A stretch of DNA of 63,382 nt, the filler included, from an uncultured bacterium (GTDB lineage Bacteria > CAZSTA01), in NCBI GenBank assembly GCA_964609495.1. It is 23 parts of 23 records of this genome, joined end to end, with 100 filler letters (N's around TTAATTAATTAA, not from the genome) between each part and the next. Parts side by side here need not be neighbours in the genome. Positions count along the whole stretch, not along the records: positions 58,363 to 60,823 come from CAZSTA010000310.1; 22 more parts are not named here. One strand, written 5' to 3'. This document shows positions 1-63,382 of this stretch, one piece after another. The position numbers were made by a program, and so were the translations under genes. The first letter of the stretch is position 1. Each line of letters opens with the position of its first letter. Under the pieces are notes generated by a model that saw only the letters and a program-made list of their open reading frames with translations, was not told the origin of the DNA and did not search any database.

Positions 1-551
<551 letters not shown>

Positions 552-664
552 ATGTTGAAGGCTTTCAATCACAGGCGAACCTGTGATATCGAGCCGACAA
601 CTCAGGTTCAATCAACTATAGACAAGAGCCACCTTACTTAGGTAAACTTCAGCACATTATTCGA

Positions 665-676
665 CTTTCAAAGACC
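665..676 (-). promoter_or_regulatory. rrn leader boxA-like antitermination motif
   Basis: GGTCTTTGAAAG on the minus strand between the promoters and the 16S 5' end. Confidence 0.6.
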
Positions 677-693
677 TTCATCTGCTACCTTAT

Positions 694-722
694 AGTATAT
701 CACAAATTTCCTAATTTGTCAA
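694..722 (-). promoter_or_regulatory. rrn sigma70 promoter (most proximal)
   Basis: TTGACA(722-717)-17 bp-TATACT(699-694) with extended -10 TG. Confidence 0.8.
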
Positions 723-757
723 GTGTTTTTTAATCCAGCTTCGTATTCTAATATATT

Positions 758-786
758 ATTATATCATATCTTTTTTTATTTGTCAA
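758..786 (-). promoter_or_regulatory. rrn sigma70 promoter
   Basis: TTGACA(786-781)-17 bp-TATAAT(763-758) with extended -10 TG. Confidence 0.85.
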
Positions 787-845
787 GTCTTTTTTCGCAA
801 TTTTGTTGAAAAATTTCTTATCCGCTTCTGAGTGATGCAGATGGT

Positions 846-874
846 ATTATAACATAGAGTTTTCAATTTGTCAA
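846..874 (-). promoter_or_regulatory. rrn sigma70 promoter (repeat unit 1)
   Basis: TTGACA(874-869)-17 bp-TATAAT(851-846) with extended -10 TG. Confidence 0.85.
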
Positions 875-933
875 GTCTTTTTTCGCAATTTTGTTGAAAA
901 ATTTCTTATCCGCTTCTGAGTGATGCAAATGGT

Positions 934-962
934 ATTATAACATAGAGTTTTCAATTTGTCAA
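934..962 (-). promoter_or_regulatory. rrn sigma70 promoter (repeat unit 2, most distal)
   Basis: TTGACA(962-957)-17 bp-TATAAT(939-934) with extended -10 TG. Confidence 0.85.
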
Positions 963-980
963 GAGATTTTTAGGAAATCT

Positions 981-1202
981 AAGCATGTAAAAGTTCGGCT
1001 AGCAGATTTTTAAGGAGAATTTCTAATAAAATTCCTCTGGAGATGATGATTAGGAATAAATATCCTCATATATATCACTCCGAAGATCATCAATAAATAC
1101 ATTCGGAGAGAGCATTTACATTTCATAGACCTCCGAAGTAAAAATTATTTATGCTCTATTATCAGATATTGATCTATTCCCAGTCCGAAGTTTTACATGC
1201 TT
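981..1202. mobile_element. MITE-like non-coding element with imperfect terminal inverted repeats
   Basis: AAGCATGTAAAAGTTCGGCTAG at 981 and inverted AAGCATGTAAAACTTCGGACTGG ending at 1202; the same terminus recurs at 45579-45613 and 52974-53005. Confidence 0.5.
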
Positions 1203-1220
1203 CCCGACTATCAAAATGTG

Positions 1221-1249
1221 TTGAATAACTCGCAAAAATATGATAAGAT
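1221..1249 (+). promoter_or_regulatory. putative sigma70 promoter for the NUDIX/URO-D genes
   Basis: TTGAAT-17 bp-TAAGAT with extended -10 TG. Confidence 0.5.
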
Positions 1250-1358
1250 AAAGAGGAGAGGGGAAGGGATGGATCGAGGTTATCAGAGGATTATCTTGCT
1301 ATCCCCCAAAAGCTACTATTCGTAACACTACAAGCCAACTATCACTGGAGGCTAAAAT

Positions 1359-1931
1359 ATGACAACATCTCATAATGACCTACTCGATGAAGCTGAGATC
1401 GCCGAATTATCCGCAAAGTATGGAACTCCCAAAAGGCTAGCCTGTGCTTTGTTATCATCCGAGTTGAAAGCATTGGAGTTTAATGAGAGGCGAAGAGGCG
1501 AGGTTGTATTCCCTATCTTCCGCGAGGATAGGATATTAACTATAACTAAGGATTTCTATCCGAAGGGAGTTTATCGCCTCCCCTCAGGTGGTATTCATAT
1601 GGGGGAGAGGATTAAAGAGGCGCTTCATCGAGAGGTGCGGGAGGAAACAGGGCTAGAAATCGTATCCGCTAGATTCCTGGGGATAATAACCTATTATGAT
1701 GGGGGGATCCTCCTCTACGTCTCCTATTTATTCGCCATAGATGGAAGCAAAGGCGAACTCGCCCCTGAAGATGAGGATGAAGGGATAATAGATTATCGCT
1801 GGGTATCAATAGAAGAGCTAGAGAGGATAGCTCAACATCTGGCTGATCTGGAGGATGATTGGAACAATTGGGGACGCTTCAGAGCAATTGTGCATAAGTT
1901 TTTATATGAGATATTGAGCATAGAGAGGTGA
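1359..1931 (+). CDS. NUDIX hydrolase
   Basis: Nudix box GGIHMGERIKEALHREVREETGL; RBS GGAGG. Confidence 0.93.
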   Translation: MTTSHNDLLDEAEIAELSAKYGTPKRLACALLSSELKALEFNERRRGEVVFPIFREDRILTITKDFYPKGVYRLPSGGIHMGERIKEALHREVREETGLEIVSARFLGIITYYDGGILLYVSYLFAIDGSKGELAPEDEDEGIIDYRWVSIEELERIAQHLADLEDDWNNWGRFRAIVHKFLYEILSIER

Positions 1932-1935
1932 TAAG

Positions 1936-2889
1936 ATGAACTCGAAGGAGAGGGTATTAACCGCTATCAGGCATGAGGAGCCAGATAGGGTCCCGATTAA
2001 TATCTGGATGCTCAGGGAAGATATGCAGGAGAGAGTTATCGAGAGATACGGCAGTATGGACGAGTTCTATAAAGCCCTGGATATTGATTTATTTATGGCA
2101 ATAACTCCCCCTCCTAATAAGAACAACTTGCTTTTTATGGAGGAGAGGATGACGATGACTTTGGATGAGATCAGCGATGACGATTTCCTCGATCCTGATG
2201 ATGAGAGGTTGTATATTGAGGTCAAGCAATTAGTCGAGGAGTGGGGAGAGGATAAGGCAGTTCTAGCCCACGTTTGGGGAGTTGTGGAATCAGCTTATAG
2301 CTTTATGGGGATCCAGAATACCCTATATAATATGGCGGCTCGACCGGAGGAGATAAAGGTGCTATTCAAGAAGTTGAGCGATTGGTCAGCTAGGGTGGCG
2401 GATAATGTGACCGAGCTAGGAATCGATGTTCTGCACATCAGTGGAGATGCGGGAATGAATACCGGCTGTCTCTTCAGCCCAAAGGCTTGGTGGGAATTTG
2501 TGTATCCCAACGATAAGGTGATAATAGAGGTGGGTAAGAGGAAAGGATTCCCCATATCTATGCATAGTTGTGGGAATATAAATGATGTCTTAGACGGAGT
2601 TGTCAAGATGGGAGTCGATCTACTTCACCCAGTTCAAACCTCCGCGGGGATGAATCCCGCTTATGTGAAGAAGGAATATGGATTGGCGGTTCACGGAGGA
2701 TTAGAGATCAGATATATCCTTCCTCGCGCTCCTATAGATGAACTCATAGACACCGTTAAGAATTGGTTCGAGGTGCTAAAACCGGGAGGTGGTTTCATCT
2801 TCAATACCGAACATACGGTCCAGCCCGATACCACCTTGGACAGGGTTGAGATAGCCTATGAAACCGCCTTGAAATACGCGAAATATTGA
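1936..2889 (+). CDS. uroporphyrinogen decarboxylase / MtaA-CmuA family protein
   Basis: N-terminal KERVL..I.HEEPDRVP, MHSCG, C-terminal PGGGFIF..EHTVQPDT. Confidence 0.9.
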   Translation: MNSKERVLTAIRHEEPDRVPINIWMLREDMQERVIERYGSMDEFYKALDIDLFMAITPPPNKNNLLFMEERMTMTLDEISDDDFLDPDDERLYIEVKQLVEEWGEDKAVLAHVWGVVESAYSFMGIQNTLYNMAARPEEIKVLFKKLSDWSARVADNVTELGIDVLHISGDAGMNTGCLFSPKAWWEFVYPNDKVIIEVGKRKGFPISMHSCGNINDVLDGVVKMGVDLLHPVQTSAGMNPAYVKKEYGLAVHGGLEIRYILPRAPIDELIDTVKNWFEVLKPGGGFIFNTEHTVQPDTTLDRVEIAYETALKYAKY

Positions 2890-2968
2890 TAATAGAGGAT
2901 AAAAAGTTGAGGATAGAGAATGAGTTCTCTTATTCGATCTTCAATTTTCAAGTAGAGGGGGAATGAAG

Positions 2969-3068
2969 NNNNNNNNNNNNNNNNNNNNNNNNNNNNNNNN
3001 NNNNNNNNNNNNTTAATTAATTAANNNNNNNNNNNNNNNNNNNNNNNNNNNNNNNNNNNNNNNNNNNN
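2969..3068. other. artificial contig spacer N44-TTAATTAATTAA-N44 (first of ~22 identical spacers)
   Basis: Identical 100-nt linker with stops in all frames recurs every ~2.5-3 kb. Confidence 0.99.
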
Positions 3069-3089
3069 AACAACCTCCTCATATAATTT

Positions 3090-3127
3090 CCCTCTCACCC
3101 TTATCCCTCTCCCACCAGGGGAAAGAG
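3090..3127 (+). repeat. degenerate REP-like hairpin repeat
   Basis: CCCTCTCACCCTTATCCCTCTCCCACCAGGGGAAAGAG, a variant of the family consensus. Confidence 0.75.
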
Positions 3128-3437
3128 ACCAGCAAGGTGGAGAGGGATTGGGGATAACGAACTCATCGATCAGGGCCTGGGGAGAGAAGGGTGGTGCTAT
3201 CCTCACACATCCTCACTCTTCCCAGAGCCATATACATAGTGGTATGATAACCCTTATCTAGATCTTCAGCGTTTAACTCCTTCATTATCCTGCTTATAGT
3301 TATGTAAACATAGGTGGTAAAGCTCCATCGGATGGTGGACGAAAGGGGGATCATCGAACATATCCAGGAAGATATCATCTAACATCTTCTCCTTATCATA
3401 ATATTGTTCCTTTATATTCATTATTATCCTATCCCCG

Positions 3438-4943
3438 TCAGATTAACTTAATTCCAGATAAGGATTGCCTCAACTGTCCCACTAATTCTTTGCCTCTTCT
3501 CTTCTCTTCAGCCGTAAAGAAGCCAGTTATATAAAGGAGGAGGGGATAGAGCATTAAAAGTAATATTTTATATATTACAGATAAGGCCAGCGAGGAAGAG
3601 AGGGGATACAGACCGATTATATATATCGCTAATCCAACTGCTATTATCTTGGTTATCCTTATAAGCTCGTAGGAGACATAGTAGAATCTCCCTGAGATAA
3701 GGAACATCATAAGCGCCATAATAAAGTAGGATAAAACCGTGGCGACCGCGGCTCCTATCATCCCATATTCGGGTATTAAGATAAAGTTCAGGATCAAATT
3801 AGATATCGCGGCTATAATCATAATAAGTGGATAATAGATCGTCTTCCTCTTTAAGTTAACTCCAACTGATAAGATCGATACAGTTCCGTAGAGAAGGTAT
3901 GATATCGCTATTAAGCCCACTACTCTATAAGCAGACCAGTAGGAGGGGTTAAGGGCCATTATCCTTATGATCTCCTTAGCTAAGAGCGATATCCCTAGAC
4001 AGATGAAACCGGCAAGCAGGACGAAATAGGTCATCAATCGAGAATATATCTGAGGGGCATCATCTCTCTTAGCTATGGAGAACATAATGGTGGGCCAAGT
4101 GAGGGAAAATGGCCCGCTAACCAATATCGCCATCAATCTCCCAAATTGATACCCTAAAGAGTATAATCCCACTTCGGATAGATCGGTCATACGTTGGAGG
4201 AAGAAGCGGTCGGATAAGGTCAATATCCAACTAGCCAGAGCCGCTGGAATCAGAGGTAGCCCAAACTTTAACATCCCCTTTAGATCTTCGAGCGATAGAG
4301 TGAGTTTGATATCTTTGAACAGAAAGGGAATGATGAAGAGGCATAGCAAAGCAGGGGCGATTAGCTCTCCCCATAGCACTCCAGATACGCCTTTTCTCAA
4401 ATATGCGACCAGATATATAATTAGGAGTAAGCTCAGTATCAGTTTGAGCACTGATAAGAAGGTGTATCTTTTAGATTCCTCCCTAGCTCTCAATACCGCC
4501 AAGGGAACTTTAAGCACAGTCTCGAAAGCTACTGCTAGGGCTACTAATTTGAGGAATAGAGAATAATCACTCTTAGCGAAGAGTGGATATTTATCGCTAG
4601 CGAATATCAGAGGGGAAAGAAGGGATGAAGTGATTATGAGCAGAGAGGTGAGGAGCGAAGATACTATCACCAGAAGAATAAAAGCGGTGCTAACCACAGC
4701 CTTTCTATCCTCGAGATCATCATAATCGAAGTAGAATCTGAAGAGAGCTGATCCTATCCCTAATCCGAAGATTATAGTTAGGATCGAGGCGACTATTCGG
4801 GCTGTGGCTAGAACCCCGTATTCGTCAACTCCTAAGTAGCGAGTATAAACTGGGATTAAGAAGAAGCTCGCTATGTTACCTAAAAGTGCTCCTCCACCAT
4901 ATATAGCGGAGTGCTTGAACACGCGCTTGAATTGATCGAACAT
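3438..4943 (-). CDS. Wzx-type polysaccharide flippase (MOP superfamily)
   Basis: 501 aa, about 14 TM segments, IPVYTRYLGVDEYG, FGLPLIP, LSDRFFL..EVGLYSLG, LIPEYGMIGAAVAT. Confidence 0.92.
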   Translation of the reverse strand: MFDQFKRVFKHSAIYGGGALLGNIASFFLIPVYTRYLGVDEYGVLATARIVASILTIIFGLGIGSALFRFYFDYDDLEDRKAVVSTAFILLVIVSSLLTSLLIITSSLLSPLIFASDKYPLFAKSDYSLFLKLVALAVAFETVLKVPLAVLRAREESKRYTFLSVLKLILSLLLIIYLVAYLRKGVSGVLWGELIAPALLCLFIIPFLFKDIKLTLSLEDLKGMLKFGLPLIPAALASWILTLSDRFFLQRMTDLSEVGLYSLGYQFGRLMAILVSGPFSLTWPTIMFSIAKRDDAPQIYSRLMTYFVLLAGFICLGISLLAKEIIRIMALNPSYWSAYRVVGLIAISYLLYGTVSILSVGVNLKRKTIYYPLIMIIAAISNLILNFILIPEYGMIGAAVATVLSYFIMALMMFLISGRFYYVSYELIRITKIIAVGLAIYIIGLYPLSSSLALSVIYKILLLMLYPLLLYITGFFTAEEKRRGKELVGQLRQSLSGIKLI

Positions 4944-4950
4944 ACTTATA

Positions 4951-5981
4951 CTACCCTATTCGCTTAACCCAGATAGGAGAGGACCAAGCTGTTTCACCAT
5001 CAATTTGGCGCACCCTCATATAATAGTAGCTGATACTGGGGGTGTCGTTCTCGTCTTTGAGGGTAATAGAGCCCTCCATACCATTAGGGCGAAAGGCGTA
5101 GAAGATTTGGTTATCTTTGATGATCTCTATAGTATATAGTCTATTAGTTCCCGCCGCCTCCGCGTAGATCTTTATTGGCTGTCCCCTCTCAGCCTCTAGC
5201 TCACTGCCCATAGGATTCCCGTCTATCGTGAAATTGAGGTATATCCTCTCTCCAGTAGTAGCGTAGCAACGACGAGTGCGAATAGCCTCTAGGATAGCCC
5301 GGCGCGATAGTTCCTCGGTCAGCACCGCAACATATCCAGCTCGATATTGGAAGTGGGAACAGTTCAAGTTCCCCGGATACTCCTGTAATTTGATGTCTTG
5401 ACCGGTAAAAGCTTGATGGTAATCGCTGGAGGCTATCGCTCCAAACTTATATCCTTTAGCTAGCGCGTCTTGATAAAAGCTACCGGGGGTCTGATCGACA
5501 AGACGACGCGGATTATCGAGGTATTCCGAACATCCATGAGCGGAGTATATCTCAACGACTGGCGTGAACTCCTGCTCGAAGGGGGACCAAGCGGTGAGCT
5601 TCAGATTATTCGCCCCATAACCAGTATGGTGAGGAACAATGATGAGATTGAACTTCTTTGCCAGTTTCCACAGTTCCCTCCCATCCTCTCCCCTAGTGGG
5701 AACGAGAGGAACATCAGGAGACTCACAATAGACATTCATATGAGCGTGATCGCCCTCGGGAGTGGCTATTCCAGGCTCATAGCCGAGGAGAGTGGCGAAA
5801 TGGGGAGGATCATCATATTCGCTCGCCTTCCTTTTCGTTATCTCCCACTTCTCCTTCCCGAAATCGCCCTCGTTATAATTTATGTGATCTACGGTGGAGG
5901 CGAAATCGAGACAAGCTACATATCTGGCGTGCTGATAGTGTTCATCTATGCTCCCATTCCCATCGGATAACTCAGTATGCC
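4951..5981 (-). CDS. DUF3604/PHP-like (CehA/McbA-type) metallohydrolase, C-terminal part
   Basis: Frame is open to the contig end: HTELSDG..DF...DH..LGYE, VPHH, EIYSAHG, ASSDYH, RRCYATTGERI, YYYMRVRQIDGETAWSSPIWV. Confidence 0.85.
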
Positions 5982-6081
5982 NNNNNNNNNNNNNNNNNNN
6001 NNNNNNNNNNNNNNNNNNNNNNNNNTTAATTAATTAANNNNNNNNNNNNNNNNNNNNNNNNNNNNNNNNNNNNNNNNNNNN

Positions 6082-6746
6082 CCTTGACCGCAACCGATAG
6101 TGGAGGTGCTAAAGGGACCGCGACGGTTAATATAAGCGTCAGTATGGCTCCTCTTGTCTCTCCTGGTCCTGCTCCAACAGGATTGGATTGGGATGGGCAA
6201 TACCTCTGGAATGCGGATGCGAATGATAAGAAGATATACAAGATCGATATCTATGAGGGAAAAGCAGTAGCGGAAATCCCTACTCCAGGGGCGAGTCCGA
6301 GAGGATTGGCTTGGGATGGTGCTTATCTTTGGAATGTCGATCTGATAACGCAGAAGATCCATAAGCTCAATCCCACCAATGGAACGGTAATCAAGACTAT
6401 CTCCTCCCCTGAGGTATCTCCTACTGGTCTAGCTTGGGATGGCGCTTATCTTTGGAACGCTGATTCCTATTCGGGAAAGGTATATAAGATAGATCCCTCT
6501 AATGGCTCAGTAGTTAAATCTTTCACCCTGCCTGGTATCTCTTGTGAGGGATTAGGCTGGGGAGGGGGATATCTTTGGAGTTCCGATGTGTCAGGAAAAA
6601 AGATCTATAAGATAAATCCTGTGAGTGGCACAGTTGTCAAATTCCTTCCCTCGCCTGGTTCAACACCTCAGGATCTAGCTTATGATGGGACTTTCTTGTG
6701 GAATGCTGATTGGAGCGATGCACTGCTCTATAATATAACGCCTTGA
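6082..6746 (+). CDS. beta-propeller protein with GLAWDG repeats, preceded by the end of an Ig/PKD-like domain (5' truncated)
   Basis: Five ~43-aa repeats PxGLAWDGxYLWxxD..KIYKIDP. Confidence 0.8.
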
Positions 6747-6897
6747 GAATGAGGATAATTTACTTCTTGGAGTATATTATCAGAAAAAGGGGGTAAATTA
6801 TCCACTCTAGAATCTACCGAAACTTTTTCTCTAAATTTGAAGTAATATAGGTGGTTTAGGTATTAAGTTATTAGGATAAAAATACAAGGAGGAAAGG

Positions 6898-7569
6898 ATG
6901 AAAAGAATCTCTATTTATGCAGCGGCAGGTTTACTTCTACTCTCAATGCTTACTTTGTGGGGCGTTGGATGTAAGCAGGTAACTGTAGAGCCATCGGTCG
7001 ATGTTAGGGATATTCACAGCCTAGCGGTGTTGCCCTTCGAGAACAACACTAGATACTTTGGAGTTGGCGGCAGCGTCACCGATTCAATTATTGTCCTATT
7101 GGTCCAAAACACAAGAGAGTTTCAGATAGTAGAAAGAGCCAGGATATATGATGTCCTGCAGGAGCATAATATGATGGGTGCTCAAGGAATAAGAGTCGTG
7201 CCTAAGGAATCCGCTCAGGAGATCGGACAAGTATTAGGAGTGGATACCCTGCTAATAGGAACCGTAAATTCGCTATCGATCAGCGATGTGGCTATTCAAA
7301 AAAGTTATTACGATAAGAAGAGAGGGATCCAATACTATCAAGCCTATAAGAATGCTGATGTTCGGGTCTCTGCTCGTTTAATCGATGTAGCCACGGGAGC
7401 GATTAAGTGGGCGACGGAGGAGACCGCTTCAACGAGCAGCTATGATACCTTTGAGTGGGGAGAGGTCTATCAACTGAATAGCGATGATCAACTCATTGAT
7501 GATTTGCTCCGTAACGTAGCCCGAAAGATAGCGGTGAACTTCTATCCTCATAAGGAATACACTCTATAA
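6898..7569 (+). CDS. CsgG/HfaB family lipoprotein
   Basis: Lipobox GVGC, LAVLPFEN, FQIVERARI, IGQVLGVDTLLIG, ARLIDVATGAIKW. Confidence 0.85.
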   Translation: MKRISIYAAAGLLLLSMLTLWGVGCKQVTVEPSVDVRDIHSLAVLPFENNTRYFGVGGSVTDSIIVLLVQNTREFQIVERARIYDVLQEHNMMGAQGIRVVPKESAQEIGQVLGVDTLLIGTVNSLSISDVAIQKSYYDKKRGIQYYQAYKNADVRVSARLIDVATGAIKWATEETASTSSYDTFEWGEVYQLNSDDQLIDDLLRNVARKIAVNFYPHKEYTL

Positions 7570-8969
7570 TTATATTATCACAACTTTTATCAAGTTCGTC
7601 GTCCCTGGTATCCCGGCCGGAATCCCAGCAGTGATAATCACGAGATCGCCGTCCTTGGCTAGCCCTGCCTTCTTAACTTGTTGCACCGCTTCTGAGAACA
7701 TCTCATCGGTGTTGCTGATATGGGCTGATTGAAGAGGATAAACTCCCCAAACTAGAGCTAAACGATGCCTCACCCTCTCTTGGGGAGTAACCGCGATTAT
7801 CGGGGCGAAGGGGCGATATTTAGAGACCATTCGAGCTGTGCTTCCGGAGAAAGTAAAGGTGATTATAAGCTTAGCTTCAAGATCATAAGCGATTTGGCAA
7901 GTAGCACGGCTTATCCCATCCTGGGTGGTAAAGGGGTGGGATAATTTTTTCAGAGTTAGGATATCTTCATACGCTAATACCTCTTCCGCCTTCTCGGCGA
8001 TCTTAGCCATAGTTCTCACTGCTTCTACTGGATAATCCCCTATCGCTGTCTCACCAGAGAGCATAACCGCATCTGTTCCATCGAAGATCGCATTAGCGAC
8101 ATCGCTCGCCTCAGCGCGCGTGGGGCGAGGATTGTGCAACATAGATTCCAACATCTGAGTAGCGGTGATTACTGGTTTTCCTACCCTATTGCACTTCTTA
8201 ATGATCATCTTCTGAACTAGAGGAACATCCTCAGTTGGAATCTCTAATCCTAGATCTCCTCGGGCGACCATTATCCCATCTACCGCCTCGATTATCTCAT
8301 CTATATTCTCAGTAGCCTCATGCTTCTCGATCTTAGCGATAACTGGGATGTCTGTGGCTCTGGCTTGAATTAGCTCCTTCAATCGCTCTATATCTGCCGC
8401 ATTTCGAACGAAGGAGGCGGCTATCCAATCCACTCCTTTCTCTATCCCGAAGTCTAGGTCGTCAATATCCTTATCAGTTATAGCTGGAGTGCTCAGACTA
8501 ACCCCTGGCAGATTTATTCCCTTCCTAGACATCAGCTCTCCCCCATCAACTACCCGACAGAGAACATCTTCTCCTCTGACCCTCAATACCCTAAGCTCTA
8601 TCATCCCATCATCAACTAGGATAGCATCGCCCCTCTTTACCTCCTGAGACAATTCATCATAGTTTACGGAGACTATATTGGCATCACCTATCACTTGGCG
8701 AGAGGTGAGGGTAAATTCTTGCCCATTCTTAAGCTCAACTATTCCCTCCAGGATATCTCCAGTTCTGATCTTAGGCCCAGGAAGATCCTGGAGGATCGCG
8801 ACTGTTCTCCCAAGCTCAGCGGAGACCTTCCTTATCGTCTCTATCGCTTGAGCATGGGATTCATGCGTTCCGTGAGAGAAGTTTATTCGAGCCACGTTCA
8901 TCCCAGATTTTATGAGCTTTCGCACCATTTTTGGCGAAGAGCTGGCAGGACCGATAGTGCATACTATCT
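7570..8969 (-). CDS. pyk: pyruvate kinase (first codons missing)
   Basis: IVCTIGPAS, MNVARINFSHG, DLPGPKIRTG, IAKIEK, MVARGDLG, ATQMLESM, DAVMLSGETA. Confidence 0.98.
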
Positions 8970-9069
8970 NNNNNNNNNNNNNNNNNNNNNNNNNNNNNNN
9001 NNNNNNNNNNNNNTTAATTAATTAANNNNNNNNNNNNNNNNNNNNNNNNNNNNNNNNNNNNNNNNNNNN

Positions 9070-9912
9070 CAGGGTTCATGGATAGGTGAAATAGATCATA
9101 TCAGAAAAGATGGCACTCCTTTTCCTACCTACACGTCAGCCACTTTATTAAGAGATGAGAGGGGAAAGGCAACAGGAATACTAGGAGTTTGTAGGGATAT
9201 CACCGAGCACAAGCGGATGGGAGAGGAAAGGCAAAGATTAGAGCGGTTGGCAACGTTGGGTGAGATGTTGGCAATTCTAGTTCATGAGGTCAGAAATCCT
9301 GTGGCTAATATTTTTACGGGCCTCCAATACCTAGTTAGGAATGTAGATAAAGATTCGAAGTCTGGCAAAGTGATAAAGATTATCCTAGACGAAGTGGACC
9401 GGATAAATAGAATAATCGGAGATGTTCTATTTGTAGCTCGGCCTAAGAAATTGCTCCTCACCTTATGCTCTATTCCGCGTATAATCGAGGAGAGTGTCCA
9501 ATCTCACCGAGCAGAAGCTAGTAAAGTCGTTATTGATATAAGTTGTGAGGAGTCATTACCCCAGATCGAGGTTAATGAAAGACATATAGAAAGAGCCCTT
9601 TCTGATCTTATTAGCAATGCTATCGAAGCTATGCCCACGGGAGGGAGACTTTCCATTCACGCGGGCCTTAAAGATAATTATATAGAGATAAAGATAACTG
9701 ATACTGGATGTGGTATTCCTTCTTCTCAGAGAGAGAAGATATTTGAACCTTTCTTCACTACTAGAGCTAAAGGAATTGGATTGGGGTTAGCGATAGTTAG
9801 CCGAATTATCGAGGAGCACAGTGGAGTTATATCAGTAGATAGCGAAGTTGGTAGGGGAACTACCTTCACTATCCTCCTACCTACTGTCCTCTCTTCTCCA
9901 AAAAGGGGGTAA
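9070..9912 (+). CDS. PAS/PAC sensor histidine kinase, NtrB-type (5' truncated)
   Basis: PAC motif RKDGTPFP..RDITE in frame upstream of the track start; HEVRNP H-box; N/G1/F/G2 boxes. Confidence 0.93.
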   Translation, partial: QGSWIGEIDHIRKDGTPFPTYTSATLLRDERGKATGILGVCRDITEHKRMGEERQRLERLATLGEMLAILVHEVRNPVANIFTGLQYLVRNVDKDSKSGKVIKIILDEVDRINRIIGDVLFVARPKKLLLTLCSIPRIIEESVQSHRAEASKVVIDISCEESLPQIEVNERHIERALSDLISNAIEAMPTGGRLSIHAGLKDNYIEIKITDTGCGIPSSQREKIFEPFFTTRAKGIGLGLAIVSRIIEEHSGVISVDSEVGRGTTFTILLPTVLSSPKRG

Positions 9913-9918
9913 ATAGCG

Positions 9919-11280
9919 ATGGCAGCAATTCTGATCATCGATGATGAAGAGGCGATATGCGCTTTTCTTAAATATTTACTGGAGAAGAACTACGAGGTTC
10001 TAACGGCAGGAACCGGTGAAAAAGGATTAAATATCCTGAATTCAAGTGAGGTGGATTTAGTTCTTCTCGACCTCAAATTGCCTGATAGTGATGGTATTTC
10101 TATCCTTGAGCAGATACAGAAATATGAACAGGATCTACCGGTTATCATTTTCACCGCTTACGGATCTGTAGAAAGTGCGGTCCAAGCTATGAAGCTGGGA
10201 GCCTTCGATTATATCAATAAGCCATTTGATATAGGTGAATTAGAACTGCTTATCGAGAGAGCCTTGGAGATCTATACTCTGCGACAGGAAGTAAATCGCC
10301 TAAGGATAGAGAGGGGAGAAAAAGGAACAGGATGGATCATAGGACAGAACTCTAAGATGCGACAGGTGTTATACTTAGCCGATAAAGTGGCCAATAGCGA
10401 GGTAAGTGTCTTGATACAAGGTGAGAGCGGCACCGGGAAGGAGGTCGTAGCTAATTATATCCATCGAAGGGGAGCCCGATCGGCGAAGCCTTTTATAGCT
10501 CTCAACTGTGCGGCTATACCGAACAATCTTATGGAAAGCGAGCTTTTTGGCTTCGAGGCTGGAGCTTTTACCGATGCTAAGCAGCAGAAGAAGGGATTAT
10601 TTGAGCTAGCTAACAAGGGGACTATCTTCCTCGATGAGATAGGTAGTATGAAGTTAGAGGTTCAGGCGAAACTACTTCGGGTTCTGGAGACCAAAACCTT
10701 CCGTCGTGTTGGAGGAGTCAAGGATATCAAAACCGATGTTCGCTTCATCTCCGCGACTAATCATAATCTTCAATTATTGATGCAGGACAATCTATTTCGT
10801 CAGGATTTATACTATCGCCTCAGTGTTATAGTAATTAAGCTTCCTCCTTTGAGAGAGCAACCAGATAATCTCCCTCTCTTCATAGCCGCCTTTATAGCTG
10901 AATTCAATAGAGCTATGGGGAGAGACATTAAAGGTATCTCTCCCTCAGCCCTCCAACTTATGCGAAGTTACCCCTGGCCAGGGAACATAAGGGAGTTGAG
11001 AAATGTTATTGAGAGAGCTTTTATCCTTTGCGATGGAGATGAGATTAAGGATAGGAATCTACCTCTTGCCATCCCCTCTTCCAAATATATTCCTAAGGGG
11101 GAGGAAATGATCGATCTAGCGGGAGATATGTCCTTAGAAGATAGGTTAGAATTATCTGAGAAAAAGATAATCGAGGGCGCTCTAAGGGAGGTGGGAGGAA
11201 ATCAAAGTCGGGCTGCCAAGATGTTAGGTATATCCCGATATAAATTGCGTTATCGAATGCAGAAGTATGATCTACTATAG
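9919..11280 (+). CDS. sigma54-dependent response regulator (NtrC family: REC-AAA+-Fis HTH)
   Basis: GESGTGKE, ESELFG..GAFTDA, FLDEIG, WPGNIREL, NQSRAAKMLGISR. Confidence 0.97.
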   Translation: MAAILIIDDEEAICAFLKYLLEKNYEVLTAGTGEKGLNILNSSEVDLVLLDLKLPDSDGISILEQIQKYEQDLPVIIFTAYGSVESAVQAMKLGAFDYINKPFDIGELELLIERALEIYTLRQEVNRLRIERGEKGTGWIIGQNSKMRQVLYLADKVANSEVSVLIQGESGTGKEVVANYIHRRGARSAKPFIALNCAAIPNNLMESELFGFEAGAFTDAKQQKKGLFELANKGTIFLDEIGSMKLEVQAKLLRVLETKTFRRVGGVKDIKTDVRFISATNHNLQLLMQDNLFRQDLYYRLSVIVIKLPPLREQPDNLPLFIAAFIAEFNRAMGRDIKGISPSALQLMRSYPWPGNIRELRNVIERAFILCDGDEIKDRNLPLAIPSSKYIPKGEEMIDLAGDMSLEDRLELSEKKIIEGALREVGGNQSRAAKMLGISRYKLRYRMQKYDLL

Positions 11281-11285
11281 TAGGT

Positions 11286-11359
11286 TGTGTGTTTTTACAC
11301 TATATGTGGGGAATTACACACCTAGGTTTTTGAGTAGTTAATATGTGGGAAATCACACG
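11286..11359. promoter_or_regulatory. three putative enhancer (bEBP UAS) boxes TGTG-N7-ACAC
   Basis: Boxes start at 11286, 11305 and 11344; the middle one is a perfect TGT-N10-ACA. Confidence 0.6.
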
Positions 11360-11822
11360 CATATCATGATCCATCACGAGAAGTTCCCCGAGGCAAGCCT
11401 CAGGGTTTTCTTGGCACGATTATATAACCTAGCTATCCTCTCGATATGTTTCCCGAGAATATCATCACAAAACCTTCCTTAGTGTTCACTCCCCTTCTTG
11501 CTAAAGAAGACATTCCTGAAGAGAGATTGCTTTTGTTACCACTACTGTGGAAAATTCTCCTATGGATATCATTTCTTACTTCCTCTTCCTCACATCTCCC
11601 TCATCTGTGTCAATTTTCATAAATGTATTTAATATCGCTTTTCTATTTCAAGGCATACATCTTTAAGTGACAGTTATATTGATTTTGCAGAAACTTCCCC
11701 TCGGTACTTTGCAGGATATATAATATGATATAATATTAACATTTTATCGTTTCATTTTACAATAATATTCATTCACATATCTATCATACCACCCAGCAAT
11801 CGCAAAGGAACTCTTTTGATTA

Positions 11823-11839
11823 AAGGTATGATATTTGCT
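11823..11839 (+). promoter_or_regulatory. putative sigma54 -24/-12 promoter
   Basis: AAGGTATGATATTTGCT: GG(11825-6)-N10-GC(11837-8) with TTGCT. Confidence 0.5.
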
Positions 11840-12042
11840 CTTTATAGATGTTAAACGACCCAAGTCTACCTAAGTGCATATATCTACTATTTTAAGTAGT
11901 TTCAAATAAATAAGTTCCTATTCTTAGTTTTTTGCTAGTGAGNNNNNNNNNNNNNNNNNNNNNNNNNNNNNNNNNNNNNNNNNNNNTTAATTAATTAANN
12001 NNNNNNNNNNNNNNNNNNNNNNNNNNNNNNNNNNNNNNNNNN

Positions 12043-13331
12043 GCTATCACCCTCTTAGCCAAGAGGCGATGTCTCCTTTTAACCTCTTCTTTTACCAGAG
12101 GTCCCCTAGTTGCCTCCCCATCCGCTAAGGATAGCAGAATGACATCTAGGCTCTCATTCTCCATCTTTCGGCAAAATCGGGCTATAGCTTTAGAGGATGG
12201 GGAGATTCCCTTCTCATCATCAAACAAGTTCTCAGCTAGACTTAGATGGAGAGGATACATATGACCTCGAACCACCTTTCGTAATATCTTTACCTCCTTT
12301 GAACTGAGTCTTAACCTTCGGGTGATCTTCGCCGCGATATCCGATCCGATCTTCTCATGCTCAGTGAACTTAATTCTCCCTTCCTCATCTTCAATTCTGG
12401 TTAATGGTTTACCTATATCGTGTAGTAGGATCCCAAATTTAAGTAGAGCCTCTCTCCTCCTCCCTCCCGCCAATCTCTCGGAAAGATGTTTATATATCCA
12501 CTTCGTTTGTTTATCATCCTCGCATAAGCTACTTAGCTCCTGCCTCAATCTCTCCCATTCCTCAAGAGCTAGGAGCGAATGTCCCCAGGCAGAGAGATGG
12601 TGATACCCTCCCTGTTTAAGATCCCGCAGGTCTTCGATCTCAGGGATAATAACGGTCAAAAGCCCTAGAGAATCTAGATGAGCTATGTATTCATAGCTAT
12701 CATCGACCGCTAGGATCTTAAATAATTCATCCCTTATTCTCTCCGCGGAGATTTTGGAGAGGAGAGGAGCTAACTGACGAATATATCGAAGAGTATCAGG
12801 CTCTATCTCGAATTTGAAAGTGGCGGCCAATCGCACCGCTCGGAGGAGGCGGAGAGGGTCATCTACCAAAGCTTGAGGAGATATAATTCTAATAATTCCC
12901 CTCTTGAGATCGGATAGCCCCTCATAGGGATCTATCAACTGATCATCAGCTACATCGTTCGCTTCATTTAAATCATTTAGATCTATAGCCATAGCGTTGA
13001 TAGTGAAATCCCTCTCCTTGAGATCGTCCTCTATCCTATCTCCCCGAAGTCGGGTTAGATCCCAAATCGAAGTGCCAATCTCATTTTTCACGACCACTCT
13101 AGCTGTGCAATGTTCTTGGTCTAAAGGGACAAAGCTACCCCCGATCGAGATCGCCCATTGCCAAGCGAATTCCATCGCCTTGCCCTTTACAACCAGATCG
13201 ATATCTAACCCCTCTCGACCCAGGAGAATATCCCGAACAGCTCCCCCTACTAAATAAATCTTCTCTGAACGAGTGTCAGATAGAGTTTTCAGGCTTTGCC
13301 AGAGCTCCCTATAACTTTCCATACTCCCCAA
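12043..13331 (-). CDS. class II tRNA nucleotidyltransferase / poly(A) polymerase family with HD domain (3' truncated)
   Basis: YLVGGAVRD..DIDL, RDFTINAMA, DDPLRLLRA, SAERIRDEL, LLHDIGKP. Confidence 0.93.
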
Positions 13332-13347
13332 TCATATAAAAAATAAG

Positions 13348-14430
13348 TTAATTCCTTCCCTCAGCTATCTTCTTGACCAGCTCCAGATAGTAACAGTAAT
13401 TCTCAAAGGGGACATCGGGCGGAACGGCATGATCAATTGAGGGGATCCAGCCACCCGACTCGACCAAGAATGGGACTTTAGCCATAACCTCTTTCTCAAT
13501 AGCTTTCTTATCCTTAGCCAAAACTTTCTTATCGATCCCCCCGACCATATTTAAATCTTTGCCATATTCCTTTCTAAGGAGAACTGGGTTTTCTCCAGCC
13601 GCTACCTCCAAAGGATATACGCCAGTCAATCCCCCTTCTAACCAGAGGGGAATAAGCTCATTGTGATTCCCATCACAATCTACTAATACAATATCTATCC
13701 CATGTTTCCTCAGTAGATCGGTGATCTTTATATACTGAGGGATCATGAACTTCCTGAAGTGTTTAGGTGAGATAAGACTTCCCTTATTAAAAGCCATATC
13801 CTCCCAAAAGACGGCGTAGTCGATATCAGGTATCTGCTCTAAGGCTGGAGTGATCGTCTCAATCACAAAATCAGCGATGAACTCCATCATCTCCTGAATC
13901 AGAGCGGGATCGTCATAGAAGGTAACAGCTATATTCTCCAATCCCATCCAATTACGCGGCCAACCGAAGATGCTTCCCACATGGATCGCTATAGGATAAT
14001 CTCGATCCTTGATAGAACGCTTATAGTCCTCCCAATAAAGAGAATAGCGACAGGGTGATTTAGAATTGAGACGTTTCTTAAACTCTCGGAAGCTATCCCG
14101 ATCTCTCACTGGGAAGGATATGTATTGAGGGATTGTCTGAGGTTTCTCCTTAAACCTTCGCAAGATCACTCCATCCGGGTTCTGTTCGGTGCGGGTATCC
14201 ACATCCTCGGAGATTATCTTCCATCTGAAAGGAGGAGCTATCCTCAGACTCACTGGCACAAATTCGCGACGATCAAGGCCAAAGTATCCCTTAACATGAA
14301 CATCTCCCGGCATCCCCTCATCTTCCCACCGCTCAAGCGCCTCCTCCCAATATCCTATGATCTCCCAATAAGGCACTCGATCTGGATTACCAAAATGCAT
14401 AGTCTCCAAAAATCTCTCTCTAGCATTCAT
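13348..14430 (-). CDS. uroporphyrinogen decarboxylase / MtaA-CmuA family protein
   Basis: RERFL..M.F..PDRVP, WEDMAF, SLISP..F, VDCDG, GGWIPSIDHAVPPD. Confidence 0.9.
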   Translation of the reverse strand: MNARERFLETMHFGNPDRVPYWEIIGYWEEALERWEDEGMPGDVHVKGYFGLDRREFVPVSLRIAPPFRWKIISEDVDTRTEQNPDGVILRRFKEKPQTIPQYISFPVRDRDSFREFKKRLNSKSPCRYSLYWEDYKRSIKDRDYPIAIHVGSIFGWPRNWMGLENIAVTFYDDPALIQEMMEFIADFVIETITPALEQIPDIDYAVFWEDMAFNKGSLISPKHFRKFMIPQYIKITDLLRKHGIDIVLVDCDGNHNELIPLWLEGGLTGVYPLEVAAGENPVLLRKEYGKDLNMVGGIDKKVLAKDKKAIEKEVMAKVPFLVESGGWIPSIDHAVPPDVPFENYCYYLELVKKIAEGRN

Positions 14431-14780
14431 AGGTTTATCTCCTTTCTTTAATTTAATTAATATCTCCTTCTCAAATCCACCCCGATCTCTTGCAGAACTT
14501 CTATCTCATTATAATCCTGCTTAACTAGAAGAAGCTGAAGCTATCCAGCATCTTCTCATAGATGGGTTTAACTAGAAGGAAGGTTTTTTCCCAAGAACTT
14601 CCAATTAAGAGATATGCGATATCGCCATACTCTTTTGAGCATAGTAACCACCTCTAAACTAAACTTTCCCTCATGATTACTAGATGAGAATGACATCAGT
14701 TATCGAGTATGACGGTTCTTATCTCTGCTATATTTTAACACAAAACTTCAACTTTCTCAAGTGTATTAAGTATTAAGGAT

Positions 14781-14872
14781 GCATATAGATCGGGGATCAA
14801 AATGATTTCAGATCGAATTATAACTCCCCCTCACCCTGGCCCTCTCCCACGAGGGGAGAGGGAACATCGAGA
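14781..14872 (+). repeat. REP-like hairpin with shared upstream leader, at contig end
   Basis: GCATATAGA..TCGGGGATCAAAA..ATGATTTCAGATCGA leader (also at 47824) plus CCCCCTCACCCTGGCCCTCTCCCACGAGGGGAGAGGGAAC (14826-14865). Confidence 0.85.
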
Positions 14873-14972
14873 NNNNNNNNNNNNNNNNNNNNNNNNNNNN
14901 NNNNNNNNNNNNNNNNTTAATTAATTAANNNNNNNNNNNNNNNNNNNNNNNNNNNNNNNNNNNNNNNNNNNN

Positions 14973-15423
14973 CGGCTGTCACCTTCTCTTCATCACTTAA
15001 GCATCCCGTCTCAATAATTACTTTAAAGGGGATTTTGCATGAATGGGCAATTGACAACACCGCTTTGATATCCTCAGCTACCCGAGAATAATTGCCTTCC
15101 TTAAATGCACCTATATTCATTACCATATCCATATCCGTCGCTCCGTGCTTCAACCCCTCTTCAGCCTCAAAACATTTCACCGCTGTCGTATTACCACCAC
15201 AGGGGAATCCGACAGGGATCTGGACCAATATGCCACTGCCGGCTAATTCCTTCGCCATCAACCTGACGTATTGCGGAAAAGCGACAACAGCTCGAAACTT
15301 ATACTGTTTGGCTATACTACATGCTGTTCTCACTAAATCCTCGCCTGCTTCGATCTTCAAGGCATGAGAATAGTCAACTACTGAGAGCAACTTGCGAATC
15401 TCATTATTACTGATATTTAACAT
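14973..15423 (-). CDS. deoC: deoxyribose-phosphate aldolase (3' truncated)
   Basis: VGFPCG, VK.FEA, GATDMDMVMNIG, KVIIETG. Confidence 0.92.
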
Positions 15424-15492
15424 AATACCCCTCCTAGATACATAGTGAACAAACTACCAACTTGATATAATTCTGCTTTATCCCTAGCCTAT

Positions 15493-15521
15493 AGTATATC
15501 AAACTTAAAGGTTAGTGTCAA
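15493..15521 (-). promoter_or_regulatory. sigma70 promoter for deoC
   Basis: TTGACA(15521-15516)-17 bp-TATACT(15498-15493) with extended -10. Confidence 0.7.
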
Positions 15522-15653
15522 TCCAATCGGGATAGTAATTATCCAAGATTTAACCGTCCTAAATCCTCAAGGTCTGTTTACAATATCGGACATTTATGAT
15601 AAAATTATAATCAACCTATCAATTGAAAAATTCTAATTACAAGGGGAAGCAAG

Positions 15654-16793
15654 ATGGAAATTTTCGATAGAACAAAATTGGAAGTTCTAACTTTAGCCCA
15701 GCGAGAGAGTAAATCATCTATTCAGGAAATTGCGCTCGACCCTGAGGCAGAACCTCCTAGTTTCCAGGGAGATTATGAAGTAATAGAGAGGATAGCTGAC
15801 GCCATTCTTCAAGCAAGGGAACATAGTAGAGCTATTATCATCGCCTATGGCGCCCATTTAATAAAGAATGGTCTGGGGACCCTCCTCAGGAGAATGATTG
15901 ATAGAGGTTTCGTAACCCATCTAGCAACAAATGGCGCTGGTTCTATTCATGATTGGGAATTTGCCTTTCAAGGAAGATCTGAAGAGGATGTCAGGAAATA
16001 TGCTCAAGAAGGTCAGTTTGGGATATGGGACGAAACTGGGAGATATATTAATTTAGCCCTCCTTATTGGATCCGCTTCGGGGAAAGGATATGGAGAATCT
16101 ATAGGCGAATTGATTCATACTGATAAATTAGTTATTCCAACTCCGGAGGCGATCAAGTCGAAACTCAAGCTTGGGTTAAGTCAGTTAATAAATAGCTCCC
16201 CTTTAACTGAAGATCTTGCAGGATTGGCTGACTTATTAACAACTATTGAAACTTTAGGTCAGAAATGTGGTATCAAGACAGGGGAGATAAAAGTCGAACA
16301 TCCGTTTAAAAAATATAGTGTTCAAGATGCTGCCTATGCTTATGAAGTTCCAATTACAGTTCATCCGGGTATTGGATATGACATAATTTACACTCATCCC
16401 TTAAATCATTGTGCGGCAATTGGAAGAGTGGCAGGACGAGATTTTTTAAGTTATGTAGCAAGCGTATCCGATCTGGAAGGAGGGGTCTATCTTTCGATAG
16501 GTTCTGCGATAATGTCCCCGATGATATTTGAGAAGTCCTTATCGATGGCGAGAAATGTCGCGAGACAGGAGGGGAGACAAATAAAAGATTTTCTGCTTGT
16601 GGTCAATGATATTCAACCAGGAGAATGGCAGTGGGGGACAGGAATTGAACCGGGGAAAGATGACCCTGCCTATTACCTGAGATTTTGTAAGACATTTGAC
16701 AGAATGGGCGCAAGAGAAATGCGATATGTTAACGCTGATAACAGAGCATTTTTATTAAATCTATACCATGCTTTAAATGATAGGAGTAGATAG
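15654..16793 (+). CDS. deoxyhypusine synthase-like fold protein (GSU2086-like), function unknown
   Basis: YGAHLIKNGL, HLATNGAGSIHDWE, EGQFGIWDETG, TVHPGIGYDI, LSIGSAIMSPMIFEK. Confidence 0.65.
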   Translation: MEIFDRTKLEVLTLAQRESKSSIQEIALDPEAEPPSFQGDYEVIERIADAILQAREHSRAIIIAYGAHLIKNGLGTLLRRMIDRGFVTHLATNGAGSIHDWEFAFQGRSEEDVRKYAQEGQFGIWDETGRYINLALLIGSASGKGYGESIGELIHTDKLVIPTPEAIKSKLKLGLSQLINSSPLTEDLAGLADLLTTIETLGQKCGIKTGEIKVEHPFKKYSVQDAAYAYEVPITVHPGIGYDIIYTHPLNHCAAIGRVAGRDFLSYVASVSDLEGGVYLSIGSAIMSPMIFEKSLSMARNVARQEGRQIKDFLLVVNDIQPGEWQWGTGIEPGKDDPAYYLRFCKTFDRMGAREMRYVNADNRAFLLNLYHALNDRSR

Positions 16794-16794
16794 G

Positions 16795-17526
16795 ATGGAT
16801 GAAAAAAGGGAGTTTATCGATAATTTACTAAGGGATCACAAAGGGATCACCTCAATAGTGAGCGATATGAGATGTGAGCATCCGATAGTTCTCGATATTC
16901 TTTACGAGTTTTCCCAAAGAAACCCAGCCTTGAGGGAATCAATTCCCGCTCTAGTTAAAGCTTATGATGTTATCACCAATTGTTTTGCCAAAGATGGCAC
17001 TTTATACTTATGCGGAAATGGGGGAAGTTATGCCGATTCTCTCCATATCTCTGGTGAATTATTAAAATCTTTTGAGAGAGATAGGAGTTTAGGGCTAGAG
17101 GATAAAGCAAAGTTCGGCGGACTTCCTTTCGGGGAAGATCTAGCTGAAAAATTAGAATATGGCTTTAGAGTTGTTGTCTTAGGTCAAAACCCTGTTTTAG
17201 TAAGCGCCTACGCTAATGATGTAGATCCTGATATGATTTACGCTCAACATATCTGGGCGATGAATCCCAATGAAGAAGATGTTCTAATGGCTATAAGTAC
17301 AAGCGGTAGGGCGAAGAATGTCAGGTATGCGGTTAGTGTGGCAAAAGCTAAGAATTTAACCATAATAAGTTTGACGGGCCCTGACGGAGGCGACCTTGCA
17401 AGAGTAGCTGATATACCGATTAAAACACCGGGAATCTCAACAGCATATATTCAAGAGACCGGATTACCCGTTTATCACGCTTTGTGTTCGATGGTCGAAG
17501 CCCACTTTTTCCCTGAGCCAAGATAG
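16795..17526 (+). CDS. SIS-domain sugar-phosphate isomerase (GmhA-like)
   Basis: CGNGGSYADSLHISGEL, AYAND, AISTSG, SLTG..GG, IQE..LPVYH. Confidence 0.9.
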   Translation: MDEKREFIDNLLRDHKGITSIVSDMRCEHPIVLDILYEFSQRNPALRESIPALVKAYDVITNCFAKDGTLYLCGNGGSYADSLHISGELLKSFERDRSLGLEDKAKFGGLPFGEDLAEKLEYGFRVVVLGQNPVLVSAYANDVDPDMIYAQHIWAMNPNEEDVLMAISTSGRAKNVRYAVSVAKAKNLTIISLTGPDGGDLARVADIPIKTPGISTAYIQETGLPVYHALCSMVEAHFFPEPR

Positions 17527-17894
17527 TGGCTTACTCTCAATCCCCTGGAAGGAAAGGAACTTCTCAGTTAATAGTTAAAATCAAAAAATGCTCTAATGAA
17601 GGAAAGTGACTCCTGATGTAATAAAAGGAGGATGCATAGATGAAAAAAGATAATCAAAGCCCTATACTGACGAAAAAAACGCCGACAATACCGAAATATG
17701 TTCTTGATAACCTCGACGTGTTTATACCTTGGGATCTACGCCATCCGAGATAACTCTGGGCATTTGCCCGTCTCGCGCCCGCATACAAGCGAACNNNNNN
17801 NNNNNNNNNNNNNNNNNNNNNNNNNNNNNNNNNNNNNNTTAATTAATTAANNNNNNNNNNNNNNNNNNNNNNNNNNNNNNNNNNNNNNNNNNNN

Positions 17895-17981
17895 GCTCAC
17901 TATATCAAAACGGCGGTGGAAATGGGATTGGGGACTAATGATCCCAATCGAATAGAGGAGATAAAGCTCGATTTAGGATAA
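17895..17981 (+). CDS. C-terminal fragment of a probable DUF362-type protein
   Basis: AHYIKTAVEMGLGTNDPNRIEEIKLDLG* resembles the C-terminus of the downstream DUF362 protein (HIVEANNRGLGEID). Confidence 0.55.
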   Translation, partial: AHYIKTAVEMGLGTNDPNRIEEIKLDLG

Positions 17982-17994
17982 TAGGAGGTTATAG

Positions 17995-18939
17995 ATGGAA
18001 CATAAGATATCAAGGCGCGATTTTCTGAAAGGCTGTGGAATAGCAGGCTTAGGGTTAAGCTTGGCTTCTATCGCGCCTGGGATAGTAAAGGGTGTTCTGG
18101 CGGAGGAATCAGCTCTATCGGAGGGATTAGATATAGTAGCGGTGAAGGGAGATACGGCAAAAGCGGTTAGAGCCGCGGTGGAGACTCTAGGGGGAATGGC
18201 TAAATTTGTGAGTAGGGGAGATAAGGTCGTAATAAAGCCCAATATGTCCTTCCCTAATCCCGCGGTTTGGGGAACTACCACTAGCCCCGAGGTAGTGGTC
18301 GAGATAGCCAAGATGTGCCTCGAAGCTGGGGCGAAAAAGGTATTGATCCTGGATCATCCTTTGCGTCGTCCTGAGATATGTCTAGCTAAGGCTGGAATAA
18401 AGGATGCTTGTGAGGGATTAGATGATACCTTCGTCTTCGTCTTAGCTGAGGAGAAATTTTTCAAAGAGGTCAACATCCCTCAAGGTGAGAGCGTTCATAA
18501 GGTCAAGCTAATGAAGGATGTGTTGGAAAGCGATGTCCTGATCAACGTGCCAACTGCGAAATCCCATATGGCAACGGGAGTGAGTTTAGGGCTTAAAGGT
18601 CTGATGGGATTAATCTGGGATAGAGGCGAATTTCACAGGCTCGATCTCAATCGATGTATAGTCGATCTCAATACCATTGTTAAACGCGATCTAACGATTA
18701 TAGATTGCAATCGAGCGTTGGTAACTGCTGGGCCTGGTGGTCCTGGCGAGATAGAGGAACTTAATACGATCGTTGCCGGAATAGATCCGGTCGCGATCGA
18801 TTCCTACGTCGTTCCTATGGCTGAGTGGTATGGACATAGCTTCTCTGGATCGCAAGTCAAACATATCGTTGAGGCAAATAATAGAGGATTAGGAGAGATC
18901 GATATAGACAAATTGAAGGTAAGGAACTTAGAGGTATGA
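17995..18939 (+). CDS. Tat-exported DUF362 family protein
   Basis: SRRDFLK twin-arginine signal, VVIKPN, INVPTAKSH, LGLKGLMG, DPVAID. Confidence 0.9.
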   Translation: MEHKISRRDFLKGCGIAGLGLSLASIAPGIVKGVLAEESALSEGLDIVAVKGDTAKAVRAAVETLGGMAKFVSRGDKVVIKPNMSFPNPAVWGTTTSPEVVVEIAKMCLEAGAKKVLILDHPLRRPEICLAKAGIKDACEGLDDTFVFVLAEEKFFKEVNIPQGESVHKVKLMKDVLESDVLINVPTAKSHMATGVSLGLKGLMGLIWDRGEFHRLDLNRCIVDLNTIVKRDLTIIDCNRALVTAGPGGPGEIEELNTIVAGIDPVAIDSYVVPMAEWYGHSFSGSQVKHIVEANNRGLGEIDIDKLKVRNLEV

Positions 18940-20579
18940 GAGCGAGAAAGATCGTTCAACTGATGTTTCTAGGGCTATTCCTAGCTCTATTCTTCCTTGC
19001 CAAGTATCCATTTTCAGGAGCCCTCCCCGCGGATATATTTCTGAGGATAGATCCGCTCATCGCGATCAGCACCTCGCTGGCTTCCCGAACGATCACATCT
19101 GGCTTTTTCCTCTCTCTTCTGTTGATAGGAGCGACTCTTTTTATAGGTCGCTTCTTCTGTGGTTATGTCTGTCCCCTGGGAACAGTCATCGATCTCTCCG
19201 ATCGCTTCTTCAAGCGAAGAAAGAGACGCGTAAACGAATTTAAGGAGCTCCAGAATATCAAATACTATATCCTAGCTTCTGTGCTGGTATCTGCTATAGC
19301 GGCGATCTCCCTCTTCGTCTTCTTAGACCCGATATCGCTGATCACAAGAACCTTCGCGGTATTCCTCTATCCCCTGGTTATATTCGTCCTCAACCTATTC
19401 CTCGACATTATTCGTCCCTTAGCCCATAGGTTAGATCTGACATCCCTAGCCTATACCTACTATATCCAACCGGTCTTTGCTATGAATGCGCTGATCTTAG
19501 TGATCTTCGCGGTGGTAATAGGACTGAATGCTATTCAACCTAGATTTTGGTGTCGCAACCTCTGTCCTTTAGGAGCTTTACTCAGCGTCTTCTCCAGGTT
19601 TGGGCTTTGGAAGAGGAAGGTAGCGGATGGATGTATCGATTGCGGTCGCTGTCAGCGAGATTGCCCGATGGGAGCGATAAAGGAGGATCCCAGGGAAACA
19701 TCAGCTAGGGAATGTATCCAGTGTCAGACCTGTTCCGCGGTTTGCCCCGAGAGTGTTATATCCTTCCCTGCTAGTTCGTTATCCCCTGCTGGCTATGAGC
19801 CAGAGGTCGATCTATCGAGGCGCAATTTCCTGTTTTCCGCTGGGATCGGCTTACTGACTGGTTTCCTAGCCAATACCACAACTACTGCAAAAGTTAGGGA
19901 TGATCGCCTCCTTCGTCCTCCTGGAGCGATTCCCGAGGCGATGTTCCTCGATACTTGTGTTAGGTGTGGAGAGTGCATTAAGGCTTGCGTAACTAATACT
20001 ATACAACCCAGTGGAGTAGATACCGGATGGGAGGGACTTTGGACACCTCGCCTCAATATGAGACTAGCCGCTTGTGAACAGAAATGCAATGTATGTGGTA
20101 TGGTATGCCCCACTCAAGCTATTCGCAAGTTAGATCTTAGGGAGAAGAAGTTCGCTAAGATAGGCACTGCGGTCATCAACCGCCACAAATGTCTCGTTTG
20201 GGAGCAGGATAAATTATGTCTTATCTGCGATGAACAGTGTCCTTACAATGCTATTATCTTCAAGACAGTTGAGGGAATGAGAAGGCCATTTGTGTTGGAG
20301 GATAGATGCAATGGTTGCGGTCAGTGCGAACATAAATGTCCAGTCCAAGGGGAGGCCGCGATAGTGGTAACCTATAATGGTGAGATAAGATTAAAGGAAG
20401 GATCCTATATAGAGGAGACGAGAAGGAGGGGAATAGAATTGATAGAGAGAGAGGGAGAGTATGTCTCTCCCACTATGGAAGAGGATATTTGGGAGACTGA
20501 GGAGGAGATCCCCGAGGGCTTTATGCCAGATGATTCAGGAACTGAGGATGAACTACCACCAGGATTTATAACCGATTAA
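18936..20579 (+). CDS. membrane polyferredoxin (NapH/MauN-like fused to NapG/MauM-like)
   Basis: GRFFCGYVCPLG, RFWCRNLCPLG, multiple CxxCxxCxxxCP, LRPPGA. Confidence 0.92.
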   Translation: MRARKIVQLMFLGLFLALFFLAKYPFSGALPADIFLRIDPLIAISTSLASRTITSGFFLSLLLIGATLFIGRFFCGYVCPLGTVIDLSDRFFKRRKRRVNEFKELQNIKYYILASVLVSAIAAISLFVFLDPISLITRTFAVFLYPLVIFVLNLFLDIIRPLAHRLDLTSLAYTYYIQPVFAMNALILVIFAVVIGLNAIQPRFWCRNLCPLGALLSVFSRFGLWKRKVADGCIDCGRCQRDCPMGAIKEDPRETSARECIQCQTCSAVCPESVISFPASSLSPAGYEPEVDLSRRNFLFSAGIGLLTGFLANTTTTAKVRDDRLLRPPGAIPEAMFLDTCVRCGECIKACVTNTIQPSGVDTGWEGLWTPRLNMRLAACEQKCNVCGMVCPTQAIRKLDLREKKFAKIGTAVINRHKCLVWEQDKLCLICDEQCPYNAIIFKTVEGMRRPFVLEDRCNGCGQCEHKCPVQGEAAIVVTYNGEIRLKEGSYIEETRRRGIELIEREGEYVSPTMEEDIWETEEEIPEGFMPDDSGTEDELPPGFITD

Positions 20580-20763
20580 GTAGCTCCAAGTAAGCAATTG
20601 GTTATTCTTATTCGATAGGCCAAGAGGGAATTATCTCATCTATCTCTTCCATCAATCGCTTTGNNNNNNNNNNNNNNNNNNNNNNNNNNNNNNNNNNNNN
20701 NNNNNNNTTAATTAATTAANNNNNNNNNNNNNNNNNNNNNNNNNNNNNNNNNNNNNNNNNNNN

Positions 20764-21274
20764 GGGAACTATAGCTGGTTTCCTATATGATATTAAGTTG
20801 AAAAGAACGATCTTCAGTTGGCTTCCTTTCATCCTAGCTTATCCAATGCTAGCTATTTGGATATGGGTGATATTAGCGAGTTTCAATCCGGTGTTGCTCT
20901 GGCTCTATCTGATAGGCGGTTCTCTCTTCGTGGGGATACATATAACCAATACCTTGCCAGATCTAGAGTTAGATAAAGAGACTATGGAGCAAGTCCAGGG
21001 GCTAGTTCATGTTATAGGTAGAAGTAGAGCTATATCTCTATGTCGCTTCTGTTTTCTTACCTCCCCTCTCCTAGCTATACTTATATCTCCTGTTCTAAAA
21101 TATAATTATAGCATCCTTTTTCCCTTCATCTCAATCAGCCTTTTCCTCACCGTTATCAGCTTCCTTCTCTACCGTCGAGCTCAAAATTCTTCGATGCTTA
21201 TTTACATCTATAGATTGCTCTCTGTTAATGCTCTTCTCTTCACAACAGGCTGGATTGCGGCCGTTACTTTTTAA
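20764..21274 (+). CDS. UbiA-family prenyltransferase, C-terminal part
   Basis: YDIKLKRT..SWLPF, HITNTLPDLELD aspartate-rich motif, multiple TM segments. Confidence 0.75.
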
Positions 21275-21327
21275 CCTATAGCTCCCTTCAAGCACCTCCA
21301 AATTATTAAGTAGGGTGATGAAGCTCT

Positions 21328-23373
21328 ATGAAAGGAACTAAGATCCTTCTCATCGAGACTGGAACTTTAAAAGAGGAAAATTTAGGCGAAGAACTATCCG
21401 CTGAAAACTATGATCTTCAAATCTCACGAAACATCTCTGATGCCCAGAGAAAGTTGAAAAGCAATGATTTCGATATAGTTATGATGGATTTAGATTCTCT
21501 GGGTAGAGAGAGGGCTCGCATCCTTGATAGGGTGAAGAACACCGCTTCTAAAACCCAAGTGATCGCATTTGGGAATGGAATAAGTACTGAGAGCGCGGTA
21601 TCTGCTATGAAAGAGGGAGTGTTGGATTATATCCTCCCCCCTTTTCAAAAAGAGGAGATATCACTCACCATAGAAAGGGCTTTGGAGAAGGCTAAATTGG
21701 AAAGGGAAAGAGAAAGATATGCTGAGAATTTAGATGATAAGATCAAGGAACTTCAGCTTCTCCAGAAGATAAATACGGTGTTGAATAACACTATGAATCT
21801 GGATGAGATACTGGAGATAATAGTCGATGGTATCACTCGTATCCTCGGCTATAACGCCGCAGGGATAACCCTGTTAAATGAGGATAAGACCTATTTTGTA
21901 GTAAAGAAGTTCTACATAGATTCTGTCATCGTGAATAAGTTGGAGAAGCTATTACGTTTCTCTATTCTAGGAGCTGCTGTTCCTATAAAGGATGGCAATT
22001 TATCCCAAAGGGTTTTGGAAGAGAAGAAGCCCATCTTAACTCCAGATGTTATGATAAATATCAGAGATCTAGCCCTTAGCCGAAATATGGAAAGGCTTAT
22101 AAAGCCAGTAGCGAATCTGCTGGGAGTGAGATCGGGCTTGATTATCCCTCTTCTAGCTGAAGGAGAGGTGATCGGGACCTTAGCTGTCGGTAGTCAGCGA
22201 CAGCTAACAGAATCAGATATAGAGAGATTGACGGTCTTCACCGGGCATGCCAGCTTAGCGATTCAAAAGGCAAAGTTATATAACGAATTGCTCGAATCTA
22301 GAGAGTTCCTAAATAATATAATTCAAAGTTCTGTGGATGGGATAATAGTTACCGATATGGAGATGAAGATAAAGATGATCAACCGAGCTATGCTCTCTCT
22401 TCTAGGCTATAGAGAGAGTGAGCTTATAGGAAGATCAGTCTTAGAGCTAACCCCTCCAAGATATAGAGATAATAACGAATTGCTTAATAAGTTTCAAGAG
22501 TTGTTATCGAAAGAAAAGATCGATTATTTCGAGGGAGAGATGGTCAACAAAGCAGGAGAGGAGATCCCCATTGGGATCTCTTTAGCTCTAATGAGAAATA
22601 ACGAGGGACAAGCTAGTGGTATGGTAGGGACTATTCATGATCTGAGAGAGATGAAGAGGTTAGAACGGAAGCTAATTCAATCAGAGCGCCTAGCGGCAGT
22701 AGGGGGTCTAGCCGCAGGAACTGCCCATGAGATCAACAATCCTTTAGCTAATATTATGATCTATGCTCAGATGGCGAGGAGAAAATTGGATGATGATAGC
22801 CTTATTAAAAGTAATTTGGAGGTCATTGAGGAGCAAGCCTCTATGGCTAAGAGGATAGTTTCCAATCTCCTCAAATTCTCCCGCCAGTCCAATCCTATCC
22901 TTCGAAAGACTGATTTGAACGATTCTATTAATTCCGTGCTAAGACTGTTGAGATACTCCCTAGAGGCAAAGGGGATAGAGGTCCAGACCGACCTCCAAGA
23001 AGATCTCCCTTGTGTGGAGGCAGATCCTGGACAATTAGAGCAAGTATTTACTAATATAATAGTCAATGCTAAAGATGCGATGGCGAGAAATGGCGGGAAG
23101 TTAACTGTTCGAACTCGTTACAACGATAGGGCAAATATGATCGAAGTGATCTTCTCTGATACCGGGGAAGGCATCCCTCCGGAGAATATTCCTCGCCTCT
23201 TTGATCCCTTCTTCACCACTAAAGAGGTGAGAGAGGGAACAGGATTAGGATTATCGGTAAGTCACGGAATAATCGAGGATCACAAAGGGACGATCGAGGT
23301 GGAAAGCAAAGTGGGGGTAGGAAGCTCCTTTATAGTAAAGCTCCCTGCTCTACCCCAAAATCGAGAGATATAG
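21328..23373 (+). CDS. hybrid histidine kinase (REC-GAF-PAS-HisKA-HATPase)
   Basis: N-terminal receiver-like domain, GAF, PAS (DGIIVTD), AHEINNPL, GTGLGL. Confidence 0.94.
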   Translation: MKGTKILLIETGTLKEENLGEELSAENYDLQISRNISDAQRKLKSNDFDIVMMDLDSLGRERARILDRVKNTASKTQVIAFGNGISTESAVSAMKEGVLDYILPPFQKEEISLTIERALEKAKLERERERYAENLDDKIKELQLLQKINTVLNNTMNLDEILEIIVDGITRILGYNAAGITLLNEDKTYFVVKKFYIDSVIVNKLEKLLRFSILGAAVPIKDGNLSQRVLEEKKPILTPDVMINIRDLALSRNMERLIKPVANLLGVRSGLIIPLLAEGEVIGTLAVGSQRQLTESDIERLTVFTGHASLAIQKAKLYNELLESREFLNNIIQSSVDGIIVTDMEMKIKMINRAMLSLLGYRESELIGRSVLELTPPRYRDNNELLNKFQELLSKEKIDYFEGEMVNKAGEEIPIGISLALMRNNEGQASGMVGTIHDLREMKRLERKLIQSERLAAVGGLAAGTAHEINNPLANIMIYAQMARRKLDDDSLIKSNLEVIEEQASMAKRIVSNLLKFSRQSNPILRKTDLNDSINSVLRLLRYSLEAKGIEVQTDLQEDLPCVEADPGQLEQVFTNIIVNAKDAMARNGGKLTVRTRYNDRANMIEVIFSDTGEGIPPENIPRLFDPFFTTKEVREGTGLGLSVSHGIIEDHKGTIEVESKVGVGSSFIVKLPALPQNREI

Positions 23374-23412
23374 GGAGTCTCCCCCTGCTCGGAGTTAGAA
23401 AGGTGATAATTT

Positions 23413-23512
23413 ATGGCAAACAAAGTGAAGATCTTCGTCATAGATGATGATCCCTGGCTCAGAGAGGGACTATCGAATTGGCTACAAGAGGAGGGATATG
23501 AGGTCTGGCCGA
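23413..23512 (+). CDS. response regulator receiver domain, N-terminal fragment
   Basis: MANKVKIFVIDDDPWLREGLSNWLQEEGYEV, RBS AAGGTGA. Confidence 0.8.
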
Positions 23513-23612
23513 NNNNNNNNNNNNNNNNNNNNNNNNNNNNNNNNNNNNNNNNNNNNTTAATTAATTAANNNNNNNNNNNNNNNNNNNNNNNNNNNNNNNN
23601 NNNNNNNNNNNN

Positions 23613-26178
23613 TTCCAGAAGGCGCTCCCTTAACTCCGATAACCGCATGAGCATATCTAAACAACCCCTGAACGCTTTGAGAGGCCCCTATAAGCTTCAA
23701 GGCTTCTACCGCATCCTCCGTCAAGCTCCCCGAAGCTTCATCCGCAACTGCCACTATCACTACCCTCCCAGAAGGGATCTGGTTTATGAAATCTGCCAAC
23801 TTGTGAGAAGCCTCAGTTGAACCACAAGTATCAAATATAAGAGTATCTTCGATCTCTCCACTATTATTATCTAACACTATAATATTATATCCCCTAATAT
23901 AAGGGTTGCCTTTAGGAGAGACATCTGCCCATTCTAAATATATATTAGCATAAGCTCCATCTTCAAAACCAGCGCTTTGAACCATCATATCTATTGGAGA
24001 TATTACCCCAGTATCCCCTATCTTCCCATCAAGCACAATCCTGACTCCTCTTATCTTCAGTAGAGTTAATATCTCCGATAGGGAGGCTAGACGATATAGA
24101 TGGGGCTTAGCATAAGGGGGAATTATCCCTAAAGAGACGGTATAATCAGCTACTCTATCCTTAATAAGCCCTCCTCCTAAGCTATTATCTACAACGATCT
24201 TATCTGGATAAAGCCTCGCCTCCTCCAGGTGATCCTTCACCAGTTTATAAGCTTTATCGAAGATATCCTCTACCTGCTCAGGTTTTATCTCCTCAAACTC
24301 ACCATTCCCTTTATATTTATAAGCAGCAATGTCTTTATGCTCTTCTAAAGAGGTAAAAAGTTTATCCCAATTGCTAAACACTATATGCTTGAGATCGAAC
24401 AATTTGGGATAGAGCTTAGCAGGATTAATTCCAGTTAGAGCGATATTATAATCGAGCAGATGTATCTCCTTACCCTTAGCAGAACTATCAAGCTTCTTCA
24501 GATATTCCACTTCAACTTTTCCTCTATTGGCATACTCCCAATATGGTTTCAGAGTAACATGCAGATTCTGTAAATTAGATAAGATTATAAGAACAACCAA
24601 CATTAAAACTATAAACTTACCTAGTTTATCAGAAGATAAATTATACATCTCCATCAGAATATAAGCTAAGATTATTGAGAAACCTATAGAAGCTCCATAT
24701 AAAAATCTAGACGGATAAGCCCAGCCTTCCCTTAGAAAGAAAGAGAAAGGGAAATAGTATATAAGCATAAACAGGATAAAGAATATAGTTTCATATAGAT
24801 GTTCCTTTAGAGAGGAAAACATCCTCCTGAGGAAGGAAATAAAGTTGCTACTTAGTCCCACTATAGCAACAATCACTACGAGAATTATGATAGCGGCACT
24901 AATACTATTCCAGAGATCATCGAACACCCCCTTTGGATAATAGAGAGATAAAGATTTGAGGATTAAATTTGAGTATAATGCCTTCACATAGTTACTTAGA
25001 AAATGCCATCCGAAGACATATATCCTCATCTCTACTATAGGTCGCCGATAGAATATGACAGCCCTAAGATATATAATATAGACAGTCCAAATTATCCCAA
25101 AAGGGATAAAAATCTTAATATTAATAGGCTTCGCTCTATTCTTGAGCGAGTAGTATAATTCGTATAGAAATAGCATAACTATAAGAGTTATACCTGTCTC
25201 TTTGATAAGGAGAGGAATAACAAATAAGCTAAGAGAAATATAATAATATTTAATCAAACCTGTCTCCTTATACTTTATAAAAGATAGGAGAGTTAGAAGA
25301 TAGAAGAAAGTTAGGAGTACCGTCGTATTAGCCATGATCCGGGCAATCGCTTCCCACTTGATATAGAGAAGAGAGAACAATACTCCTGATAAAAATGCGA
25401 TCTTTCTATCACCATAAAATTTGATGGTCAAGTAATATACTAAAATACAGTTCGCTATATGCGTAACTATATTTACTATATGATAATAAGTATAATTGAC
25501 TTCGAACAAGTTATAAAGTAATATAAGTAATAAATTCACTAGAGGACGGAACCCACCTCCAAAAGCCAAATGGAATCTATGTTTGAATCCTCTCAACCCT
25601 TTCATACCAATCTCTACCCAATAAAAATCATCAGCAATGAAGAAGATATCGATAGTTCTCCAATAGATTGTAACCACTATAGTGGCTATTATAGTAATAT
25701 ATATCCAATCCCTTTTGTCACTCTTTATAAGATGTCTATAGAGATTATGTATTATGGTGATAGGCCCCAAACGGAGATATTTATACGGTAGTAGGATCTT
25801 AAGGAGAACGACAGATACTGAACATAACAGTAATAAAGCTCTTCCTAAATAATCGATACTATATTTGAATTGGATTATATATAATAATAGGATCAAGGTG
25901 GGTAGATAGCTGAGCGAATCTATCTTTAAGATATCCTTTAGTTCTACATTGGACAGGAGAGAATAGATCACCGAGTAGAATATCCATATAACCCAGAAGC
26001 ACAAGGCAAATAAGTAGGGTTCAGGATACTTGAAGAGATTGATATCATAAGGTCTGCCGTAGTGCATCCCTTGCTTAATCATCTGGAGGAATAGACCAGC
26101 ACAGATCCCACAAATGATAACAATGAGGCTGTATTTTAGATTCTTCACATTATAGAAGAATTTCTTCAACCTTATCAT
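23613..26178 (-). CDS. GT-C (ArnT/PMT-like) membrane glycosyltransferase with C-terminal ILEI/PANDER domain (3' truncated)
   Basis: FIADDF..FRPL..YHIVN..KE..RFLY in the multi-TM region; SAGFEDG..RGYNIIVLD..FDT..VAVADEAS..FRYAHAVIGVKG. Confidence 0.8.
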
Positions 26179-26266
26179 TGAGCATCTTTCTCCTCTAGCT
26201 CTCCATTTTTAATACATAACTCAAGTGTCTGATTTGCAATAAGTATTGAGTATAAGATCTTAGGAG

Positions 26267-26361
26267 TTACTCCCTCTCCTCAGCCTTGCCGAATAGAATT
26301 ATCCCTACTGGATCATCTCCTAACACCTCTAAAGCTGTTCCAGAAGGCGCTCCCTTAACTC
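26267..26361 (-). CDS. C-terminus of an ILEI-domain protein
   Basis: VKGAPSGTALEVLGDDPVGIILFGKAEERE*; 24 nt identical to the truncated end of the adjacent gene. Confidence 0.7.
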
Positions 26362-26492
26362 NNNNNNNNNNNNNNNNNNNNNNNNNNNNNNNNNNNNNNN
26401 NNNNNTTAATTAATTAANNNNNNNNNNNNNNNNNNNNNNNNNNNNNNNNNNNNNNNNNNNNTTGATAGCCTTATTAATTCAGCAATAACCAA

Positions 26493-26517
26493 GATGGGAG
26501 GGGTTAGGGAAGGGTGA
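26493..26517 (+). repeat. REP-like repeat, type-B half
   Basis: GATGGGAGGGGTTAGGGAAGGGTGA. Confidence 0.7.
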
Positions 26518-26537
26518 TTTAAACAATCCCCTCTACA

Positions 26538-27575
26538 CTAAGGGATAACTACTGCTTTAAGGATGTTATCCTTGCCCTCTCGAGCAAAGTTAATCGCTTT
26601 CTCAGTCTCCTCCAAAGTGAACCTATGAGTTATAAGGGATTTGGCATCGATCTTCTTAGTTGCCAATAACCAGAGCGAGGTGGGATAATCATGACAAAAT
26701 CCTAAGATCCCCAGTAATCTCATCTGCTGGAGTGTGATCTTGCTCAAGTTTATCTCATCAGCGTCTCGTCCAGTAAAGCCGATGATCATTATCGTGCCTC
26801 CACTACGAGTTAGATCGACCGTTTGAGCTATAGTCTGAGGAGCTCCGACCGCCTCGATGACATAATCAGCCCCTTCTCCACTGGTGATATCCTTAACTAC
26901 CTCGACTAAGTTCTCCTCCTTAACGTTGACAACATAATCCACTCCCAGCTTTTTGGCTAGCTCTAGTTTGAAGGGAACTATATCTGCTATCAGAACTCTT
27001 GCCCCCGCCTGTTTGGCAACTTGCATAGTGAACATTCCAATAGTTCCCGCACCTATTACCACAACCATATCTCCAACTTGAATGCCACATCTCTTCGTTG
27101 CCCGAACTCCGACAGATAAAGGCTCGGTCAAAGCTCCCTCTTCAAAGCTCACCCCTTCTGGCAGAGGAAAGACGAAATCACCATTAGCTAAGACATATTC
27201 AGCGAATGCTCCGTCAACGTTATGGCCTATGATCTTAGCATGACGACAGGTGTTATATTCTCCCCGCTGACAATTAGGACACTCTCCACAAACGTAAAAG
27301 AAGGTCTCTACTGCTACCTTCTGTCCGATCTCAAACCCTTTCACCTCTTCTCCCATATCAGCGATAGGTCCAGAACACTCATGCCCTAAGATAATGGGGG
27401 GAGTGATCATAGGATGCTTTCCCAAATAACCAGAAACATCACTGCGACATACTCCTATAGCCTTTACCTCGACTAGAACCTCATTACCCTTAGGTTTGGG
27501 AATCGGAATATCTTCGATAACTATCTTCTGAGTGTCTGCTAGAATAGCTGCTCTCATTTTATCAGCCATAATCAA
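26538..27575 (-). CDS. Zn-dependent medium-chain (polyol/threonine-type) dehydrogenase
   Basis: GVCRSD, LGHE, CGECPNC..C structural Zn site, GAGTIG. Confidence 0.95.
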   Translation of the reverse strand: MIMADKMRAAILADTQKIVIEDIPIPKPKGNEVLVEVKAIGVCRSDVSGYLGKHPMITPPIILGHECSGPIADMGEEVKGFEIGQKVAVETFFYVCGECPNCQRGEYNTCRHAKIIGHNVDGAFAEYVLANGDFVFPLPEGVSFEEGALTEPLSVGVRATKRCGIQVGDMVVVIGAGTIGMFTMQVAKQAGARVLIADIVPFKLELAKKLGVDYVVNVKEENLVEVVKDITSGEGADYVIEAVGAPQTIAQTVDLTRSGGTIMIIGFTGRDADEINLSKITLQQMRLLGILGFCHDYPTSLWLLATKKIDAKSLITHRFTLEETEKAINFAREGKDNILKAVVIP

Positions 27576-29062
27576 TATTCCTCTCCTGTAATTAAAACTT
27601 TTCCCTCGGAGGCAAGCCGCTCCATCTCCTCGGCACTCTTAGCCTCCAGATAGCATCTGATCACTGGCTCTGTGCCAGAGGGACGAATCGCCAACCAACC
27701 TCCATCATCCAAAATGAACTTGTATCCATCAAGAGTCACCACCTCTTTAACCTTCCTTCCCGCCAAAGTTTGAGGTGGATTGTCCCTTAATTCCTCAAAC
27801 AACCCTTCCTTTCTCTCCTCGGAGACACGAAGGTTCATTCTATCACAGATCGTTACTCCCACCTCATCATATATATCTTGGAGTATTTGAGATAGCGTCT
27901 TCCCCTCAAGGGCAACTAGCTCTGCTACTAAGAGACAAGCCAAGATTCCATCCTTCTCAGGAACATGGCCACGGATAGTTAGTCCTCCACTCTCCTCTCC
28001 TCCCATGATGAAGGTATCAGGATGCTCAACCATATACTGCCCGATATACTTGAAGCCGACCTTCGTCTCTACTACCTCGATCCCATATCTTTCTGCAAGC
28101 TCATCTATAAGATGCGTGGTAACTACTGTCCTTACTACCTCCCCTTTCCAGCCCCTGTTCCGAACAAGATGACGCAGAAGAAGGGATATCACATAATTAG
28201 GATCGATATACCTTCCATCACTATCCACGATCCCGAATCTATCAGCATCTCCATCAGTTCCTAGTCCTAACACCGCCTCTGAGTTTCGCACTAACTCTAT
28301 CAGATCGGGTACATTTTCCTCCGCAGGTTCAGGAGGAACACCTCCCAAAAAAGGATCAAGGCTATTATTAAGGACCTTGACCTCACATCCTAAATCCTCA
28401 AGAATAGCATCAAGATAATTCCTACCAGTCCCGTACATAACATCTACTACAACCTTCAGCTTTGCCCTTCTAATAGCATCCTTATCGATCAGAGAACCGA
28501 TCCGCTCAAGGTATTTCTCTCGCGGATCGATATATTCTAACAACCCCTTATCTAAAGCCTCCTCTTTAGATAACTCCCTCGGCAGATCACCCTTAAAAGG
28601 GAACTTTTGCTTCAAATAGGACTCAAGGTAAAAAAGTTCCTTTTTTTGCCTAAGCTCATTAGCTCGATACTCAATTTTCTCTGTTGTCCTGGGCAGGGCT
28701 GGACCTCCCCAGTCCGGGGAGAATTTAATCCCACTATAATAAAATGGATTATGGCTAGCGGTAATATTAATTCCTCCCGCCGCCTTTCGGGAAACGATCT
28801 CGTAGGCGATAGAAGGAGTAGGAGAATCACGATCGGTTAGGAAAGCCTTCATCCCATTGCCCGCCATAACTAAAGCCGAGGCTTCCGCGAATCTATCCCC
28901 GAGGAATCTAGTGTCATATCCAACTATAACTCCTCTATCCTGGAGCCCCTCGGATATTATATAATCGGCGATCGCCTGAGCCACGATCTTAACGTTAAGA
29001 AAGGTGAACTCATCTGCGATCACTTCTCTCCATCCCGAAGTCCCAAATTTGATCTTGGACAA
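27572..29062 (-). CDS. phosphoglucomutase/phosphomannomutase family protein
   Basis: FGTSGWR, ITASHNP, DGDADRFG, GGEESGG, RPSGTEP. Confidence 0.96.
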   Translation of the reverse strand: MSKIKFGTSGWREVIADEFTFLNVKIVAQAIADYIISEGLQDRGVIVGYDTRFLGDRFAEASALVMAGNGMKAFLTDRDSPTPSIAYEIVSRKAAGGINITASHNPFYYSGIKFSPDWGGPALPRTTEKIEYRANELRQKKELFYLESYLKQKFPFKGDLPRELSKEEALDKGLLEYIDPREKYLERIGSLIDKDAIRRAKLKVVVDVMYGTGRNYLDAILEDLGCEVKVLNNSLDPFLGGVPPEPAEENVPDLIELVRNSEAVLGLGTDGDADRFGIVDSDGRYIDPNYVISLLLRHLVRNRGWKGEVVRTVVTTHLIDELAERYGIEVVETKVGFKYIGQYMVEHPDTFIMGGEESGGLTIRGHVPEKDGILACLLVAELVALEGKTLSQILQDIYDEVGVTICDRMNLRVSEERKEGLFEELRDNPPQTLAGRKVKEVVTLDGYKFILDDGGWLAIRPSGTEPVIRCYLEAKSAEEMERLASEGKVLITGEEY

Positions 29063-29176
29063 TTTATCACTCCTTTAAGAGGGAACTTTTGCAGGCAAAA
29101 ACATACAAGGTTAAAATTGGTTTTTGAACTTATAATCAAGGTATCATATTCTTAGTTAGGGAGTTAAAGACTAATT

Positions 29177-29209
29177 CCCCCCTCACCCTATCCCTCTCCC
29201 ACGAGGGGA
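29177..29209 (+). repeat. REP-like hairpin repeat at contig end
   Basis: CCCCCCTCACCCTATCCCTCTCCCACGAGGGGA. Confidence 0.9.
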
Positions 29210-29309
29210 NNNNNNNNNNNNNNNNNNNNNNNNNNNNNNNNNNNNNNNNNNNNTTAATTAATTAANNNNNNNNNNNNNNNNNNNNNNNNNNNNNNNNNNN
29301 NNNNNNNNN

Positions 29310-29486
29310 AGAAACACCCTTATTGTGATATTCAACTGGCTCATCCTGGCAGGAGTTGATAAGCCTAGCTACCACATCGGCCCAGCGATAATCCTGGCTC
29401 TCAATCCATCCTCCGCCCTGGACAGTACTTTCTCCCAGCACGACCATTGTGCGAAACGGCTCGTTCCACCAATCTTTTTTGCTCAA
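29310..29486 (-). CDS. SGNH/GDSL hydrolase, N-terminal fragment
   Basis: VVLGESTVQG block I, NKGVS block II. Confidence 0.75.
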
Positions 29487-29598
29487 TTAATCATTCCTCC
29501 ATTTCAATTTTTGATTTAGTCTTCCCTTCAAGCTATATTCCTATAAGCTCTCTTAGAGCCTCTAGACAATTAAATAGATACTAAGCTACTCTCCTTGA

Positions 29599-30414
29599 TC
29601 AAGACTCAAGAGAAGCGATCATATCACACAGGTAGCGATAATCGTGCTTCACCGCCTCTCTAGGCTTATCTTTAGCATCCTGAGTCAAACATTCGATAGA
29701 TAAATATCCAGAATAACCTATCTCCTTTAACCTCTTTAATATCGGTATGTAATTCATCTCTCCCTCGCCTAGGTTAGTAAATTCATATCCCCCATCGATA
29801 CGACGAGCATCCTTTATGTGGAAGTGCATAATCCTAGGTTTGAGAATGTCTATACTCTCTACTGGATCATCTCCACCTAGAAATACATTGCAGATATCGA
29901 GATTGACTCCGAACCAAGGAGAGGAGATATCACCTAGGATTCTCTGAGTAGATGAGGTGGTATCGCTTAACATCCGAAGATGAGTTTCAACCACGATTCT
30001 TACTCTCTCTTTCTCGGCAACCTTAACGCACTTCAAAATGGCTTCTTTGAAGTTGGCGAAATCCTCATCAGTAGCCTCAAGAGAGGAAGGACCACCGGGC
30101 ATTATCTTGACGATATCGGTATTAAAATATTTCGCCAAAGATATAAACTCGCAGGTCGAATCGATCGAATATTCACGTTGATCGGGATCGGTGAAATTGG
30201 TGAAGAGTGATAATGCGGAGACCTCTAATCCTGCTCTTTTTACCCATTTCATTATCTCCCTATGTTGTTCCTTAGCCATCTGTAAAGTCATATGAGGCTC
30301 TCTACAGGCGATCTCTATAGCCTCATATCCCACTTCCCCAGCTATCTTAATGGCTTCCCTTAAATCCACCGCCCATAAGCTTTGGGAAAATAAGCTGATC
30401 TTGAATCCTTCCAT
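29599..30414 (-). CDS. sugar phosphate isomerase/epimerase (xylose isomerase-like TIM barrel)
   Basis: GYEAIEI, VVETH, NLDICN, HFHIKD, GYSGYLSIE; start moved to the ATG after AAGGAG. Confidence 0.92.
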   Translation of the reverse strand: MEGFKISLFSQSLWAVDLREAIKIAGEVGYEAIEIACREPHMTLQMAKEQHREIMKWVKRAGLEVSALSLFTNFTDPDQREYSIDSTCEFISLAKYFNTDIVKIMPGGPSSLEATDEDFANFKEAILKCVKVAEKERVRIVVETHLRMLSDTTSSTQRILGDISSPWFGVNLDICNVFLGGDDPVESIDILKPRIMHFHIKDARRIDGGYEFTNLGEGEMNYIPILKRLKEIGYSGYLSIECLTQDAKDKPREAVKHDYRYLCDMIASLES

Positions 30415-30484
30415 CTCGTCCTCCTTGTCCTGGAAAGTAGAAAATAGTACCAATTACATCTGGCGTTATTTTCCGCTTTCTACC

Positions 30485-31444
30485 CTACGGTATTAAAGCT
30501 ATCTTAACCACCTTCTCAGGAGAGTTAAGGATCAAATCAAATGCTCTTTGAGCCTCCTCCAAGGGAAAGGTGTGAGTCAACATAGGCTTCAACTTAACCG
30601 AACCTTCCTGCACTAATTCTATCGTTTTATCAAGTAAATATGGAGTTTCCCAAGGTTGCTCTCTGGCTATAATTAGAGTGAAGGAAGTTCCCTCCCACCA
30701 TCCGAGATCTATGCATATCGGCTTGAGGTGAGTCCCAAAGATAACCAATCTTCCTCCCCTTTTAAGGGAGCCTTCGCAACTTCTAAAACTAGGTTCAGTG
30801 CCTACGCACTCGATAGCCGCCTCTACTCCTCCATCGGATGCTTCCCTAACTAGAGAGTAAACATCGGTATCCTCCTCCACCTTTATAGTTACATCTGCTC
30901 CTAACTCCCTGGCTAACTTCAACCTCTCCGCAAATTTATCCGCTACTATAACTGGAGAAGCTCCATAGGCTTTAGCTACCTGAGTGCATAATAATCCAGC
31001 CGGCCCCTGACCGCATACAAATACCGAGTCTCCCTCTCGGACTGACTTCTCAACACCTCGGATCGCGATCGGCATTAATTGTCCGATAGCTCCTTCCTCA
31101 AATCCGATGGAGTCGGGAAGTTCAACCGCTTGAGATTTATCAGTAACGCAATATTGGGCATAACCAGCTCTGGTGATTCGCAAAAGCACTCTATCGCCAA
31201 TCTTGAACTCGGTGACGCTCTTTCCTAAGCCTGCAACTATGCCAGTTACCTCATGTCCCCAAAGAGTAGGATAGCTCTCTCCCCACATCCTGATCCCCTT
31301 GAATATCTTCATATCGGTAGTATTACATATAGCACAAGCCTTCACTTGGACTAATATCTCATCATCATTTGGCTCTGGACGATCTACCTCTCGGATCTCG
31401 ATCTTCTCCTTATCCAACAGAACCAACGCCTTCATCTTCTCCAT
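30485..31444 (-). CDS. Zn-binding medium-chain dehydrogenase (lacks structural Zn lobe)
   Basis: AICNTTD, WGHE.TG, GQGPAG. Confidence 0.9.
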   Translation of the reverse strand: MEKMKALVLLDKEKIEIREVDRPEPNDDEILVQVKACAICNTTDMKIFKGIRMWGESYPTLWGHEVTGIVAGLGKSVTEFKIGDRVLLRITRAGYAQYCVTDKSQAVELPDSIGFEEGAIGQLMPIAIRGVEKSVREGDSVFVCGQGPAGLLCTQVAKAYGASPVIVADKFAERLKLARELGADVTIKVEEDTDVYSLVREASDGGVEAAIECVGTEPSFRSCEGSLKRGGRLVIFGTHLKPICIDLGWWEGTSFTLIIAREQPWETPYLLDKTIELVQEGSVKLKPMLTHTFPLEEAQRAFDLILNSPEKVVKIALIP

Positions 31445-31511
31445 AAATTCTCTCTCCCCTCGAGCATAATTACAGCTTGAATATAGAGCTATGTCTTCTA
31501 AAAAGAACAGA

Positions 31512-31536
31512 AGAGTGGAGATTGGATCTCCACTCT
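31512..31536 (-). terminator. hairpin / possible intrinsic terminator
   Basis: AGAGTGGAGAT-TGG-ATCTCCACTCT stem followed by TCTGTTCTTTT on the minus strand. Confidence 0.55.
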
Positions 31537-31554
31537 CCTAATATAACCTCGATA

Positions 31555-31940
31555 TCAATATTCGAACTCTATTATAGTGACGGAATGAGCAGGGAAGATG
31601 TATTCAAAATTGGCACTTGCGCCAGTTAACATCTTCTTAGTTATCTTCACTTTCTCCTTATCTTCAAAGGTATTTCTGGAAAGAGCATCAGGTCCGTTCA
31701 ATTCCCAAACTACCGCCTCCGACTTCACTCCCGCGTCGCTCAGCTCCAACTCAGTCTTGATGCTCTCATCTGGATCGCGATTGATCACCGCTACAAAGAG
31801 TCGCTTATTCTCTTTATCTAGCGAGGCTGAACAATCAAGGTAGGGAACTTTATCGTTAGGATGTATGTTGCCAAAGCCATCGATAGCATAACTATCACCA
31901 TCGACTTGTGATGAAATTAGAGTATCCCCGAAATGATCTA
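31555..31940 (-). CDS. alpha-L-arabinofuranosidase (GH51) C-terminal domain (5' truncated)
   Basis: VPYLDCSAS..LFVAVINRDPD..LNGPD..NTFE..FPAHSVT. Confidence 0.85.
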
Positions 31941-32040
31941 NNNNNNNNNNNNNNNNNNNNNNNNNNNNNNNNNNNNNNNNNNNNTTAATTAATTAANNNN
32001 NNNNNNNNNNNNNNNNNNNNNNNNNNNNNNNNNNNNNNNN

Positions 32041-33480
32041 TCCAGTAGATTTAGTCGCTCTCTCCGCCAACTCCTTTACTTGATCGGTTACTATCGCGAA
32101 CCCTTCTTCATATTCACCAGCTCTTGAGAATCTAATAGCCGCGTTCAAAGCCAGTAGATCGGTTTGATCGGCTATATCATCGATCAATCCCACTACCTCT
32201 CCGATCTCCGCGGTACTCTCTCTTAACCCCTCGATCTTAGAGGATATGGAAGCCACGCTCGCTCTGATATGTCCCATCTCTTGGATAGTTTTTCCCACTG
32301 TCTCTCTTCCTCGCTTAGCAACCTCGGCCATCTCCTGGGCTGCTTGAGCCGAAGTTGATACCTTCTTTACCACTTGACCGATTGTGCCTATCATCTCTTC
32401 TACTGCTTGATCAACATTTATCAATTGGCGCGCCTGCAGGTCCGCATCTTTAGAGGCTTGTTCCGTAGAGATCGCTATCTTATCGGAAACCGCTATCACT
32501 TGAGCGGTGGTATCTCTAACTTTATTTACCAAATCAGTTAGTTCCCTTATCATCAGATTGAGGGAATCGGCAACTATCCCCAAAACATCAGTGGTTACCT
32601 CCGCCTCTTTGGTAAGATCTCCGGTAGCGGCTGAGTTTATTACCTCCAAGAGTCCGGTTATATGTTGTCTTAGCGTCTCCCTCTCCTCCTTAGTCTGAAT
32701 CCCCTTTCTGAGGCGAATAACCGTTCTGTTGAGGATCTCAGCCAGATAACTTATCTCATTATTCCCCTTAACCTCGATCTCTTGATCGATATTTCCCCAA
32801 CTCAGTTCTTCGGCAAATTTTATCAGGCGATTCAAAGGATTGGTGACAAAACCCCCTGTTATAATTAATGTTATGAGGGCTCCGAGAATGGTAACTACCA
32901 CTACTATATAGATAGTGAGAGATCTAAGGGAGAATATCCTCTTTAGGGTAGCTGTCTGATTGAGTCCTATACGGATCAAAGCCTTTCCATTCTTCACCAT
33001 AGGGATCGCTAGATCTAAGACGGGGATATCTTTCCCTCCCATCTGGAGTTTAAACAACTGAGTGTCATATCTCTTCTCTGGTCCAAGAACTAACGGGACT
33101 TTATGTCCTGTCACCAATTCTGGAGGTGGACTTACTTTGAAGGTATGAGCTATTATTTGACCTCCCTGATCGGATACCAAAACATATGTTATGTCCTCAG
33201 GGGAGGAACCCAACAACTGGTTGGCTTTCTCTTTCAAATCGCCCTCGGGAGAGACTGAGATCTCACTGGCAAGAATATTAGCTAGGACAAATCCTTTCTC
33301 CTCTAATTCTTTATCTAAAGCATTTTTAGCCGTATAATTTAGAAGAGCGCCAATAGCCACGCTGATAAGTAGAATCACAATAGTAACTACTAAAGAGATC
33401 TTCCACTTTAAACTTAGCCCCATCATTTCAAAAAGAGCTCCTTTCGCTAGGCTCGTAATAAATTGCGAAGCTTCTTCCAT
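32041..33480 (-). CDS. methyl-accepting chemotaxis protein, PilJ-like (3' truncated)
   Basis: Two TM segments, [39 protein letters not shown]. Confidence 0.9.
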
Positions 33481-33957
33481 TTAAGGAAGGATCTTCTCTA
33501 GATCTATAATAAGAATCGATCTGTTGTCTATCCTATAAACACCCTTGAGATATTCTCCATCCCTTTGTTCGATCTCGGTAACAGGTGCCATTTTATATGT
33601 ATCTAAATCGATAATTCCAAGTATAGAATCTACTAAAAGTCCGATGACAAGATCTTTTATCTGAACGATTAAGATCCGTGAGGCTTTACCTATATTATCG
33701 ACTTTCTGGGGGTTGAATAGACGTTTTAGGCTTATAACTGGAGTGATATCACCCCTCCTATTGATCACCCCTAAGATATGATCGGCTACATTGGGAACAG
33801 GGGTGATCTTAGTAGATCTCATAGCCTCTTTGAATACCTCGACCTCTAAAGCGTATTCCTCATTATCTAGAGTGAAGACACAGTATCTCTTCTCCGATAT
33901 ATCGCTATCGAGAGGAGGATTGCTCTTGACCCCTTGCCTGTCCATAGCTCCACTCAC
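33481..33957 (-). CDS. cheW: CheW-like adaptor
   Basis: FTLDNEEYAL, ITPVPN..ILGVINRRG, GLLVD. Confidence 0.93.
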   Translation of the reverse strand: MSGAMDRQGVKSNPPLDSDISEKRYCVFTLDNEEYALEVEVFKEAMRSTKITPVPNVADHILGVINRRGDITPVISLKRLFNPQKVDNIGKASRILIVQIKDLVIGLLVDSILGIIDLDTYKMAPVTEIEQRDGEYLKGVYRIDNRSILIIDLEKILP

Positions 33958-33992
33958 ATCCTTTTCAAATCGTAAAGCTTGTTTTTAATAGA

Positions 33993-34652
33993 TCACATCG
34001 CTTCTAGAAGATCTATCCCTATGATATTCAAGGCGTTTTTCATAACCTTATTTACACAATCAACTAGGATCAACCTAGCGTTCTTGGTATTCTCATCCTC
34101 CTCGGAGAGAACAGGACAAACCCTGTAGAATCTATTGAAGAGAGTAGATAGTTCATAGGCATAATCCGTAAGGATACGAGGACTCAAATTTTCGATGGCA
34201 CTTTCGATAGCTAAGGAGAAACGAGATAGGCAGATGATAAGATCTCGTGGCTCGCCTTCTTGAAGAGTGGAGAGATCTATCTCCCTTAGAGATGATCTTA
34301 GAGCCGCTAAATCAATCCCTTTCTCCTCACGAGCTTTTCTGAGGAGCGATACCGTCCTTACATACACATATTGGAGATAAGGAGAGGTGTTGCCCTCTAG
34401 ATTGAGCACATCATTGATATCGAAGGTGATCTCCTTGTATGGATCCGATTGGATCATAAAGTATCTTATCGCCCCGATCCCGACTTTCTCGGCGATCTCT
34501 CTCATCTCCTCTTCAGACAGCTCATCTCCTCTCTTCTCCTTGACTCGTCGATAGGCCTCTTCAACAGTCTGATCTATGACATCATCTGCTAGGACGCCAG
34601 TTCCTTTTCTTCCGCTCATCCGTTTGTCTCGGAGGCGGACATGTCCATAGGC
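33993..34652 (-). CDS. argS: arginyl-tRNA synthetase, C-terminal part
   Basis: YGHV..RMSGRKG, GIGAIRY, EGNTSPYLQY, FNRFY..CPVL, ARL.L (DALR domain). Confidence 0.95.
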   Translation of the reverse strand, partial: AYGHVRLRDKRMSGRKGTGVLADDVIDQTVEEAYRRVKEKRGDELSEEEMREIAEKVGIGAIRYFMIQSDPYKEITFDINDVLNLEGNTSPYLQYVYVRTVSLLRKAREEKGIDLAALRSSLREIDLSTLQEGEPRDLIICLSRFSLAIESAIENLSPRILTDYAYELSTLFNRFYRVCPVLSEEDENTKNARLILVDCVNKVMKNALNIIGIDLLEAM

Positions 34653-34814
34653 NNNNNNNNNNNNNNNNNNNNNNNNNNNNNNNNNNNNNNNNNNNNTTAA
34701 TTAATTAANNNNNNNNNNNNNNNNNNNNNNNNNNNNNNNNNNNNNNNNNNNNTAGGAAAGAAGCGAAGATGAGAAGAGATGAGGAGTAAGAAATTATTTC
34801 GGAGGTGAATCAAA

Positions 34815-35869
34815 TTGTTGAAAAAATATGTGTTAGTTTTGCTGTTAGTAACCGTTCTCATCTTAGCTTTCGGTTGTGAGAAGATCGAGGAAGCTCGAGG
34901 GACTGTTTCTGGGATAGTGGTCAGTTCAGTAGGTGGACCTCCGGTAGGTGGAGCTAAGATAACCATAGGGGGAACTACTACTACCACTAACAACAGTGGG
35001 TATTACTCACTTAAAGCTCCTATCGGGATCCACGATCTAATTGTTGCTACGGGTGTGAGTCAGAGGGGAGTAAAGAGGGCTGTAAGCAAGGTTCAATCCG
35101 TCACGGTTCAGCGGGGTAAGAATTTGGAGATCAACGTGGTGCAACTTCCGGCTCTAGATCCGAACGCGATTCCTGAAGCTCCTACCATAACTGTAGAAGG
35201 ATTGGCAGAGGGAGATACAGTTTCGGGGATAATAAGCCTCCTGGTAAAGATTAGCTCGCCTAATCGGATGGGTAAGGTAATGTTCTATCTGAATGAGCGA
35301 ACTGTGGCTGCGCCCACTCTCTCTGAGCGCAACGAGGTAGGTTTTCAATGGGACACGAGAAGTGAGGTTAATGGATCATTCAAATTTACAATGGTCGCCT
35401 TTGATCTAAACAATAACCGCAGTGAATTAACCCTGGATATAAACGTCGATAATCCTGTTTATGGAGCTAAACCAGCTACCCCAGCGGAATTCGCCAGCGT
35501 AGGGGTAACTATGGGACTCGAGCTGATGTGGAGTGGTGGAAAGTCTAAGAAGGACCTTGAGGTAATTAAACCGGAGGATGATGGGGAAGGCTTAGCGGCT
35601 CCTGAGGGATCTACCCTCTACGTCGAACTTGGTTGGAGTAGAGTGGAAGGGGCTCTTGGATATAGGATATATCGAAGCTTCTCCGCCGATGGTCCCTTCA
35701 AGTTGATCGCTGATACGCAAGGTTTTATGAGGATGATCCCTATGGCTCCAGGGGAGCTAGGCTTCTACGATACGGATCCCAGCTTGGAGGTGGGCAAGAC
35801 CACCTACTATCAGATCTCGGCTTATAATACTGCTGGAGAGAGTGGGAGATCGGAGACGGTGAGTACCAC
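34815..35869 (+). CDS. lipoprotein with carboxypeptidase-regulatory-like, Ig-like and FN3 domains (runs into scaffold gap)
   Basis: Lipobox AFGC, GTVSG.V..PVGGAKI, WDT..NG, GYRIYRS..YYQISAYN.AGES. Confidence 0.8.
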
Positions 35870-36012
35870 NNNNNNNNNNNNNNNNNNNNNNNNNNNNNNN
35901 NNNNNNNNNNNNNNNNNNNNNNNNNNNNNNNNNNNNNNNNNNNNNNNNNNNNNNNNNNNNNNNNNNNNNTAACAATCTGATTACGAGTTATTCTTTTCAA
36001 GGAGGGATATAT

Positions 36013-37331
36013 ATGAAGGCAAGAGGAATACTTGCCATAACTATGTTGGCTACGATCTTAATAGCTCTCTCCCTGGGTGGTTGCTCTAAACACGATTTTG
36101 TGGGAGGAGAGGGAGAGATTCCCAAACTACCCTCGACGGTGATCCCACCTATAATCTCGTCAGGGGAGGTCGAATTTGTTGAGAATGAGATATTGATTAA
36201 GGTTACCTCGGACTCCGATCTAGAGGAGATAGTAGAATCCATCGGAGGAGAGATCATCGAGGAGATACCCCAACTGGGAGTAGTTAGGGTCAGATTATCA
36301 GCTTCTCTATCAGCTTTTCAGGCGCTTAACAAATTAGAAGATATGCCTGGGATTGAATACGCTGAATACAACTATCTCCGATATTTACACGTTGTTCCTA
36401 ATGATCCTCTATACACACCTGGGCAGTGGGGACCTAAGATAATCGACTCTGAGAAGGCTTGGGATATTACTACTGGCTCGGAGGATGTGATCATCGCGGT
36501 TATAGACACTGGAGTAGATGGGACCCATCCCGATCTTTACGGAAAGGTTCTGGATGGCTATGATACCGTGAATGAGATCCCCATTCCCGCTAATACCAAT
36601 AGCGATTGGTATGGGCATGGCACGCATGTCTCTGGTATAGCGGCAGGATGGGGTAATGACAACATCGGGATAGCTGGAACAGCTTGGAGATGCCGCATAA
36701 TGCCGGTCAAGGTCTTCGTTGAACAGCAGAATGATGAGGATCCTCTTCCACCTGTACCGATGAAAGATAGAGCTACGGATTTGGACATAGCTGAGGCGAT
36801 AGTATACGCCGTCGATCACGGGGCCTCAGTGATAAATATGAGCTTGGGTGGACCCGGCTATAGCCAGGCGTTGAAGGACGCGGTAGATTACGCTCTCAGC
36901 AATAACGTCGTCGTGGCAGCTTCTATGGGGAACAGCGCGAAACGAATATATGGATATCCGGCTGGCTATCAAGGCGTCATCGGGGTGGGAGCTACTGACG
37001 CTAATGATGAGCTAGCTTCCTTCTCCAGCAGGGGACATTATGCTTCTGTAGCTGCTCCTGGTTATAGGATCCTCTCCGCTCTCCCTTTGATCATAGAAGG
37101 GATAGCTCCAGGTAATGCAACGACAGGTTATGCTTCCTGGAGCGGGACTTCCATGTCGTGCCCCTTTGTTGCTGGTGCGGCTGCTCTGATTCTCTCCCTT
37201 CATCCCGAATTCACTCCTGACCAGGTCAAGGCTCAATTGGAGAAGACTGCGGTCGATCTTGGTCCCACAGGATTTGACGAGGGATTCGGTTATGGGAGGA
37301 TCGATCTAGCTGCGGCTTTAGCCGATCTAGT
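36013..37331 (+). CDS. S8 subtilisin-like serine protease lipoprotein (3' truncated)
   Basis: Lipobox LGGC, catalytic triad motifs VIDTG, HGTHVSG, GTSMSCP. Confidence 0.96.
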
Positions 37332-37431
37332 NNNNNNNNNNNNNNNNNNNNNNNNNNNNNNNNNNNNNNNNNNNNTTAATTAATTAANNNNNNNNNNNNN
37401 NNNNNNNNNNNNNNNNNNNNNNNNNNNNNNN

Positions 37432-38033
37432 TGCCATTGGGGATAAGCTCTCTGGTGAATGTAGCTTCCGCAGGGGGGATGAGCGACCTCAAGGTGATGG
37501 CTACGATGACTCACGGAGATTATTTCCTCTCAACGAAAATTTTGATCAGACATTTATACGTATATATATTTATAGTAGCTTATACTCTCATCGCCTCTCG
37601 TTGCTATCACTATTACCGAGGAAAGGGGGGAAATTTCTCGATACTGAGTCGCTACAGTTTCATCATCCTGCTTCTATACTTCGCCATTGGATACTTTCAT
37701 CCTCATTATCCGATATGGTTGACTCCCTTTCTAGCTTTAGAGATAGATCGGGATAGAGATTTTATCGGATTGCATATACTTCAACTGCTATGTCTCGTCG
37801 TCTATAGCTTCTATTTAGGAGATACAAATTGGCATCTCTTCTCTCCGATCGATCCGGAGTTTATCTATAACTTGCCCAATCCTACCGCGGCTATCTCTCT
37901 CCTATATCCCTGGACGAAGTTTCTAAGCATCTTTCGGAGCATCTTCTCCGGAATATGCTTCTGGATGATCTATAAGCTCTTCACTATTTTACCCGCTAAT
38001 TCGGAATTAGAACCGATATCGGAACCAGCCTGA
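37432..38033 (+). CDS. membrane protein, C-terminal part of probable GT87/DUF2029-like glycosyltransferase
   Basis: Multiple TM segments with FHPHYPIWLTPF motif. Confidence 0.55.
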
Positions 38034-38104
38034 GTATCTCAGAACTTCTTTCCCGATTTGGAAATACTCAGAGTTTAATCTAATAAAAAAGGAGGAAGTA
38101 AAAA

Positions 38105-39649
38105 ATGCTCAAGAAAAGTTTGTTTTTAATATTAATCGTATCACTCATCGTTATCCTCGCTACCAATTGTGAACAGAACGGAGAACCCTCTCCATCTCCT
38201 AAACCACCGAACGCTGTAGCTAAGGCAAATCCCACTAATGGCCAGGCTCCCCTTGCCGTGCAATTTAAGGGATCGGACTCAACTGATCCTGATGGAACTA
38301 TAGTCTCCTATGCTTGGACTTTTGGTGATGGGGGAACTAGTAATGTCGCAGATCCAGCTCATACCTATAACACCGCTGGGACCTATAATGCTAAGCTGAC
38401 AGTTACCGATAACGATGGCAAGACGGATGATGACACAGTAACGGTCACCGTAACCGCGAACGGTGGCGGTCAACCTCCTAACGCAGTAGCTACCGCTGAT
38501 GTAACAAGTGGCCCAGCGCCCCTTACAGTCCATTTCACGGGATCAGGCTCAACTGATCCTGATGGAACTATAGTCTCCTATGCTTGGACTTTTAACGATG
38601 GTGGAACTAGCAATATCGCAGATCCAACTCATACTTACAACACCGCGGGAAATTACACCGCCACCTTAACGGTAACCGATAACGATGGACTCCAGGACAC
38701 GGCTACCATACCTATCACGGTAACTGCCGCTCCAGCTAGAGAAGCGGCCGTGTGGGTAGTGGTAGGACAGCCTGGCTCTGGCTATCTACTCAAGTATTCC
38801 ATCGATGGCAATACGAAGCTAAAGGAGGTCGGAGGTCTTAACAATCCTTATGATGTGGATGTCGATCTGAGCGATGGATCGGTCTGGGTATCCGAATCGA
38901 CAGAGGGAGGCAGTGGTGGTAATAGTATCTCGAAGTATTCCGTCGATGGAACTAAGCTATTCACGAAAACTCCGGGATTTAACAGTGCTTGGGGAGTGGC
39001 AGTAGACTCCTCAGACGGCTCCTGCTGGGTAGCCGATCATAGGAACTATAAGGTATGGAAATTCGACAAGAATGGAAATACCCTAAAGCAAGTAGGAGGC
39101 TTCAGCTTCCCGCGTATGCTCGATGTAAATCCCAGCGATGGCTCGGTTTGGGTAGCTGAGTTTAACGGCAAGAAAGCCACTAAACTAGATAAAAATGGGA
39201 ATATAGTAACCAGCGTCACTGGCTTCACTTATTATGCCGAGGGTATCAATATTAATCCCAACAACGGTCGAGTTTGGGTTGCAGCTAGGGATGTAGGTGG
39301 AGGACAAGTCGCCACCTTCGGTCCAAATGGAGGAGGAGTTAATTTCATCGGTGGCTTCAAACCTCGAGGAGTCGGAGCCGATCCGGGAGATGATACAGCC
39401 TGGGTTGCGGATTATTTCAACCATCGAGTGGTAAAGATCGACGCTACTGGAACTCAACTTCATACCTTGGGCGCCCTCAATACCCCTTACGAGGTGGCGG
39501 TTAATCCCGATGATAGAACCGCCTGGATCTCAGACGTAGATGGGAAATTTATGGTTAAAGTATCCTCCACTTGCGCTAATTTAAAGCAAGTCAACCTAGC
39601 TAGCTATGGCTGGCCTCAAGGGATAGCAGTCGATCCCGGACATCCTTAG
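38105..39649 (+). CDS. secreted/lipoprotein with two PKD domains and an NHL-type beta-propeller
   Basis: Signal ending LATNC; two SSTDPDGTIVSYAWTF.DG-type repeats 270 bp apart; repeated P..V.V..SDGSVWVA blades. Confidence 0.9.
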   Translation: MLKKSLFLILIVSLIVILATNCEQNGEPSPSPKPPNAVAKANPTNGQAPLAVQFKGSDSTDPDGTIVSYAWTFGDGGTSNVADPAHTYNTAGTYNAKLTVTDNDGKTDDDTVTVTVTANGGGQPPNAVATADVTSGPAPLTVHFTGSGSTDPDGTIVSYAWTFNDGGTSNIADPTHTYNTAGNYTATLTVTDNDGLQDTATIPITVTAAPAREAAVWVVVGQPGSGYLLKYSIDGNTKLKEVGGLNNPYDVDVDLSDGSVWVSESTEGGSGGNSISKYSVDGTKLFTKTPGFNSAWGVAVDSSDGSCWVADHRNYKVWKFDKNGNTLKQVGGFSFPRMLDVNPSDGSVWVAEFNGKKATKLDKNGNIVTSVTGFTYYAEGININPNNGRVWVAARDVGGGQVATFGPNGGGVNFIGGFKPRGVGADPGDDTAWVADYFNHRVVKIDATGTQLHTLGALNTPYEVAVNPDDRTAWISDVDGKFMVKVSSTCANLKQVNLASYGWPQGIAVDPGHP

Positions 39650-39666
39650 AATTTTTCGACCTAATT

Positions 39667-39775
39667 CCCCCTCACCCTAGCCCTCTCCCACGAGGGGAGA
39701 GGGAACATAATTAAGCCCCTCTCTTGATGAGATTAGTTTCCCCCTCCCTTGATGGGAGGGGTTAGGGGAGGGTGA
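39667..39775 (+). repeat. REP-like doublet (type A + type B)
   Basis: Type A 39667-39706 and CCCCCTCCCTTGATGGGAGGGGTTAGGGGAGGGTGA 39740-39775. Confidence 0.9.
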
Positions 39776-39809
39776 TTCAAATAATCCACTTTGGAACTAC
39801 TTAATAAAT

Positions 39810-40003
39810 ATGAAAAGAGATCGAGCAAGACGCCTGAAGTTGTATAAATGGCTATTAATAGGATTGATAATAAGATTCCTGTTCATGCCCTTCACCGTCC
39901 ATGATGACCTGGTAGCCGCTTACTGGAGATCCCACTTCCTCGCTAATCACGGCGTCCTTAACCTAAATGCCTATCTCACTCGATATGGAATCTCTCTAGG
40001 GCA
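39810..40003 (+). CDS. membrane protein N-terminus, probable GT-C/GT87-like glycosyltransferase
   Basis: LLIGLIIRFLFMPFTVHDDL: TM segment followed by an acidic pair, typical of GT-C enzymes. Confidence 0.55.
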
Positions 40004-40103
40004 NNNNNNNNNNNNNNNNNNNNNNNNNNNNNNNNNNNNNNNNNNNNTTAATTAATTAANNNNNNNNNNNNNNNNNNNNNNNNNNNNNNNNNNNNNNNNN
40101 NNN

Positions 40104-40162
40104 TCTTCACTAATCCCAGGGATAAGCGAACCGAGGATTATATAACTGGCAGATTCGGATAG
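40104..40162 (+). CDS. pstB: phosphate ABC transporter ATPase PstB, last 18 codons
   Basis: FTNPRDKRTEDYITGRFG* is the conserved PstB C-terminus. Confidence 0.9.
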
Positions 40163-40181
40163 TAGGTTAAAGGGGGAACTG

Positions 40182-41648
40182 GTGTCCACTAAAGGAAAAT
40201 TAATACTTTTATTATCGGGGCTACTAGGCGCTCTTCCTCTTTTGATATATTTACTCGAGGTAGAGATGAGGGGGAGAGGTTTCCCCTTTATATTTATATT
40301 CCTAGTTGGCTACTCTATAACCGTGATATACAGCCTCAAACTCTTTCTCGATATGAGATTGGTCCTAAAAGATATCAAGGAGAGGATAGAAGAGATAAGC
40401 CAGGGCAATTTTCAAGACGAACTTCCGTTAAGAAGAGGAGAATTTGAGGAATTAACCCTGGCTATCGACTCCCTATCATCGAAGTTAAAGGAGATGACTG
40501 AAAGCGCTCTCGATGAGAGGGAGAGAATGAAGATAATCTTGGAAAGCATGACCGAGGGGGTCCTGATAGTTGACGAGGAGGAGAAGATCGTCCTATTTAA
40601 TGCGGCTGTAAAGAGGATGTTCGATCTCAAAGTGGATAATAGTCTGGGTAAATATATATTAGAAGTGATCAGAAGTGTTGATTTAAGAGAGATATTATCA
40701 GAAGTTATATCTTATGGGGAGGGTAGAAGTAAAGAGATAAATTTATATTACCCTTCCAAGCGAATCTTACTTGTTCGAGTGACTCCTCTTACTAAAGAGG
40801 AGATTTCTGATCTAAGAGGGGAAAAATCCCCCGAAGATAAGAGAGAACTGACTAGGCGATCGTTAGGAGCTATAGCTATATTTCATGATATAACGGAGTT
40901 GCATCAGATAGATGAAATGCGCCACGACTTCGTAGCCAATGTCTCCCATGAACTGCGCACCCCTCTGGCCTCTTTAAAGCTTATGGTGGAGACTCTATTG
41001 GACGGGGCTTTAGAAGATCAGGAGGCAAGTAAGGATTTTTTGGAGAAGATCTACTTGGAGACAGATCGCCTAGCGCGGTTGGTGAGCGATCTATTAGATC
41101 TATCGAAGATAGACTCTGGCAGATTGAAATTGAACTATAGACAGGTATCCTTAGCTGATCTGGTTGATTTAGTTATAACCAAATTAGAGATGAACATTCA
41201 TCTAGCTGGATTAGAGGTGGAGGTCGATATTCCCGAAAATCTGACTTTATATGCCGATGAAGACAAACTCTCCCAGATTATGATTAACCTTCTTGATAAC
41301 GCGATTAGATTCACTCCTAGAGAGGGATCAATAAGGGTTGAGGCTTCTCAGAAAGATAAGGAGGTTACGATATCTGTGAGTGATACGGGAATAGGTATCC
41401 CCAAAGAGGCTATCCCTCGTATATTCGAGAGGTTTTACAGGGTCGATAGGGCTCGCTCTCGAGAATCGGGAGGAACAGGGTTAGGACTATCTATAGTTAA
41501 GAATCTCGTTAAAGCCCATAAAGGTCGTATCGAAGTGGAAAGCGAGGAGGGGCAAGGCACCAAATTTATCATAATCCTTCCGAATGAGGCATCAGGGGAT
41601 GATAGATTAAAAGGAGAGACCTATGTCAAGACGAGTGCTGATAGTTGA
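40182..41648 (+). CDS. phoR: phosphate regulon sensor kinase (TM-HAMP-PAS-HisKA-HATPase)
   Basis: FVANVSHELRTPL, FERFYRVDRARSRESGGTGLGL; directly downstream of pstB. Confidence 0.88.
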   Translation: MSTKGKLILLLSGLLGALPLLIYLLEVEMRGRGFPFIFIFLVGYSITVIYSLKLFLDMRLVLKDIKERIEEISQGNFQDELPLRRGEFEELTLAIDSLSSKLKEMTESALDERERMKIILESMTEGVLIVDEEEKIVLFNAAVKRMFDLKVDNSLGKYILEVIRSVDLREILSEVISYGEGRSKEINLYYPSKRILLVRVTPLTKEEISDLRGEKSPEDKRELTRRSLGAIAIFHDITELHQIDEMRHDFVANVSHELRTPLASLKLMVETLLDGALEDQEASKDFLEKIYLETDRLARLVSDLLDLSKIDSGRLKLNYRQVSLADLVDLVITKLEMNIHLAGLEVEVDIPENLTLYADEDKLSQIMINLLDNAIRFTPREGSIRVEASQKDKEVTISVSDTGIGIPKEAIPRIFERFYRVDRARSRESGGTGLGLSIVKNLVKAHKGRIEVESEEGQGTKFIIILPNEASGDDRLKGETYVKTSADS

Positions 41649-42327
41649 TGATGAGAAAAATATGGTGGATACTTTAGTATATAATTTGAGAAAGGATGGC
41701 TATGAGATAAGCGTCGCTTATGATGGAGAGGAGGCTTTGGAGGTAGCAGAGTGTGATAAACCAGATCTCATCATCTTAGACCTGATGTTGCCAGTTATAG
41801 ATGGCTTCGAGGTATGTAGAATTATCAGAAGAAAATCTGATATCCCTATCATTATGCTAACTGCTAAAGAGGAGGAAGTTGATAAAGTAGTGGGGTTGGA
41901 ATTAGGAGCGGATGATTATATAACTAAACCTTTCAGCTTGAGAGAATTACGAGCTAGGATAAAGGCGGTTCTTCGCCGTTATGACGCTCAGATAGGAGTT
42001 GAGCCTTCTCAAAATAATAGTTGGACGATAGGAGAACTGGTCGTTGATTCGACGAGCCATCAGGTTACCTCAGGGGGCGAAGTTGTAGATCTTTCCCCCA
42101 AGGAGTATGATCTATTGGAGATATTGATAAAGAATGCTGGCCAGGTATTGAGCAGGGAGCTATTGATAGATAGGATCTGGGGAGCTGATTATTTTGGAGA
42201 TGAGCAGACGCTTAATGTTCATATAAGAAAACTCCGTCAGAAGATAGGTGATGATTTCAGGGAGACTTCTTATATTCAAACGGTTCGAGGAGTGGGATAT
42301 AGATTCTGGGATGGAGAGCAAGATTAG
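41623..42327 (+). CDS. phoB: OmpR-family response regulator, PhoB/PhoP
   Basis: REC plus winged helix (GADDYITKPFS, TVRGVGYRF); pstB-phoR context. Confidence 0.82.
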   Translation: MSRRVLIVDDEKNMVDTLVYNLRKDGYEISVAYDGEEALEVAECDKPDLIILDLMLPVIDGFEVCRIIRRKSDIPIIMLTAKEEEVDKVVGLELGADDYITKPFSLRELRARIKAVLRRYDAQIGVEPSQNNSWTIGELVVDSTSHQVTSGGEVVDLSPKEYDLLEILIKNAGQVLSRELLIDRIWGADYFGDEQTLNVHIRKLRQKIGDDFRETSYIQTVRGVGYRFWDGEQD

Positions 42328-42440
42328 GGCATCTGATCTAGGCGAACTCTCCTAATCCTCTGGATTCAGAAACTAATAGGAAGCTGGAGAGCTTAGATAA
42401 CGACTCTCTTAGAATACTCTCCATCTTCCTGAAATAATCC

Positions 42441-42650
42441 TTACTTAACTATCGCCATCTTCTCAAGAGCTTCTACCTTTCTCTCCTCATCTCTGGCTTC
42501 TAGCTTGTAGATATATACCCCATTGTCTATTAACTCTCCTCTCTCATCCGATCCGTCCCACTCGTATTCGTTGTATCCAGCTTCTCCCGGTAAATCCTCT
42601 ATCTTCCTCACTAATTCCCCGGCTACGGTGTAGAGCTTCAAGGTTACTCT
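42441..42650 (-). CDS. C-terminal FlgD Ig-like domain of a surface protein (5' truncated)
   Basis: VTLKLYTVAGELVR..WDGSDERGELIDNGVYIYKL..KMAIVK*. Confidence 0.8.
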   Translation of the reverse strand, partial: RVTLKLYTVAGELVRKIEDLPGEAGYNEYEWDGSDERGELIDNGVYIYKLEARDEERKVEALEKMAIVK

Positions 42651-42750
42651 NNNNNNNNNNNNNNNNNNNNNNNNNNNNNNNNNNNNNNNNNNNNTTAATT
42701 AATTAANNNNNNNNNNNNNNNNNNNNNNNNNNNNNNNNNNNNNNNNNNNN

Positions 42751-43289
42751 CCTTGGATCTTGTAAATTTCAATTCTGCCGCTAAGGCTGCTTCTGTTTGG
42801 ACTGATGAACAGCTTCTCCAGAGCAATAAGGACTTTCTCGCTAATCTCAAGCCTAAGATAGATTTTGGCGATTTCATCATTGTTCATGGCAGCCCCCGTG
42901 ATCCGATCTGGGAGTATATCTATTATCCTCTAGTAGCTAATATAAATTTTAGCTTCTTCAATAATTCTATCTGCTTCATTGGCCATACCCATTTAGCCGA
43001 ATCGTATGCGAGGTTTATCAATGAGGAAAAGCTTGAATACACCTCGTTTTATGAGAGGGATGGCGGTCGTCTTAAACTAGATATTGAGAACAAGAGATAT
43101 ATATTGAACTCAGGAAGCGTTGGTCAACCTAGAGATGGCAATAGCAAAGCAAGTTTTGGTATATATGATACGGAGGAGATGTATTGGGAAGTGAGAAAAT
43201 TAACCTATCCTATTGAAAAGACTCAGAAGAAGATGAAATCAGCCGATCTACCGCCTATTCTATATGAGAGGTTGGCAGTAGGAAGATGA
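42751..43289 (+). CDS. calcineurin-like metallophosphoesterase, C-terminal part
   Basis: VHGSPRDP.WEY, FIGHTH, NSGSVGQPRDG. Confidence 0.92.
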
Positions 43290-43302
43290 AAGTTTGATAT
43301 AG

Positions 43303-43378
43303 GCGCCCGTAGCTCAAAGGATAGAGCGACGGCCTCCGGAGCCGCAGGTTGGAGGTTCGAATCCTCTCGGGCGCGCCA
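43303..43378 (+). tRNA. tRNA-Arg(CCG)
   Basis: Acceptor stem GCGCCCG/CGGGCGC, anticodon loop CT-CCG-GA, GGTTCGAATCC T-arm, encoded CCA. Confidence 0.96.
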
Positions 43379-43390
43379 AATTGGTATCTC

Positions 43391-43428
43391 CTAGAGGCTG
43401 GCTAGAATTGGCTAGTCTCTAGTTTTTT
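43391..43428 (+). terminator. intrinsic terminator after tRNA-Arg
   Basis: CTAGAGGCTGGC/GCTAGTCTCTAG stem followed by T6. Confidence 0.75.
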
Positions 43429-43436
43429 ATAGGAAG

Positions 43437-45286
43437 ATGCAGATGAGATATATACCGAGAAGGTTGATAGATGAGATCGCTAATAGATCGGATATAATCG
43501 AGATAGTAGGGAGGTATGTAGAGCTTAAGAGGATAGGAAGATCCTTTCGAGGCTTATGTCCCTTTCACGAGGATAAAAATCCCTCCTTCTTCGTAGATCC
43601 TGAGAGGAAGCTCTACCACTGCTTTGGTTGTTCCGCTGGAGGAGATATCTTCACTTTTATCGAAGATATGGAGAATCTGAGCTTTCCTCAAGCTGTGAAG
43701 TGGCTCGCTGATCAGATAGGATTTCCTCCCCTGCTAAATCTGACTCCCAAGGAGAAGGCGAACGAGAGGATCATCGAGTTAAACGAAATCGCTGCCAATT
43801 TCTATCATCAATTTCTCTTTAAGGAGGAGGGAAAGCGGGCTAGAGATTTTCTCGAGAAAAGAGGGATAGCTGAGGATACATTTCGTGAATTCCTCTTGGG
43901 TTGGGTCCCTGCCTTTTCTGGCATAGTTGAGCATGCAAAAAGATTTGGCTTCACCGAGAGATCGCTTTATAAGGCGGGATTGATAGTGGGGAGAAAGGGG
44001 TTGGATTCTTTTCAACAAAGGTTGCTCTTCCCTATCCATAATGATAAGGGAAGGATAGTTGGGTTCGCCGGTCGCGCTTTAGATGAGAAGCTAAATCCTA
44101 AGTATATCAATTCCGCCGGGAGTGATATATTCCGTAAAGGAGAATTGCTATACGGATTAAGTAAAACTCGTCGTTCCTTCAGGAGAAGAGGAGCGATAGT
44201 AGTAGAGGGCTATCTCGATCTTCTAACGCTCTTTCAAGCTGGAATAGATAATGCGGTAGCTATTATGGGGACTGCTCTAACCTCGGGACAGATAAATCTC
44301 CTCAAACGATATACGAAAAGTATATATCTATGTTTAGATTCTGATACCGCTGGATACAATTCTCTTGATAGAATTTCGGCATCGTTAAATGTTTTAAGGA
44401 AGGATAGCAACATATCTCCCTCCTTCAAGGTCATATCTCTTCCCGAGGGCTTGGATCCCGCTGATTTTATCCAATTAAAAGGAAGAGAAGCCTTTATTGA
44501 GCTCGTGAACAAGGCTACTTCTATTTTAGAATTTGAGCTTGAGAGGAGTTTGAGATGTAGAGATATGGATTCCTTAACGGATAAGATGGAGGCAGTTAGA
44601 GAGATAATACCCATAATTTCTGGAGTGAATAGATTGGAGAGCGAGATAGCTGTTTCTCATCTAGCTAAAGCTTTGTCGATCGAGCAAGATGCTATCTTTA
44701 GGGAGATAGAGAGGTCTTCGAATAAAGACAGTCTATCAAAGGAAGAATATCTGGTCGATATATTATGTGAGCTGAGGAATAAGTTATCCTCTGTATCCGG
44801 GTTGAAATCTCGCTTTATTCTTCCCGATCAAACTATCCGTCAGATAGCTACTTGTCAGCCTGAAACATTTGAGGAATTGGAGGCTATAAGGGGGATTGGT
44901 GAGATAAGGCTTGCTAAGTATGGAAGGTTAATTTTAGCTATTCTGATTTGGGATAGATCGGATATTGACAAATTGCTGAAGGAATATCCTGAGGCTTGCA
45001 GATTCGGGATTAGCTATCATAAAACCACTTCTGCTCTCAGCTTAGTTCCATCCCTAATCAATATCATCTATGCGGCGGTGCGGGAGGTTCAAGTAAGAAG
45101 GACTACGCTGGCTAAGATCCTGATCGGCTATGAAAGTAAGATGATCAAGAAAAAGGGATATGATAAGCTTAGATGTTACGGGCGTTTAGAAGGAATGAGC
45201 CAGAATAGTATCCTAGGACTTATAGATGAATTAATAGATAGAGGATATTTTGAATTTACAGATAAGGATATGATAAAACCTAAGAG
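43437..45286 (+). CDS. dnaG: DnaG-type primase with C-terminal HRDC and RQC (RecQ-type) domains (3' truncated)
   Basis: CHC2 finger CPFH..HCFGC, GFAGR..PKYINS, TOPRIM VVEGYLD..GTA..LDSDTAG..DPAD; then HRDC and RQC signatures. Confidence 0.88.
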
Positions 45287-45478
45287 NNNNNNNNNNNNNN
45301 NNNNNNNNNNNNNNNNNNNNNNNNNNNNNNTTAATTAATTAANNNNNNNNNNNNNNNNNNNNNNNNNNNNNNNNNNNNNNNNNNNNGAGACCATATAAAA
45401 TCTAGCTTCAGCTTCAATTTAGAGAGCTAATTTTTGACAGAGCCAAACCAAAAGGGAGGGGGGACGAGAAATAGTGCG

Positions 45479-45613
45479 AAGCATAGACTTAAGCTCTATC
45501 TTGATGTTCCCTCTCCCCTCGTGGGAGAGGGCCAGGGTGAGGGGGGATTTATATCTTGAACTCCCTAGCGAAAAGCTACTTAAAATCTGCTAGCACAAGC
45601 TTTACATGCTTAG
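45479..45613 (-). repeat. REP-like hairpin enclosed by AAGCAT-type termini
   Basis: Inverted type A REP 45506-45546; terminus CTAAGCATGTAAAGCTTGTGCTAGCAGATTTTAAG (45613-45579); AAGCATAG at 45479. Confidence 0.8.
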
Positions 45614-45629
45614 GATCTTGTATTTTCTC

Positions 45630-45658
45630 TTGTAATTAACTTGATAGCGTGGTATAAT
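45630..45658 (+). promoter_or_regulatory. sigma70 promoter for the Fur-family gene
   Basis: TTGTAA-17 bp-TATAAT with extended -10 TG. Confidence 0.65.
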
Positions 45659-45681
45659 ATAGATATACAAATCAAGATATA

Positions 45682-46125
45682 TTGTGTGATTTTATGAATG
45701 TTATCGATAAGGAGCTATCAAGAGCTTTCAAATCTAGAAATCTTAGAATGACTAAGCAGAGAGCGGCTATCTTAGAAGTACTCAGAGGTACTGATTTGCA
45801 CCCCACTGCCGATTGGATATATGAGAAAGTCCGCGAGATACTTCCTAATATAAGCTTAGGGACAGTTTATAGAAATCTCAATATCCTTAAAGAACACAGA
45901 TTGCTCAAAGAATTAAATGATGGTGGCGAGGTAAGCCACTTCGACGGAAATACTGAAAATCACTATCACTTTATATGTCTAAGGTGTAAAAGGATATTCG
46001 ACATCGATGAGCCAGTCGATATCCAGTTGGATAGAAGGATCTCCTCTAAAACTGGCTTCGAGATTGATCATCATCGGTTAGAATTCTATGGTATATGTCC
46101 GGCTTGTAGGGGCCTTCCCTATTAA
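45682..46125 (+). CDS. Fur family transcriptional regulator (PerR-like)
   Basis: RMTKQR, HPTADWIY, ISLGTVYRNL, HYHFICLRC, YGICPAC. Confidence 0.95.
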   Translation: MCDFMNVIDKELSRAFKSRNLRMTKQRAAILEVLRGTDLHPTADWIYEKVREILPNISLGTVYRNLNILKEHRLLKELNDGGEVSHFDGNTENHYHFICLRCKRIFDIDEPVDIQLDRRISSKTGFEIDHHRLEFYGICPACRGLPY

Positions 46126-46237
46126 TATAGGGGGTAGAAAAGGTAACTTTTTTAACCTTGAGTTCTATTGACTGCAAAAAAATTACCTTTTAGGGGAGGA
46201 TCCCTCCCCCTATAGAATGAAGGAGTAAAAAGGATAG

Positions 46238-46468
46238 ATGGGAGAGTATCAGGAGGTGGAAATCAGGACTGAGACGATAAAGCTTGGTCAGTTCCTGAAA
46301 TGGATAAATCTTACTCTTTCGGGAGGGGAAGCCAAGCGACTGATCGAAGATGGACTTATTAAAGTTAATGGAGAAGTAGAGATAAGACGAGGTAGGAAGT
46401 TGAAAGCTGGTGATGTGATAGAGATAAGTGATTACGACACTTTTAAGATCGTTATTAAGGGGAGATAG
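46238..46468 (+). CDS. yaaA: S4-domain RNA-binding protein YaaA
   Basis: IKLGQFLK..SGGEAK..VNGEVE.RRGRKL; upstream of recF. Confidence 0.9.
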   Translation: MGEYQEVEIRTETIKLGQFLKWINLTLSGGEAKRLIEDGLIKVNGEVEIRRGRKLKAGDVIEISDYDTFKIVIKGR

Positions 46469-46471
46469 ATT

Positions 46472-47698
46472 TTGCAACTTAAGAGATTAACCCTCCGAAA
46501 CTTCAGAAACTTTCCCCAAATAGACTTAAGATTCGGTTTTTCTCCGACCATCTTTATCGGCAATAACGCTCAGGGTAAGTCTAATCTGTTAGAGGCGATA
46601 TATTTCCTGGTAAGTGGACGCTCTCCCCGCACTACTAAGGATAATGAGATGGTAAGGTGGGACTGTGAGGCAACTTATCTAAGAGGGGAGATAGAGAGAG
46701 CTGGAAGTGACATCTTACTGGAGATCATCCAACCTAGAGTGGGGAAGAGAACGATTAAATTTAATAATAACAAGCTCAATCGATTAACCGAATTGATAGG
46801 GCAAATTAAGGTGTCGATCTTCTCTGCCGAGGATCTAGGGGTAGTGAAAGCCGATCCCTCCTATCGTCGTAGATTCATCGATCTGAGTTTATTTCAACTC
46901 AGTCCTCAGTATCTATTCTATAGCCAACGTTATCAAAAGATATTACAACAACGTAATATGCTTCTCAAGAGGGTCAGGGATAAAGAAGCCTCTCCTGATC
47001 AGCTTGAGGTTTGGGACAAACAGTTGATAGATGTTGGAGCGGAGTTGATGTTGAGAAGGATAAATTATATCTCTCGACTAGACGATGTATCTAGTGGCAT
47101 ACATCGTCTTTTAACTGAAGGAGTGGAGAAACTAGAGATAGTTTATGAACCATCCTTCCCTATTAATATAGGAAGGGTAGAGGGAGGGCTTCCTTCCCCT
47201 ATAGAAGGGGATGGACTCGAGAGGATAAAGGATAGCTATCGTCAGAAGATACGGCAGAGGAGAGGCATAGAGATCCACCGAGGGATGACGCTCTATGGTC
47301 CTCATCGCGATGATCTGATATTTTATGTAAATGATGTAGATATGAAAGTGTATGGCTCTCAAGGACAGCAGAGGACGATCGCATTATCCCTGAAGTTAGC
47401 GGAATTGGAGATCATCGGAGAGGAGGCGGAGGAAGCTCCTCTCCTTCTCTTAGATGATGTAGCCTCGGAATTGGATGATCCCCGACGGGAGTTCGTCTTC
47501 ACCCAATTGGAGAAGGAGAAGGTGCAGATCTTTATCACTGGCAATAGATTAGACGATTTTCCCTTTCGCTTTAGAGATAAAGCAGAGATATTTATGATAT
47601 CGGGAGGGTGGGTGGAATCTATAGTCGATAAAATAAGCATAAATAATCATAGGGATTTGACCCTCTTTGGAGATAATGTTCAGGAAATAAGAGATTGA
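46472..47698 (+). CDS. recF: DNA replication/repair protein RecF
   Basis: NFRN, GNNAQGKSNLLEA, GPHRDDL, SQGQQRT, LLLDDVASELD. Confidence 0.98.
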   Translation: MQLKRLTLRNFRNFPQIDLRFGFSPTIFIGNNAQGKSNLLEAIYFLVSGRSPRTTKDNEMVRWDCEATYLRGEIERAGSDILLEIIQPRVGKRTIKFNNNKLNRLTELIGQIKVSIFSAEDLGVVKADPSYRRRFIDLSLFQLSPQYLFYSQRYQKILQQRNMLLKRVRDKEASPDQLEVWDKQLIDVGAELMLRRINYISRLDDVSSGIHRLLTEGVEKLEIVYEPSFPINIGRVEGGLPSPIEGDGLERIKDSYRQKIRQRRGIEIHRGMTLYGPHRDDLIFYVNDVDMKVYGSQGQQRTIALSLKLAELEIIGEEAEEAPLLLLDDVASELDDPRREFVFTQLEKEKVQIFITGNRLDDFPFRFRDKAEIFMISGGWVESIVDKISINNHRDLTLFGDNVQEIRD

Positions 47699-47726
47699 GC
47701 AATTATTAATAGTGGAGGTGACGTTA

Positions 47727-47780
47727 GTCAACTACTGACGACTAAAGGTCGTCAGCTTGTAGCTCTCCTCTTTCGAGGAG
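47727..47780. mobile_element. IS200/IS605-superfamily terminal palindrome remnant (no ORF)
   Basis: GTCAACTAC-CTGACGAC/TAAAG/GTCGTCAG-CTTGTAG pattern plus second hairpin CTCCTC-TTTC-GAGGAG. Confidence 0.6.
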
Positions 47781-47823
47781 TCTATGATTTAAGGAAACTT
47801 TTTTACCTTGAGTCCTACCTAGG

Positions 47824-47907
47824 AAGCATATAGAATCGGGGATCAAAAAGTTTTTACTTCGTGATGATTTCAGATCGAGTTATAACTCCCCCTCACCCTG
47901 GCCCTCT
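47824..47907 (+). repeat. leader plus REP-like hairpin, cut at contig end
   Basis: Homologous to 14781-14872. Confidence 0.85.
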
Positions 47908-48007
47908 NNNNNNNNNNNNNNNNNNNNNNNNNNNNNNNNNNNNNNNNNNNNTTAATTAATTAANNNNNNNNNNNNNNNNNNNNNNNNNNNNNNNNNNNNN
48001 NNNNNNN

Positions 48008-49428
48008 ATAAGGAGGGGGGTATACCGCTAGTTATCTTCAACCCTCTCTCTTGGAAGAGGAGCGATCTGGTGGTAACTCATGTGATAACGAATCAAGTGA
48101 ATCTGGGGGGCGTAGTTGTAAAGGATGCGAATGGTAAGGAGCTACCCTGCCAGATACTAAAGAAGGAGGAAGCCTCGGAAGATGATAGGATAGATACGTT
48201 CAGAGAACAGACCCGCTTCGATATCCTCTTCGTGGCTCGTGATGTTCCGTCAATGGGATATAAGGTCTATTATGTGTATCCAGTGAAGGAGGAGGTGAAG
48301 TATGAGAGCGATCTGGAGGTATCGGAGAATAAGATTAAGAATAGCGAGTATGAGATAGGACTAACCGATGGCTTTATAAGTAGTTTGAAGTGTCAAGGTA
48401 TAGAACTATTGGGAGAGGAAGAGTATAAGTTCAATGAGATAGTAGTGCTTGAGAATATTCGCCACGATCTGGAGGATGATATTGACGAAGAGGCGCGTCA
48501 AGAGGGACGAGAAGTCGATAAGACGAACTTCACTGGACGTCAGTGGCGAGCGAGCGATAATCCTACTCAAGTTGAGATCGTCGAGAAGGGGCCAGTCCGA
48601 GCGGTTTTACGAATTTCGGGAAAGGTCCTCGATGTTCCGATAGTTCAGGAGATAACCCTATACAAGGGATTATCCCGAGTAGATCTTAGTGCTACTATCG
48701 ACTGGAAGGGTAAGAAGAACACCTTAGTCCAACTTGCTCTTCCCTTCGCTATTCCCGATTCTCACGCTACTTATGAGACTCCCTTCGGGCATGTGGTCTT
48801 TGGTCAGGATGAGATGGAGGGAAGTTTCAAGGACGCGGGCGGACGCTTTGTTCAGAAGTGGGGTGATGTGGGTAACGATAAATACGGAGTAACTTTAGCT
48901 ACTCAGAATTGCACTCATTTCCTAAAGGATAATGGCGTCTATCCTGTTCTGATCCGAACTGCTTATAGCTCGGGAACTCCTTTCCTCTGGTATTACCAAT
49001 GTGGTCGTCATACCTTCCGCCATTCGTTACTTCCCCATCGAGGGGATTGGAAGTCTGCTCACTCCTTCCGTCACGGTTGGGAGTTCAATAATCCCCTAAT
49101 GGTCGGAAAGATGGATAGCTGTCGTCCGATCGCTCCTATAAAAGGCAAGAATTATCTCGCCGAGGAAGGTTCTATGGGAGAGGTGGATAAGGAAAATGTT
49201 GTGTTGACCACGATCAAACAAGCTATGGATAAGGATGGGTGGATAGTTAGATTATTTGAGGTAGAAGGGAAGAGTGAAGAGATAACTTTGAAATTCTCCT
49301 TCCCCGTCAAAAAAGCTTGGGAAGTCGATCTTATGGAGGATGAGATGGAGTCCCTTCTATTTGAAGATAATGAAGTGAAGTTGCAGGTAGCTCCCTACGG
49401 GATACATACCTTGAAGGTCTGGTTTTAA
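48008..49428 (+). CDS. GH38 alpha-mannosidase-like protein, C-terminal domains (5' truncated)
   Basis: VIFNPLSWKRS, VPSMGYKVY, EKGPVRA, TYETPFG, WIVRLFE..G, PYGIHT. Confidence 0.88.
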
Positions 49429-49443
49429 TAGCAGGATCTCAAT

Positions 49444-49477
49444 CCCTTCCTCTCTCCTCTAAGGGGGAGGGAAGGGG
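49444..49477. repeat. REP-like GC hairpin
   Basis: CCCTTCCTCTCTCCTCTAAGGGGGAGGGAAGGGG. Confidence 0.55.
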
Positions 49478-49506
49478 TTAGATATAAATTCGCAGGAGGA
49501 ATAAAT

Positions 49507-50513
49507 ATGATTCCAAAAGACATTGAGCAAATTACTGAGGAAGACTTACAATATCTAGTAGATAATTCGGTATTAGAGAGCAAAACACTAGATTATAAAC
49601 AATCATTACCAGGTAACAAAGATAGTGATAAAAAAGAATTTCTTGCAGATGTTTCATCTTTCGCAAACGCTAGTGGTGGCGATTTAATATATGGCATTAT
49701 TGAGGATAGGAACACAGGGACTCCCGAAAAATTAGCGGGGTTGTCTATTAAAAATGTTGATCAGGAAATTAGCAGATTAGAAAATATAATAAGAGATGGA
49801 ATTGAACCAAGAATAATAGGGATAACCATTCAACCAGTTGCTCTCTCAAATTCAAAAACAGCTTTAATAATCAGGGTCCCTAAAAGTTGGATCAGTCCTC
49901 ATCGTGTTTCTCTTGGAAAGCATAATAAGTTTTACTCAAGAAATTCAGGGGGAAAATATCAATTAGATGTTGGGGAATTGCGAGTTGCTTTTAATTTATC
50001 CGAAACAATAGCAGAAAGAGTTAGAAGATTTAGAGAAGATAGGATATCAAAGATACTTGCTAGTGAAACTCCTTTCCTCCTTTATGATAGTGCCAAGATA
50101 GTCCTTCATCTAATACCATTCATTTCGTTTACTCCTGCTCAAAGTTATGATATAAGTAAAATAGCCTCTAATCCTGGGAAAATGCAACCAATATATTGTT
50201 CTGGATGGGATCACAGATATAACATTGATGGATTCTTAACTTATTGCGGAGCTAGAGGAGAAAAATCGCATTCTTATGTTCAACTCTTTAGGAATGGAAT
50301 TATTGAGGCTGTAGAAGGATTTCTGCTTGATCCTCGCCACAAGGAAGGAAGGTTATTAATTCCTAGTGTTGCTTATGAAAAAGAGTTAATTAAATCACTC
50401 TCCGATTATCTTTCTGTTCTTAGAACATTAAATGTTGAGTTGCCGATCTTCATCTTCTCAACTCTACTTGGAGTTAAAGGATACTCGATGGGTACCAGCC
50501 GATCATCTAGAGT
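49507..50513 (+). CDS. Schlafen/AlbA_2 domain protein (3' truncated)
   Basis: ESKTLDYK..EFLADVSSFANASGGDLIYGI..IEPRI..IRVPKSWISPH..FYSR. Confidence 0.9.
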
Positions 50514-50613
50514 NNNNNNNNNNNNNNNNNNNNNNNNNNNNNNNNNNNNNNNNNNNNTTAATTAATTAANNNNNNNNNNNNNNNNNNNNNNNNNNNNNNN
50601 NNNNNNNNNNNNN

Positions 50614-51565
50614 GCCCATGGATCTCTCCCCAGAAGATAGGCTGCTTCCTCCCATCTTCCACGACCTTAATAGGATTGCTAACTCCAGCCACCTTATTGC
50701 CAGAATCTTCCACAAAGATACGAACTACTCCCGCCCTTCCGATCTTCAAATCTTTGAACTCACGAGCGGAATCATCCTCTTCTGTGAAGGTATAATCTAT
50801 AGGGAAACCATCTCCTTCGCCACCAATAAGCTCGATCCTCATCGTTCCCTCATAATCGCTTGCCAAGTTGCTATAAGTATCGCAAGCCACCACCCTTAGG
50901 TCAAAGGGTTCATTCTCCTCTACAACCATAGGGGCTTTAACCTTTAGATATTTTGCTTTGCCTCCTACAACCTTTATCTTGGGTAGAAGGTGAGCGATCT
51001 TTCTGACTGGGGCTAGGCGGGTGATGACTCTGAACCAAGAAGCCTGATTCAATATCTTATTATCGGGCTTCCCCTCGGTATCCACGAAGATGGGGAAATC
51101 CACCTCTCTAGCCATAATTTGAGCCTGAGCTCCTATAGAGCCATAGGAAGTATTGCCATAGGTTATCTTAATAACATCCCTGTGAAATAGGGTTGCCCCC
51201 TCAATGAGGCCTTGGATTATATGACATCCGAGGCTGTAGCGTTGCAATTTCTCTGGAACAGGAATTACTCGTAGGGAAATATTTCCTGCACCTTGTAAGA
51301 TCGCAGTAGTGTAGCCAGGGGCTACACTATCATAGGTCTGGGGGATCGACCAGGTATTGGTGGGATAGCTGGTGTTGAAGACGATCTCGATTCCTCCCCC
51401 GGGAGGAATCGGCTTTTTACCAACAGTATAGACGAACTCCCAGGTTCCGTATCCTCCAGCTTCTATCTCCTCCTTACCCACCACGTATACAGATCCAAGT
51501 TCAGGATGAGAAAAGGTTTCAGTCACATCGTTAAGCTTTTTCTTCATATTGTTATCACTCTCCAC
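50614..51565 (-). CDS. DUF3604-type metallohydrolase, N-terminal part
   Basis: YTVG..IPPGGGI..PGYTT, D.YSN, SNPIKV..IFWGEIHG truncated at the first metal motif. Confidence 0.8.
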
Positions 51566-51603
51566 CCAGGATTAGATTTATCACCTCTCTTCATCGTCGT
51601 TCC

Positions 51604-52929
51604 CTAATAGACGACCACCCTATCCTCCAAATCAGCTACGAACTTCCTCAATTTTAGATCTAAATCTTTGGCTATTCCGGGCTCCTTATCGATCAGATTA
51701 TTTTGCTCCGTAGGATCATCTTTGAGGTTATATAGCTCGGGAGGCTTGTTCTCGTGATATACCTTATCCTCAAACCAGAACATATAGCTCCACTCATAAT
51801 CCTTGATAGCCCAAGAACGATTGTAAATCCCTATATAAGCATAATCTCGAATCTTATCGACCTCTCCCGCCATAAGTGGTAGCAGGCTCCTCCCATGCAT
51901 CTCCTTAGGCCCTTCGATGCCTAAGAAGTCGAGTATAGTGGGCATAAGATCTGGCGTTTCGATTAGAGCGGATATCCTCTTGCTATGGGCTATCTCAGGA
52001 TGCTTTATGATGAAGGGAATATGAACTAACTCCTGATAGAGCCAAGGACGGCACTTTCTAATTATCCCATGATCACCGAAGGGCTCTCCGTGATCGGTAG
52101 TATAAACTATCAAGGTGTTATCGAAGAGTCCCATCTCCCTCAACTTATCGAGGAATATCCCCACCCACTTATCTACAATAGTCACCTCTCCCGCATAGAG
52201 GGCTTTGGTATGGTTCAGCTCTTCTTCCGTAAGGTATCCCTCTACTAAGCGAGGAATAGGATCGATTATATCCTTTCCCTCGTAATCGGGATCATACATC
52301 TTATCGTAAGGAGGGCATGGATCCCAGGGCTCGTGAGGATCGAAGCAATCGAGCCAGAGGAAGAGATTATCCCTCCTCTCCTGTTTCTCCAGCCACTCGA
52401 TTCCGGCTTTCACCACTTGGGCTACGAAATGATCCTCATCCGTCCTCCAATTATGCGTATTCTTTAGATACTGCTTCAGTAGCTCTCTAAATCTCGTATC
52501 CTGACCATCGCTCTTATAATATTTATCCACATCTACCTTTATATCAGGATCGACTATATAAGGATCGTATTCTTGTCCCCTAATCCATCTGACGTAGTCA
52601 AACCCTCTCCCATAACCCATCTGTGGCTTGTGCATATGATAGACATCGGTGATCAGAGCGGAATTGTACCCTTTATCCCAAAGTATCTCGGAAAGAAGGA
52701 TATCATCCGATTCTATACGTTGCCAACCGCGGAAGGGGAAGGTGTACCGACCGGTGAAGAAGGTGGTTCGGGTGGGAAGAGTAGGAAGCCCTTCACTATA
52801 AGCCCATTCAAAGAGCGTAGATTCTGAGGCTAGCTTGTCGATATTAGGCGTCTTTATCCAATCATTACCATAAGTTCCTACGTGATCCACCCTTAGACTA
52901 TCGGTTATGATAACTATTACGTTCATCAA
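51604..52929 (-). CDS. sulfatase-like hydrolase (alkaline phosphatase superfamily) with Thr at the FGly position
   Basis: ITDSLRVD, TPNID, PTLPTR..FTG, FDPHEPWD, TTDHG, DLMPTILD, ELYNL..DP.E. Confidence 0.92.
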   Translation of the reverse strand: MMNVIVIITDSLRVDHVGTYGNDWIKTPNIDKLASESTLFEWAYSEGLPTLPTRTTFFTGRYTFPFRGWQRIESDDILLSEILWDKGYNSALITDVYHMHKPQMGYGRGFDYVRWIRGQEYDPYIVDPDIKVDVDKYYKSDGQDTRFRELLKQYLKNTHNWRTDEDHFVAQVVKAGIEWLEKQERRDNLFLWLDCFDPHEPWDPCPPYDKMYDPDYEGKDIIDPIPRLVEGYLTEEELNHTKALYAGEVTIVDKWVGIFLDKLREMGLFDNTLIVYTTDHGEPFGDHGIIRKCRPWLYQELVHIPFIIKHPEIAHSKRISALIETPDLMPTILDFLGIEGPKEMHGRSLLPLMAGEVDKIRDYAYIGIYNRSWAIKDYEWSYMFWFEDKVYHENKPPELYNLKDDPTEQNNLIDKEPGIAKDLDLKLRKFVADLEDRVVVY

Positions 52930-52973
52930 ATTCTCTCCTTTCTTATATCCTATAAAAGCGGAATAAAGTATCG

Positions 52974-53101
52974 AAGCATGTAAAACTTTGTGCTGGGGAA
53001 TATGATTCCCCCCTCACCCTATCCCTCTCCCACGAGGGGAGAGGGAACTTAATTGAGAGGCTCTCTTGATCTTTTATTTCTCCCCCTCCCTTGACGGGAG
53101 G
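52974..53101 (+). repeat. AAGCAT terminus plus REP-like doublet at contig end
   Basis: AAGCATGTAAAACTTTGTGCTGGGG at 52974; type A 53008-53048; type B 53082-53101. Confidence 0.88.
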
Positions 53102-53259
53102 NNNNNNNNNNNNNNNNNNNNNNNNNNNNNNNNNNNNNNNNNNNNTTAATTAATTAANNNNNNNNNNNNNNNNNNNNNNNNNNNNNNNNNNNNNNNNNNN
53201 NTCCCCTTTTTATGCTATAATTAGAGAAGGAATCTCTAACTATAGGGGGTAGAGGGAAA

Positions 53260-53697
53260 ATGACATTTTTATATACCATGGGGTATGAGGGGGTTAGTGT
53301 TAAAGAATTCGTTAGTAAACTAATGAGCAATAATATCGATATTGTTATAGATGTTAGACAATATCCTCATAGTAGAAAGAAGGGCTTTTCCAAATCCCAA
53401 TTGCAAGCAATTTTAGAAAGTGGAAATATAACATATATTCATCTAGGAGCATTGGGTAGTCCACCTGAGATAAGAAAACAGCTTCGTGAAAGTGGAGATT
53501 ATGACAATTTCTTTGAACAATATAGTATATATCTTAGAAGTCAAATTGAATATATAGATCGGATAAATGAGCTTTTGGAGGATAAGAATTGTTGTCTATT
53601 ATGTCTAGAAAGGAATCCCGAACAATGTCACCGCAAATTAATATCAGCAGAAGTAAAAAAGCGAAATAGTAATGGATTAAGGGTTGTGCATATATGA
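53260..53697 (+). CDS. DUF488 family protein
   Basis: YTMGYEG, IDVRQYPHSRKKGFSK, Y.HL.ALG, CLLCLERNPEQCHR. Confidence 0.93.
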   Translation: MTFLYTMGYEGVSVKEFVSKLMSNNIDIVIDVRQYPHSRKKGFSKSQLQAILESGNITYIHLGALGSPPEIRKQLRESGDYDNFFEQYSIYLRSQIEYIDRINELLEDKNCCLLCLERNPEQCHRKLISAEVKKRNSNGLRVVHI

Positions 53698-54494
53698 ATA
53701 AACCAGATGAATGGATAGAAAAAGAAATCCTGATAACTGTTAAAGCATATCCCAATAGAAGCAAGAAATATGGAGAAACTGTTTGTGTAGCAGGCATCAG
53801 CAAAGAGGATGGTTGGATAAGATTGTATCCTGTTCCTTTCCGCGATTTAGAGGATTGGCAAAAATTCAAGAAATATCAGGTTGTTAAATTAAAAGTTAAG
53901 AAACAAGAGGGAGACTCAAGACCAGAAAGCCATCGTCCTAATTTTGATGATATGGAAATAATAAGAGAATTATCTACAAAGGGAGACAAAAACTGGACAT
54001 TGAGGAAAGAGTATGTATTGCCAACATTAAGTAATTCAATGTGTGAGATATTAAGAGAACAAGAGAGAAGCGATAAATCCTTAGGAGTATTTAAGCCAAA
54101 GGAGGTGATAGAACTTGTTATAGAGGAAGATACCTCAAAATCCGGTAATCAAAGTATGCAATTATCACTATTTAGTAATAAACAACCGTTAGAAAAAATA
54201 CCATATACTTTCAAATATCACTATAGATGTGATGATCCAAATTGTAATGGGCATGAACAATCGATAAGTGATTGGGAGATTTTCGCATTATATCGAAGAA
54301 TGAAAAGAGAATACGAAGATATAGAGATAGTTAAGGAGAAGGTGAGAGAAAAATTTATAGATCAACTTTGTAGTCCTAAAAGAGATACATATTTTTTTGT
54401 AGGTAATCATTCACGACATCGTAACTCCTTTATGGTTTTAGGAGTGTTTTATCCACCTAGAGATCCTAATTTACCTCTATTCCAATATCAATAA
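53694..54494 (+). CDS. uncharacterised DUF488-associated protein with QLSLF motif and putative Zn site
   Basis: 4-nt overlap with DUF488; TVKAYP..S.KYGETVCVAG..WIRLYP, DSRPES, QLSLF, CxxxxCxxH, DWE. Confidence 0.85.
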   Translation: MNKPDEWIEKEILITVKAYPNRSKKYGETVCVAGISKEDGWIRLYPVPFRDLEDWQKFKKYQVVKLKVKKQEGDSRPESHRPNFDDMEIIRELSTKGDKNWTLRKEYVLPTLSNSMCEILREQERSDKSLGVFKPKEVIELVIEEDTSKSGNQSMQLSLFSNKQPLEKIPYTFKYHYRCDDPNCNGHEQSISDWEIFALYRRMKREYEDIEIVKEKVREKFIDQLCSPKRDTYFFVGNHSRHRNSFMVLGVFYPPRDPNLPLFQYQ

Positions 54495-54504
54495 TCTAAT
54501 TACT

Positions 54505-55685
54505 ATGAATCTCTTTGATTTAGAAAGAGAGAAGAATATCGAAAGGGAAGCTCCTCTAGCTCTGCGGATTCGTCCTCGCACCCTAGAGGAGTTTGTTGGT
54601 CAGGAGGAGATCGTTGGGCCGGGCAAGCTCCTGCGAAGAGCGATAATCGCCGATCAATTAAGCTCTCTTATCTTCTGGGGTCCTCCGGGAACGGGGAAGA
54701 CTGCTCTAGCTAAGATCATAGCCAATACGACCCAAGCGGAATTCGAGCAGTTGAACGCGGTAACCTCCGGAGTTCAGGATATCCGCAATGTGGTTCAGAG
54801 AGCTATGGAACGAAGAGGGATGTTCAATCGGAGGACGATCCTCTTTATAGATGAGATCCATCGCTTCAACAAGGCTCAACAGGATGCTCTCCTCCCCTAT
54901 GTGGAGAATGGCACCGTAATCTTGATCGGAGCTACTACGGAGAATCCTTACTTCGAGATAACTCCTCCTCTCATCTCTCGCTCTCGCATCTTTCAATTTA
55001 AGCCCTTGACGGAGGAAAATATCCGCACTATACTAAATATCGCTCTAAAGGATGAGGAGAGGGGATTAGGGAAATATAAGATTGAACTGGAGGAGGAGGC
55101 CTTGAAGCACCTGATCGACGTGGCTAATGGCGACGCTCGCTCGGCCCTGAACGCCTTGGAATTAGCGGTTGTTACTACGAAACCTGACGAGAGAGGGCTA
55201 AGGCATATCACCCTCGAGGTAGCTGAGGAATCGATTCAGCGTCGAGCGGTGATCTATGATAAGAGTGGTGATAGCCACTATGATACCATCTCGGCCTTCA
55301 TCAAAAGTATGCGTGGCAGTGATCCCGATGCCGCTCTCTACTGGCTAGCTAAGATGATCTATGCAGGAGAGGATCCTCGTTTCATCGCTAGAAGGATGGT
55401 GATCTTCGCCTCGGAGGATATAGGAAACGCTGACCCTCATGCTATATCAGTCGCCACCGCCGTAGCGCATGCCGTTGAATATGTCGGTATGCCCGAAGCT
55501 CAATTATCCTTAGCCCAGGGTGCGACCTATCTAGCCACTGCAGAGAAGAGCAATGCCTCTTATCAGGGATTGATAAGAGCTTTAGATGATGTGAAGAATG
55601 ATAGAACGATGCCTGTTCCCCTTCATCTGCGAAGTAGCTCTTACAAGGGGGCTAAGGATTTATCTCGCGGAGAGGAATATAAATA
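54505..55685 (+). CDS. rarA: replication-associated recombination protein A (RarA/MgsA; 3' truncated)
   Basis: PLA.R.RP.TL, WGPPGTGKT, DEIHRFNKAQQD, GATTENP, SAFIKSMRGSDPDA, ASEDIG.ADP. Confidence 0.97.
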
Positions 55686-55785
55686 NNNNNNNNNNNNNNN
55701 NNNNNNNNNNNNNNNNNNNNNNNNNNNNNTTAATTAATTAANNNNNNNNNNNNNNNNNNNNNNNNNNNNNNNNNNNNNNNNNNNN

Positions 55786-56078
55786 CTAAGACGCCTCTAT
55801 ACCCCTATCCTCCCTTTACTTACCTATTATTTCTGTTATTAGCGATAGTGCCTACGATCTTCGGACATACAGTATTTAACTGGTCACTCAGATACATCGA
55901 AACCTCGATCGTAGCGGTGAGCATCTTGGGAGAGCCGATTGGAGCAACTATTCTAGCGATCCTATTTTTAGGAGAGATTCCATCAGTTGTTAAAGTGCTA
56001 GGTGGAGCACTCATTCTATTCGGGATATATATCTCCGCTAATAGATCTAAGGTCGTTGAGGAGAGGGCTTTAGAGTAG
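55786..56078 (+). CDS. EamA/DMT transporter, C-terminal part
   Basis: PTIFGHTVFNWSL, LGEPIGATILA..FLGE. Confidence 0.88.
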
Positions 56079-56087
56079 ATATTATAT

Positions 56088-56438
56088 TTATCTATCATTC
56101 CTGATATATGCCCTCTCCAAGTATGAGGGTGTCAGCACTAAATCTATAACAAGATCCTCACTGCTTACTGCAACCTTCAATACATAGCCACTTAAACCTA
56201 TATGAAGCATATCTCCGCTTTCCAACTTCTCCACTATTATTCTCTCTGGTCGCCCCGAACCCCTTTTTAGGAAGCTCCCATTAGAGGAATCAAGATCGTG
56301 AAAGATAAAGCCATCTTTATACTCTATCCTAGCGTGGTGATTAGACACCCTCTTGTCAGGGAGAACTATCATATTATCTTCTCCCCGACCTATAGCTATC
56401 GGACAATCCATCTTCACGAACCTATATTCTCGTTTCAT
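56088..56438 (-). CDS. FHA domain protein
   Basis: IGR..N.IVL..VSNHHA..DLDSSNGSF..L.SGD.L.IG. Confidence 0.9.
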   Translation of the reverse strand: MKREYRFVKMDCPIAIGRGEDNMIVLPDKRVSNHHARIEYKDGFIFHDLDSSNGSFLKRGSGRPERIIVEKLESGDMLHIGLSGYVLKVAVSSEDLVIDLVLTPSYLERAYIRNDR

Positions 56439-56558
56439 CTTTGTAAATGCCCACCCCTAGCAACTAAGATTTATACCTCTAGTCGCTATTAAGAGGAGAA
56501 GCTTCCTTTGTAACAATTTTCACAAGCGATCTCGGTCGAAAAAATCTTATCCAAATAA

Positions 56559-56587
56559 TTGATTATTATACTCGATTCTGGTATAAT
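56559..56587 (+). promoter_or_regulatory. putative sigma70 promoter for the NTPase-TPR gene
   Basis: TTGATT-17 bp-TATAAT with extended -10 TG. Confidence 0.55.
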
Positions 56588-56647
56588 TAAAGTAGAAATT
56601 TGAATAGTTATATAGGCGGAAAAATCCAAATATAAGCTAAATTAACT

Positions 56648-56748
56648 CCCCCTCACCCTATCCCTCTCCCACGAGGGGAGAGGGAACATCCAGATAAGCC
56701 TGATCTATTCAGTTCCCCTTCCCTTGACGGGAGGGGTTAGGGGAGGGT
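56648..56748 (+). repeat. REP-like doublet (type A + type B)
   Basis: Type A 56648-56687; type B 56715-56748. Confidence 0.9.
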
Positions 56749-56774
56749 GGTTTAAAGATATTGAGGAATTGAAA

Positions 56775-58262
56775 ATGACATCACTTCTAAACAAAATACG
56801 GGAATTATTAAAAGCCGAATATCTCAATGTTGGTATTGTGGGAATATTGACATTAATAGTAAGCATAATCCAAGTTGTCCCGCAAGGAAGAAGGGATAGA
56901 AAGCTGAGAGAATCTGCCAAGTTTCCCTTTGATCCCATTTCTTTGAAGAATCTTTTCTCCCGCTTAGCCCTCGATAATATCCCCTATCTGGATAGACCAA
57001 AGAATTGGAAGAAGGCAAAGGATGAAAAGAAGTCAAGAAGAATCCTCATCACTGGAGGGCGAGGAATGGGTAAAACTAGGGAAGCTTATGAGAGGATCAG
57101 GGAGATCAAGAAGAATTACTTAGAGGAAACAACGATCCTCCTCCCCCAAGAGAACACCTTCAAGCCTCCTCCTGGTTATTATCCAAATATCAGGACCAAT
57201 CGTATTATTCTTCTTATAGATGACATCCCTCGTAGGTATATCAGCCAAGGTGAGAGTCAAGAGGGAGTTCAAGGCTATGACTTTCAGAACAATCTGGAGG
57301 AGGTGATCGAATATTTCGAGGAACTCTCTCCGAACTTCATTCTGATCGCCACTGCTAGAAGCGATGAGCTGGAGAAGATGAATTATCCGAGAAATGAGTT
57401 CTGGAATACCTTCGAGGAGATCTGTTTAGAGAAGCTTGATGAGGATAGAACGATAGAATTTATTAATAGATTGAGCAAGGAATTCGAGATATCTATTGCG
57501 GATGAGTTGAAGGAGGAGATAGCGAGAAGTAATTATGGTTCGCTGAAGAACTTGGCTTTCTTCTTCAGAGAGAAGAGCGGTGGAGAGATCTCTTCTGCCG
57601 AGGTGAGGGATTTCCGAGAACGACAGGGCGAGATTTGGAAAGAAGTATATAATAGATTGGGTGATGGTGAACAGCTTATCTTTCAGGTGTTGAGCCTGCT
57701 ATATCAAGGGCAGATACTTTCCCATCTGGAGATGGTTATTAGACTAGGGATGAAACTGGAAAAGGGCTTGATCTGGAGAGAGAAGGGAAAAGTTAAGAGA
57801 GCGATAGATAGCTTGGTGAGAAAGGGATGGATAGAGAGAGGGGATGGGATAATCTCTTGCCATCCAATTCAGATCGAGGAGATAGTAGAGTTAGAAGAAT
57901 GCTTAGAATTAGTAGCAAAAGAATTTATGGAGGTAGCCAGTAATAAACGATATAGATTAGTGATGTATTCTTCATTTTACTCTTTCGGTGGTGTTTTGTA
58001 TTATGCGAAACACTATAAATTACATTCTAAGGTAACTGAAACTGCTATCAAGATCAAGCCTAATGATGCTGATGCTCACAACAACCTAGGGCTTGCCTAC
58101 TATAATCAAGGGAAGCTAGAGGAAGCTATCTCCGAGTATAAAACCGCTCTCCAGATCAAGCCTGATTATGCTCCCGCTCACAGCAATCTAGGGCTTGCCT
58201 ACAAAACTCAAGGGAAGCTAGAGGAAGCTATCTCCGAGTATAAAACCGCTCTCCAGATCAAG
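56775..58262 (+). CDS. TM - P-loop NTPase (STAND-like) - TPR protein (3' truncated)
   Basis: TM segment VGIVGILTLIVSII; Walker A GGRGMGKT; Walker B ILLIDD; ILIATAR sensor; 34-aa TPRs; start reassigned to the ATG after GAGGA. Confidence 0.8.
58050..58262 (+). repeat. near-identical 102-bp TPR-coding tandem repeat
   Basis: AGATCAAG recurs at 102-bp spacing; second halves of the units are identical. Confidence 0.92.
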
Positions 58263-58362
58263 NNNNNNNNNNNNNNNNNNNNNNNNNNNNNNNNNNNNNN
58301 NNNNNNTTAATTAATTAANNNNNNNNNNNNNNNNNNNNNNNNNNNNNNNNNNNNNNNNNNNN

Positions 58363-58407
58363 ATGGGGGGCTAGTGGTCGCTGGTTCAAATCCAGTCGCC
58401 CCGACCA
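58363..58407 (+). tRNA. tRNA-Pro(GGG), 3' part (5' end lost at contig edge)
   Basis: Loop AT-GGG-GG, GCTAG 3' anticodon arm, GGTTCAAATCC, CGCCCCGACCA. Confidence 0.8.
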
Positions 58408-58462
58408 TTTCTATGCCCTTAATAGCATTTATTCATTGGCTAATGAAATCAGGAACATATAA

Positions 58463-58620
58463 GTGAAAATTCGTATCGATCTCTAACCTTAGAACGTGCG
58501 GAAGAACGAGGCGCAAATGAAGAAGAGATTAAGGATGTCATAGAGACAGGCTTCCTTATAGAAGCGAAGTATAGTCGGTTTGGGAAAGCAAAGGTCTTTC
58601 CCTTCAAATGGGAGGGGTAA
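58463..58620 (+). pseudogene. DUF4258 (BrnT-like) toxin pseudogene
   Basis: GTG-KIRID then 1-nt frameshift with stop at 58484; TLERAEERGANEEEIKDVIETG..KVFPF joined directly to KWEG*, implying an internal deletion. Confidence 0.7.
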
Positions 58621-58829
58621 AGATTAAGGTTTACTATAATGATAAAACCGATTTGCTTTATATCAGGTTCGATGAGCGAAAACAGCAAGTTGTGAACAAA
58701 AGGGTCGCCGAGGATATTGTTCTTGACATTGGGGATAAAGATAGAATAATTGGGATTGAAATTTTAGATGCTTCAAAGCATGTGAATCTTGAAGCTCTAT
58801 TGCCGATTCATTACGAATTACAGAAATAA
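58608..58829 (+). CDS. DUF2283 family protein (putative antitoxin)
   Basis: KVYYNDKTDLLYIRF..DIVLD..IIGIEILDASK. Confidence 0.9.
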   Translation: MGGVKIKVYYNDKTDLLYIRFDERKQQVVNKRVAEDIVLDIGDKDRIIGIEILDASKHVNLEALLPIHYELQK

Positions 58830-58886
58830 AGGTTTTTCACTGGCTACAGTAAACACGGACTTGGCGGTTTCGATGCTTCGCACCTT

Positions 58887-58903
58887 TCCAGTCGCCTCGA
58901 CCA
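58887..58903 (+). repeat. copy of tRNA-Pro 3' end (att-like)
   Basis: TCCAGTCGCCTCGACCA, 16/17 identical to 58391-58407 and 59675-59691. Confidence 0.85.
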
Positions 58904-59016
58904 AATGACGATAACAAATTACAATTTTAGATCTCACCTAGAACTGGGCATAGATAAAGCTGAACATATTTTACACTATGAATGTTACTGCCATTGCTAA
59001 AAAGGAGGGATTTCTC

Positions 59017-59241
59017 ATGAGGCAGTTTAAAATTGTCATAGAGAAACATCCCGACGGTTATGTAGCATATCCATTAGGACTCAAAGGTGTTGTAGTCGGA
59101 CAGGGAGATACCTATGAAGAGGCACTTTCTGATGTAAAATCAGCGATTCGTTTTCATATTGAGACCTTTGGAAAGGAAGTATTAGAGGTAGAGCCACAAA
59201 TTATTGAGGCTTTTGTTGCCGAAGCAAGAGTAGAAGTTTGA
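59017..59241 (+). CDS. hicB: HicB family antitoxin
   Basis: IVIEKHPDGYVAYP..VVGQGDTYEEAL..AI.FHIE; RBS AAGGAGG. Confidence 0.88.
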   Translation: MRQFKIVIEKHPDGYVAYPLGLKGVVVGQGDTYEEALSDVKSAIRFHIETFGKEVLEVEPQIIEAFVAEARVEV

Positions 59242-59283
59242 TGACAAAGTTTCCTGTTAATGCATCCAAGCGAAAGGTAGTAA
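59241..59283 (+). pseudogene. HicA toxin remnant (first ~14 codons)
   Basis: TGATG coupling to hicB; MTKFPVNASKRKVV resembles HicA N-termini, then similarity ends and a stop follows at 59325. Confidence 0.6.
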
Positions 59284-59316
59284 ATAGGAAGAACGGAAGA
59301 AAGGGGGGCATAGACT

Positions 59317-59505
59317 ATGAGATATAGAGTTTTGATTGAGCAGGATGAGGGAGGGATGTTTGTTGCTGAATGTCCTTCTTTACCAGGATGTATTTCTCAG
59401 GGCAAGACTCGGAAAGAGGCTCTCGAGAACATTCAAGACGCTATTAAAGGCTACTTAGAAAGCCTCAAGAAGCATAATGCTGATTTGGTTAAGGACGAGG
59501 ATTAA
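59317..59505 (+). CDS. hicB: HicB family antitoxin (orphan)
   Basis: YRVLIEQDEGGMFVAECPSLPGCISQGKTRKEALENIQDAI. Confidence 0.92.
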   Translation: MRYRVLIEQDEGGMFVAECPSLPGCISQGKTRKEALENIQDAIKGYLESLKKHNADLVKDED

Positions 59506-59559
59506 GTTCCCGTTAACGGTGTTTCAAGATAGGCCTGAGCAGTATTCAGTAATTGCGAT

Positions 59560-59592
59560 CATTTCTATGCCATCAATAGCATTTACCCATTG
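59560..59592 (+). repeat. direct repeat of the sequence at the end of and following tRNA-Pro(GGG)
   Basis: 29/33 identical to 58406-58438; preceded by a decayed tRNA 3' end (ATTCAGT....CGATCA). Confidence 0.85.
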
Positions 59593-59614
59593 TAATTGAA
59601 TATAAATGTTAGGT

Positions 59615-59691
59615 CGGGGCGTGGCGCAGTCTGGTAGCGCACCAGCTTCGGGAGCTGGGAGTCGCTGGTTCAAATCCAGTCGCCCCGACCA
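59615..59691 (+). tRNA. tRNA-Pro(CGG)
   Basis: CGGGGCG/CGCCCCG acceptor stem, CCAGC-TT-CGG-GA-GCTGG anticodon arm, encoded CCA. Confidence 0.97.
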
Positions 59692-59706
59692 ATTCTATGT
59701 AATAAG

Positions 59707-60823
59707 GTGAAAAAAATGGAAAATAAAATCGAATTGGCTTACTATGGAAAAGAATCTGAGGAAAAAATCCTGAAAGGAGAATTTCCTGCTACTTTTAAGG
59801 AGATCAAATCTTCTGGTATTTTAAGGTTAGACGGTTGGCAAAATATGCTCATCTTAGGGGACAATCGGGCAGTGCTTAGACTTCTCCTTCAAAACCAATC
59901 AATTAAGGGAGAGGTAAGATTAGTTTATATAGATCCACCGTTCTCAACAAATCAAGTATATAAGGGTGGTAAAGATAGGACTGCTACAGTAAGTAGAAGT
60001 GAGGAGGATACTACGGTATATGAGGATACTCTTATAGGCTCAGAATATCTCGAGTTTTTAAGGAGAAGACTTATCCTCCTAAGAGAAATATTAGCGGATG
60101 ATAGCTCTATATATGTTCATATTGACTGGAAAATGGGACATTATGTGAAGGTTCTTATGGACGAAATATTTGGTCAAGAGAGGTTCATAAACGATATAAC
60201 CAGGGTCAAATGCAACCCTAAAAATTTTAAGAGAAGAGCTTACGGAAATATTAAAGATATGATTCTGTTCTATTCTAAAACAGATAGTTATGTTTGGAAT
60301 GACCCTCAAGAAGAGCTAACAGAAGAGGATATAAAGAGGCTGTTCCCGAAAATTGATAAGAATGGAAGAAGATATACGACAACGCCTTTACATGCTCCCG
60401 GAGAAACTAAAAATGGTCCTACTGGAAAACCATGGAGGGGTAATAAGCCGCCTAAAGGAAGACACTGGAGATACCCTCCCGATAAGTTGGAGAGGTTGGA
60501 TAATCTAGGATTAATTGAGTGGTCATCAACAGGGAATCCTAGAAAGAAGATCTATGCGGATGAAGCCTTAGCGAGAGGGAAAAAATTACAAGATATCTGG
60601 GAGTTTAAAGACTCTCCTTATCCTACATATCCTACGGAAAAGAACCTAGATATGTTAAAAATGATTGTAGAGGCTTCATCCAATCCAGATGATATAGTTT
60701 TAGATTGTTTCTCTGGATCAGGAACTACCCTCGTAGCGGCAGAATTGATGGGAAGAAAATGGATAGGTGTAGATAATTCTCCTGCGGCTATTGAGATCGC
60801 TCAGAAAAGATTGAATTCAATAA
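59707..60823 (+). CDS. beta-class amino (N6-adenine/N4-cytosine) DNA methyltransferase (3' truncated)
   Basis: Motif IV YIDPPF precedes motif I DCFSGSGTT; YPTEK; true start may be the ATG at 59716. Confidence 0.95.
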
Positions 60824-60929
60824 NNNNNNNNNNNNNNNNNNNNNNNNNNNNNNNNNNNNNNNNNNNNTTAATTAATTAANNNNNNNNNNNNNNNNNNNNN
60901 NNNNNNNNNNNNNNNNNNNNNNNCTATAT

Positions 60930-61691
60930 ATGTCTACATTTGACACCCATAGAAAGATAGATGAGATAGCCTACAAGCAGATAATCCCCACTGGTCAGCT
61001 TGGCAACTTCCCTTCGCTTGAGAGTATTCAATCTTATGAAGGATTGATGGGACCAGATGGAGCATTAATCCGTTTGGAGCCAGAAGGGAAAGACTCCTTC
61101 CACTACTATAATCCTCAAAATGGGAAGGGAGATGCTCCAGCTCATGTTCAACTTTATTACTATAAATTAGTTGATGAACTCATTCAAATTAATCCGAATC
61201 TTGAACTTGCCGCTAAATACGCGGCTTGGATGGCTCACTTTGTTGCAGATTGTTTAGATCCTGCCCACCATATCGGCGATTACCAGAATCCGGGCTCCAT
61301 AGATAATAACTGGTATGATCCCATTTGGGATAACGTGGATTCGATGTGGAGCTTAAAGAATAGACATCTCTGGTTTGAGGTTCACTTTCTTTTCCATTCC
61401 TTATCCCCTCTATACAAGTGGAAGGCGGACCCTATAGATTGGAGTTTTATCCAGTTACAACAGAAACTTACCGATCCAAATAGGATTCAAGATTATATAA
61501 AGAAAAAAGCTAAGGAGATATATGATCTCCATATCTATGAGCTCTTTCTTCTTACCAGTTGGAATTCGACTGTTATTAAAGCAATAGATAATGAAGTTAT
61601 GCCGAAGACGATTTCAGCGATCGCTACGCTGTGGCTCTCAGCCTCTCAGGAGGCTGAGATATCGAGGATAAATATTGCGGACAATTTATGA
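60930..61691 (+). CDS. Zn-dependent phospholipase C / S1-P1 nuclease superfamily protein
   Basis: THRKI, GPD, HYYNP, AAW.AHFVAD..DPAHH, HLWFE metal-ligand pattern. Confidence 0.75.
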   Translation: MSTFDTHRKIDEIAYKQIIPTGQLGNFPSLESIQSYEGLMGPDGALIRLEPEGKDSFHYYNPQNGKGDAPAHVQLYYYKLVDELIQINPNLELAAKYAAWMAHFVADCLDPAHHIGDYQNPGSIDNNWYDPIWDNVDSMWSLKNRHLWFEVHFLFHSLSPLYKWKADPIDWSFIQLQQKLTDPNRIQDYIKKKAKEIYDLHIYELFLLTSWNSTVIKAIDNEVMPKTISAIATLWLSASQEAEISRINIADNL

Positions 61692-61758
61692 ACGAGAGAT
61701 AAAGATGATTATACCCAATTTTTGATTTAATAAGCTCGGGAGGTGAGGGATATAACTG

Positions 61759-62814
61759 ATGAAACCAAGGGAAAGGGTGCTAAAAGCCATAGAACATCAA
61801 GAGGCGGATCGAATCCCCTTAGATTACGCGGGAACTCCTGAGACCACTGAGAAGCTCTATCGTCATTTCGGGGTTAAGGATAGAGAGGAACTGATTCGAA
61901 AATTAAATATAGATATGCGGATGATAATTCCCGCCTATATCGGACCAGAATTAAGGGTCTTCCCTGATGGCACTTGGGAGGATGAGTGGGGATCGCGATA
62001 TAAGAAGCAACATTATGCGATAGGAAGCTATGATGAGGTATGTTATTATCCCTTAGCTGAGGCGAAATCGGTAGAGGATGTCGAGAAGTATAACTGGCCG
62101 AAAGCCGAGTGGTATGATTATGAGGGATTCGCTTGTGAGTGCGAGAAATATGAGGATTATGCTATCTTAGCTGGATATGCCGCTATCTATTATGCTTATT
62201 GGAGAATGCGCGGAATGGATCAAGCACTTATAGATATCGCCTTAGAACCAGAACTGGCTAAGGCTATAATCTTCAAGATCACCGACTTCTCTTACACATA
62301 TTTCACTGAGATATTAGAGATTTCAGCAGATAGGATCACAATGATCCACATCGCCGATGACTTTGGGACTCAAGAAGGACTTATGATAAGTCCAGAGATG
62401 TTCCGTGAGTTCTTTGCTCCTAGTATGACGCGTCTGATAGACTTAGTTCACAGCTATGGAGTAAAGGTCTTCTTCCACTCCTGCGGCAGTGTTATCGATA
62501 TCATCCCTGATCTAATCGAGGCGAGGATCGATGTGTTAGACCCACTTCAACCTCAAGCAAAGGGGATGATCCCGCGGGAATTGAAGAGGCGATTCGGAGA
62601 TAAGTTATGTTTTCATGGCTCGATGGATGTTCAAGGGACCCTTCCCTACGGAACTGTGGAGGATGTAAAGAGAGAGGTTAAGGATAGAATAGAGGCCTTA
62701 GGGCCTGGAGGAGGATTCATCCTAGCTCCTTGCCATAATATTCAACCCGATACTCCTGTAGAGAACGTCATTGCTATGTATGAAACTGCGCTGGAGTTCG
62801 GGATATATAAATGA
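61759..62814 (+). CDS. uroporphyrinogen decarboxylase / MtaA-CmuA family protein
   Basis: RERVL..I.HQEADRIP, ADDFGTQ..LMISP, FHSCG, GGGFILAPCHNIQ. Confidence 0.92.
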   Translation: MKPRERVLKAIEHQEADRIPLDYAGTPETTEKLYRHFGVKDREELIRKLNIDMRMIIPAYIGPELRVFPDGTWEDEWGSRYKKQHYAIGSYDEVCYYPLAEAKSVEDVEKYNWPKAEWYDYEGFACECEKYEDYAILAGYAAIYYAYWRMRGMDQALIDIALEPELAKAIIFKITDFSYTYFTEILEISADRITMIHIADDFGTQEGLMISPEMFREFFAPSMTRLIDLVHSYGVKVFFHSCGSVIDIIPDLIEARIDVLDPLQPQAKGMIPRELKRRFGDKLCFHGSMDVQGTLPYGTVEDVKREVKDRIEALGPGGGFILAPCHNIQPDTPVENVIAMYETALEFGIYK

Positions 62815-62839
62815 GAAAAACTTAGGAGGTGTAAAAAAT

Positions 62840-63364
62840 ATGGGACTTGAGGGGAAGAAGATAGCGATCCTTGCCGCTGACGATTACGAGGATCTGGAGT
62901 TATTATATCCTCTACTTCGTCTCAAGGAAGAAGGGGCGGAGGTAGTAGTTGTAGGTGTAACTGGAGGACCTGATACCTGTATGAGCAAGCATGGTTATCC
63001 AGCGGAGGTTGATCTTAGCGCTGATAAGGCTAATGCCGATGAGTTCGATGGCGTAATTTCGCCCGGAGGATGGGCTCCTGATCGCCTGAGGAGAGACTCA
63101 AACGTCCTAGCTTTTGTCAAGAAGCTCTCCGAAGGGAACAAGGTCGTCGCGGCTATCTGCCACGGAGGTTGGGTATTGGCTTCGGCTGATATCATCAAGG
63201 GGCGAAAAACTACCTCGTTCTCAGCAATCAAAGATGATATGGCTAACGCTGGTGCTACCTGGGTCGATGAGGAGGTAGTTAAAGACGGGAAAATAATTAC
63301 CTCTCGGATACCTAGCGATCTACCAGCCTTCTTAAAAGAGATCTTAGCCTCGTTAAAGGAGTAG
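62840..63364 (+). CDS. pfpI: PfpI/DJ-1 family protein
   Basis: YEDLEL.YP, PGGWAPD.LR, AICHG, ITSR.P.DL; start after AGGAGG. Confidence 0.93.
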   Translation: MGLEGKKIAILAADDYEDLELLYPLLRLKEEGAEVVVVGVTGGPDTCMSKHGYPAEVDLSADKANADEFDGVISPGGWAPDRLRRDSNVLAFVKKLSEGNKVVAAICHGGWVLASADIIKGRKTTSFSAIKDDMANAGATWVDEEVVKDGKIITSRIPSDLPAFLKEILASLKE

Positions 63365-63382
63365 AACGTTATATAAACATAG

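Follow-up and report, generated by a model that had tools for sequence, protein, structure and literature searches.

A bacterium from sediment, of a lineage not otherwise sampled, encodes two DnaG proteins, and the second of them, to judge from its domain composition, is an accessory copy in which the domain that binds the DnaB helicase has given way to an HRDC domain followed by a winged helix of the RQC type. The gene lies in the window, the whole stretch of 63,382 nucleotides analyzed here, which a scan for linkers resolved into 23 short contigs placed end to end with 22 N linkers. Its source is contig C304 (2536 nt), one of the 349 contigs of a genome assembly with an estimated contamination of 4.26%; a search of the phylum returned a sole genome, that of the host itself. 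The first-pass annotation had described a primase fused to RecQ-type modules and had proposed a check for another, canonical dnaG locus, and one was found elsewhere in the genome, on contig C159, encoding a protein of 598 aa.

Gene model and domain composition

The open reading frame (43437 to 45286, plus strand) covers 616 residues with no stop inside. Position 45286, given earlier as its end, proved to be where the contig end cuts the frame rather than a stop codon, and the N run and TTAATTAATTAA linker begin directly after it, at 45287. C304 and contig C325 share 55 nt exactly, at the end of the former and the start of the latter, and on C325 the frame continues for four codons and then stops; because just these four codons and the stop are missing, the protein, at about 620 aa, is all but complete. 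At the other end, the second ATG (43443) is better spaced than the first from the AGGAAG motif at 43430–43435 and is the likelier start of the gene. The DNA at the gene is 39% G+C. The features of the contig are as follows.

42753..43289, plus strand: 5'-truncated open reading frame of 178 aa, weakly metallophosphoesterase-like, which opens C304
43303..43378, plus strand: tRNA-Arg (anticodon CCG), from ARAGORN; no other tRNA of the genome has this anticodon
43391..43428, plus strand: terminator-like hairpin of 14 pairs with a T6 run, from a consensus scan, directly 5' of the primase start codon
43437..45286, plus strand: DnaG-HRDC-RQC gene, its 3' end cut by the contig end and the rest on C325
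43455..43721, plus strand: CHC2 zinc ribbon, residues 7–95 (Pfam PF01807 Zn_ribbon_DnaG, E 1.7e-33)
43800..44168, plus strand: DnaG catalytic core, N-terminal subdomain, residues 122–244 (PF08275 DNAG_N, E 2.1e-32)
44193..44471, plus strand: Toprim domain, residues 253–345 (Pfam PF13155 and PF13662)
44529..44690, plus strand: helical bundle closing the primase core, residues 365–418 (PF10410, E 1.2e-5, 25.9 bits, cut-off 20.6)
44691..44750, plus strand: linker and fusion junction, residues 419–438, without a family match
44751..44945, plus strand: HRDC domain, residues 439–503 (PF00570, 47.7 bits, E 1.5e-12, cut-off 23.8)
44946..45065, plus strand: linker between HRDC and winged helix, residues 504–543, modelled with low confidence (pLDDT 48–69)
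45066..45254, plus strand: RQC-type winged helix, residues 544–606 (PF09382, 35.7 bits, E 8.3e-9, cut-off 23)

All of the domains named in the first-pass annotation (CHC2, core, Toprim, bundle, HRDC and RQC) were thus recovered above Pfam cut-offs in the profile scan, and the Pfam boundaries of the HRDC and RQC segments agree with the positions that it had given. The primase part matched the NCBIfam dnaG model TIGR01391 (equivalog_domain) at 389 bits (cut-off 283.6), residues 6–411 aligning with profile positions 2–412 of 414, and the Toprim_2 match extended over residues 254–345 (E 6.6e-19). Among the positions that are near-invariant (at least 95%) in 121 canonical DnaGs, 65 of 71 are retained, including the zinc ligands C41, H44, C62 and C65 and, in Toprim columns at least 95% conserved in the same 121 proteins, the acidic residues E257, D261, D301, D303 and D340; the six changes are all conservative. 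This pattern argues that the catalytic core is intact and under constraint. Identity was 38% to the genome's own canonical DnaG and about 39% (maximum 42%) to the best database matches. In a quick tree the primase part did not group with the resident dnaG as its sister and had a branch of 1.33 versus 0.65 for the canonical copy, a length that could also reflect relaxed constraint.

Past the core, the HRDC domain was modelled with pLDDT 84–98. It matched PDB entry 2rhf by sequence (E 7.2e-6) and by Foldseek (TMt 0.87, rmsd 1.2 Å), and the RecQ HRDC domains of D. radiodurans and E. coli were matched by the model at TMt 0.87; Foldseek E-values were no better than 0.018, as both domains were queried together in one model. 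For the winged helix (overall pLDDT 84, above 90 in the RQC-type domain), the top eight PDB matches were all bacterial RecQ catalytic cores, with a best E-value of 4.9e-4, TMq of 0.65–0.72 and rmsd of 1.3–2.4 Å over 80–84 columns. The structure models therefore bear out the HRDC and RQC-like folds that had been read from the sequence. The RQC match spans profile positions 18–78 of 114, with 14 residues remaining to the protein end, and is partial because the protein terminates within the wing; positions 79–114, corresponding to the strand and helix past the wing, are missing, so the domain is not a full-length RQC. The score against the curated RQC-minor-1 DNA-binding protein family NF041107 was 23.5 bits, below its cut-off of 115. 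The canonical helicase-binding end is absent: neither PF08278 nor PF00772, the models of the DnaB-binding C-terminal domain, matched the second DnaG at E ≤ 1 in Pfam, while matches to PF00772 and/or PF08278, some of them weak or below cut-off, were obtained for the canonical DnaG of this genome and for three further DnaGs.

Relatives of the protein and comparison with known systems

The first-pass annotation had called the architecture unfamiliar, and we found it in no other protein, genome or contig collection searched. Among the protein matches listed for queries with the whole protein, the tail and residues 330–616, none of 390 combined DnaG with HRDC. For the whole protein, HRDC or RQC occurred in none of the 120 best of 3994 significant matches (8000 candidates scored); for residues 330–616, none of the 120 matches listed of 140 joined DnaG to HRDC or RQC, 119 being canonical DnaGs and one a combination of HRDC and PF08378. 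A word-indexed search with residues 420–616 gave zero matches. When 1.84 billion representative proteins were searched exhaustively with phmmer for relatives of the 197-aa tail, 804 matches were obtained at E ≤ 1e-3 and none at E ≤ 1e-30; the best 150 of these 804 all contained HRDC and/or RQC-like segments, none of the 150 had a DnaG part in a phmmer check, and the nine that were scanned with Pfam were RecQ helicases or RecQ-type C-terminal fragments. Scans of metagenome-contig and genome-contig collections returned no relative. With the whole protein as query in 40 genomes, no DnaG match extended past residue 467, and a junction query in 400 other genomes gave 39 matches, all within the DnaG part (for the three longest, Pfam identified the aligned proteins as canonical DnaGs), so that the fusion was present in none of the 400. 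The ESM Atlas returned DnaG clusters only (score 0.85), a result uninformative on the fusion, and the titles and abstract openings of the papers retrieved in full-text searches indicated no fusion of DnaG or another primase with HRDC.

As currently understood, canonical DnaG acts through a C-terminal contact with the replicative helicase. The second DnaG shares with it the zinc ribbon, RNA-polymerase core, Toprim domain and closing bundle in the same order, but in place of a helicase-binding end of the PF08278 or PF00772 type it carries the tail, and it is an extra copy. The rpsU-dnaG-rpoD setting is absent at this gene and at the C159 canonical dnaG alike. The tail resembles the C-terminal region of RecQ, in which the HRDC and RQC modules serve to bind forks, single-strand/duplex junctions and further kinds of structured DNA: the HRDC domain and winged helix are alike in sequence and fold, whereas the second DnaG lacks the helicase motor and the zinc-binding domain (no DEAD, Helicase_C or RecQ_Zn_bind match), its winged helix stops short of the final third of the RQC profile, and the recQ model TIGR01389 gave 63.9 bits, derived from the tail, against a cut-off of 640.

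The order of the two modules, HRDC then winged helix, had been described as the reverse of that in RecQ. This holds for canonical RecQ, in which RQC precedes HRDC, but not for the long RecQ forms P0135 (929 aa) and P0162 (946 aa), which run Zn, RQC, HTH_40, HRDC and then a second RQC-like winged helix. The terminal HRDC and winged helix of these proteins align contiguously with the tail in pairwise comparison (28% identity, 184 columns, E 7e-14), giving the tandem a precedent and a plausible type of donor; a long RecQ gene is thus a plausible candidate for the source of the tail, although these proteins are helicases with no primase domain and their similarity to the tail is distant. The host genome's only RecQ-like helicase, on contig C11, has the arrangement DEAD-Helicase_C-Zn-HRDC-HTH_40 with no RQC match. 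The idea that the tail supplies a winged helix in trans to this helicase was dropped, as nothing links the two genes, and the roughly 185 unassigned residues before the helicase's zinc domain have winged-helix-like similarity, which counts against it.

Two phage systems offer a conceptual parallel. The alpha protein of phage P4 is reportedly a primase whose C-terminal winged-helix domain binds the origin, and in G4-type phages DnaG primes independently of DnaB on SSB-coated hairpin origins. What these share with the second DnaG is the concept of a Toprim-type primase that reaches its site by recognizing DNA instead of being brought there by the replicative helicase; the second DnaG differs in having RecQ-type DNA-binding domains and no helicase domain, and no origin or element was identified for it.

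Genomic neighbourhood

The upstream neighbour is the tRNA-Arg(CCG) placed by ARAGORN at 43303–43378, in accord with the first-pass annotation; the 178-aa frame before it scored 17.5 bits (E 0.0044) against Pfam Metallophos_2, under the cut-off of 27. Between the terminator-like hairpin and the primase gene, a scan found no convincing promoter, and terminator-like sites in the region number 2 in the consensus scan versus 1.9 expected by chance. Downstream context comes from about 18 kb chained by contig-end overlaps, and C304 has no left-hand neighbour. On C325, a terminator-like site follows the primase stop, and a promoter-like site comes after that. Provided that the contig links are correct, the primase is followed by a type IIG restriction-modification gene (about 1240 aa), whose product matched two PADLOC models, REase_MTase_IIG at 234 bits and DrmMI at 305 bits. 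The second gene past it encodes a protein that has two PLD domains and matches DrmC-like models (89 bits), and the genes past the restriction-modification gene include housekeeping-like ones for a PAS-GAF-STAS sensor and PmbA/TldD.

This setting allows for the protein being the primase that replicates a small islet beside tRNA-Arg, mobile now or in the past, with the tail as an origin- or ssi-recognition module, much as in P4-type phage primases with their C-terminal winged-helix origin-binding domain. The position of the gene directly 3' of a tRNA gene agrees with such an origin, as do the restriction-modification gene next to it (subject to the contig links), the apparent transcription unit of its own that is outlined by the sites after the stop on C325, the long branch of the primase part and its separation from the resident dnaG in the tree, and a strong match to the phage primase family phrog_6444 (398 bits). 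Nevertheless, we consider it unlikely, as the approximately 18 kb chained contain no integrase, relaxase, replication initiator or helicase, the 3' end of the tRNA (16–25 nt) is not repeated elsewhere in the genome, composition is typical of the host and the genes further downstream are of the housekeeping-like kind, although with C304 lacking a left-hand neighbour half of the context is unseen.

Distinctly less probable, in our assessment, is an anti-phage defence locus made up of the primase and the adjacent type IIG enzyme, in which the primase might, for instance, detect structures in foreign DNA or attack them. The PADLOC matches of the downstream neighbour and the nearby DrmC-like protein fit with defence, and the primase itself resembles defence-associated reverse-transcriptase models that contain DnaG-like domains (RT_UG29, 181 bits; RTasDnaG-like, 135 bits) and, in its HRDC region, DpdF (41 bits). 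The matches of the primase are, however, confined to the generic DnaG and HRDC domains, and its score with the model of canonical dnaG, 389 bits, is much higher; the reverse-transcriptase model is matched over profile positions 3–418 of 2280, which is its DnaG part and not a reverse transcriptase, and a reverse-transcriptase domain was found neither in the protein by Pfam nor among the neighbouring genes examined. The contigs examined showed no DISARM helicase, the PAS-GAF-STAS sensor gene stands between the PLD and restriction-modification genes, and adjacency resting on contig-end overlaps is weak evidence by itself.

Assembly support and proposed function

An artefact, in which a dnaG-like gene and an unrelated HRDC-RQC gene were misjoined in frame, or a stop or frameshift was lost, would agree with C304 being short and from a low-coverage (3–6x) metagenome and with an architecture that is a singleton in the searches made. 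In run X1, which is probably the source sample and covers most of the stretch, two contigs meet at 44695–44700, with an overlap of 6 nt at the domain junction, the right-hand one covering 44695–45286; with just 6 nt shared, the bridge across the junction rests on runs X2 and X4. A contig of X2 spans 44297–44739 with 0 mismatches and bridges the junction, and X4, from another study and another year, has contigs at 44309–44752 and 44732–44987. The X2 and X4 contigs pass 44700 by 39 and 52 nt and overlap the right-hand X1 contig by 45 and 58 nt, respectively. Depth to the left and right of the junction was similar in all three runs (5.76/5.32, 3.08/1.7–3.3 and 4.2/3.3–4.7). A further run from marine sediment, X6, covered parts of the DnaG half only, the tail lying outside its coverage.

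Besides these independently assembled contigs, the frame stays open for 197 codons past the core in DNA of this G+C content, the domain borders are clean (linker, HRDC, linker, winged helix), and the 1.84 billion representative proteins hold no close donor-like gene for the tail, the best match being 78.8 bits at 31% identity. An assembly chimera at the junction is therefore unlikely, an artefact of any of these kinds is very improbable, and we are strongly inclined to accept the architecture as real. That C304 belongs to this genome is supported by its tetranucleotide correlation with the large contigs (0.92, and 0.94 for C325, compared with a mean of 0.875 for random 2.5-kb chunks) and by its holding the sole tRNA-Arg(CCG) in a whole-genome ARAGORN set of 44 tRNAs, where 39 of 41 anticodons are single-copy. 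The slightest chance goes to a decaying or functionless paralogue that is open by accident, with which the long terminal branch, the missing orthologues in the searches made and the want of a clear promoter would agree, but not the 65 of 71 near-invariant positions retained with all counted metal and zinc ligands, two tail domains confidently modelled and above Pfam cut-offs, or an intact frame of about 620 codons.

Provided that the architecture is real, we put slightly less than even weight on the second DnaG being a helicase-independent, structure-targeted primase. Lacking the helicase-docking domain, it would not be recruited by the replicative helicase; instead the HRDC and winged-helix tail would bring it, possibly aided by SSB, to gaps, stalled or regressed forks and hairpins, and RNA primers made at such structures would serve restart or gap filling. 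Counting against this reading are the absence of an orthologue of this architecture from all the searches made, the terminator-like hairpin right before the start codon with no convincing promoter after it, the 6-nt overlap at the junction in X1, the 2.5-kb size of the contig within a genome of 349 contigs and 4.26% estimated contamination, the partial RQC and the long branch of the primase part. The narrower proposal of a repriming enzyme on a DnaG scaffold, for which RecQ-type modules and possibly SSB find gaps and stalled forks and which primes without DnaB, is a speculative one that we think doubtful. For now, the value of the finding is limited by its being a lone sequence, with no relative in the searches made, that comes from a fragmented metagenome-derived assembly and a phylum not sampled elsewhere.

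If true, a DnaG-type repriming enzyme would be a functional counterpart of eukaryotic PrimPol-type repriming, which to our knowledge has so far not been described for DnaG-family enzymes. The protein indicates that the HRDC and winged-helix pair of RecQ can transfer as a unit onto another enzyme, and a natural DnaG with RecQ modules in place of the helicase contact would be a test case for DnaB-free targeting to gaps, forks and hairpins. In this way the second DnaG could show how bacteria might re-prime past replication blocks.

Domain architecture of the primase

The reading frame that opens at position 43437 of the window (plus strand) is open up to 45286, giving 616 residues, and the end that the first-pass annotation assigned to it there is the end of its contig, C304 (2536 nt, window 42752–45286, genome G000). 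The final 55 nt of C304 are identical to the opening 55 nt of contig C325, an end common to no other contig of this genome, and on C325 the frame runs for 4 further codons before a stop; the protein is thus approximately 620 amino acids long. A second ATG at 43443, which gives 618 amino acids, has better spacing to the AGGAAG at 43430–43435 than the first. Downstream of the stop on C325 lie a terminator-like hairpin and, beyond it, an extended -10 promoter-like site. The Pfam domains, by residue, are as follows:

7–95, Zn_ribbon_DnaG (E 1.7e-33)
122–244, DNAG_N (E 2.1e-32)
254–345, Toprim_2 (E 6.6e-19)
365–418, PF10410 helical bundle (E 1.2e-5)
439–503, HRDC (E 1.5e-12; 47.7 bits, cut-off 23.8)
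544–606, RQC (E 8.3e-9; 35.7 bits, cut-off 23; profile positions 18–78 of 114)

The proposed fusion of a DnaG core to HRDC and RQC domains is therefore borne out by HMM matches exceeding the Pfam and NCBIfam cut-offs, the NCBIfam dnaG model (TIGR01391) scoring 389 bits (cut-off 283.6). Identity as a RecQ helicase was rejected, as the NCBIfam recQ model reached 63.9 bits versus a cut-off of 640, from a match confined to the C-terminal 197 residues (420–616, hereafter the tail). The tail falls into two families, HRDC and, as a truncated version, RQC. The DnaB-binding domains PF08278 and PF00772 had no Pfam match in the protein even at E ≤ 1, and matches to them, some weak or below cut-off, were found in four further DnaGs, one from this genome and three from other genomes; the protein thereby differs from a replicative full-length DnaG, whose defining helicase-binding domain was not detected in it.

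Aligned with 121 canonical DnaGs (120 database matches plus the genome's own), the protein retains 65 of the 71 columns conserved among them at 95% or more, including the zinc-ribbon residues C41, H44, C62 and C65 and the Toprim residues E257, D261, D301, D303 and D340; all six changes are conservative (E>D, G>S, Y>F, G>A, P>A, A>S). With every catalytic feature tested present in its sequence, it belongs to the DnaG catalytic family.

The structure prediction agrees, at the level of models, with HRDC and RecQ-type winged-helix folds. In a model of the tail built from an alignment of 22 sequences, the HRDC part had a pLDDT of 84–98, and the best PDB match was the HRDC domain of D. radiodurans RecQ (2rhf; TMt 0.87, rmsd 1.2 Å over 70 columns), followed by that of E. 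coli RecQ (1wud) and then BLM and WRN. Foldseek E-values were weak (0.018 or worse) because the two-domain model was searched as one piece; by sequence, 2rhf matched the HRDC region with E 7.2e-6. The last 102 residues, modeled alone with 38 aligned RQC-containing proteins, gave a mean pLDDT of 84 (above 90 from residue 25 onward), and the best eight PDB matches were all bacterial RecQ catalytic cores (4tmu, 4q47, 4q48, 1oyw, 1oyy, 6crm), with a best E of 4.9e-4, TMq of 0.65–0.72 and rmsd of 1.3–2.4 Å over 80–84 columns. The winged helix ends within or just past the wing and lacks the last strand and helix of the RQC profile.

Assembly of the locus and the fusion junction

Flanked by N runs, TTAATTAATTAA occurs 22 times in the window at regular spacing (3013, 6026, ... 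60868; 0.03 expected). The window thus consists of 23 short contigs of about 2.5–3 kb each in descending size, joined by linkers with stops in all frames; it is non-contiguous DNA, and gene-neighborhood arguments across the linkers are invalid. The genome (3.78 Mb, 349 contigs, 99.45% complete, 4.26% contamination) was the only one returned in a phylum-level search, and the 400 genomes offered as relatives were all related at domain level only, so that no other member of its phylum seems to be in the genome set searched. In tetranucleotide composition, C304 (0.92) and C325 (0.94) both correlate with the genome's contigs longer than 20 kb, compared with a mean of 0.875 and a 5th percentile of 0.74 for random 2.5-kb chunks, and each half of the gene exceeds the mean for its size.

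Near-identical DNA is present in salt-marsh and marsh metagenome runs from 2019 and 2025, and independently assembled contigs from four public runs were placed on C304. Run X1, in which 97% of the words sampled occur and which is the probable source sample, has two contigs (43057–44700 and 44695–45286) that break right at the domain junction with a 6-nt overlap and therefore do not bridge it by themselves, as might be expected if the fusion were an assembly artefact. The coverage check called for at this junction, made here on assembled contigs, nevertheless found it bridged in two further runs: X2 has a 443-nt contig (44297–44739) with no mismatches to C304, and X4, from another study and year of marsh sampling, has contigs at 44309–44752, with a single A>G at 44722 inside the linker, and 44732–44987. 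The bridging contigs pass 44700 by 39 and 52 nt and overlap the right-hand X1 contig by 45 and 58 nt, and depth to the left and right of the junction is similar within each run (5.76/5.32; 3.08/1.7–3.3; 4.2/3.3–4.7). A chimera would need two loci with a common 45–58-nt linker and equal abundance in three samples, which makes an artefact very improbable; we consider the DnaG-HRDC-RQC architecture to be real with high confidence.

Relatives of the tail and of the core

The architecture search returned no second DnaG+HRDC protein from the collections searched, as judged from the tops of the longer lists. Among 5.8 billion word-indexed proteins none matched the tail; HMMER, run on 1.84 billion representatives, gave 804 matches at E ≤ 1e-3 and none at E ≤ 1e-30, the best scoring 78.8 bits at 31% identity. 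The best 150 of these all have HRDC and/or RQC-like segments, usually with RQC before HRDC or with several HRDCs, and a phmmer check found the DnaG part in none of them; Pfam scans of nine identified these as RecQ helicases or C-terminal fragments of RecQ type. Among 120 matches listed for the whole protein (about 69% query coverage and 40% identity, the named ones mostly Atribacterota), none had HRDC or RQC. With residues 330–616 as query, 119 of the 120 matches listed are canonical DnaG and one is HRDC+PF08378, and none combines DnaG with HRDC. No relative of the tail was found in the JGI metagenome or GTDB genome contigs scanned, and no DnaG match reached into HRDC, first in 40 other genomes and next in 400 (the latter about 270 families, all domain-level kin), the three longest DnaG alignments being canonical by Pfam. 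With this the sole genome of its phylum, the missing orthologues partly reflect an unsampled lineage.

Domain order had been described as the reverse of that in RecQ, and HRDC does precede the winged helix, but the same order closes two long RecQ proteins from the tail search, P0135 (929 aa) and P0162 (946 aa), which read DEAD-Helicase_C-Zn-RQC-HTH_40-HRDC followed by a further RQC-like winged helix. Their terminal HRDC and winged helix align contiguously with the tail (28% identity, 184 columns, pairwise E 7e-14), and the order thus has precedent. Going by resemblance, a terminal cassette of this type is a plausible source of the tail. In its own genome the gene is the sole RQC match, and the only other HRDC is in the only RecQ-like helicase (contig C11, L016:1553–4435, plus strand, 960 aa), which comprises DEAD-Helicase_C, about 185 unassigned residues, RecQ_Zn_bind, HRDC and HTH_40, has no Pfam match to RQC, and shares 32% identity in its HRDC. 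The C-terminal end of this helicase has a weak phosphoribosyltransferase match, which at 24 bits stays under the 26.3 cut-off.

A dnaG model profile search found three places in the genome: C304, C159 and C173. The canonical DnaG on C159 (598 aa, 488.8 bits) has a PF00772-type C-terminal domain, so a second, canonical dnaG exists as had been considered, but not in a dnaG-rpoD locus: the rpsU-dnaG-rpoD arrangement is absent from its examined flanks (in L001), where the genes encode an acetokinase-family protein and a PD40 beta-propeller protein. The fused protein's core is 38% identical to this copy and on average 39% (maximum 42%) to the best database matches; the canonical copy averages 44% to the same DnaG set. 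In a quick maximum-likelihood tree (52 rows), the canonical copy is not the sister of the fused protein, which has no settled placement and an end branch of 1.33 versus 0.65 for the canonical copy; the fused protein is therefore not a recent duplicate. The C173 protein (L017:809–3733, minus strand, 974 aa) is primase-like, with a CHC2 zinc ribbon and DUF3854, and beside it lie an FtsK/NACHT-like ATPase and an HTH_36 protein. This setting suggests the primase of an integrated mobile element.

Gene neighborhood and possible roles

The only true neighbors in the window are a truncated ORF (42753–43289) and a tRNA-Arg gene, as first annotated, with the anticodon CCG (43303–43378), whose sole copy in the genome is this one (44 tRNAs; 39 of 41 anticodons single-copy). 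Between tRNA and start codon is a strong terminator-like hairpin of 14 pairs with a T6 run (43391–43428); it ends 8 nt from the first ATG, which leaves no room for a promoter downstream of it, and no convincing one was found there.

DnaG reaches the fork through its C-terminal domain, which binds DnaB, and can prime without DnaB at SSB-coated hairpin origins of G4-type phages. RecQ winged helices bind duplex and single-/double-strand junctions and, in E. coli, also the SSB C-terminal tail, and HRDC domains bind single-stranded and branched DNA and adjust substrate choice. The protein has an intact DnaG core, has lost the DnaB-binding domain and has gained HRDC and an RQC-type winged helix, and canonical DnaG is encoded separately. 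Given this architecture, we tentatively propose that canonical DnaG would serve the replisome, and that the tail of the fused protein would deliver its primase to structured DNA (for example hairpins, gap ends, and forks that have stalled or regressed), where it may prime independently of DnaB.

It is unlikely that the gene is instead an element- or origin-specific primase of an islet beside the tRNA; no second copy of the tRNA-Arg 3′ end was found in the genome, and no integrase, helicase or replication initiator in the downstream contigs chained. On its left side C304 joins none of the genome's contigs. The 86-nt overlap from C325 to contig C92 contains 3 mismatches, pointing to strain variation as the cause of the assembly break there. 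If both contig links hold, the next gene downstream on the same strand encodes a type IIG restriction-modification enzyme of about 1240 aa, spread over three contigs (C325 and C92: L015, L035:1–1824). In Pfam the enzyme matches N6_Mtase, MmeI_Mtase, Eco57I and TaqI_C; in PADLOC, REase_MTase_IIG scores 234 bits and DrmMI 305 bits. Beyond it follow PAS-GAF-PAS-STAS, two-PLD (DrmC-like, 89 bits), CARDB, PmbA/TldD and VWA proteins. A defense role together with this enzyme is quite improbable, and a functionless relic, with the core intact, hardly credible.

The fused architecture is seen here in one sequence from a fragmented metagenome genome. Full-text literature searches, in the portions of text they returned, gave no description of a primase-HRDC fusion, and within that literature the protein is an undescribed combination of well-known domains, of interest to replication-restart biology.

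Follow-up and report, generated by a model that had tools for sequence, protein, structure and literature searches.

A candidate clamp-binding motif in the double-OB partner of a mobile DUF488 cassette found upstream of rarA

Systems in which a DUF488 protein is linked to a dual-OB protein (DUF488-DuOB) were reportedly described by Burroughs and Aravind in 2023, who are said to have placed DUF488 in the RapZ-C/DUF488/DUF4326 clade of the rhodanese-phosphatase superfamily and to have predicted for these systems a novel type of DNA-end processing in virus-host conflicts. The pair described here shows the same DUF488 and dual-OB linkage, and the modelled fold of its DUF488 protein has matches to Cys-phosphatases as well as tetrapyrrole and diphthine-type methylases. 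Close relatives of the partner (48-51% identity) match the Pfam family 'DuOB' (PF22557) with 25.4-29.0 bits (gathering threshold 27 bits), whereas the partner itself has no match to this family at E <= 0.1.

Judged from its profile matches, the pair is the PADLOC phage-defence candidate PDC-M19. The DUF488 protein matches PDC-M19A (PDLC04505, 2.4e-44; PDLC04504, 3.8e-33), and residues 9-260 of the adjacent partner match PDC-M19B (PDLC04508, 5.1e-71). However, DUF488 covers only the C-terminal part of the PDC-M19A profiles (positions 149-294 of 294 and 89-233 of 234) and does not have their 88-148 extra N-terminal positions; it also matches PDC-M45B and PDC-M45C (5.9e-19 and 1.9e-16). Thus, the link with phage defence made in the original prediction agrees with a catalogued cassette, the anti-phage role of which is itself predicted. 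PDC systems are predictions by 'guilt-by-embedding' (Payne, Hughes, Fineran & Jackson, bioRxiv 10.1101/2024.01.29.577857), and the position of PDC-M19 relatives, embedded between HmaA and HmaB or lying in or beside type I restriction-modification (R-M) loci, matches how such candidates were found. The name PDC-M19 does not occur in that preprint's main text, the accessible portion of which mentions no clamp motif. The literature search returned no experimental paper on PDC-M19, no relevant paper on DuOB and none joining a clamp-binding motif with anti-phage activity, and none of the DUF488 papers listed concerned the cassette by title or abstract. The clamp-type motif on the partner is an apparently unreported feature of a known kind of cassette.

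Other small, mobile, conflict-type proteins, such as SocB (SocAB, Caulobacter) and RipA (Streptococcus pneumoniae), act via the hydrophobic cleft of DnaN. SocB is described as binding this cleft through a clamp-binding motif (PMC9690074), and Panacea domains, one of which is present in the SocA antitoxin, as neutralising many unrelated toxins (PMC8832971). Some PDC-M19 relatives have this domain joined to their DUF488 protein; in contrast to SocB and RipA, the constant partner here is an enzyme with an invariant putative active site. To our knowledge, neither SocB nor RipA is an OB protein.

The locus and its two proteins

The window, i.e., the whole analysed stretch of 63,382 nucleotides from an uncultured bacterium, consists of MAG contigs strung together by N...TTAATTAATTAA...N linkers. 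The locus is one entire contig of 2,484 nt (G000:C308; 100% match to C308:1-2479) with linkers on both sides; therefore, the sequence to the left of 53202 and to the right of 55685 has no physical link with the pair (Table 1). The arrangement originally predicted, two coupled genes ending 10 bp before rarA, is seen in both the ORFs and the sequence: the stop codon of DUF488 and the start codon of the partner overlap by 4 nt (ATGA, 53694-53697), and 10 nt (54495-54504) separate the partner stop from the rarA ATG. The pair is also AT-richer than rarA, as claimed (GC 0.31-0.35 vs. 0.46-0.50), and the quoted motifs were all found in the translations (CLERNPEQCHR in DUF488; KYGETVCVAG, WIRLYP, DSRPES, C179-x4-C184-x2-H187, DWE, QLSLF and terminal NLPLF in the partner).

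Table 1. Features of the locus in window coordinates
Feature	Position	Strand	Basis or remark
Contig G000:C308	53202..55685		Contig and linker mapping
TATAAT hexamer, possible -10 box	53216..53221	+	39 nt 5' of the DUF488 ATG
DUF488 gene, 145 aa, PDC-M19A match	53260..53697	+	Pfam, PADLOC, AF2, fold matches
Putative DUF488 active-site loop C115-L-E117-R-N-P-E-Q-C123-H124-R125	53602..53634	+	Conservation and model
Partner gene, 266 aa, tandem OB (DuOB-type), PDC-M19B match	53694..54494	+	PADLOC, AF2, Foldseek, VIA
Partner OB1, about aa 1-95, includes C31 (53784-53786)	53694..53978	+	Model strands, VIA
Partner OB2, about aa 107-254	54012..54455	+	VIA over model residues 107-254
OB2 Cys/His cluster	C179 54228-54230, C184 54243-54245, H187 54252-54254	+	Conservation
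Candidate beta-clamp-binding motif QLSLF (internal), aa 156-160, OB2 loop 146-170	54159..54173	+	
C-terminal NLPLF, aa 259-263, degenerate QxxLF (N for Q)	54468..54482	+	
rarA/mgsA (AAA+ ATPase), truncated by contig end	54505..55685	+	Pfam

A scan of the contig returned 12 promoter-like sites (6.2 +/- 2.7 expected) and a single terminator-like site, which lies inside rarA, and found no terminator-like or otherwise informative site between the genes. With a gap of just 10 nt and no terminator-like site to interrupt it, co-transcription of all three genes is probable at this locus. The TATAAT hexamer is a reading of the sequence only; it does not appear in the list of the two-hexamer promoter scan, and any -35 element paired with it would fall at or past the contig edge. 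The downstream gene was assigned to rarA by Pfam (MgsA_C, 2.4e-51; AAA_assoc_2; AAA), and its 3' end continues on contig C107. The short spacing and the missing terminator leave room for local functional coupling with rarA.

The DUF488 protein matches Pfam PF04343 (3e-30; 105.8 bits vs. a gathering threshold of 22.2). In its AF2 model (pLDDT 95.8), the putative active-site loop sits between a strand (111-115) and a helix (125-135), and its residues C115, E117, C123, H124 and R125 are invariant among 57 DuOB-linked DUF488 proteins. With VIA, the model matched CbiL (tetrapyrrole methylase N-domain, Z 10.2), laforin DSP (9.2), KAP (8.3) and an RNA 5'-phosphatase (8.0), and the Z range of 8-10 also covers PRL and PTP-fold phosphatases; the loop has the form C-x9-R, not C-x5-R. 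The Foldseek matches were all weaker than E 0.001, and no sequence relative of solved structure was found at E <= 0.01. From the model, DUF488 would be a stand-alone enzyme of Cys-phosphatase/rhodanese-like fold with a putative C-x-E-x5-C-H-R site.

Structure prediction and a fold search of the partner, proposed at the outset as a check, returned an OB-fold protein (pLDDT 94.4, pTM 0.91) with two OB folds in a single chain, namely OB1 (model residues 1-94; strands 8-18, 21-23, 27-36, 40-47, 62-70 and 79-92) and OB2 (107-254). Its Foldseek matches are tandem-OB proteins (RPA, CST, Teb1, LEF-3 and HIN), the best being the RPA-DNA filament 8oej (E 2.6e-4). In VIA, OB1 matched an archaeal (M. maripaludis) RPA domain (3e0e, Z 8.1) and OB2 matched RPA70 and Teb1 OB-C (Z 6.8-7.1), while comparison with single OB domains of RPA, PriB and SSB gave Z 7.5-8.1. 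Four residues are almost invariant among partner copies (C31 in 80/81, C179 in 81/81, C184 in 79/81 and H187 in 81/81), and the cluster in OB2 is comparable to that of RPA70 DBD-C, which bears zinc; the partner would thus be a tandem OB fold braced by zinc. From its modelled fold, it most likely binds ssDNA or DNA ends. Although the partner resembles RPA, SSB and PriB in its OB architecture, which is tandem here, it shares only 5-14% sequence identity with them and has QxxLF motifs instead of the acidic SSB-type tail. Furthermore, unlike RPA and SSB, it is sporadic and mobile, neither essential nor universal, and its ssDNA binding is a prediction from the model.

The QxxLF motif of the partner

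The consensus clamp-binding motif is QL[S/D]LF or, more generally, QxxLF (PMC12309361, PMC9690074), and mutation of positions 1, 4 and 5 weakens or abolishes clamp binding (PMC12309361). Repair proteins typically carry such motifs (PMC12309361, PMC9690074). The flexible C-terminus is their classical site, and bacterial versions vary and are difficult to recognise; the PCNA motif is Qxx[I/L]xxFF (PMC9690074). The window partner carries the exact consensus. Among 135 representatives sharing no more than about 50% identity, Q156 is kept in 110, L159 in 105 and F160 in 91 (3.20, 3.16 and 2.86 bits); by comparison, the second and third positions hold 0.90 and 1.08 bits and the indel-rich flanks 0.7-1.5 bits. 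Since positions 1, 4 and 5 form a conserved island inside a variable, indel-rich loop, the match is, on this comparison of sequences, more than chance. In the model, QLSLF lies in coil (block pLDDT 66), which suggests that it is accessible. The loose QxxLF form is present in 67/80 genome copies, and 13/80 bacterial copies deviate from it. Thus, the original prediction, which required a conserved motif that is not buried, stood for the bacterial members as regards conservation and agrees with the model as regards exposure.

A second copy of the motif recurs at the C-terminus. The pattern Q..[LMI][FL] was found within the last 10 residues of 43/135 representatives and 10/80 genome copies, compared with 3/695 control neighbour proteins; in the window partner, in which this tail is modelled with a block pLDDT of 68, N replaces Q. 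In archaea, the internal motif is different: aligned bacterial copies have QxxLF in 9/9 cases but those of one archaeal phylum in only 1/14, with mostly D, E, S or L at position 5. Nonetheless, about half of these archaeal loops retain Q and L (Q in 7/14), so that some of the motif may have a role in the fold or in contacts with a different partner. In two plasmid copies from Sulfolobales, the sequence is QATL[D/E]QYI, a partial fit to the PCNA motif. Their downstream genes are not detectably DUF488 (phmmer E > 10), and these copies may therefore belong to another type of cassette. A PCNA-type motif was also considered for the Methanobacteriota-phylum copies and was rejected as a rule, the loops reading Q-x-T-L-[D/E]-G or FTVNLDG; one copy (L111) has QKTLDFF, which is one residue short.

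Docking on the clamp was also approached by complex prediction. Because dnaN of the window genome is split over two contigs (C230, 323 aa; C80, 46 aa), a relative's cognate pair from one genome was modelled instead of the window's proteins (L095 DnaN with L053 DuOB), the DnaN proteins of the nearest relatives available being at most 36% identical. The median score was 0.58 (runs 0.72, 0.52 and 0.58) vs. 0.01 for the best of three controls (0.00-0.01), and it falls in a weak zone, in which most passes are wrong unless the interaction was already likely on other grounds. The partner was modelled with a pLDDT of 85 or higher, and the runs agreed on 78% or more of the contacts. In calibration, the mark was reached by 116/157 solved complexes and 2/215 mismatched pairs, yet only 18/157 solved complexes, and both passing mismatches, scored 0.60 or less. 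It should be noted that the score covers the protein pair as a whole, with no motif-level contacts in it, and that solved clamp-peptide complexes are abundant, which means that the predictor may have passed the pair because it had learned such complexes. The predicted complex thus lends weak support to docking of the partner on the clamp.

Linkage, spread and genomic neighbourhood

The partner family comprises 3,357 word-index matches, which correspond to 2,273 representatives at 50% identity. The linkage to DUF488 in homologues, which had been put forward as a check, is evident, as DUF488 adjoins the partner in 73/80 genome loci, where it is upstream and co-directional in 54 and downstream and convergent in 19, and in 13/15 archaeal copies; of the seven genome loci without it, three are at contig edges. 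Two solo copies (L011 and L047) have a motif decayed to QLNFN. No other neighbour family is common to more than 4/80 loci, and no third conserved gene was found. A search for longer forms gave one partial match among 864 candidates (P0270, 534 aa, 47% coverage, KwaB-like in part), which is weak evidence that fusions of the partner with DUF488 or other domains are rare. The distribution is sporadic, with copies scattered over phyla and present in 20/401 genomes of one archaeal phylum.

The partner was found on 23 plasmid records and in temperate Gordonia phages (seven records), in which it follows the immunity repressor within the lysogeny module; these phage copies have both QxxLF copies and a convergent DUF488 gene (E 3e-26). 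In the CarolAnn paper, Nymphadora's own prophage genes were not among the genes tested. Together with the AT-richness mentioned above, the adjacency to DUF488 and the scarcity of other shared neighbours uphold the view of the pair as a tightly linked, horizontally mobile module. Some neighbourhoods are of a defence type. For example, in one locus (L005) the pair sits between HmaA and HmaB, and other pairs adjoin type I or type III R-M, AbiE, AbiU or DruA. When two genes on each side were counted, PADLOC matches at E <= 1e-10 were found for 26/249 nearest neighbours in 21/77 loci, a raw count without a matched background in which several matches are to generic methyltransferase models.

Possible roles of the cassette

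It is quite possible, albeit short of probable, that the locus is a mobile DUF488-DuOB conflict cassette, composed of a clamp-docked ssDNA binder and a DNA-end enzyme, that landed upstream of rarA. The partner would show QLSLF from the flexible OB2 loop and dock on the sliding clamp, aided in many relatives by the second QxxLF at the extreme C-terminus. Once docked, it would hold the adjacent ssDNA or 3' end and present the DNA end to the co-encoded DUF488, which could add or remove a phosphate-linked group on the nucleic-acid end. The likely outcome would be that incoming phages or plasmids which depend on the host clamp are hindered in their replication. A related proposal, which we consider unlikely, is that of an immune effector docked on the clamp, the peptide of which tracks the host clamp type (QxxLF in bacteria, the PIP-like QATL[D/E]QYI in Sulfolobales plasmids) and which, with the end chemistry of DUF488, halts clamp-dependent replication. 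Upon infection, such a partner would take hold of primer ends loaded with the clamp and of ssDNA at the fork, DUF488 would cap or uncap the DNA end, and replication would be shut down for the invader or, as in abortive infection, for the cell. If true, this would be a defence aimed at a replisome hub, in which SocB/RipA-like logic is joined with an RPA-like scaffold and a new DNA-end chemistry.

The same cassette might also exist with a QxxLF that is not a clamp motif, i.e., the loop might contact DUF488, close the DNA groove or bind another host factor, its likeness to clamp motifs being convergent. We regard this as rather unlikely. The persistence of Q and of a hydrophobic position 4 in archaea, hosts without a beta clamp, would fit such a loop, as would the decayed motif of the solo copies, which is expected if the loop serves DUF488; moreover, the complex score is in the weak zone and without contacts, and bacterial clamp motifs are hard to call, as mentioned above. 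However, the conserved positions are only those that determine clamp binding, many relatives have an independent second copy at the flexible C-terminus, archaeal copies have specifically lost F while a PIP-like variant occurs in Sulfolobales, and all three controls of the predicted complex scored close to zero. A role as a housekeeping restart or repair accessory to RarA at stalled forks, in which the OB protein, bound to the clamp, flags gaps, DUF488 clears blocked ends and RarA follows, appears very improbable. Although the probable co-transcription at this locus and the occurrence of clamp motifs in repair proteins would suit it, no rarA homologue lies within 6 kb of the pair in any of 80 related loci, and recurrent linkage to rarA was therefore rejected. 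The pair also has no conserved neighbour apart from its own two genes, is sporadic, is found on plasmids and within the lysogeny module of a prophage, and has a GC content about 12-17 points below that of rarA. Thus, the functional tie to RarA, and with it the original framing as far as it links the pair to the replisome through RarA, was not supported, as it rests on one junction; from the loci compared, rarA looks like an incidental neighbour and the adjacency like a coincidence.

Another reading is a toxin-antitoxin (TA)-like or abortive module, in which the double-OB effector blocks the clamp cleft and coats fork ssDNA, so that replication stops as it does under SocB and RipA, and DUF488, in the antitoxin slot, neutralises or reverses this effect through binding or enzymatic action. 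The upstream position of DUF488 with a 4-nt overlap is the classical one for an antitoxin, and clamp-targeting toxins are documented, as SocB exemplifies. Some relatives' DUF488 proteins carry N-terminal domains typical of antitoxins, namely SocA/Panacea (L033, 7.7e-5; L104, 1.7e-5), a domain that neutralises many unrelated toxins, MazE/AbrB (L099, 1.8e-6) or HTH_3 (L049, 1.3e-13), and the N-terminal positions of the PDC-M19A profiles that are missing from the window protein point in the same direction. Nonetheless, the Panacea matches are below or near the Pfam cut-off (24.0 and 26.2 bits vs. 25.7), most bacterial DUF488 partners (142-180 aa) are without an antitoxin-type domain, and the Pfam search of the window DUF488 found no Panacea or DNA-binding domain. 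The invariance of the catalytic residues suggests enzymatic activity and not simply binding, and in 19/73 loci the genes are convergent and not co-transcribed, which is unusual for a stoichiometric TA pair. We consider the TA-like arrangement unlikely.

Within the mobile conflict cassette that we favour, the locus described here is an ordinary family member on a short contig, and its adjacency to rarA should not be over-read. The family as a whole (PDC-M19, or DUF488-DuOB) is much broader, with more than 2,000 clusters at 50% identity in many bacterial phyla, archaea, plasmids and temperate phages. The conserved clamp-binding-type peptide is its first concrete and cheaply testable molecular handle, and it points to clamp-loaded DNA ends as the site at which DUF488 chemistry may take place. 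If clamp docking is confirmed, the sliding clamp would join the host hubs exploited by mobile immune or addiction modules, and a substrate for DUF488 would be easier to assign.

Locus structure and family membership

The motifs that the original prediction had read in the two genes ahead of rarA (the gene of an AAA+ ATPase) are all present at their positions in the translations, and the ORFs, the sequence and the base composition bear out its description of ATGA coupling, a 10-bp gap before rarA and a pair richer in AT (GC 0.31-0.35 over the pair vs. 0.46-0.50 over rarA).

Location of the DUF488-OB pair and of its phage counterpart
Feature	Record	Position	Strand	Length	Description
DUF488 gene	G000:C308	53260-53697 (window)	+	145 aa	ORF, co-directional with partner gene and rarA
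Partner gene	G000:C308	53694-54494 (window)	+	266 aa	ORF; ATG overlaps the DUF488 TGA as ATGA
rarA	G000:C308	from 54505 (window)	+		Starts ten bases past the partner stop; cut by the contig end
Contig of the pair	G000:C308	53202-55685 (window)		2,484 bases	Whole extent of the finding
Gordonia phage Nymphadora genes 42-43 (L118)	NC_031061.1	3980-5277			DUF488 and double-OB partner

The N runs of the window (53103-53201, 55686-55730 and others) carry the six-frame stop linker TTAATTAATTAA. Because the window strings individual MAG contigs together by means of such linkers, the sulfatase and other genes beyond these runs are not genomic neighbours of the pair. The last 72 codons of rarA were found on contig C107 of the same genome (L086, G000:C107:10231-11813, minus strand; 3.78 Mb in 349 contigs overall), where they are followed by a gene for a 455-aa methyltransferase-like protein (UPF0020 / N6_N4_Mtase matches). 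The end of C107 overlaps C308 with 94% identity over 83 nt, which suggests strain variation at the junction; two residues differ between the rarA copies within this overlap. The contig preceding C308 ends (53008-53102) in G/C-rich palindromic repeats, e.g., ccctctcccacgaggggagaggg and a second similar unit, which look like REP-type hairpins and may have caused the assembly break.

The first gene matches Pfam DUF488 (3e-30). The partner itself has no Pfam match; relatives with 48-51% identity score 25-29 bits against PF22557 ('DuOB, dual OB-containing domain'; cut-off 27). Both proteins match PADLOC profiles, namely PDC-M19A for DUF488 (2.4e-44) and PDC-M19B for the partner (5.1e-71), and the locus is a further member of this catalogued candidate family. 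The PDCs are 145 predicted candidates, picked out because they lie embedded in BREX, DISARM or type I R-M systems ('guilt-by-embedding'; bioRxiv 10.1101/2024.01.29.577857); the main text of that preprint does not mention PDC-M19 by name.

Gene linkage, neighbours and mobile elements

The partner family comprises 3,357 matches (2,273 representatives at 50% identity), and at least 561 copies were confirmed in the genome scan. Among the matches listed, copies occur in Planctomycetota, Omnitrophota, Nitrospirota, Actinomycetota, Chloroflexota, Verrucomicrobiota, Bacillota, candidate phyla and archaea. The linkage seen in the window extends to these homologues: in the 80 loci kept from the scan, DUF488 directly adjoins the partner in 73. 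In 54 of these it precedes the partner on the same strand; in the other 19, mostly from Actinomycetota and Chloroflexota, it lies downstream in convergent orientation. Contig edges explain three of the seven loci that lack an adjacent DUF488. In another, from a Dehalococcoidales MAG (L069, 4982-7447), a ParB_N-ASCH gene precedes the double-OB gene in the place of DUF488 and an NYN-domain protein (PADLOC HEC-09, 1.3e-17) follows it, an arrangement that resembles a cassette variant with its enzyme exchanged. At two Nitrospirota/Thermodesulfovibrionales loci (L011 and L047, about 5986-6765), the double-OB gene stands alone, with no DUF488 but with PIN, AIPR or transposase genes beside it; both copies show a decayed loop motif, QLNFN.

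No neighbour family other than DUF488 is shared by more than four of the 80 loci. When the two genes on each side of the pair are taken as nearest neighbours, 26 of 249, spread over 21 of 77 loci, match PADLOC profiles at E ≤ 1e-10; this raw count is only suggestive of a defence-type neighbourhood. One pair sits between HmaA and HmaB, and others adjoin type I and type III R-M, AbiEi/AbiEii, AbiU or DruA.

Mobile elements carry the partner as well: it is present on 23 plasmid records, of which 11 are conjugative, and in seven records of temperate Gordonia phages. Culturable carriers of the cassette include Rhizobium johnstonii 3841 (pRL8), Thermovorax subterraneus DSM 21563 and Streptomyces plasmids. 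In phage Nymphadora, gene 43 (annotated as hypothetical) is the double-OB partner and lies within the lysogeny module, directly after the immunity repressor. Gene 42, convergent with it and annotated 'HipA toxin?', is a DUF488 homologue (33% identity, E 3e-26). Genes at that position are typically expressed from the prophage and may confer defence (PMC6426606). Genes 42 and 43 both adjoin the repressor, a typical place for prophage-encoded defence, and are candidates for such a role.

Predicted folds and the clamp-type motif

The model of the partner, built on an alignment of 135 representatives, contains two OB barrels (pLDDT 94.4, pTM 0.91). Its best Foldseek matches are tandem-OB DNA binders, headed by an RPA filament (8oej, 2.6e-4) and followed by CST, Teb1, LEF-3, TEBP-alpha and HIN domains. 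In VIA-align, the first barrel reached Z 8.1 with an archaeal RPA domain, 7.5-8.0 with PriB and 7.6 with Rim1/SSB, and the second (residues 107-254) reached 6.8-7.1 with RPA70 and Teb1 OB-C; the tool itself cautions that values of this size are middling. In the model the tandem-OB architecture is clear, whereas homology to any single family is not. C31, C179, C184 and H187 are kept in 79-81 of 81 sequences, which suggests a putative zinc site linking the two barrels.

The DUF488 model (pLDDT 95.8) resembles the Cys-phosphatases laforin (Z 9.2), KAP and PRL (8.3) and a baculovirus RNA 5'-phosphatase (8.0), as well as tetrapyrrole methylase N-domains (Z 10.2); Foldseek returned no match for it below E 0.001. 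Burroughs and Aravind reportedly placed DUF488 in the rhodanese-phosphatase superfamily in 2023 and are said to have predicted DNA-end processing with OB partners. Since 14 residues, including C115, E117, C123, H124 and R125, are invariant across 57 DuOB-linked DUF488 proteins, the protein is very likely an active enzyme.

In bacteria, the motif that binds the sliding clamp reads QL[S/D]LF or, more broadly, QxxLF, with positions 1, 4 and 5 being critical (PMC12309361, PMC9690074). These are the positions kept in the partner: in the 135 representatives, Q156 is present in 110, L159 in 105 and F160 in 91 (leucine replaces the last in 25 more), with information contents of 3.20, 3.16 and 2.86 bits, respectively. 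Information falls to 0.90 and 1.08 bits at positions 2 and 3 and to 0.7-1.5 bits in the flanks, both of which contain insertions. The model places the motif in a low-confidence coil (146-170, block pLDDT down to 66). Such a pattern marks a short linear motif rather than a core element. Among the genome copies, 67 of 80 fit Q..[LMIF][FLW] and 59 have phenylalanine at position 5. In many relatives, a second QxxLF copy stands at the end of a variable tail: Q..[LMI][FL] was found within the last ten residues of 43 of the 135 representatives and 10 of the 80 genome copies; among 695 neighbouring proteins that served as the control, three had it. Nymphadora has both copies (QEVLF and QISLF), and the window partner ends in a weakened one, NLPLF.

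A search of 401 genomes from the phylum of a Methanobacteriota MAG yielded 15 full-length partner copies, 13 with an adjacent, longer DUF488. One bacterial-like copy on a 2.7-kb contig (L098) was left out of the archaeal set, leaving 14. In the alignment, QxxLF is present in nine of nine bacterial copies vs. one of 14 archaeal ones. Seven of the 14 keep the glutamine, and D, E, S or L usually occupies position 5. Such loss of phenylalanine where the beta clamp is absent agrees with clamp docking. Because glutamine and leucine are kept in half of the archaeal loops, the loop may also have a further role. Copies on two named Sulfolobales conjugative plasmids, pSOG2 of Sulfolobus islandicus and pBEU9E1 of Saccharolobus shibatae, have an enlarged loop, QATL[D/E]QYI, whose sequence is a partial match to the PCNA motif Qxx[I/L]xxFF (PMC9690074). 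DUF488 was not detectable in the genes downstream of these two copies (164-169 aa); in pBEU9E1, a ParB-family gene lies just upstream of the partner.

Proposed clamp docking and alternative readings

In the window genome, a contig break divides dnaN into a 323-aa piece at the end of C230 (L081) and a 46-aa piece that opens C80 (L084), so the cognate DnaN (L095) and DuOB (L053) of a relative, both from one MAG, were modelled instead, each with its alignment; in the closest genomes compared, the best DnaN identity to the window genome was 36%. Three runs scored 0.72, 0.52 and 0.58 (median 0.58) and three controls 0.00, 0.01 and 0.00, with a partner pLDDT of at least 85 and with 78% or more of the contacts agreeing between runs. 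In calibration, the tool's mark is reached by 116 out of 157 solved complexes and by 2 out of 215 mismatched pairs; only 18 of those solved complexes, and both mismatched pairs, reach it with a score of 0.60 or under. The prediction gives weak support to the relative's complex and modestly lifts the odds of clamp docking; memory of solved clamp-peptide complexes may be the source of the pass. A mobile cassette whose QxxLF does not bind the clamp is kept as a less likely alternative.

It is also conceivable, if unlikely, that the OB protein is a replication-arrest toxin resembling SocB or RipA, with DUF488 as its antidote. This reading, a close rival, draws on relatives whose DUF488 is fused to Panacea, MazE or HTH domains and on a gene order that resembles antitoxin-first arrangements. 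However, the DUF488 catalytic site is invariant, the convergent arrangement is common, and the window DUF488 lacks such domains. A housekeeping role linked to RarA appears very improbable: its sole support is the 10-nt junction, and rarA was found near the pair in none of the 80 loci. Of the original prediction, the mobile DUF488/OB-fold pair and the conserved motif stand, whereas the tie to RarA is not supported.

Our preferred reading, held tentatively and at somewhat short of an even chance, is a mobile conflict cassette that combines a clamp-docked, RPA-like binder of ssDNA or DNA ends with an active enzyme of the Cys-phosphatase fold. The partner would dock on the sliding clamp and would thereby bring DUF488 to clamp-loaded DNA ends. 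As far as our literature searches reach, no published mention of a clamp-type motif on the OB protein was found; this motif is a directly testable feature of the PDC-M19 family.

Follow-up and report, generated by a model that had tools for sequence, protein, structure and literature searches.

Copies of a tRNA-Pro 3' end and antitoxin genes without their toxins as probable scars of successive integrations in an uncultured salt-marsh bacterium

The 1.2-kb interval between two tRNA-Pro genes of an uncultured salt-marsh bacterium is probably the fossil of two or more site-specific integrations at the 3' end of tRNA-Pro(GGG), in which tandem accretion was followed by deletion, as with cis-mobilisable elements (CIMEs). 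The interval holds repeats of the tRNA end, sharp edges, DNA of foreign composition and broken toxin genes, and there is no recombinase nearby. An earlier note on this DNA had offered two readings, namely serial integrations at a tRNA 3' end that later eroded to their toxin-antitoxin (TA) genes, or minimal cassettes that an integron-like system mobilises in trans. The former is the best supported, by a co-oriented, sharp-edged 16/17 copy of the tRNA end, foreign GC and destroyed toxins. Read in this way, the locus would be a small example of a well-known process and a compact case of how integrated elements die, with att copies and antitoxin halves outlasting all else. Where a lineage has no sequenced relatives, past gene traffic at its tRNA hot spots can be recorded by such scars alone. 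A new question arises only if the segments are still exchangeable.

The stretch of DNA that was analysed (hereafter the window; 63,382 nt, filler included) is a row of small, mutually unrelated contigs from a metagenome-assembled genome (MAG) of 349 contigs, 3.78 Mb and 4.26% contamination. The locus sits on contig C310, which follows an artificial linker (N44-TTAATTAATTAA-N44) and whose first base, position 58363, falls within the anticodon loop of tRNA-Pro(GGG); the window therefore contains only a 45-nt fragment of this gene, from which ARAGORN calls no tRNA. The last 55 nt of contig C168, which carries the complete gene, are identical to the first 55 nt of C310, and the end of C310 differs from the start of contig C46 at 3 of 53 nt. 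Table 1 lists the features of the locus.

Table 1. Features on contig C310 between and around the two tRNA-Pro genes (window coordinates).
Feature	Position	Strand	Evidence or remark
tRNA-Pro(GGG), 3' part, last 45 nt	58363..58407	+	55-nt exact overlap of C168 and C310; complete gene at C168:8203-8279
17-mer copy A (T-stem 3' strand, acceptor 3' strand, discriminator and CCA of tRNA-Pro(GGG))	58391..58407	+	0 mismatches
Flank repeat, left copy F' (final 6 tRNA nt and 31 nt of trailer)	58402..58438	+	repeat search, 86%; blastn
DUF4258-type toxin pseudogene	58447..58620	+	reading frame; PF14076, E 0.0015 (below cut-off); intact 87-aa partners in relatives, read by eye
DUF2283 antitoxin-type gene, intact, 73 aa	58608..58829	+	PF10049, 9.6e-13
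Copy B of the tRNA-Pro 3' end, 16/17, putative fossil attR	58887..58903	+	pattern search, flank comparison
hicB1 upstream leader	58963..59016	+	DNA homology to relatives
hicB1, HicB-like antitoxin, intact, 74 aa	59017..59241	+	Pfam weak, 0.0075 (below cut-off); relatives
hicA1 remnant, first 14 codons	59241..59284	+	alignments to relatives; open frame then continues in unrelated sequence to 59327
hicB2, second, different HicB-like antitoxin, 62 aa (relatives 68-70 aa)	59317..59505	+	PF15919, 7.8e-10
Possible hicA2 remnant, 8 codons then stop	59506..59532	+	weak, read by eye; relatives have a HicA of ~74 aa here
Copy C, supposed decayed 17-mer, 10/17	59545..59561	+	alignment; final 6 nt within significant repeat
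Flank repeat, right copy F, ends 22 nt before tRNA-Pro(CGG)	59556..59592	+	repeat search; blastn
tRNA-Pro(CGG), complete, 17-mer at its end (59675-59691)	59615..59691	+	ARAGORN; Rfam tRNA, 64.8 bits
N6/N4 DNA methylase gene, right after tRNA-Pro(CGG), GC 37.7%	59707..60823	+	PF01555, 3.6e-47; interrupted by the contig end, last codons on C46

The earlier note had raised misassembly of tRNA reads as a possible source of the repeats. A fragmented, strain-mixed MAG in which such reads were mis-joined would find some footing in the contig number, the contamination, the start of C310 within a tRNA and the C310-C46 mismatches. Four of the 16 sequencing runs listed (X1, X2, X3 and X5) were used, as Logan contigs, at ~2-5x depth for this organism. 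Independent Logan contigs from three runs span the passage from the tRNA end into segment 1 (58379-58844, with 0 differences), copy B (58436-58952), the hicA/hicB2 junction (59109-59424) and the end of tRNA-Pro(CGG) into the methylase gene. Misassembly is unlikely because these contigs bridge the locus, albeit piecewise, and because every repeat in it is shorter than the assembler k of 55; the 55-mer shared by C168 and C310 is, moreover, unique to these two contigs. An artefact is thus hardly credible as the source of the repeats. No joints, empty site or circular junction were reported among the Logan contigs of the four runs; none of the pieces listed covers 59540-59610, and these data are silent on rare variants.

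The two tRNA-Pro genes are identical over 31 nt at the 3' end and resemble each other in their trailers (TTTCTATG and ATTCTATG), and the 17-mer TCCAGTCGCCCCGACCA ends both of them, with a single 16/17 copy, B, between. These three matches, already reported in the earlier note, are above chance, since at up to three mismatches the window is expected to hold 0.09 and three were reached in 0 of 100 shuffles. Across the whole assembly (3.78 Mb) there are eight matches at this threshold, half of which have zero or one mismatch and comprise the three on C310 and the tRNA-Pro(GGG) end on C168, the latter being the same sequence as the first match on C310; the other four have three mismatches each and lie on unrelated contigs. 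The wider search for copies that had been suggested accordingly found none with at most two mismatches in the assembly besides the tRNA ends and copy B. As a separate observation, three 16/17 copies of the ends of tRNA-Ser, tRNA-His and tRNA-Ala occur on other contigs, for an estimated chance expectation of about one.

Copy B has the same orientation as the tRNA, lies 496 nt downstream of it and has a left edge that is sharp at the border of T-loop and T-stem. The 60 nt upstream of B, compared in register with the tRNA body, agree at 17/60 and 15/60 positions (z 0.33 and 0.99 against shuffles), and B is not a decayed whole tRNA gene because similarity to the tRNA body is absent there. Neither flank of B shows similarity, and the trailer after it is unlike that after tRNA-Pro(CGG). 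Spacing along the interval was measured as 496 and 658 nt, in agreement with the segments of ~500 and ~660 bp described before.

The second repeat joins the tRNA tail to its trailer. Its two copies, F' and F, are 37 nt long, 86% identical (32/37; blastn E = 2e-4 against the whole assembly) and bracket 1154 bp, and a gapped alignment carries their likeness to about 40 nt of flank. The earlier note had recognised a shorter form of this repeat, which is real and extends further than had been seen. It had also placed a decayed 17-mer ending at about 59561, and this claim stands in part: the last 6 nt belong to the 37-nt repeat, while the rest of copy C, at 10/17, is indistinguishable from chance. 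Upstream of C, 60 nt agree with the tRNA body at 18/60 and 15/60 positions (z 0.56 and 0.04). The arms upstream of B and of C are unlike each other, their score being reached by 122 of 1000 shuffles, and no shared element arm is visible.

Inclusion of trailer sequence in this repeat bears on a local, recombinase-independent origin, in which unequal crossing-over or slippage between the near-identical tRNA-Pro genes and trailers made the repeats, and the TA modules entered the spacer by unrelated illegitimate events. Such a history, modelled on the tRNA-linked repeats of E. coli tRNA operons, would cover the tail-plus-trailer repeat and possibly the 17-mer too. It draws on the 31-nt stretch and trailers that the two genes have in common, and att identity blocks usually do not need trailer sequence. 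Since relatives of hicB1, DUF2283 and hicB2 occupy sites other than tRNAs in other genomes, the arrival of such modules does not require a tRNA-specific integrase. Unequal crossing-over nevertheless does not predict a copy B that has neither trailer nor tRNA-body similarity on either side, and the units are low-GC, protein-coding foreign DNA rather than structured non-coding spacer. With E up to 1 allowed, the Rfam matches in the interval were the tRNA and two sub-threshold unrelated ones, none of RtT type. We consider a local origin unlikely, and integration at the tRNA remains the preferred reading.

The two segments are foreign in GC content, at 38.6% and 40.2%; the genome stands at 43.9%, C168 at 45.7% and C46 at 44.7%. 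Around them lie housekeeping flanks, with der/EngA just upstream of tRNA-Pro(GGG) and a gene for a FAD-dependent protein downstream. The methylase gene is probably more foreign DNA, though it lacks a bounding repeat. Among 40 unrelated genomes, 6 (plus one cut by a contig end) have housekeeping genes between the same two tRNAs and no extra copy of the 17-mer; in one genome Pfam confirmed SurE and PCMT among these genes, and the others were read by eye. The comparison set, first of 40 and later of 400 genomes, is related to the host at the level of the same domain only, and none of the 400 has an orthologous locus. A metagenome scan anchored on der/EngA gave a best match of 56% identity; tRNA-Pro was present in 2 of the 80 der-anchored loci retained, and synteny of der and the tRNA is not kept.

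That TA-derived genes are the sole gene content of the interval, as had been claimed, is upheld by Pfam, whose cut-off is passed by DUF2283 and HicB2. Judging from reading frames and relatives, three modules (DUF4258/DUF2283, hicB1-hicA and hicB2) appear to have kept the antitoxin gene and lost the toxin gene, the case of hicA2 being weak, and no intact cognate toxin gene adjoins any of the three antitoxin genes. The DUF4258 pseudogene has no start codon, the His of its relatives' HTLERAEERG motif is replaced and ~38 internal codons are gone (translations read by eye). Of the roughly 79 codons of a hicA, hicA1 keeps the first 14 (translations again read by eye); 24 of 72 alignments stop exactly at 59284 and none extends beyond 59285. 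A 79-80-aa HicA partner, by comparison, adjoins the hicB1 relative in 16 of the first 25 loci.

This cargo belongs to the horizontally travelling kind: relatives of hicB1 share 73-92% of amino acids and occur in many phyla and in archaea (80 loci kept). DNA homology to the hicB1 relatives begins no earlier than 58963, some 60 nt past copy B. For DUF2283, relatives at 60-72% were found at 10 loci in 9 other genomes out of 400 searched, and none in the viral contigs searched. A tRNA is nearby in few of the loci holding antitoxin relatives, namely 4/80 for hicB1, 1/25 for DUF2283 and 2/29 for hicB2. No repeat separates the hicB1 and hicB2 modules, and a promoter and terminator scan of the interval was at chance level, with three promoter-like sites where 2.9 are expected by chance, and no terminator.

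The absence of an integrase was borne out: C168 (8.3 kb), C310 and the initial 9 kb of C46 carry neither an integrase nor a fragment of one. The assembly contains five recombinases, none of them on C168, C310 or C46. Four are tyrosine recombinases (PF00589; on C144, C150, C9 and C19), of which the two besides those on C9 and C19 are Xer-like judged from length and sequence, and one is a serine recombinase (PF00239; on C208). No tRNA genes lie on the four tyrosine-recombinase contigs, and no second attachment site or attP-like 17-mer occurs anywhere in the assembly.

These results leave the integron-like system without support. No tyrosine recombinase, and hence no IntI-type integrase, lies on the three linked contigs, a second att site is lacking, and the eight inverted pairs in 58363-59800, with arms of 12-19 nt mostly 98-1027 nt apart, include no local hairpin-type site of the attC kind at segment ends. 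The 14% divergence of the outer repeat and the scarcity of tRNAs beside antitoxin relatives elsewhere weigh against it as well.

Under the integration reading, an integrase-bearing element would have recombined in the T-arm or 3' end of the tRNA, bringing a replacement tRNA end and pushing the old one downstream as a direct repeat. At least two such events, either serial in place or by import of a composite already stacked, would account for both the 16/17 copy (58887) and the 37-nt repeat of tail and flank (59556). Subsequent deletions may then have taken the integrases and almost all cargo, sparing three addiction modules in a state that can safely be kept, with the antitoxin gene intact and the toxin gene destroyed; this agrees with the view that a deletion is tolerated only when it spares the antitoxin or comes after loss of the toxin. 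The work of integrases in making the repeats, the order of these events and the tolerance of antitoxin-sparing deletions are all matters that we infer from the arrangement of the locus. Against integration stand the lack of an integrase nearby, the unlike arms of B and C and the fact that the two repeats fit no single simple serial scheme. Resemblance of the element-side F' to the chromosome-side F would require att identity reaching 31 nt past the tRNA, or import of a composite. To our knowledge, segments of 0.5 and 0.66 kb are also far smaller than any known autonomous element.

The near-perfect copy B (16/17) invites another view, in which the segments would be miniature CIMEs that are still mobile, their att copies used by an integrase supplied in trans from an element outside the bin or an incoming one, with tRNA-Pro as a platform for orphan antitoxins. 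Mobile elements are often lost in MAG binning, and C168 ends at exactly the first base at which F' and F differ, as a graph branch to a variant without the 1154 bp would give; the path of this variant would read the tRNA-GGG tail and TTTCTATGCC, then the base A, joined to flank F. In other systems, CIMEs that lack an integrase are mobilised in cis with their neighbours, according to excerpts of PMC5704250 and PMC3146451. C310 is unbroken, however, across the point where the empty-site path would rejoin, and the assembly contains neither a cognate integrase nor an attP-like 17-mer. The tRNA part of the outer, diverged repeat is mismatched at 7/17, the hicB1 and hicB2 modules have no repeat between them, and relatives of the cassettes are not linked to tRNAs. 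We would give continued mobility very little credence. A slightly longer shot still is the proposal that the segments are the smallest CIMEs yet seen, att-bounded orphan-antitoxin units of ~0.5 kb that a trans-acting integrase still exchanges at tRNA-Pro(GGG). If true, the locus would be a small 'anti-addiction' rack whose units can be shuffled and which disarms toxins brought in by plasmids and islands, and the break of the contig exactly where the flank copies first differ would reflect a subpopulation without the 1154-bp block. The fossil of past integrations is the reading that we carry into the comparison with known systems.

The E. coli tyrT locus with its RtT units offers a likeness in the repeat of a tRNA tail and trailer copy downstream; each RtT unit is a structured, non-coding stretch of about 180 bp, unlike the foreign protein-coding DNA of the units here. 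Described CIMEs are far larger than the 0.5-0.66 kb segments of this locus. Vibrio super-integrons, as presented in excerpts of PMC2654758, resemble the locus as a row of small co-oriented units, some of which contain TA genes, with a recombination-site-like repeat bounding every unit. The locus, unlike integrons, is without IntI, attI and the imperfect inverted repeats of attC type, and its repeats are copies of a tRNA end.

Closer in kind are the tycheposons of Prochlorococcus (bioRxiv 10.1101/2020.12.28.424599, in excerpt), in which a tRNA is a repeated landing site and newcomers displace older elements outward, and whose islands hold partial tRNAs and degenerate remnants. Tycheposons have tyrosine recombinases, replication genes and demonstrated excision, whereas the locus has scars only. 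Likewise, the excerpted text of PMC3146451 describes ssrA islands of Dehalococcoides standing in rows behind one small RNA gene, with direct repeats of its 3' end of ~20 bp and an insertion point in the T-loop, as here. For the fifteen islands that have no integration module, mobilisation in cis or fixation was suggested. Specific to Dehalococcoides are a serine integrase with the repeat inside its own gene, islands of many kb with rdhA cargo, and mobility that is evident from strain comparisons (PMC3146451).

The nearest parallel is with the CIMEs related to ICESt1 and ICESt3. These retain attL and attR. The att-like copies here are a 16/17 match and an 86% repeat with a degenerate tRNA part; the segments of the locus, unlike CIMEs, hold only antitoxin genes and toxin stumps, and one bounding repeat is degenerate. 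No related active element or integrase is known for this lineage, and the assembly contains no related element. Both CIMEs and the segments here lack integration and transfer genes, and the excerpts of PMC5704250 document for CIMEs tandem stacking in which the newest element adjoins the target gene, together with a three-step accretion in which an integrated element is held to have decayed before a fresh integration took place, the course of events that we consider probable at this tRNA-Pro.

The interval between two tRNA-Pro genes of this bacterium is delimited by pieces of a tRNA 3′ end, an observation of the earlier note that proved real. The 17-mer TCCAGTCGCCCCGACCA, comprising the last T-loop base, the 3′ strands of the T-stem and the acceptor stem, the discriminator base, and CCA, ends both genes exactly and recurs between them at 16 of 17 positions (copy B). 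Allowing three mismatches, it has three matches in the window against 0.09 expected, a number that none of 100 shuffles reached. A search for further copies, proposed in the earlier note, returned none with two or fewer mismatches in the whole assembly, and its four three-mismatch matches all lie on unrelated contigs.

Another repeat, 37 nt long (32/37; blastn against the assembly, E 2e-4), pairs a left copy, F′, made of the last 6 nt of tRNA-Pro(GGG) and 31 nt of its trailer, with a right copy, F, which ends 22 nt upstream of tRNA-Pro(CGG). The flank repeat reported earlier stands; the decayed 17-mer proposed beside it (copy C) matches at 10/17 and, beyond 6 nt belonging to the 37-nt repeat, looks like chance. 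In the 60 nt upstream of copies B and C there is no similarity to the tRNA body (15-18/60 in register; z 0.04-0.99), and both appear to be sharp-edged end-pieces rather than remnants of entire tRNA genes; nor do their upstream regions resemble one another. Elsewhere in the assembly, single 16/17 copies of the tRNA-Ser(GCT), tRNA-His, and tRNA-Ala 3′ ends occur at C98:11978-11994, C23:2965-2981, and C1:6490-6506, on contigs other than the tRNAs' own, with about one chance match expected by our estimate.

Features of the tRNA-Pro interval and its surroundings (window positions unless a contig is named)
Feature	Position	Description
Linkers (examples)	58263-58362; 60824-60923	artificial, N44-TTAATTAATTAA-N44
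Contig C310	58363-60823	2461 bp
tRNA-Pro(GGG), complete	C168:8203-8279	very end of C168
Copy A	58391-58407	end of tRNA-Pro(GGG)
F′	58402-58438	left copy of 37-nt repeat
Segment 1	58408-58886	DUF4258-type toxin stump and intact DUF2283 gene (9.6e-13)
Copy B	58887-58903	16/17
Segment 2	58904-59544	two different HicB-like antitoxin genes
hicB1-hicA homology	59017-59284	hicB1, 74 aa
hicB2		starts 32 nt after hicA1 cut; 62 aa; PF15919, 7.8e-10
Supposed copy C	59545-59561	10/17
F	59556-59592	right copy of 37-nt repeat
tRNA-Pro(CGG)	59615-59691	ends in exact 17-mer
N6/N4 DNA methylase gene	59707-60823	starts 15 nt after tRNA-Pro(CGG), finishes on C46

The window joins 23 small contigs (C287-C311, sorted by length) of a MAG of 349 contigs and 3.78 Mb, and since contigs across a linker are unrelated, neighborhood in the window is not neighborhood in the genome. 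The whole finding lies on C310, the DNA before 58363 being unrelated. As C310 begins within the anticodon loop of tRNA-Pro(GGG), ARAGORN sees only tRNA-Pro(CGG) in the window; the earlier note placed the 17-mer end of tRNA-Pro(GGG) correctly, but only the 3′ part of that gene is present, the rest lying on C168. The first 55 nt of C310 are the last 55 nt of C168, and neither overlaps any other contig end, so the physical order is C168 then C310. Such a 55-nt overlap is the commonest among contig ends (18 cases in the first 80 contigs), indicating an assembler k of 55. C46 probably comes next, its start matching the end of C310 at 50 of 53 nt; the three differences are a strain variant, and the MAG is a strain mixture. 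C168 carries cmk, plsC, ispH, and rpsA, read from ORFs, and Pfam-confirmed der/EngA, and on C46 the last methylase codons (C46:1-140) are followed by a gene for an FAD-dependent protein. Misassembly of the repeats, which the earlier note had allowed for, is made unlikely by two observations: every repeat is shorter than k, and Logan contigs from three salt-marsh runs, in which the organism reaches a depth of only ~2-5x, cover the structure piecewise (58379-58844 with 0 differences, 58436-58952 across copy B, 58892-59114, 59109-59424 across the hicA/hicB2 junction, 59390-59540, and 59684-60177).

The interval holds genes derived from toxin-antitoxin (TA) modules and no integrase, as had been claimed, and a profile search found no recombinase on C168, C310, or C46. 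In 10 of 25 loci holding a relative of the DUF2283 gene, that relative is preceded by a DUF4258-like toxin ORF of at least 77 aa, the closest partners being 87 aa long and starting MEIQ.D.HTLERAEERG; here, the stump is without a start codon, has lost the His of the HTLERAEERG motif, and, by eye, misses ~38 codons between its ...GKAKV and GKWEG blocks. Relatives of hicB1 (80 loci kept, L103-L182; 73-92% aa identical) occur, judged from record titles, in Planctomycetota, Cloacimonadota, Gemmatimonadota, Chloroflexota, Nitrospirota, Desulfobacterota, and the archaeal Methanosarcinales, with a 79-80-aa HicA following hicB in 16 of the first 25. DNA homology to these relatives never runs beyond 59285, and 24 of 72 alignments end exactly at 59284, which means that hicA1 is cut after 14 codons. 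The relatives of hicB2 are 68-70 aa long, with a ~74-aa HicA next in 9 of 29, and here the gene is followed by ~8 possibly hicA-related codons and a stop (a weak likeness, by eye). Between the two Hic modules there is no repeat; a deletion appears to have joined them. All three modules, as read from their sequences, have kept the antitoxin and lost the toxin.

The DNA homology shared by hicBA relatives does not extend beyond the coding block: its left ends fall no more than ~20 nt from where hicB starts, its right ends at ~450-466 nt (2430 pairs), and nothing like a carrier with fixed ends can be seen. In the salt-marsh run X3, a much more abundant organism (contig depth ~90 vs 2-5 for the MAG) has a hicB-hicA pair with ~88% DNA identity to 59041-59284, whose hicA runs on past the cut seen here. 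In a Pirellulales locus (L110), the hicB1 relative is followed by a 107-aa ORF that is not hicA and looks DUF4258-type by eye, an arrangement that would point to an exchange of partners among the two TA families of the interval.

GC content is 38.6% and 40.2% in segments 1 and 2 and 37.7% in the methylase gene, against 43.9% for the genome and 45.7% and 44.7% for the flanks. The methylase gene is solitary: the listed ORFs include no restriction partner, and it is not bounded by a repeat. The succession of tRNA-Pro(GGG) and tRNA-Pro(CGG), on the same strand and 0.9-3.2 kb apart, recurs in 6 of 40 unrelated genomes and in a seventh where a contig end cuts the locus (L015-L021, in G016, G015, G025, G022, G006, G040, and G032), a conserved gene-order motif. 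Between the pair, these genomes carry housekeeping genes (surE, pcm, and/or a gene for an FAD-dependent protein; SurE and PCMT are Pfam-confirmed in one genome, the others read by eye), and no extra tRNA-end copy was found in these loci. The tRNA pair is therefore an old arrangement, and the TA genes between its members are peculiar to this lineage; surE and two pcm genes are present in this genome, but on different contigs.

In classic tRNA-gene integration, an incoming element brings a replacement tRNA end and pushes the original one away. This signature is recognizable in a copy that runs from T-stem to CCA in the tRNA's own orientation, has sharp edges, and is separated from the gene by foreign low-GC DNA, and the best-supported reading, which we consider somewhat probable, is the one first proposed in the earlier note: repeated integrations at the tRNA end, later eroded to their TA genes. 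An element with the Hic modules would have integrated first, its displaced end, beside the native trailer F, later decaying; an element with DUF4258/DUF2283 would then have entered the restored tRNA, leaving copy B beside the left end of the first; and integrases and cargo would have been lost by deletions. The resemblance of element-side F′ to chromosome-side F might arise if the attachment-site identity of the second element ran 31 nt past the tRNA, or if the whole block was imported as an already stacked composite. C168 and the 55-nt overlap end at 58417/58418, exactly ahead of the first difference between F′ and F (TTTCTATGCC, followed by C or A), and this break may be a de Bruijn branch from a subpopulation in which tRNA-Pro(GGG) runs straight into F; C310 is contiguous where such an empty-site path would rejoin, and the Logan contigs, at ~2-5x for this organism, contain no joint. 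Given the break, some cells may also carry additional DNA, conceivably an intact element, that separates C168 from C310 and escaped binning.

The earlier note had also raised an integron-like system, with minimal cassettes mobilized in trans at tRNA-Pro, a reading that the data do not support. Such a system, or any still active one, finds no integrase or attC-like inverted repeats here; two of the three modules have no repeat between them, the outer repeat is 14% diverged, and the hicBA relatives show no bounded carrier. Antitoxin relatives are almost never near a tRNA (4/80 loci within 4 kb; 1/25 and 2/29 within 1.5 kb). A search for a tRNA-Pro-targeting integrase found recombinases only on contigs other than C168, C310, and C46: the assembly has four tyrosine recombinases, on C144 and C150 (Xer-like, judged by length and sequence), C9, and C19, with no tRNA gene on these contigs, and one serine recombinase, on C208, and contains no attP-like copy of the 17-mer elsewhere.

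TA modules have been proposed to oppose deletion of surrounding DNA, and antitoxins, whether orphan or chromosomal, may give protection from related toxins (PMC2654758); the survival of antitoxins alone would fit this addictive property. The process proposed for the tRNA-Pro remnants is already described in three bodies of work. Integrated elements decay to att-bounded, integrase-less CIMEs, and more elements accrete at the same site (PMC5704250); at Dehalococcoides ssrA, rows of islands are bounded by 20-bp repeats, 15 being without an integration module (PMC3146451); and tycheposon islands contain partial tRNAs and degenerate remnants (bioRxiv 10.1101/2020.12.28.424599). The tRNA-Pro interval stands out for how extremely its segments have shrunk, to 0.5-0.66 kb, and for the clean retention of antitoxin over toxin in 3/3 modules.
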